Source of the DNA: Candidatus Hermodarchaeota archaeon
GTDB lineage: Archaea; Asgardarchaeota; Hermodarchaeia; Hermodarchaeales; Hermodarchaeaceae
DNA length: 24,628 nt
Direction: 5' to 3'
Assembly: GCA_016840065.1 (NCBI GenBank)
Contig: JAEOTB010000082.1
Span: 1 to 24,628, forward strand
The position numbers and the translations under genes are program-made. Positions within the stretch are counted from its first letter, which is position 1, and every line of letters begins with the position of its first letter. The notes beneath the pieces are model-generated. The model was not told where the DNA came from, made no database searches, and was given only the letters and a program-made list of their open reading frames with translations. Shown one piece after another: positions 1 through 24,628 of the stretch.

Positions 1-6
1 AACCCG

Positions 7-20
7 TAACGCTTATAAAC
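7..20 (+). promoter_or_regulatory. Putative archaeal BRE/TATA promoter (TAACGC-TTATAAA)
   Basis: GCTTATAAAC at 11-20 matches the TATA-like motif also seen at 6331-6340 and, on the minus strand, at 10362-10371. The transcript it drives is unclear. Confidence 0.4.
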
Positions 21-156
21 TAAACAAAAACGGACCATGACCACACAACAACCGGAACCAACCTCTAAGGAGCGAGGAAAAAAATGGACCCACGACCCGG
101 ACCACTACCACCAATCCCCGTGTAACAGCTATCCCGATGATATCTGTGTCTATTCT

Positions 157-196
157 GAGGACTGCGGCTCAGCCGCATCCTCCTCCCTTTTTCTTT
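157..196. terminator. GC-rich hairpin followed by a pyrimidine/T tract
   Basis: GAGGA-c-TGCGGC-tca-GCCGCA-TCCTC (157-182, 11 bp with one bulge), then CTCCCTTTTTCTTT. It lies just beyond the stop codon of the RimK-like gene. Confidence 0.45.
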
Positions 197-208
197 ATAT
201 TATCTGAG

Positions 209-1123
209 CTAGACGCGAAGCTCCTTTAGGACATGGGCTGCGATTTCCTGGGCCACGTCAATTCCGGTGATCTTCTGGAAGCCTGACCAATTCGGAGCAG
301 AATTACACTCACTCACGAGCAGCCCATCCTCTGCCTCGAGTAGGTCAATGCCGGCAAAGTCCATCTCCAGAGCTTCAGCGGCCTTAACAGCGATGTCCTC
401 CAGCTTGGGCGTTAAGGGACACTTTCTTGGGCGACCTCCTTGGGCAACGTTTGCCTTCCATTTCCCGGGCTTAGCGTAACGGTACATTGCTCCAAGGGCT
501 CTGCCACCAACTATCATCACTCGAATATCACGCGGCGGCATTGGCTTACCCTTCTCATCTTTGCTGGGTGTTTCAATGAACCTTTGGATGAACATGATCT
601 GGTCTGAGGTCTGGAGAACTTTGTAAATCCGGAAAGCCAAATCAGGGTCCTGGAGACGAAGCACACCGTGTCCCTGGGAGCCCCTGAGGGGTTTTGATAC
701 AACATCACCATATCGACGGGTCGCAGCCAATGCAGCTGCCATCCTCTCTGTAATCGTGGTATCGGGAATGGGGATTCCCTTATGAGCTAACCAAACAAGA
801 GTAGCCAGCTTGTCCTTGGCACGGCGGTGACTGTAAGTGCGGTTAAAAACCCGGATTCCAGCGAACTCCATACTCTCCAGTACGGAGATGCGGCTGGTAA
901 TCTGATCCGTTGACCCCCCTCCAATGCTACGCAAGATGACACCTTTCACATCAAGAGATTGACGACGGGGCAACATGAAAGTTGTGTCTCCCGTGCTGAG
1001 ATGAACGGTCACATCTTTCAAGCAGAAGGTTTTCACTTCACACCCCTGTTCCTCAAAGGCTTTAGCTAACCGCCGAGTAGGCCAGTTACGCCGCTCCCTT
1101 GCCATCGCGATACCAATCTTCAA
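209..1123 (-). CDS. RimK-family ATP-grasp alpha-L-glutamate ligase (MptN/CofF-like)
   Basis: Motifs AKDKLAT, GIPIPDT, KPLRGSQGHGV, FIQRFI, RDIRVMIVGG, WKANVAQGG, FAGIDLL and ECNSAPNW. TTG start with GGAGGT upstream. Substrate cannot be resolved from sequence. Confidence 0.9.
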   Translation of the reverse strand: MKIGIAMARERRNWPTRRLAKAFEEQGCEVKTFCLKDVTVHLSTGDTTFMLPRRQSLDVKGVILRSIGGGSTDQITSRISVLESMEFAGIRVFNRTYSHRRAKDKLATLVWLAHKGIPIPDTTITERMAAALAATRRYGDVVSKPLRGSQGHGVLRLQDPDLAFRIYKVLQTSDQIMFIQRFIETPSKDEKGKPMPPRDIRVMIVGGRALGAMYRYAKPGKWKANVAQGGRPRKCPLTPKLEDIAVKAAEALEMDFAGIDLLEAEDGLLVSECNSAPNWSGFQKITGIDVAQEIAAHVLKELRV

Positions 1124-1175
1124 ATTAAAACCTCCATCAAACCAGAAATGTCAATGGAAATCCGGAACAACATCA

Positions 1176-1616
1176 CTACCAGTGAGTAGTACTATTTAGA
1201 AGTCCTTCGATTCCGAGCCTCTTAATTTTTCTGAGGTTCTTGATATGAGCCTCCCCATGTATTGGTCTTAAGAAATCCGATTTGGAGCAGGATTCGAATT
1301 CGACACATTCCCAACATCCTTGGAGGTCTCGTTTCTGGCAGCATGCTCTGATTTTACAGGAGGGATTTCCACCGCCCCCACGACAGGCACGCTTACATCG
1401 AAGCCGCACCATCGCACCAAGTACCTCATAGCACACATCATAGTTTGAGAAGGCTTTGAAGTATTTCGAAAAACCTGGGGCGCTTTTAGCGAATTTCGCT
1501 TGCCTAAGTGTCTTCCGCAGGTCCCGCGCTTGGTCTGCAATCTTGCCCTGATAGCTGAAACAATCACCACAATACAGTCCACAGAAACCGAGAAGCTCCT
1601 TGTCACGTTCTGCCAT
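1176..1616 (-). CDS. DUF3795-family Cys-rich protein
   Basis: CGLYCGDC...CKRACRGGG...CKIRACC...CWECVEFESC pattern. ATG at 1616 follows an AGGTG RBS. Confidence 0.85.
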   Translation of the reverse strand: MAERDKELLGFCGLYCGDCFSYQGKIADQARDLRKTLRQAKFAKSAPGFSKYFKAFSNYDVCYEVLGAMVRLRCKRACRGGGGNPSCKIRACCQKRDLQGCWECVEFESCSKSDFLRPIHGEAHIKNLRKIKRLGIEGLLNSTTHW

Positions 1617-1710
1617 CACATACACCTTTCAAGGACTCATCAAAAGGGCTCTAAACAAGGACTCATCAGTGTTTAAATATCCTGAGTAGCGATGAACAGG
1701 ATGAATACCA

Positions 1711-1970
1711 TTAGACTGGACGAGTACTCCGGATGAAGTGCTCAAAAATCGCCTCACTGATCTGAAGCGGATAGGGGCGCGGAGGCGCCTTGAAACCATA
1801 GCTGCATACCAGATCAACGGGTCCGACGAAACCACAGTCCAAGCCTATCTGTACAGCTTGGATAACGTCGAGTAGAATGGACATGTTGTTAGGTGCATCC
1901 ATGCTCAAGAGCCATAAATCTATAATTATGCACCACCAATCCCTCGGGACTTGGGATAGAACCATCTTTC
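1711..1970 (-). pseudogene. Truncated, frameshifted duplicate of the 3' end of the ino1-like gene
   Basis: Aligns by eye with 6678-6941. 59 of the last 69 codons encode the same residue. A 4-nt deletion lies near 1925. There is no 5' part of the gene. Confidence 0.92.
1784..1806. repeat. 23-bp perfect direct repeat, copy 1 (candidate att core)
   Basis: GGCGCCTTGAAACCATAGCTGCA is identical to 6751-6773, inside an otherwise heavily diverged duplication. Confidence 0.85.
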
Positions 1971-2000
1971 AAGTTCATGTTAACAATCATAGATGTATCT

Positions 2001-3317
2001 TCATCTAGTAACTGATGCTTGTTTTAGTTTAACATAAACTATCGTTGAAATAATAAAAAGAACAATACAACAAATACCACTAATGACCATGTATTGCCAT
2101 ACCGCTAGACAGCGAGGGGAGAAAGCATCAAGATATGATAGTGCTTCCGCAAGTGCAAGGATTTGAACAGCACAGAACGAAGTTCCTATGTCATATAAAT
2201 CGCCTGAAAACAATCCATAGTTTTGTCCATATGCAAGAAAGAATGGAGAAGAGTAGCCGTGTTGCACCCAATTCACATCAAAGATTTGGAATTGATATGC
2301 AAGGCGTTGGCGATCCAAAGTGTTAGTGATAACAGCATTGAATCCCTCATTGTTAGCATCGAGGCCTCCAAGCAAATTGAGAGCGGTGAAAGCATAAAGT
2401 GTCTCCCAGATTCCCTCTCTGTCGTATGCTGCACCAAACCAAGGGTCCCCCTGTGGAATGATCTTGAAGTCTCCCAGGCTCGATTGGCAATTCCAGATGA
2501 ACTCGATTAATAATTCTTCATCTACGATGTTCTGGGTCTCCAATTGATTCAGAATGTTCAGGATTTGGATGGCACAATAGGTGTAAGGAAGGCCGCTCCC
2601 GGAATAACCTGTGACAAACCCCGAAGCTGAAACGCCGCTTGCGTTGGGAAATGGGCGGAACCCTCCATCGACACCAATGCAGTCAGCTACCCAGTCTATG
2701 GTCTTTGATGTATTAATTACTTCCAATGATTCTAAATCATCTAATATCGAAATTGCTAGATACGTACTAACTATATTACTCTGGTTGTAGGGATCTGGAT
2801 TAAGTAGAACCATTGGTAGCCCACTGCCTCCTTCAGGCTCGTAGAACGTCCCGCTAGATTCATTGTAATGATCCAATACCAGCTCTACCATCTTGGTACC
2901 ATTGATGAGCTGGAGCTGATTAAAAGTAGAAAGCGCCTTTACACATACAGTATTCATATACAAACCTAGGGGACTGGTTCCGAATGAGAAGCTACCAGTA
3001 GCCTGGTTCTGCTTAGACACAATGTAGTCAATTGCTGAAGACACATTAATGAATTCAAGGCTATTTAACTCTCTACTCATAATTAATGCCTCAGCGGTAC
3101 AAGGAAGACAACTTTCACTACTGGGAACAAGTCCCGAAAAGGAGAGGAACCCCCCATCAGGATTCTGACCTAAGCTTAGCGTTCTAATTAAGGTTTGACG
3201 ACGTGTCTCGAAGGCTGCAGCAGGAGGTATGAGTGCAAGGTATGTGGTCACCGAAAAAGTTAGGAGGGCTGCCACACTAATCAGGATGACAGCCCGTTTT
3301 AGACAAATACGGTTCAT
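2001..3317 (-). CDS. Secreted, C-terminally anchored prenyltransferase/squalene-cyclase-repeat (alpha/alpha-barrel) protein
   Basis: N-terminal signal peptide. Repeats QNPDGGF, IDYIVSKQNQATGSF, IDWVADCIGVDGGF, YTYCAIQILNIL and IEFIWNCQSSLGDF. C-terminal TM helix with a basic tail. The ATG directly abuts the upstream stop (TAAATG). Confidence 0.8.
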   Translation of the reverse strand: MNRICLKRAVILISVAALLTFSVTTYLALIPPAAAFETRRQTLIRTLSLGQNPDGGFLSFSGLVPSSESCLPCTAEALIMSRELNSLEFINVSSAIDYIVSKQNQATGSFSFGTSPLGLYMNTVCVKALSTFNQLQLINGTKMVELVLDHYNESSGTFYEPEGGSGLPMVLLNPDPYNQSNIVSTYLAISILDDLESLEVINTSKTIDWVADCIGVDGGFRPFPNASGVSASGFVTGYSGSGLPYTYCAIQILNILNQLETQNIVDEELLIEFIWNCQSSLGDFKIIPQGDPWFGAAYDREGIWETLYAFTALNLLGGLDANNEGFNAVITNTLDRQRLAYQFQIFDVNWVQHGYSSPFFLAYGQNYGLFSGDLYDIGTSFCAVQILALAEALSYLDAFSPRCLAVWQYMVISGICCIVLFIISTIVYVKLKQASVTR

Positions 3318-6287
3318 TTACATCAGTCGGAATGTTAAATCGTTGTTTATCCCCCAGTCACCAATGACTTCTGTTTGTCTCGGATATAGGATGACAACTT
3401 GTTGAGCAGCCCAAGCTTTCATGAAGAGATTTAGGTTAAGAACAGTGGTCTGATAAGGATTAATGAAATACAGAGTCGCGTAGACAACTGTCTCACCCCA
3501 ATCCGAAAACCCATCACCATTATCATCCCTTCCTTCGAAGCGAACACCTTCAGCAAAACTGTATTGGTCGAAGCCATCTGCTGGGGCGAACGTATCTACA
3601 AGGATTGGTATAGTCCCATAGACTAGTCCAGCCCACCAGTTCAATGCTCCTACGCCTTTGGCTGATGCCATCCACCAAAGCCTGTCCATCCAATTACTGT
3701 CTCCTTGATTCGACCGTTCCACGCCGGAATTCCCGACATCAATAAGAACACCAATCTCTGGTTCAGGAAGTTCGGGATAGAAGTAGATATCTGTTCTCGA
3801 TAGAAAATCCCAGAAGTAAAGGAAGGTTGCGCTCAACATGTGAGCTCGGACAGAGAATCGCATATCAAGAGCTAGTAGAACTTTGTCTTCGGGAGTATAG
3901 TATTCGTATCTCAAGCTTCCAGGAACATAGGTAATATGAAATGATGCGGATAACTCACGAGTATAAATACCACTACCGATTCCACTACAACAATCGTGTG
4001 TAGCAGAACCATAAGCCCTGCTGATTTCAGACTTTGCTTCCTCGATTGCTAGCGCTGTCGAAATGTAGCCTTTCAGATTGTCATCAACAGGCTCATTTTC
4101 TAGTCCGTTATTGTTGGCGTCTTTCGCTAAGCCACTGTGAATATAGAAGCCTGGATTATCACCATGCATAACAAATGCACCTGTGTATGTCTTACCGTTA
4201 GTTTCTCCAGCGTAACCTCCACAGTCCAGATACAACCCTCCGCCAGTCAAGTAAGAATACCCTAGGATATCAGGTGATTCTGGTAAACTATAGATGGTTG
4301 AAAATCCGTAGCTACTGAAGCCAGCACCATCGCTCGTACCGAATTTCACTAGTGATTGCTCACTGCTCATCGGAAGCTGATCCATATTTAAGAAATGTTT
4401 CAGCCCATTAGCTCCGATTTCTGCGCCACCACAGGTAATATCAGTTGGCCAGTAATCCTTGTTACTGACATAATAGTGACTAACACCTGATACAGAGGCC
4501 CAAACCCACCTGTTGTTTCGACAGGTATAGGAGAGAGCCGAGAACCAGCCAGCCCAGTCAGGCGTAACGGGATCCGCTTCCCATATGATTGTCTCGGGCA
4601 CTGGAGCTGTCCATTGATGATAGAACTCGGTGTTTTCGTAGCGACCTTTTGAAACTATCATGAAGTCACGTGATGTGAAAATTGGGTGTTCTGAAGCAGG
4701 TTGAAACTTGGCGAGAAACTTCTGTCCGGGTGTTAGTTCGACATAAGTCTCATCGTTTTTCACGAGATCTGATGCAATATTCGTATAATCCCAGTTCTTT
4801 GCTGTAATGAGAGGTGCTTCTCGGACTATTAACGGGCTTGGAATGCTTGTATCAAAACCGATGAAATCTAGTTTGTGGTTAGCGGTGAACCGAATCCGTA
4901 TTTCTACTGGATCACTGGCTATCCCTAAGTGTTGCTTGAGATCTACAACCTCCATCGCCCAGAGCGAGCGAGTGGGTAGAACCTCCACCTCACGCCAAGT
5001 ACCCCACTTATCTAGGACATCAACGTGGAGAGACAGCTTCATATCCCTGTCAGCGTGCATCAATAACTTGAGGTTAGTCAAAACTTCAGATTCTGGAAGC
5101 CGTAGGTGAAGATAATCACCATCGTACCCTTCAAACCAATCATCATCAATGGTTGAAAGAGCTGCGAATACATCATTGCCTTCACTGTCAACCATGTAAG
5201 AGGGAGGAGTCGGATCACGGTAAGTAAGAAGCTGTCCGTCTTGGGTGACCGCGACATTGACATCAGGTGCGTGGTCCACCGTCTGTAGTTTGAGACTATC
5301 GATGTAGTCGTGTTCTGATTGATGTTCACCGATAACAAAGTAGTGAAGCCCGTCTCGCATCACTGGTGTATGCTGGAGAAAATAATAGTCAATCACATCA
5401 TTGGTTCCATTCACTGGAGACCCAATTAGTATGTTGTTTTCCAGTTCATAGACGGTGCCATTCCAAATGTAGAGGTGTGGACATCCTCCTGGTGGTGGAT
5501 CTGGTGGTGGATCTGGCGGTGGATCGGGTTCCTCAATGAATATATTAATAGTCTGAAAAACAGAGACATCAGTGTAGGATGTTGATTTTACTTGGAACTC
5601 GTACCAATAGTCTCCAGGGAGACTAGTCGTGTCCCATGTAGCGTGGAAGCGCTGAGTTCCACCGCTGAAAGTCATATGTTGCCATGGGAACCACGTAGGT
5701 CCCCCTTGAGGACGAAACCGATATTCACAGTATTCGATGCCTCTTTGTCCTAGTGAAGCGAATGCAGTTTCCATAGTGAGTGCATGCACTTGCACTAATC
5801 CCTTTTCGAGGTATTGACCATCGTATGGGTGTGAAATCTCGAGGCGAACGAGGTACTCAACTGGAATTGGAACTACTTCACCATGAGTGTTCACGATGAT
5901 GGCTCCTTCGGGCGGTTGTTCAACAAGATCAATGAACTCGTTCATTGTACTGATGTAAGTGACTTGTCCACCAATACCGATTTCACGTGCAACCCCGCCT
6001 ATGCAGTACTTGACAGGGACGTCATTAGCATCATTGATGGCGCTTTGAACGCCAGATATTACATCATCACGACTACCAACAAAGCGGTCAAGTGCACGGT
6101 CTATGTCAATGACAAAGACCGGAATCTCATGGTCTTCAACAGTTACCTGCTTTTCTGCATAAGATCGCGATACTGAGACCTTTGCAGAAGCACTAGTATT
6201 GGGTGTTACTAAGATACTACTCGTTATGAAGGCGAATATAAGAAAAACAGATAACACTATTAGTGTTTTCCTTCGATTTGAAACCAT
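3318..6287 (-). CDS. Large secreted multidomain protein of unknown function (~990 aa)
   Basis: Signal peptide (RRK plus hydrophobic stretch), Ig-like segment (LEISHPYDG...WDTTSLPGDYWYEFQVK), (DPPP)3 linker and GGCPHLYIWNG motif. ATG at 6287 follows a GGTGA RBS; the ORF track starts at GTG 6296. Confidence 0.85.
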   Translation of the reverse strand: MVSNRRKTLIVLSVFLIFAFITSSILVTPNTSASAKVSVSRSYAEKQVTVEDHEIPVFVIDIDRALDRFVGSRDDVISGVQSAINDANDVPVKYCIGGVAREIGIGGQVTYISTMNEFIDLVEQPPEGAIIVNTHGEVVPIPVEYLVRLEISHPYDGQYLEKGLVQVHALTMETAFASLGQRGIEYCEYRFRPQGGPTWFPWQHMTFSGGTQRFHATWDTTSLPGDYWYEFQVKSTSYTDVSVFQTINIFIEEPDPPPDPPPDPPPGGCPHLYIWNGTVYELENNILIGSPVNGTNDVIDYYFLQHTPVMRDGLHYFVIGEHQSEHDYIDSLKLQTVDHAPDVNVAVTQDGQLLTYRDPTPPSYMVDSEGNDVFAALSTIDDDWFEGYDGDYLHLRLPESEVLTNLKLLMHADRDMKLSLHVDVLDKWGTWREVEVLPTRSLWAMEVVDLKQHLGIASDPVEIRIRFTANHKLDFIGFDTSIPSPLIVREAPLITAKNWDYTNIASDLVKNDETYVELTPGQKFLAKFQPASEHPIFTSRDFMIVSKGRYENTEFYHQWTAPVPETIIWEADPVTPDWAGWFSALSYTCRNNRWVWASVSGVSHYYVSNKDYWPTDITCGGAEIGANGLKHFLNMDQLPMSSEQSLVKFGTSDGAGFSSYGFSTIYSLPESPDILGYSYLTGGGLYLDCGGYAGETNGKTYTGAFVMHGDNPGFYIHSGLAKDANNNGLENEPVDDNLKGYISTALAIEEAKSEISRAYGSATHDCCSGIGSGIYTRELSASFHITYVPGSLRYEYYTPEDKVLLALDMRFSVRAHMLSATFLYFWDFLSRTDIYFYPELPEPEIGVLIDVGNSGVERSNQGDSNWMDRLWWMASAKGVGALNWWAGLVYGTIPILVDTFAPADGFDQYSFAEGVRFEGRDDNGDGFSDWGETVVYATLYFINPYQTTVLNLNLFMKAWAAQQVVILYPRQTEVIGDWGINNDLTFRLM
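5490..5525. repeat. 12-bp coding tandem repeat x3 (DPPP linker)
   Basis: TGGTGGTGGATC TGGTGGTGGATC TGGCGGTGGATC. Confidence 0.9.
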
Positions 6288-6330
6288 TTCCTTCACCTAG
6301 CTGGTGACTTCCTGTAAGAATGATGTGCGT

Positions 6331-6340
6331 GCTTATAAGT
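6331..6340 (-). promoter_or_regulatory. TATA box for the cassette operon
   Basis: Near-palindromic (G)CTTATAAG(T) about 45 bp upstream of the start codon. Confidence 0.55.
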
Positions 6341-6398
6341 ATTTGCATAAAAACCGATGGATTTCACGTTTGCGTTCTCCAAAGGCTATAGAACTTAC

Positions 6399-6414
6399 TA
6401 ACGCGACTTAACGC
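6399..6414. promoter_or_regulatory. TAACGC-N4-TAACGC phased direct repeat
   Basis: The same hexamer pair with the same 10-bp period occurs at 10493-10508. Confidence 0.45.
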
Positions 6415-6677
6415 TAATCCCTCTTCTTCCATATCCACCGAGTTAATCCAATTATCCAAGGTTAACAACTACTTCAAATGAAATGGCTGAACATTGCTTC
6501 AGATAATCTGTAGAGAACATGGTTGAGAAGGTCGCCTGAAACCATGCAAACAAAAGACCTAACAGGATCACAAAGGTCCTCATTCTTTCCGACTTGCACT
6601 CCAAGAATCGCTCTAAAAGGGCAATCAGCTGTTCGGTGCATCCATACTTATCAGACGCATATCTATCTTCAGTTCCC

Positions 6678-7742
6678 CTAAACTGGGCGCGTGCTGCGGA
6701 CATAGTGCTCAAAGATGGCTTCACTGATTTGAAGTGGATACGGACGTGGGGGCGCCTTGAAACCATAGCTGCACACAGGATCAATCGGTCCCACAAACCC
6801 CCGGTCCAACCCTATCTGCACGGCCCGAATCACATCAAGCAGGATAGAGGTGCTATTAGGAGCATCCATACTCATCAACCGCAAATCAATCACAATTTCA
6901 GCGCCACCAATCCCTCTTGACCGACAGAAGAACCAGCTTTCGCGACGATTCTCAAGGAAGTAGACATAGTCGGTACTGCCCGCGGTGACGGGTACATCGT
7001 AGGGTACTTCGGTCGATACGCTCTTGCTTTTGAGGGCGCGTTTCTGGTCCCGGGCTCGGTGTAGGGCGTCAAGTGATTCAGTGCCTCCGCCCACATCTAG
7101 CTGGTAGCTCTCAATGATGCGGGCACCCCTACTTGTCAGGAAGGATAGGAGTGCTTTGTGGAGGGCTGTAGCGCCTAGCTGGGACATCAGGTCATCTCCA
7201 ACGATGGGCACCTGTGCCTTGGTGAATTTCTGTGCCCATTTCTCCTCGGTGGCTAGTAGTACTGGTGTGGTGTTGATGAAAGCGATACCTGCCTTGAGGC
7301 ACTCTTTGGCATAAAATTGGACGGCTTCTTTGGCCCCTCCAGGAAGGAGACACACCAAGATTTTTGCCCCACTCTTCTTCAGTGCGGCTGCCACATCAAC
7401 AGGTTTCTCTTTGCTTTCCAGAACTATTTCTTTTAGTTCAGAGGCGATACCATCTAGGGTGGGTCCTCTCTGAACTGTAACCCTCATGGAGGGTACCTTC
7501 GTGAACACTGGTGCGTTATTGGGTTCAGAAAAGATTGCCTTGCTCAAATCCTCGCCGACTTTTCGCTTGTCTACATCGAAAGCAGCGACTACCTCGATGT
7601 CGGCTAATTCGTAAGAGCCCAGGATGGGATGAGCGAGTTCTGCAGTGTCGCCCGAATTGCCTCCACCATAATGGTGCAGGGATTGGACGAGGCTGCTAGC
7701 ACAGTTACCCACGCCAACTAAAGCGACTTTGATTTTTGCCAT
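6678..7742 (-). CDS. ino1: myo-inositol-1-phosphate (inositol-3-phosphate) synthase family protein, divergent
   Basis: GVGNCASSLVQ, VAAFDVDKRKVGEDLSKAIFSEPNN, RGPTLDG, GDDxxSQLGAT, YQLDVGG, DAPNS and FKAPP motifs. Several active-site positions are non-canonical. Confidence 0.88.
   Translation of the reverse strand: MAKIKVALVGVGNCASSLVQSLHHYGGGNSGDTAELAHPILGSYELADIEVVAAFDVDKRKVGEDLSKAIFSEPNNAPVFTKVPSMRVTVQRGPTLDGIASELKEIVLESKEKPVDVAAALKKSGAKILVCLLPGGAKEAVQFYAKECLKAGIAFINTTPVLLATEEKWAQKFTKAQVPIVGDDLMSQLGATALHKALLSFLTSRGARIIESYQLDVGGGTESLDALHRARDQKRALKSKSVSTEVPYDVPVTAGSTDYVYFLENRRESWFFCRSRGIGGAEIVIDLRLMSMDAPNSTSILLDVIRAVQIGLDRGFVGPIDPVCSYGFKAPPRPYPLQISEAIFEHYVRSTRPV
6751..6773. repeat. 23-bp perfect direct repeat, copy 2 (candidate att core)
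   Basis: Identical to 1784-1806. Encodes CSYGFKA(P) in the intact gene. Confidence 0.85.
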
Positions 7743-7851
7743 GATGTTGTAGCCCCTGACTAATAGTTTACAGTCATAAAGTAATAGGACTAGAGGGCGT
7801 TCTTGTCTCTATGGATTTAAGCGTTTCCATGTCCCAGATTTTTCCACTCAG

Positions 7852-8673
7852 CTAGATAACGCTAGCATAAACGATGTGCTCTTTGTAGGGAACTACATCG
7901 ATGTGCCGCTCATCGGTCTTCAGCTCTTCCATGAATACCGTCATAGCTTGGGCTACATCTTCTGGAAGCATAGCCTTCCGTTCACCCCTTAGTGCTTCAG
8001 GAACATAGCTATCACGGAGCAGGCGCATACCCGACTCACAAAAACTTGTATTATCTCCGAAGTATTCGAAGCCACTCACGGCACCATTGATGATTACTAT
8101 CATGCCGACCTGGTGTTGCCAAGGTTCAAAGTTAGCGACAAAGCGTTCGAAGTCGGCACCAAGGGCTTGATAGATGGCACCAAGGGCCTCCGAACGGGAT
8201 TCCACACCCCACTCTTCCAGATATTGTTCAATAAGTTTCCAAATCTCTTCTTGCTTCTTTTCCTCAAGAACTGCTCGCCGAATAGTTAGGGGGATATCAG
8301 AAAGCGTCCATTCCTTTCCACTACGGCGCCAGCGTTGGTGCTCAATGCAGTATACATTGATTGTTCTCCTACGACCAGAGATTACTTGGCTCTTCTTCAC
8401 GATACGGTCCTGCCTTCCCCCAGCTAGCAACCCCTCACAGGCACGAAGCAACACAGGCTCCTTAGGCTCAAAGAGCAACCCGGTATATTGACCTACATCG
8501 TGGATTTCCACTTTTTCTTGGGCTAGGGCTTGACGGAGGGAGAGGATAGGCTGCTCTTGTGGTGCAGCCTTGTCGAGCAGGCCGATAACCGCGATGTTAC
8601 CCACGAGCTGGGGCTCAGCGAATGTGGTCGATTGGATTAAGCTGAGAATCTCAGCGCCATTGCTTTCAGTCAT
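7852..8673 (-). CDS. ARPP/DUF6569-like protein
   Basis: LSLRQAL...VEIHDVG, PVLL...E..LAGGRQDRIV, INVYCIEHQRW, QEEIW, QVGMIVIING...EYF and LLRDSY match the ARPP-1/DUF6569 pattern as I recall it. Overlaps the upstream gene by 8 nt. Confidence 0.7.
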   Translation of the reverse strand: MTESNGAEILSLIQSTTFAEPQLVGNIAVIGLLDKAAPQEQPILSLRQALAQEKVEIHDVGQYTGLLFEPKEPVLLRACEGLLAGGRQDRIVKKSQVISGRRRTINVYCIEHQRWRRSGKEWTLSDIPLTIRRAVLEEKKQEEIWKLIEQYLEEWGVESRSEALGAIYQALGADFERFVANFEPWQHQVGMIVIINGAVSGFEYFGDNTSFCESGMRLLRDSYVPEALRGERKAMLPEDVAQAMTVFMEELKTDERHIDVVPYKEHIVYASVI

Positions 8674-10111
8674 TTTTTATCACCTCAAGGATGTGCCCAA
8701 GGAACCGTAAGCCCCGCAGCGGAAGGAAGATTTCATTCTCTGCTCCGAGACGGGTGGCGGCTTCAGGTTCCAGTGGATTAATTGTGGGGTTCAATGTCAG
8801 GATGGTGGTCTCCTTCATCTTCTCAGCCACGAGCTTTTCATGACCTCGGTACGGGATGTTTGACTGACCATCCGTAATAAGGATTAGCCATCTGGGTTTG
8901 AGCTTGGCTACTGCTTCTAGACCTCGGGATAAACTGGTGGGGTTGTAAGCCTCGTTTGTCCCAAAGGTTTCAGCAATCCCTTCTACACCTTCACATTTGG
9001 GTACCTCTTCGATGACGTCTCTGATTAGGAAGGTCGGTATACCCTGGGAAACAGCAACAAGCGCTGCCAGCTCCCAGATTACACGTGTGAGCGCGTTGGT
9101 CTTGGTTAGCATCATGCTGCGGCTGGCGTCACAGAGTACAACGCTGTCCTGTGGGAAAGTGATGGGGGTGTGTTCGAGGCAGGTTTGGAAGGGTTTCCTC
9201 AGTGCTTCAGCTAGATCGGGGTGTTGGAGAATTACACTGCCTAACTCAGCAGGGTCGAAGAAAGTCGCTGCCCGCTCCATCCGCTGCAGCCACAGGTTTC
9301 GGTGACTATCCAAGAAGCCACAACGCCGCATTGCATCAGTACGCCTAAGCACCTCATAGTTCGTCATCTTGTCAAAGGCTGCCTCATAGAACGGCAGGGA
9401 TGTGGTATCCAGTACTCCTGAGGCAAACCCCTCCAGGGTTCTAAAGGGAAGCCTGCTCTGCTGGACGTCTTCTATTGTCAAGGATTTAATGATAGCCTTA
9501 AGCTGAATCCTTACAAAGTCATCAAGGAAAGAGCGGGTCTGCTCATCTTCCACCTGCTCGAGGTGCCCTTTACGTTTGAAGAGAAGCCCTGCAGCAAGAT
9601 GGCCTAGATCACCCTTGAACTTGGTGTGGGCACGGTAGCAAACTGCCCTCCATGGCTTCCGGGTTTTAGTAAACCAGAGGGCGACAGTTCGAAGCCCCCG
9701 CTTTTCAGCGATGTGCTTGAGAAATCGCCATACGAAGTTTCGCCCACGCCGGCCTAAGCTAGTACGCTGGAGACCTAGTTCCTTGTGAAAATCGAGGATG
9801 TTCAGCCAGAAAGTTGGCATGTGGTCTGGTCGTGCCTGCTCAAGGAGATTGGTAACATCTTGTCCTTGATCGAAGAGATAGATGGCACAAAGCACCTTGT
9901 GGGAACTAAGCATGACAGGGAGAACCCGCTCAATGTATTCTTGGTATCTTGGGTCACCCTTGTAGCGGCGGTGCACCTCTGCAGCAACACCGACTGTCTG
10001 GTCCTGCGAGAAGTAGTACTGCGGACGAAAGGTGTTAATCGTCACAGTAGTGAGGAAATCGATGGGCACCACGATTTCGGTGCGCTGTTGCAGAGCCTTC
10101 ATTTTGTTCAT
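8666..10111 (-). CDS. Ro60/Rsr-like TROVE + vWA domain protein
   Basis: C-terminal vWA MIDAS (LCDASRSM, PTSL, LITDGQSN). The helical N-terminus has Ro60-like segments: SLGRRGRNFVWRFL (cf. WGRALRKAV), ALWFTKTRKPWRAVCYRAHTK (cf. KY...DLLRLSHxK), LPFRTLEG and MTNYEVLRRTDAMRRCG (cf. MPLTALLRNLGKM). Confidence 0.75.
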   Translation of the reverse strand: MNKMKALQQRTEIVVPIDFLTTVTINTFRPQYYFSQDQTVGVAAEVHRRYKGDPRYQEYIERVLPVMLSSHKVLCAIYLFDQGQDVTNLLEQARPDHMPTFWLNILDFHKELGLQRTSLGRRGRNFVWRFLKHIAEKRGLRTVALWFTKTRKPWRAVCYRAHTKFKGDLGHLAAGLLFKRKGHLEQVEDEQTRSFLDDFVRIQLKAIIKSLTIEDVQQSRLPFRTLEGFASGVLDTTSLPFYEAAFDKMTNYEVLRRTDAMRRCGFLDSHRNLWLQRMERAATFFDPAELGSVILQHPDLAEALRKPFQTCLEHTPITFPQDSVVLCDASRSMMLTKTNALTRVIWELAALVAVSQGIPTFLIRDVIEEVPKCEGVEGIAETFGTNEAYNPTSLSRGLEAVAKLKPRWLILITDGQSNIPYRGHEKLVAEKMKETTILTLNPTINPLEPEAATRLGAENEIFLPLRGLRFLGHILEVIKND

Positions 10112-10245
10112 GGGGATCGCCTACAGGATTAATCGGAGCCAACACACCCATGGGGGCTTGTATACCTAACTAGGTGTGTCTATCCGTTTTCGAAGTTTTC
10201 AATCTTGTACTTGAAATCAATTCGGTGTTTTTTGATCGCCCCATG
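10109..10245 (-). ncRNA. Structured 5' leader or second RNA unit upstream of the TROVE gene
   Basis: Nested inverted repeats: CATGGGG (10109-10115) with CCCCATG (10239-10245); CGGA 10134-10137 with TCCG 10183-10186; AACACACC 10141-10148 with GGTGTGTC 10173-10180; TTTCAA with TTGAAA (10197-10216). No ORF. Confidence 0.4.
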
Positions 10246-10257
10246 TTAATATTCAAA

Positions 10258-10340
10258 GATAGGGTACAGCAGGGGCAAAATGGGAATCCATCCCAATCAT
10301 TGATCAAGGGAACATCGTAATGCCCCTAATTCGACCCTTC
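10258..10340 (-). ncRNA. Candidate Y-RNA-like RNA
   Basis: 5'-AGGGU-CGAAUU-AGGGGCA...UGCCCCU-GCUGU-ACCCU-3'. The 5' and 3' ends pair, with GUCGAA on the 5' strand. Internal hairpin UGGGA-UGGAU-UCCCA. Starts ~25 nt downstream of a TATA box and lies upstream of a TROVE gene. Confidence 0.55.
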
Positions 10341-10351
10341 ACAAGGCAGAA

Positions 10352-10372
10352 AAGAAAACGAGTTTATAAGCT
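10352..10372. promoter_or_regulatory. Bidirectional BRE/TATA promoter
   Basis: AAGAAAACGAG-TTTATAAG on the plus strand and CTTATAAA on the minus strand. Structured elements begin ~25 nt away on both sides (10391 and 10340). Confidence 0.6.
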
Positions 10373-10390
10373 TAATGGAAATAAAGAGGC

Positions 10391-10526
10391 GCGGGAACAG
10401 GAGAGGCATCTACGCCCGGGGGCGTCTTCTCACGACAGGGATTTCCCTGTAGCCTCTGCTCGTCGCAGAGGTTTGAAGCCTATTACGTAACTTAACGCAT
10501 TGTAACGCCTAACAAACGTCCCGCCA
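10391..10526 (+). ncRNA. Candidate ~135-nt multi-hairpin ncRNA of unknown family
   Basis: Closing stem GCGGGA (10391-10396) with TCCCGC (10519-10524). Hairpins at 10401-10431, 10435-10450 (ACAGGG-attt-CCCTGT) and 10451-10473 (AGCCTCTGC-tcgtc-GCAGAGGTT). A TATA box lies at canonical distance. Confidence 0.5.
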
Positions 10527-10658
10527 CTTTGGGAAATGAAAACTCGCTAATAAAAGAGTTACGCAGGTAAGGGCACAGGGGGGTTTGACCGCGTATCCTA
10601 AAGGGTTGAGATTTTAGTAAAAGCCAAATAATGTTAGATATGTGGTTGATTGATTGTC

Positions 10659-11090
10659 ATGTCGGGTCGGATTGTCCCTTGTGTGGGTGCTGTGATTCTT
10701 GATGACGCTGGAAAAGTGCTTCTAGTCAAACATGTCCCTGAGAAAGGTGGGTTCTGGGCGGGTAAATACATCTGTCCGGGTGGACGGTTAGAGTATGGTG
10801 AATTATTGGAGGCAGGTGTCCGAAGGGAAGTCTTAGAAGAGACAGGACTCGAAATCGATATCCTGCGGTGGTTGCCACCCATGGAACGGATAATATTGAC
10901 GCCCGAAGGCATCATTGAGGATCACGTACTCTATCTAGATGCGGTAGCGCGAGTCAGGAGTGGAACATTCGTCCCCCAATCCGATGTGGGTGAGGGTCGA
11001 TGGGTTGACATTAAGAAACTGCCAGAGCTGTTAGAAGAAATCCACGAAGATACCGCTACCCTACTGCGGCAAGCAGGTATGCTTCCCTAA
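10659..11090 (+). CDS. NUDIX hydrolase
   Basis: Nudix box PGGRLEYGELLEAGVRREVLEETGL. Confidence 0.92.
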   Translation: MSGRIVPCVGAVILDDAGKVLLVKHVPEKGGFWAGKYICPGGRLEYGELLEAGVRREVLEETGLEIDILRWLPPMERIILTPEGIIEDHVLYLDAVARVRSGTFVPQSDVGEGRWVDIKKLPELLEEIHEDTATLLRQAGMLP

Positions 11091-11641
11091 GCCATCTCTT
11101 CCTGTAGCTGTAAAATCGTGCTCAGAAGCTCCTTGGGGTGGCTCAACAGAATCATGCCTTTCATGGCACGGAGTTTCTCAACATTCTCTAGGTCTACTTC
11201 ACGGTTTGTTAAAGTCAGAGTTTCGCCGCTAGGTAAGACCGTCTCAATGCTGCCTGGCTTCTGGTCAACTGGGTAGATGATAATTGGCACATCTGTCTTT
11301 TGTGCCTGCGCAACAGAGTTTGTCACAAGAGTATCAGCAATCCCGTGCACAATCTTTGCAACCGAGTTTGCCGTTGCAGGCATCACCACCAAGAAATCAT
11401 ATTTACGGCGTTGCAACACCCCTGGAATGAAAGGTGTGTTGGGGTCGATTTCGACCTTTACCTTGGAGGTGAGTGCTTTGACATCCTCCATGAGCTTGTA
11501 CCAATTCACAACCTTCTCTCCTGCTTTGGACATGAAAATCATGACCTTATAATCGGTCGACTGAAGGACCTCTCGGATTGCTTCCACGGATTCTTTGAGG
11601 TAATCTCCTGCCCCAGTAATTGCCCATGCAAACTTGGCCAT
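11087..11641 (-). CDS. afpA: Archaeoflavoprotein AfpA family (HFCD-type flavoprotein)
   Basis: AWAITGAG, MSKAGEKV, PATANSVAKIVHGIADTLVTNSVAQAQK, PVDQ and REVDLENVEKL. ATG 11641 follows a GGTGA RBS. Confidence 0.85.
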   Translation of the reverse strand: MAKFAWAITGAGDYLKESVEAIREVLQSTDYKVMIFMSKAGEKVVNWYKLMEDVKALTSKVKVEIDPNTPFIPGVLQRRKYDFLVVMPATANSVAKIVHGIADTLVTNSVAQAQKTDVPIIIYPVDQKPGSIETVLPSGETLTLTNREVDLENVEKLRAMKGMILLSHPKELLSTILQLQEEMA

Positions 11642-11733
11642 CAGTAATTTCACCTAGTGTTATTGGTGATTGTTAATAGGTAACAGAGATAAAAACGTAT
11701 GATACTTCCTATAATAAGCAGGTAATGGTTTTT

Positions 11734-13443
11734 CTAATCCCGCAGCGTTTTAGCTGCTAGTACCTTGCCCAGAAGGTAATTTAGAAGAATGCCAAACCAG
11801 ACGCTAATCAGCCCTCCAAAGTGGGCGATATCAATGGAGAACCCGAGAATAGCCAGGTATAGCCAAGTTAGCGCATACAATCCCAAGGGGACAAGGGCAA
11901 GAATTGCAGCAAGCATTCCCACAACCAGCATCTGGCCGATGTGTTGACTTATTTCAAAGCCCACGAGGCGGCCACCACCAATAATTCGAGTGAACAATAC
12001 AAGGGAAAGGAATGCCGCAACATAGACCAGCGGGACCATCGTTACGCCAAGGGCTAGGGAGACCCAGGAGGTCAAGGGGCGGAAGAGCGAAACTACAAAG
12101 ACTATCACTGGAATAACGATTGCCATACAGGTTATGAGCTGAGCCTTCGATCGGAGGATAGTTTCTGTTTTTAGTGGCAGCGTCAGAGTGAACGCCATCC
12201 CCCGCGCTTCAACACTTAAGAAGAATATAGCAAAGAATGAAAGCATGGTTGCAGGGGTGGTAATTATCAGGAGAATATCTGTGACAAGGATTGCACCAGT
12301 TCCCTCGAAGAATTGGAAAAGCCAGGGCAACATCATTAGCAATGGGAGGAAGAACATTATCGCTTGACCAGGCGTTCGAAAAGCGATACGCAAATCCTTA
12401 CGCATAACCGCAGCACCAACGCTGCTGACTTTGACAGATACAGGCCGAATAACGGTAGGGCCAGTCTCGACCACTGCTCCTGCACCAATCCGGGTAAGGA
12501 ACCCTCCACTCCACCGCAGGCCAAGAACCCCAAGGACTGCAAAAACAAGGGAGGAGGCAGCCCCAAACCAAAGAGGTGGTGTGCCAGGAATACCTGTGGC
12601 TTGCGCGACTACAAAACCGAAGGAGAAGGGGAAGACGAAGGAGAGCCAGCTCCAGTAGGGACTAAGGGTAACCGCAATTGATTCAATAACGGGAAGGATG
12701 AAAGAAAGCATCTGCAGGGAAACTGAGAAGCCCATGATGGCCAAAACAAAGAATAGGGTGAAAACTAGGCGCATTACAGTACTAAAGCGGGAACCCCCCG
12801 ACGACTGTATTTTAGAATGGAAATAAATTGCCAATAGTAACATCACAGTAACAGCTAAGGCCATTGCCACCAAGGTAGCGCCTAGGCAGAAGAGAAAACC
12901 CAACAGAGAAAATGTAGCAACAAAGTAAGCCAATGGAAAGGCAACAACAACTGTAATGATCTGGATGTCAAACATCCGGATAAACCCAAAGAGCGCGAGT
13001 TTACCAGCATCAGACCGAGACATTGGAAGGTGCAGACCAATCGAGGCAGCCCCAGAAGAAATGAAGGAAGTCACCTGCATCACACCCCAGAAGGTCAGGA
13101 AGCCAAAGTTCATCAGCGCAAATACAGAGACCGTTAGGGCTACAGTCGTCCATTGGAGGTCAGGGCTGATTTCTAGGAATCCTGATAGAGTTGCCCAGAC
13201 TAGGAATCCGAAGGTGGCTGCGAGAATGAGTGTGAATATACTGACCATACCCTTATTCATCCGGCTGTTACTGCGTGCCTTCTTGATTTGTTTCTCTATT
13301 GATTGACCAAAAGCGCCCTGGCTCATCTCTAGGGCAGAATGGAACTGTACCTCGAAACTGATTTTTCCTGCGAGCCTCCAAATAGCACGCAAACCCAGAC
13401 CATCAGGAAGGGAAGTAGATTCAGACACCAAGTTACACCTCAC
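11734..13443 (-). CDS. ABC-2 type exporter permease
   Basis: Many TM helices in two repeated halves, LHLPMS and LTLPLK motifs, KDLRIAFRTP. Directly downstream of an ABC ATPase. Start uncertain. Confidence 0.8.
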   Translation of the reverse strand: MRCNLVSESTSLPDGLGLRAIWRLAGKISFEVQFHSALEMSQGAFGQSIEKQIKKARSNSRMNKGMVSIFTLILAATFGFLVWATLSGFLEISPDLQWTTVALTVSVFALMNFGFLTFWGVMQVTSFISSGAASIGLHLPMSRSDAGKLALFGFIRMFDIQIITVVVAFPLAYFVATFSLLGFLFCLGATLVAMALAVTVMLLLAIYFHSKIQSSGGSRFSTVMRLVFTLFFVLAIMGFSVSLQMLSFILPVIESIAVTLSPYWSWLSFVFPFSFGFVVAQATGIPGTPPLWFGAASSLVFAVLGVLGLRWSGGFLTRIGAGAVVETGPTVIRPVSVKVSSVGAAVMRKDLRIAFRTPGQAIMFFLPLLMMLPWLFQFFEGTGAILVTDILLIITTPATMLSFFAIFFLSVEARGMAFTLTLPLKTETILRSKAQLITCMAIVIPVIVFVVSLFRPLTSWVSLALGVTMVPLVYVAAFLSLVLFTRIIGGGRLVGFEISQHIGQMLVVGMLAAILALVPLGLYALTWLYLAILGFSIDIAHFGGLISVWFGILLNYLLGKVLAAKTLRD

Positions 13444-13461
13444 AATGGAGCAGGGAAGTAC

Positions 13462-14274
13462 TTATCGCCGGGTTTCCTTTAGTGCTCGTCGGAGTGCCTC
13501 CACAGTTGCTGCAACTTCTGCGTCCTGCTGGACTGCTCGGAGGAATACCTCCTCAAGAGAGCCTCCAACTGATTTGACCATCTTACGCAGTTCCTTGACT
13601 GTTCCCTCAGCGACCATCTTGCCTTGATCGATGATGCCAATTCGGTCGCAGAGGCTTTCTGCAACTTCGAGGATGTGGGAGGAGAAGAGTATCCCTCCAC
13701 CGTTTTCCAGATGGAAATTTAAGACATCCTTCAGGACCCGTGCAGACCGGGCATCTAGTCCGCTAAGCGGTTCATCGAGGACTAGTAGTTGCGGCTCATG
13801 TAGAAGTGCTGTAATGACTGAAACTTTTTGTTTAGTTCCATGACTCAGAGCCGCAATGGGTTTGTCGAAGTATTCCTGTAGTTCAAAGGCTTCCACGAAA
13901 GAGCGGAGACGCTGTCTGACAAAGGCTGGTTCTAATTTACGAACCGAAGCGACGAAGTCGAAGAATTCACGGGGAGTCAAAGACTTGTACAGGATGTGGT
14001 CCTCGGGTACAAGACCGATTCGCTGCTTGACTTCGATGGGATTCTTTATCGGGTCAAATCCAAAGACCTCTACTCTCCCTTCTGTTGGAGGAAGAAGCCC
14101 TGCAATCATCTTGACGGTCGTCGTCTTTCCTGCACCGTTAGGTCCAAGTAGTCCATAGATTTCACCGGCGTTAACTTGGAAGGATAAATCGTCGACTGCA
14201 ACCTTATCACCGAATTTACGTATGAGGTTTTTAGCGATGATGGGTACGCCATTTCCTTTCGCTTGACCAGACAT
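13462..14274 (-). CDS. ABC transporter ATP-binding protein
   Basis: Walker A GPNGAGKTT, signature LSHGTKQK, Walker B LLVLDEP and H-loop SSH. Confidence 0.95.
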   Translation of the reverse strand: MSGQAKGNGVPIIAKNLIRKFGDKVAVDDLSFQVNAGEIYGLLGPNGAGKTTTVKMIAGLLPPTEGRVEVFGFDPIKNPIEVKQRIGLVPEDHILYKSLTPREFFDFVASVRKLEPAFVRQRLRSFVEAFELQEYFDKPIAALSHGTKQKVSVITALLHEPQLLVLDEPLSGLDARSARVLKDVLNFHLENGGGILFSSHILEVAESLCDRIGIIDQGKMVAEGTVKELRKMVKSVGGSLEEVFLRAVQQDAEVAATVEALRRALKETRR

Positions 14275-14384
14275 GAGGGTTCACCTAGCAGATATGTGTC
14301 TTCCACTCAAAGGAGGGGAATATTCTGGAAACATGTTGATGAGTCCGTTGGGTCAAAGAGAAGGGAGTGTAGCTAAAAAGTTTG

Positions 14385-15614
14385 TTAATCAGTACCATCC
14401 TTCTCTTGTCTTTCCTCTTTGCGTGGGTTGATGAAAGGAACACAGACAGCAGCTATCAGAGTTAAGAGGGCTAAGAGGAGGAAACCCAATGTCCAGGTAC
14501 CATATACGAGTTGAGTACTGCTAACAATTAGGATACCGAAAGAGCCGAATCCAAACCTGGCAAAGAAGCTGTAGCCAAAGACCGTTCCCCGGTTACGCTC
14601 TGTAGCAAGCTGCGCCACCATAGTGTTGCTAGCTGCTTGAGCTGCAAAGAAGGAGAAGCCGAAAAGCAGTATTGCCGCAATTAACCTCATATCTTCTATA
14701 AGACTCGGTGAGTAAGGTAGGGAGAGCAGAAGCAGGGAAACACTAGAAAGGACGCAAGAATAGATGAGTATTATTTTCCAGCCCATCTGATCCGTGAGGC
14801 GACCACCAACTTCCTGTCCTATAGCCCCCCCAACGTAGATTAGTGTGCCCAGTATACCAGCCAAGACAAGGAGCGTCTCTAGTTCTCGATTCAAGTAAAT
14901 AGGAAGTGCTGTTACCGTTCCTCTGTAGAACATGCCACGGGTGATGAGGGCAACAGACATTAGCCCAAAGACTACCACGGACATGGCACTAAAGAACCCA
15001 CTTCCCATAGAGGAACTAGGTTGAGCTTTTGCCTCCTGCTGAGGTTTTACTGCGTGGGATCGTATACAAATAAACGATACAAATAACCCCGCAGCTGCTA
15101 GAACAGGGAATATCAAGGGCCAGGCAGGTGTACTCAGAATAGCAGCTGAAATGATTGGGGATGCAGCTTGACCAATACTACCACCGATACCATGTCTACC
15201 AAGAGCTTTCCCTCGATTCTTGGTAAAGACATTAGATACCCAGGAGGTTCCCGCTGGATGATAGAGTCCGGCTCCGAAGCTATAGAGGATGAAAAGGAGA
15301 GCGATTGCCATGAGTCCAAGGGGCCAAAGAAAGAATAAGGCAATACCCGATGCTACAGTAAGTGACAATCCGAGAGCTATCACTCTGGTAGGAGCAATCT
15401 TATCAGCTAGAATTCCTGCAGGGATTGCACTAAGGCCGAAGATGAAGTAAGCAGGAGTGTTTAGAAGGAGTACGACGAGCCCTTCCTGACCTGGCGGAAC
15501 CGCTGTTACTTCAAGGAGCTTTGCTGTGATGTATGGAAGGGCAAGCATCAGTAGGTGAACAAGTCCATGGGCTGTTCCAGTGATTAATAATGTCGACGTC
15601 TTGCTACTGACCAT
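14385..15614 (-). CDS. MFS transporter (FSR-like)
   Basis: About 12 TM helices; GILADKIAP, GLYHPAG, RGKALGRHG and GGRLTDQMG. Confidence 0.9.
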   Translation of the reverse strand: MVSSKTSTLLITGTAHGLVHLLMLALPYITAKLLEVTAVPPGQEGLVVLLLNTPAYFIFGLSAIPAGILADKIAPTRVIALGLSLTVASGIALFFLWPLGLMAIALLFILYSFGAGLYHPAGTSWVSNVFTKNRGKALGRHGIGGSIGQAASPIISAAILSTPAWPLIFPVLAAAGLFVSFICIRSHAVKPQQEAKAQPSSSMGSGFFSAMSVVVFGLMSVALITRGMFYRGTVTALPIYLNRELETLLVLAGILGTLIYVGGAIGQEVGGRLTDQMGWKIILIYSCVLSSVSLLLLSLPYSPSLIEDMRLIAAILLFGFSFFAAQAASNTMVAQLATERNRGTVFGYSFFARFGFGSFGILIVSSTQLVYGTWTLGFLLLALLTLIAAVCVPFINPRKEERQEKDGTD

Positions 15615-15714
15615 GACTGTTCTACCACTTTAACTGGGGCAACCAAGATTATTGCTACAAGCCTTAAGCTTTTCACCTAAGCGAAAAGGATGTTGAGTAG
15701 ATTGAGGTGACCTC

Positions 15715-24628: not shown

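Follow-up and report, generated by a model that had tools for sequence, protein, structure and literature searches.

A short Y-RNA-like gene upstream of a divergent archaeal Ro60 homologue, and the apparent RNA family to which it belongs

Does a short structured element on the minus strand of a Candidatus Hermodarchaeota contig (JAEOTB010000082.1, assembly GCA_016840065.1; the window is the whole stretch of 24,628 nt analysed here) encode a Ro60-bound Y RNA, and what is the gene that follows it? A preliminary description made from the sequence had read it as a Y-RNA-like element beside a TROVE gene, perhaps of a minimal or new class. That reading largely holds: the adjacent gene encodes a Ro60 homologue by predicted fold and by profile, and the element is probably a gene of an archaeal Y RNA family whose product would be bound by Ro60, as supported by the family itself, its structure, the gene linkage and the Ro60 homology; the effector and the specific role of the RNA are far less certain. 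Two protein-coding genes lie downstream:

8666-10111, minus strand: divergent Ro60, 481 aa; helical TROVE-like ring and vWA domain with MIDAS motif
7852-8673, minus strand: ARPP-1 gene (PF20208, E 2.5e-41), overlapping the Ro60 stop; Cys at residue 109

Neither the 481-aa protein nor any of its 16 homologues has a Pfam match (TROVE, PF05731, included), and Ro60 identity was not revealed by PHROGs or by PDB searches with a single sequence or a narrow profile. The missing TROVE match reflects divergence, since a profile widened with distant homologues reaches human (E 6.8e-11) and Xenopus (E 2.7e-10) Ro60, and HHalign connects the family to a canonical Asgard TROVE protein at 95%. The AlphaFold model (pLDDT 83) has whole-length matches only to Ro60/Rsr structures: Foldseek E-values run from 6e-8 (Xenopus Ro60) to 2e-5 over 13 Ro60 chains, with the next hit at 2e-3, and VIA-align Z-scores over 398-434 residues are 19.9, 18.3 and 17.7 for phage, Deinococcus and Xenopus Ro60, respectively, with vWA-only matches at 13 or less. 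Identity to solved Ro60s is only 12-15%. In the profile alignment human H187 and K170 correspond to H162 and K149, both invariant in the close family; H187S in mouse Ro60 abolishes Y3 binding (PMC11277228). The MIDAS residues (DxSxS...T...D; D328, S330, S332, T392 and D414) are invariant in 17 homologues. By modelled fold and profile, the gene product is a full-length Ro60 homologue.

ARPP-1 was called beside the Ro60 gene in 10 loci, was also found by tblastn in L010 and L017, and is present in all close-homologue loci with sufficient downstream DNA. ARPP is a predicted enzyme with conserved Cys and Gln, and its listed contexts omit Ro60 (PMC9503650). Several loci carry a second, longer ARPP-1 gene (L005:8507-9823, with an HTH domain; L006:205-1167), and in L006 the RNA precedes this second gene, not Ro60 directly. 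A Candidatus Hermodarchaeota MAG carries the closest relative of the neighbouring Ro60 gene, at 85% identity and between the same flanking genes, which places the window in an Asgard archaeon. The surroundings of the locus are ordinary chromosomal genes (NUDIX, flavoprotein, ABC transporter, inositol-phosphate synthase). RtcB is on another contig, unlinked to Ro60, so there is no classic RNA-repair operon. Elsewhere in the window are a gene for a 341-aa Ras-family GTPase with a long C-terminal extension (23060-24085, minus strand) and a 992-aa ORF without Pfam match (3318-6296, minus strand) adjoining a prenyltransferase-like toroid gene.

The element itself, hereafter the short copy, comprises the following features, from its promoter-like sequence onwards:

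10363-10370, minus strand: archaeal TATA-like box, putative promoter judged from spacing
10258-10342, minus strand: Y-RNA-like gene of short type, ~85 nt (outer stem, GNCGAA/UGU bulged helix, 8-bp inner stem, apical region); 30.9 bits with a hold-out covariance model; conserved in L010
10330-10338, minus strand: 5′ strand of the predicted Ro60-binding helix, with C10333 as candidate bulged C (motif definition, PMC4201824)
10313-10319, minus strand: conserved UACNA-G box, at the position equivalent to YUAY of YrlA
10281-10295, minus strand: degenerate T-arm-like hairpin (pair probability 0.34), putative T-arm homologue
10261-10268, minus strand: 3′ strand of the bulged helix (UGY and outer-stem strand), from the alignment of copies

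The minus-strand sequence and both stems are as first described, the outer one pairing 10338-10334 with 10265-10261 and the inner one 10327-10321 with 10277-10271, extended to 8 bp by a U.G pair (10328-10321 with 10277-10270). The GNCGAA motif (10335-10330, its C at 10333) is likewise present, with no final G within 0-1 nt, so that the copy does not carry the exact YrlA motif GNCGAAN0-1G. YUAC at 10320-10317 supplies the YUAY that follows the stem in YrlA; this overlaps the UACNA-G box, 12-14 nt after the C, which the preliminary description had overlooked. Upstream of the likely first G (10342 or 10340), at a distance of 28-30 nt, is the TATA-like box (10370-10363), and from this spacing a start at 10342-10340 is plausible. 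A scan for sigma-70 promoters and terminators, which does not cover archaeal promoters, gave nothing relevant. A small ORF overlapping the element (10170-10307) was rejected, as neither its length nor its stop is conserved in L010.

The element folds at -27.5 kcal/mol, with a modest z-score of -2.15 and 4 of 200 shuffles equally good, and the plus strand folds about equally well; by itself, the folding energy is modest evidence. Pairing of C10333 with G10267 (p 0.55) is preferred by RNAfold to the bulged-C register put forward originally (p 0.04). Both registers are compatible with the comparative data, and in every copy the G that follows the C has U or C as a possible partner, which fits a bulged C. 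An Rfam scan of the window and a YrlA search across the whole genome, the latter suggested in the preliminary description, gave no match, and the short copy reaches no Rfam Y RNA family. ARAGORN and Rfam found no tRNA in the window, in agreement with the original remark that clear tRNA-like arms are lacking: there is no cloverleaf with a free acceptor stem, and the permuted tRNA-like domain (T arm, closed acceptor stem, D arm) is absent from the short copy. Of the faint T arm noted there, the hairpin at 10295-10281 stands, at the low pair probability listed above, and its descent from a T arm is conjectural.

Comparison with other archaeal loci encoding this divergent Ro60 yielded 26 RNA copies distributed over 13 loci, each with one to three copies, mostly in tandem. 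A 5′ strand with GNCG is common to the family, extended to GNCGA in 22 of 26 copies, to GNCGAA in 13 and to the full YrlA motif GNCGAAN0-1G in 8, so that the motif as first proposed is only partly conserved; the UACNA-G box follows 12-14 nt past the C, with UAC in 25/26 and YUAY in 17/26 copies. GNCG and the box served to find the copies, and their invariance is therefore partly circular. The 3′ strand consists of UGY followed by the outer-stem partner, and all 26 copies have an inner stem of at least 6 bp (6-10 bp), varying in sequence with compensatory changes. The long stem of Y RNAs, closed by pairing of the two ends and interrupted by a bulge or internal loop, is found in the family. A/T boxes lie 27-31 nt before the 5′ boundary of the first copies in several loci.

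The preliminary description had made its reading depend on conservation of motif and stems upstream of orthologous genes, and these are present at 13 of the 14 orthologous Ro60 genes that have >100 nt of upstream DNA. No copy is found in the 188 nt of upstream DNA of L012, and in L011-L015 the upstream DNA ends too near the gene for a copy search. In L010, a second species of the host's genus, the short copy is conserved, with both stems kept by compensated changes and a divergent apical part. DNA contigs from sequencing runs of the likely source study contributed only a related strain or species. In an unfitted alignment of 16 copies, 8 of 14 paired sites change on both sides, 87.9% of alignment cells are paired (71.9% in shuffles) and covariation scores 0.47 (0.18 or less in slid controls). 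With near-duplicates removed, covariation persists at the pair immediately preceding the C (17/20 paired, 11.8 expected). Since related sequences inflate such tests, a hold-out test is the stronger evidence. A covariance model built from 15 copies, with the host's genus excluded, placed the short copy first in the 2.6-Mb genome (E 2.5e-4), and at E up to 1 the only genome-wide hits were this element and a second intact copy beside it. Across 151 Asgard genomes the model matched only in the two with this Ro60, and it recovered unseen copies in L005, L006, L007, L019 and L028; BLASTN found no further copies elsewhere in the genome.

These results bear on a further alternative, a hairpin arisen by chance or a repeat acting at the DNA level, for instance a transcription-factor site. 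The weak folding z-score and the about equally good fold of the plus strand are what such a sequence might give, but the minus strand shows compensatory changes and G.U pairs, relatives have tRNA-like inserts, and a model blind to the element recovers it genome-wide. This leaves the explanation barely credible, and covariation and the hold-out search effectively refute it. The element is more than chance, as conservation in the second species, covariation and its rank with the hold-out model attest.

The intergenic region of the window contains four elements, three of which were missed in the preliminary description. Besides the short copy, these are:

10570-10625, minus strand: decayed copy, its 5′ motif strand lost by comparison with L010
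10388-10527, minus strand: second intact family member, ~138 nt, with multi-hairpin apex; GNCG then U
10109-10245, minus strand: conserved structured leader with a GNCGA 5′ strand; its closing helix takes in the Ro60 start codon

The second intact copy has its own TATA-like box (10556-10548), scores 20.2 bits with the model here and 28.6 bits in L010, folds with a z-score of -2.66 and is strongly conserved. The ortholog of the decayed copy is intact in the sister species (L010:5460-5532); in the window the remnant lies beside a divergent plus-strand NUDIX gene (10650-11090), at its start. The leader (10245-10109) has neither UACNA-G box nor inner stem and is unmatched by the covariance model. 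It is a possible autoregulatory element or atypical Y-like RNA.

Such a leader raises the alternative that the elements are cis-acting structures in the Ro60-ARPP mRNA and not free RNAs, with Ro60 binding hiding or freeing the ribosome-binding site or start codon. The window leader helix takes in the ATG, and in L003, L007, L008, L017 and L028 no more than ~12 nt separate the end of the last copy from the Ro60 start, the 3′ end of that copy overlapping a Shine-Dalgarno-like sequence. This would leave the separate TATA boxes of tandem copies (window, L017) and the whole tRNA-like domains on some copies without explanation, and some copies lie apart from the gene: the short copy ends ~146 nt before the start codon, a copy in L006 lies 2.1 kb upstream of Ro60 and the one in L019 is parted from Ro60 by a short ORF-sized spacer. 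A purely cis-acting role is therefore improbable, and a leader function can coexist with the Y RNA explanation.

The apical part varies among the family members. Many copies have short hairpins as their sole apical structure. In L019 and the third copy of L005, a T arm, closed acceptor stem and D arm occur in the permuted order of YrlA, matching RF02553 at 42.9 and 34.6 bits, respectively, short of the 69-bit gathering score. The order is normal, with D, anticodon and T arms in succession, in copies from L007, L008 and L028, which reach 43-57 bits as tRNA and are called as Phe, Thr and Ile by ARAGORN; their acceptor stem merges into the Y handle and there is no CCA. The loci L008:2210-2284 and L028:9781-9854 are near-identical yet differ in the grafted anticodon, Thr-GGT vs Ile-GAT. 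Three more copies retain a T loop immediately ahead of the inner stem's 3′ strand, and the T-arm-like hairpin of the short copy occupies the place of the true T arm in the normal-order relatives. Because relatives carry tRNA-like domains or T loops there, the RNA is best read, on this comparison of sequences, as a short member with a worn tRNA-derived top; the 'minimal' class first suggested is not borne out, since the short copy belongs to a tandem family in which other members have clear tRNA-like domains.

The grafted tRNAs invite another reading, in which the RNAs are mainly tRNA decoys or tRNA precursors that serve archaeal viruses in their conflict with host anticodon nucleases, with Ro60 as no more than a stabilising carrier and the short, chromosomal copy as a decaying remnant. 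Near-perfect tRNA folds with intact anticodon loops on the handle speak for it, as do near-identical loci that differ in the anticodon; the contexts are often virus-like (small ORFs, integrase-like gene, helicase, Bathyarchaeia-like TBP, Csf3) and one copy in the window is visibly decayed. Against it, the majority of copies are without a tRNA domain but retain handle and box, and the grafted tRNAs have neither CCA nor a clean acceptor stem. In the short copy the stems are kept by compensated changes as the apex diverges, which argues for selection on the handle. We consider a mainly decoy function unlikely and prefer the Y RNA explanation.

This Ro60 clade occurs in 2 of 400 Asgard genomes searched, many of them incomplete; a few other Asgard genomes have more distant full-length Ro60 relatives, and three have canonical TROVE genes. 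No YrlA or family match was found within ~1.5 kb of the canonical TROVE Ro60 genes (L023:895-2496, L024 and L025), or of the RNA model in the flanks of a distant homologue (L027). Most of the other loci with this Ro60 are virus- or mobile-element-like, with dense small ORFs, an integrase-like gene, helicase, tRNA genes, Csf3 and a Bathyarchaeia-like TBP. IMG/VR gave no relative of this Ro60, so a viral origin of these loci is read from gene content alone. The module has probably spread horizontally, as a mobile unit, and is probably not ancestral to eukaryotic Y RNAs; as it is rare and mobile-looking, we make no claim on the origin of the latter. On the virus-like 56-kb contig of L028, Csf3-like and PAPS-reductase-like genes (type IV CRISPR-like; 15466-16849) lie 4 kb from the Ro60 module, and on the virus-like contig of L007 a TBP gene (2312-2845) ~71% identical to Bathyarchaeia TBPs is directly upstream of the RNA array.

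Two further Asgard loci carry possible RNAs of other types. At L031:3160-3620 (minus strand; contig C80 of genome G109) there are three tRNA-scaffolded RNAs, of which two have the normal order (~61 bits as tRNA) and one is permuted (YrlA, 35 bits). The gene downstream of them encodes a distant Ro60-like protein of 559 aa and is coupled to an ARPP gene. The RNAs apparently have a different shared handle and box, are unmatched by the covariance model and are likely a sister family. At L032:2980-3070 (minus strand; genome G041), a possible paired-end RNA was seen by eye upstream of another Ro60-vWA gene, with no match to the covariance model or Rfam.

The proposed mechanism draws on bacterial, animal and phage systems (PMC4201824, 10.1101/312249, PMC12135203), and multiple co-transcribed Y RNAs upstream of Ro60 are the bacterial and phage arrangement (PMC4201824, PMC12135203). 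A TATA promoter of its own would drive the RNA, either by itself or within a precursor that continues into the Ro60-ARPP operon. Its paired ends would form the bulged helix that, by homology, is gripped on the Ro60 ring's outer face via H162, leaving the variable apical domain, a putative tRNA mimic in relatives and a shrunken remnant here, to be presented to other proteins. The most likely job would be that of bacterial Y RNAs, to gate entry into the Ro60 cavity for RNA that is damaged or misfolded and to link Ro60 with an effector. The best candidate effector may be ARPP-1, as suggested by gene linkage only. A second candidate, by the PNPase analogy, is the host exosome. Archaea use an exosome rather than PNPase, and two RNase PH-family genes in tandem in this genome would fit an exosome core. 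The module would probably spread on archaeal viruses or mobile elements, and from these would have entered the chromosome of this genus. More tentatively, and with somewhat less than even confidence, we suggest that a single Ro60-binding handle, with both strands conserved as in animals and a YrlA-type motif and box, is a modular mount for tRNA mimics of both topologies with changeable anticodon, that the resulting Ro60-RNA-ARPP particle is used when archaeal viruses, and some Asgard hosts, engage in conflicts that turn on tRNA or RNA damage, and that this is the first described archaeal Y RNA family.

In the literature, searched mostly outside subscription papers, Y RNAs were found only for animals, bacteria and phages and none for archaea, and Ro60-like genes have been reported in Asgard viruses and Borgs without an identified RNA (10.1101/2021.07.29.454249, PMC11208441). 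From sequence comparison the family is apparently an undescribed archaeal variant of the Ro60-Y RNA system, outside Rfam YrlA. It would extend Ro60-Y RNA particles to archaea and provide a defined RNA-protein pair, and permuted, normal-order and tRNA-less members on one handle bear on the tRNA origin of Y RNAs. It also shows that Pfam undercounts Ro60 homologues and that some such RNAs are misannotated as tRNA genes, the label that standard tools would give to the tRNA-like domains of L008 and L028.

Among known systems, YrlA and YrlB with Rsr of bacteria and phages (Salmonella, M. smegmatis; PMC4201824; RF02553) share with the archaeal family several same-strand RNAs upstream of Ro60, paired ends, GNCGA on the 5′ strand and a YUAY-type box. 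Some archaeal members have the permuted T-acceptor-D module, with an RF02553 match below cut-off, and the short copy, with its possible T arm, resembles YrlB in role. Unlike YrlA, which conserves the 5′ strand only, the archaeal family also conserves the 3′ helix strand, varies in the last A of GNCGAA and combines permuted and normal-order tRNA modules; it further differs in its archaeal host and TATA promoters, and its Ro60, which Pfam TROVE misses, is paired with ARPP-1 instead of RtcB/RtcA. In Deinococcus radiodurans, Yrn1 and Yrn2 with Rsr and PNPase (RYPER; PMC4201824, 10.1101/312249) likewise retain both strands of the bulged helix and form a polycistronic RNA cluster upstream of Ro60. 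Yrn1 has the D-anticodon-T order of the normal-order members, a weaker precedent (PMC4201824), whereas the archaeal modules score as near-complete tRNAs with 7-nt anticodon loops. Rfam scans of the window and of family members gave no sequence match to the Deinococcus family.

Animal Y RNAs with Ro60 (GGUCCGA helix; PDB 1yvp) have a similar size and the same terminal stem with candidate bulged C, internal loop and upper stem, and H187 and K170 of their Ro60 have archaeal equivalents. Their motif sequence is different, they have neither a tRNA-derived apex nor a UACNA-G box, and the archaeal module is, in contrast, patchy and apparently mobile. The Ro60 of Thermus phage phiLo (PMC12135203; PDB 9L5Y, 9KOP) belongs to a bacterial virus, is 12-13% identical and is described without ARPP or archaea in PMC12135203. 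It is nevertheless the best structural match (Z 19.9), and this virus-borne Ro60 is likewise preceded by two CGAA-containing RNAs, Yrl1 and Yrl2, whose binding has been shown for phiLo (PMC12135203).

Follow-up and report, generated by a model that had tools for sequence, protein, structure and literature searches.

The window analyzed here (24,628 nt; positions 1 to 24,628 of contig JAEOTB010000082.1, assembly GCA_016840065.1, from a Candidatus Hermodarchaeota archaeon) carries on its minus strand a gene for a protein with a predicted Ro60-like fold, an ARPP-1 gene that overlaps the end of this gene, and, upstream of the pair, an array of small RNA-like elements. The element considered here (element C) lies ~280 nt from the Ro60-like start codon, with one complete element in between, and is most likely the third unit of a tandem array, counting outward from the Ro60-like gene. 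The features are listed below. The handle refers to the predicted paired ends of an element and the cargo to the sequence inside them; R1 and R2 are covariance models (see the section on the RNA family), and the congener is the congeneric genome whose orthologous locus is recorded as JAEOSX010000133.

7852 to 8673, minus strand: ARPP-1 gene (PF20208; Pfam E = 2.5e-41), overlapping the end of the Ro60-like gene
8666 to 10111, minus strand: gene for a 481-aa protein with a predicted Ro60/TROVE-vWA fold (AF2 model and Foldseek)
10257 to 10343, minus strand: element B, the next Y-like RNA of the array (R1, 48.9 bits; R2, 30.9 bits)
10363 to 10369, either strand: near-palindromic TATA box, placed on the plus strand in an earlier note; on the minus strand, it also precedes element B by the distance typical of the family
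10378 to 10387, minus strand: T-rich tract CTCTTTATTT just past the 3' end of element C, a candidate weak archaeal terminator
10391 to 10527, minus strand: element C, a predicted Y-RNA-like small RNA gene of ~137 nt (the covariance-model match spans 10388 to 10528)
10391 to 10399, minus strand: handle helix 1, 3' strand, UG-U-UCCCGC, with a bulged U
10404 to 10410, minus strand: handle helix 2, 3' strand, GAUGCCU, with two G·U pairs that are A·C mismatches on the plus strand
10412 to 10425, minus strand: cargo hairpin with a 5-bp stem; the congener has a C(UUCG)G tetraloop and one pair changed from A-U to C-G
10435 to 10450, minus strand: cargo hairpin with a 6-bp stem (ACAGGG/CCCUGU) and a 4-nt loop; the terminal A-U is G·U in the congener (A·C on the plus strand)
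10453 to 10471, minus strand: cargo hairpin with a 7-bp stem (CCUCUGC/GCAGAGG) and a 5-nt loop; stem identical and loop changed in the congener
10498 to 10505, minus strand: YACNANG motif (UUACAAUG) after the 5' strand of helix 2, present in 21 of 22 family members
10504 to 10510, minus strand: handle helix 2, 5' strand, AGGCGUU; 6 of the 7 helix-2 pairs have compensatory changes across the family
10517 to 10524, minus strand: handle helix 1, 5' strand, GCGGGA then CG, holding the GNCG core (GACGUUUG)
10548 to 10563, minus strand: candidate promoter of element C, CGTAACTC then TTTTATTA, ~20 nt upstream of the predicted RNA 5' end

Fold and conservation of element C

The earlier note on this DNA had described a divergent RNA with a GCGGGA/UCCCGC closing stem, three GC-rich hairpins, and a UAAC-rich tract. 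Inspection of the sequence bore out the closing stem (GCGGGA at 10391 to 10396 pairs with TCCCGC at 10520 to 10525), the three hairpins (10412 to 10425, 10435 to 10450, and 10453 to 10471), and the TTTATAA box at 10363 to 10369, which is conserved in the congener. The first of the hairpins is present, but its proposed lower stem (GAGAGG/CUUCUC) competes with a long-range helix that is conserved across the family. Likewise, four TAAC units do occur within 10489 to 10513, but none of the four is kept in the congener and the tract is not conserved; a UAAC-rich sponge tract was therefore discarded. The pattern TAACGC-N4-TAACGC is found twice in the window (6399 to 6414 and 10493 to 10508), compared with an expectation of 0.03. 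Its two copies have no wider flank similarity, and the copy at 10493 to 10508 is not conserved in the congener; on these grounds, we rejected the repeat as a function of element C.

The folding energy of element C was modestly better than that of shuffled sequences on both strands (136-nt stretch, z = -2.98 on the plus strand and -3.02 on the minus strand; 141-nt stretch, z = -2.0 and -2.8, respectively), and energy did not separate the strands. The minus-strand minimum free energy (MFE) structure was identical to the centroid and reproduced exactly the architecture of the RNA family described below, i.e., helix 1, the bulged U, a C-G and a G·U pair, an internal loop, helix 2, and a multibranched cargo. 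This cargo (87 nt, 10411 to 10497, inside the handle) comprises one weak and three strong GC-rich hairpins, and the three strong hairpins were stable in every prediction. RNAalifold, using the two orthologues, preferred a different pairing of the inner part, in competition with helix 2; because there is one orthologue of the C-type cargo, two sequences underlie the inner cargo architecture. A bulge-helix-bulge processing stem was considered for the handle and rejected on inspection, as the internal loop is roughly symmetric and does not consist of two staggered 3-nt bulges.

Element C is single copy in its own genome (2.59 Mb, 84% complete) and is therefore not a MITE or other repeat, which the earlier note had considered. 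A DNA homology search of 60 relatives, of the kind proposed in that note, found element C conserved in one congeneric genome only. The two orthologues are 79% identical, compared with 78 to 81% for the flanking coding genes, and the spacers on both sides of the element gave no alignment with the congener. Differences occurred at 6 of 66 core paired positions versus 25 of 75 unpaired positions (Fisher p = 5e-4), i.e., substitutions in element C avoid stems, and one hairpin pair was changed on both sides (A-U to C-G). Against more distant loci, element C gave no blastn match; only a structure-aware model linked them.

Comparison with the congener also bears on the reading that element C is part of a gene for a small basic protein, encoded by a plus-strand ORF at 10320 to 10490 (56 aa; 52 aa in the congener). 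The frame is open in both genomes, which have a KEAREQER...SARRRG stretch in common. However, homologous DNA is read in different frames over the N-terminal third, and the TATA box lies inside the ORF. Within the shared frame, differences by codon position numbered 6/5/7 (15/12/67 in the NUDIX gene used as a control), and the changed codons included 3 synonymous and 9 nonsynonymous changes (54 versus 21 in the control). We regard a coding origin of element C as extremely improbable.

An RNA family upstream of Ro60-like genes

The 481-aa protein encoded next to the array had no match in Pfam or NCBIfam, and a sequence search of the PDB returned noise only. We built an AlphaFold model of this protein from 17 homologues (pLDDT, 83) and searched it against the PDB with Foldseek. 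The top 13 matches were all Ro60, Rsr, or TROVE structures, matched over the full length (E = 6e-8 to 2e-5), at 13 to 15% identity with the solved Ro60 structures. The DxSxS MIDAS motif is invariant in the protein family. On the basis of the model, we conclude that the protein has a Ro60/TROVE-vWA fold that sequence profiles miss. The scans for this protein gave at least one locus in genomes and at least five loci in metagenomes, and its 16 detectable homologues are all on metagenomic or MAG contigs. IMG/VR contained no relative of the protein, and the single match to the handle pattern in IMG/VR sits in a phage coding region and fails the covariance model.

Wherever the sequence downstream of the Ro60-like gene is annotated (loci including L033 and L035 to L040), it holds an ARPP-1 gene, either directly adjacent to the Ro60-like gene or with one or two small ORFs in between. 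In the paper that defines ARPP, pairing with a Ro60-like gene is not among the gene contexts given for ARPP, and TROVE is not mentioned (PMC9503650). Extra copies of ARPP-1 occur at two loci (L037 and L038). The neighbors of the module at other loci (L035, L039, and L038) include a TBP gene and tRNA-Met, a thymidylate-kinase-like gene, PDDEXK, Band_7, and many small ORFs; given these very different neighbors, the module consisting of the Ro60-like gene, ARPP-1, and the Y-like RNAs may travel on mobile elements. One contig (L039) has a run of N at ~1767 to 1865 with the same promoter-proximal sequence duplicated on both sides, which is probably a scaffolding gap across a repeat.

The regions upstream of the homologues were compared in one orientation, read on the strand of the protein gene (protein strand). 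Loci with upstream DNA carried one to three tandem modules with ends matching those of element C. The co-occurrence with the TROVE gene that the earlier note had proposed as a check was thus found, i.e., the RNA family lies upstream of every Ro60-like homologue having upstream DNA, with the exception of one locus (L038), where a PDDEXK_3 gene abuts the Ro60-like gene and the sole, weak RNA match is ~2 kb upstream. The 5' part of a module reads GGGRCGA, then RGGGC, then YUACAAYG, and the 3' part reads GCCCY, then UGUYCCC. In an unguided MAFFT alignment of 15 modules, the handle is made of two helices (15 pairs). It was 93.7% paired (slid controls, 57% or less), with 44 double-change cells (16 ± 3 in shuffles) and a covariation score of 0.497 (0.163 in shuffles). 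The R1 model found 22 modules, all 22 on the protein strand, and the handle statistics of the 22-member alignment were the same as those with 15 modules. The C-G pair and the adjacent G·U pair that follow the bulged U were invariant in 22 of 22 members.

R1 scored element C at 57.1 bits. Because circularity had to be avoided, a second model (R2) was built from 16 modules of other loci only, leaving out element C and its orthologue, and was searched with filters off. R2 matched the minus strand of the window at 10388 to 10528 (23.9 bits; E = 2.5e-4) and scored the orthologue in the congener at 30.1 bits on the protein strand; on the plus strand of the window, neither model had a match at E below 5. 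Element C has all of the family marks (the two-helix handle, the bulged U, the invariant C-G and G·U pairs, and YACNANG) and is upstream of the Ro60-like/ARPP-1 pair on the same strand. Element C belongs to an RNA family, defined by a GGGRCGA...UGUYCCC handle, that is absent from Rfam.

Database searches agreed with the judgment of the earlier note that the RNA is not a tRNA, 5S, SRP, RNase P, or C/D sRNA: element C had no match in Rfam 15 at gathering scores, and at E up to 10 it had chance-level matches only (CRISPR-DR10, E = 0.24; a human lncRNA, E = 0.45). In the genome of element C itself, elements C and B were the sole R1 matches. Among 151 genomes sampled from the phylum, R1 had a match in only two, solely beside the Ro60-like gene, and these were exactly the two of the 151 in which the Ro60-like protein was found. 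Given that they are close relatives, the two genomes count as one independent observation, to which the metagenomic loci are additional.

In several sister elements, the handle holds a tRNA-like cargo. Rfam tRNA matches above the gathering score were found within modules at three loci (56.6, 43.1, and 35.2 bits in the elements listed below, in that order), all on the protein strand, and the ARAGORN calls in sister elements agreed with them, also on the protein strand. The calls were for ordinary tRNAs (Thr-GGU, Phe-GAA, and others).

L036, 2188 to 2306, protein strand: tRNA-carrying sister element
L035, 3009 to 3141, protein strand: tRNA-carrying sister element
L037, 3805 to 3938, protein strand: tRNA-carrying sister element

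The tRNA-like cargo joins the handle by its acceptor end via a conserved UACAACG. A T arm and a tRNA were detected in sister elements of other loci; in element C, ARAGORN called no tRNA, and no T arm was detected.

The array extends on both sides of elements B and C. The congener has a fourth Y-like element (element D) upstream of element C (L027, 2458 to 2533; R1, 24.8 bits; R2, 22.5 bits). In the window (10566 to 10640, minus strand), only the 3' arm of element D, CCCCCCUGUGCCC, remains; the 5' arm was apparently lost through a deletion of ~20 nt, and the array thus appears to be decaying at its distal end. At the proximal end, the leader next to the Ro60-like start codon (10112 to 10256, minus strand) starts with GGGGCGAUC and ends with GCGAUCCCCAUG; these ends suggest a degenerate handle, with the Ro60-like AUG inside its 3' arm. 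A 57-nt block within this leader is 89% identical in the congener, and neither covariance model reported the leader.

The state of element D raises the question of whether element C is itself a decaying, nonfunctional paralogue of the Y-like elements. Its motif deviates (GACGUU), its cargo is not tRNA-like, and the next element outward is clearly decayed in this genome. On the other hand, its identity with the congener equals that of the coding genes, its substitutions avoid stems (p = 5e-4) and include one compensatory pair, and its promoter block is conserved, which makes decay very unlikely.

Strand and transcription of element C

Element C is most likely encoded on the minus strand, the strand of the Ro60-like protein. 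This placement is favored by the family homology, by the orientation of the tRNA cargo, and by the conserved TATA ~20 nt upstream. Read on the protein strand, the handle alignment contains 40 G·U cells versus 5 A·C cells, and on the other strand the invariant G·U pair would turn into a mismatch in every member. The minus strand is favored also because the C(UUCG)G tetraloop of the congener and the terminal hairpin pair kept as G·U exist on this strand only, and because a T-rich tract lies behind the 3' end on this strand. The divergent RNA of the earlier note is thus a real, conserved, structured RNA gene, but one that most likely stands in tandem with the TROVE gene rather than divergent from it.

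The earlier placement, a stand-alone plus-strand RNA (10391 to 10526) starting ~21 nt after TTTATAA and containing three hairpins and a single-stranded UAAC tract, has several points in its favor. The TATA box is at a suitable distance, and the stretch upstream of it (10363 to 10369) is A-rich on the plus strand, resembling the BRE-like stretches of the family promoters; the fold has a z score of -2 to -3; and the helix GAGAGG/CUUCUC, which only the plus strand can form, persists in the congener, where a G-C pair has become G·U. However, neither covariance model matches this strand at E below 5, A·C mismatches would replace the invariant handle G·U as well as the two G·U pairs of helix 2, and the tRNA-like modules of homologous elements are oriented on the other strand. 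In addition, 0 of 4 TAAC units are conserved, and the plus-strand MFE structure of the congener takes the long-range helix 2 and not the local stem. We therefore consider a stand-alone plus-strand RNA quite unlikely; some plus-strand (antisense) transcription across element C may nevertheless occur.

Another plus-strand reading is that the NUDIX gene downstream has element C as its 5' leader, as the earlier note also proposed, or as a riboregulator. NUDIX is the next gene on the plus strand in both congeneric genomes, but no NUDIX gene lies beside the RNA family at other loci, so the co-occurrence suggested as a check is absent; the evidence for the minus strand counts against this reading as well. 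Moreover, a conserved AAAAGCCAAATARTG block is located ~25 nt before the NUDIX ATG (the block is within 10620 to 10661, and the ATG is at 10659), which suggests a leaderless NUDIX mRNA with its own promoter. A NUDIX leader is accordingly highly improbable. The TTG at 10650 in the ORF listing is probably not the real NUDIX start.

On the minus strand, element C probably has its own promoter, with a conserved TATA at 10548 to 10555. The congener matches CGTAACTCTTTTAT at all 14 bases, and the spacing to the RNA is that of the TATA boxes that precede the first elements of other arrays: first-in-array modules have a TATA-like box ~20 to 24 nt upstream on the protein strand in every case. Arrays elsewhere also contain features that would fit a cis-acting leader segment of the Ro60-like/ARPP-1 operon transcript, e.g., an autoregulatory decoy, a reading that overlaps with the one we prefer. 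In several loci, internal elements have no TATA box of their own, and the last element ends 10 to 20 nt before the start codon or overlaps it; Y RNAs of Salmonella lie within the rsr operon (10.1101/312249); and the T-rich tract behind element C is short. A cis-acting leader is disfavored by the conserved TATA-like block of element C itself, by the T-rich tract and further TATA behind the element, and by the ~280 nt, with a complete element, that separate it from the start codon. We thus consider a role solely as a leader unlikely. A separate small RNA is the reading we retain, and transcription may continue past it through the downstream elements into the gene.

Proposed function and comparison with known Ro60-Y RNA systems

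Taken together, these results make it fairly probable that 10391 to 10527 on the minus strand encodes a small noncoding RNA of the Y RNA kind, in a tandem array upstream of a cryptic Ro60-like gene and ARPP-1. Of the roles proposed in the earlier note, a partner RNA of the TROVE protein is the favored option, on account of the Ro60 fold of the neighboring protein and the family co-occurrence, but not in its plus-strand placement. The 5' and 3' ends of element C would pair to form the two-helix handle. By analogy with the Ro60-Y RNA particles of bacteria and animals, the handle would dock on the Ro60-like ring via the GNCG motif of its 5' strand, and the cargo may then gate the ring or tether it to another factor. 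Given the tRNA-like cargo of sister elements, a single ring would have several alternative cargos available to it from the array. Against the Y RNA reading, element C and its orthologue depart from the motif (GACGUU, not GNCGAA) and have a longer internal loop.

A more specific version of this reading is that element C is an independently transcribed archaeal Y RNA whose four-hairpin, non-tRNA cargo recruits a target or effector different from those of the tRNA mimics of its sisters, the array providing several interchangeable specificities for one Ro60-like ring that works with the ARPP-1 enzyme. We hold this version only tentatively and think it possible rather than likely. If true, it would mean a modular "one handle, many cargos" system of RNA surveillance or conflict in Asgard archaea, of which the papers and RNA libraries that we searched contain no description.

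Work on Ro60-Y RNA particles has dealt with animals, bacteria, and phages. The locus described here yields a covarying, strand-resolved RNA family, for which Rfam has no detecting model, tied to a Ro60-fold protein that sequence profiles miss, as well as a new conserved pairing of a Ro60-like gene with ARPP-1. Its array combines the same handle with tRNA-like or unrelated cargos, which is relevant to the programming of Ro60 rings by RNA and to the role of ARPP-1. For annotation, element C belongs on the minus strand, most likely, and in the Ro60-like locus rather than with the NUDIX gene. In the phylum, occurrence is patchy (2 of 151 genomes), a pattern that speaks for a mobile accessory system and against an ancestor of the eukaryotic Ro particle.

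In the literature that we searched, we found no description of an archaeal Y RNA. Ro60/TROVE genes have been reported in Asgard viruses (Nidhogg; 10.1101/2021.07.29.454249) and in Borgs (PMC11208441); no RNA partner was described there, and the authors suggest a Y RNA partner by analogy (10.1101/2021.07.29.454249; PMC11208441). Those systems are similar to ours in that TROVE-vWA proteins are encoded in archaeal or archaea-associated genomes. They differ in that the protein described here escapes the Pfam TROVE model and was found only on archaeal MAG or metagenome contigs, with none in IMG/VR.

Y RNAs are generally built of a terminal stem with the binding site and a variable effector module (10.1101/312249). 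Element C shares two traits of this class: its ends pair into a long stem, and a Ro60-fold gene is nearby. Its predicted length of ~137 nt compares with ~80 to 130 nt for Y RNAs. The motif on the 5' strand of the handle can be compared with known Ro60 contacts, since the bacterial contact motif GNCGAAN0-1G is similar to GGUCCGA, with which Xenopus Ro60 makes contact (PMC4201824). In 22 of 22 family members, GNCG stands at one and the same place in the handle; GNCGA occurs in 18 of 22, and the full GNCGAAN0-1G in 6 of 22. As a sequence, the GNCG(A) of the family thus resembles both the bacterial GNCGAAN0-1G and the vertebrate GGUCCGA contact motifs, while GACGUUUG of element C keeps GNCG alone and neither full Ro60-contact motif (GGUCCGA or GNCGAAN0-1G).

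The metazoan Y_RNA model (RF00019) did not match element C. Metazoan Y RNAs are nevertheless of a similar size class and have a terminal stem with bulged nucleotides and a 5'-strand motif (GGUCCGA, versus GGGACG here), and the metazoan protein is likewise a Ro60 ring with a vWA/MIDAS domain. The RNA described here differs from them in that the bulge is on the 3' strand and no 3' oligo-U/La-type end can be defined.

For bacteria and phages, the comparison set consists of YrlA, YrlB, and Yrn1, which are bound by Rsr/Ro60 (RF02553; PMC4201824; 10.1101/312249). The YrlA model (RF02553; gathering score, 69 bits) had no match on either strand of positions 10050 to 10700 at E up to 10, and the single subthreshold match in the family (34.6 versus 69 bits) was on the tRNA-like cargo and not on the handle. 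Further differences from YrlA are the element C motif, which is not GNCGAAN0-1G, and its cargo, which has no tRNA features. In the YrlA RNA, the Ro60 stem stands in place of the anticodon stem (10.1101/312249), and the tRNA-like domain is circularly permuted, whereas the tRNA parts of the sister elements are nonpermuted and joined by the acceptor, i.e., the topology is opposite. The host here is an Asgard archaeon, and the partner is ARPP-1, in contrast to RtcB/RtcA in the bacterial systems. The features in common with the bacterial and phage Y RNAs are a small RNA gene beside a Ro60-fold gene, with several of them in tandem; paired ends with a conserved purine-rich 5'-strand motif containing GNCG(A); and a modular design in which a handle holds a variable cargo, which in the sister elements of this family is tRNA-like.
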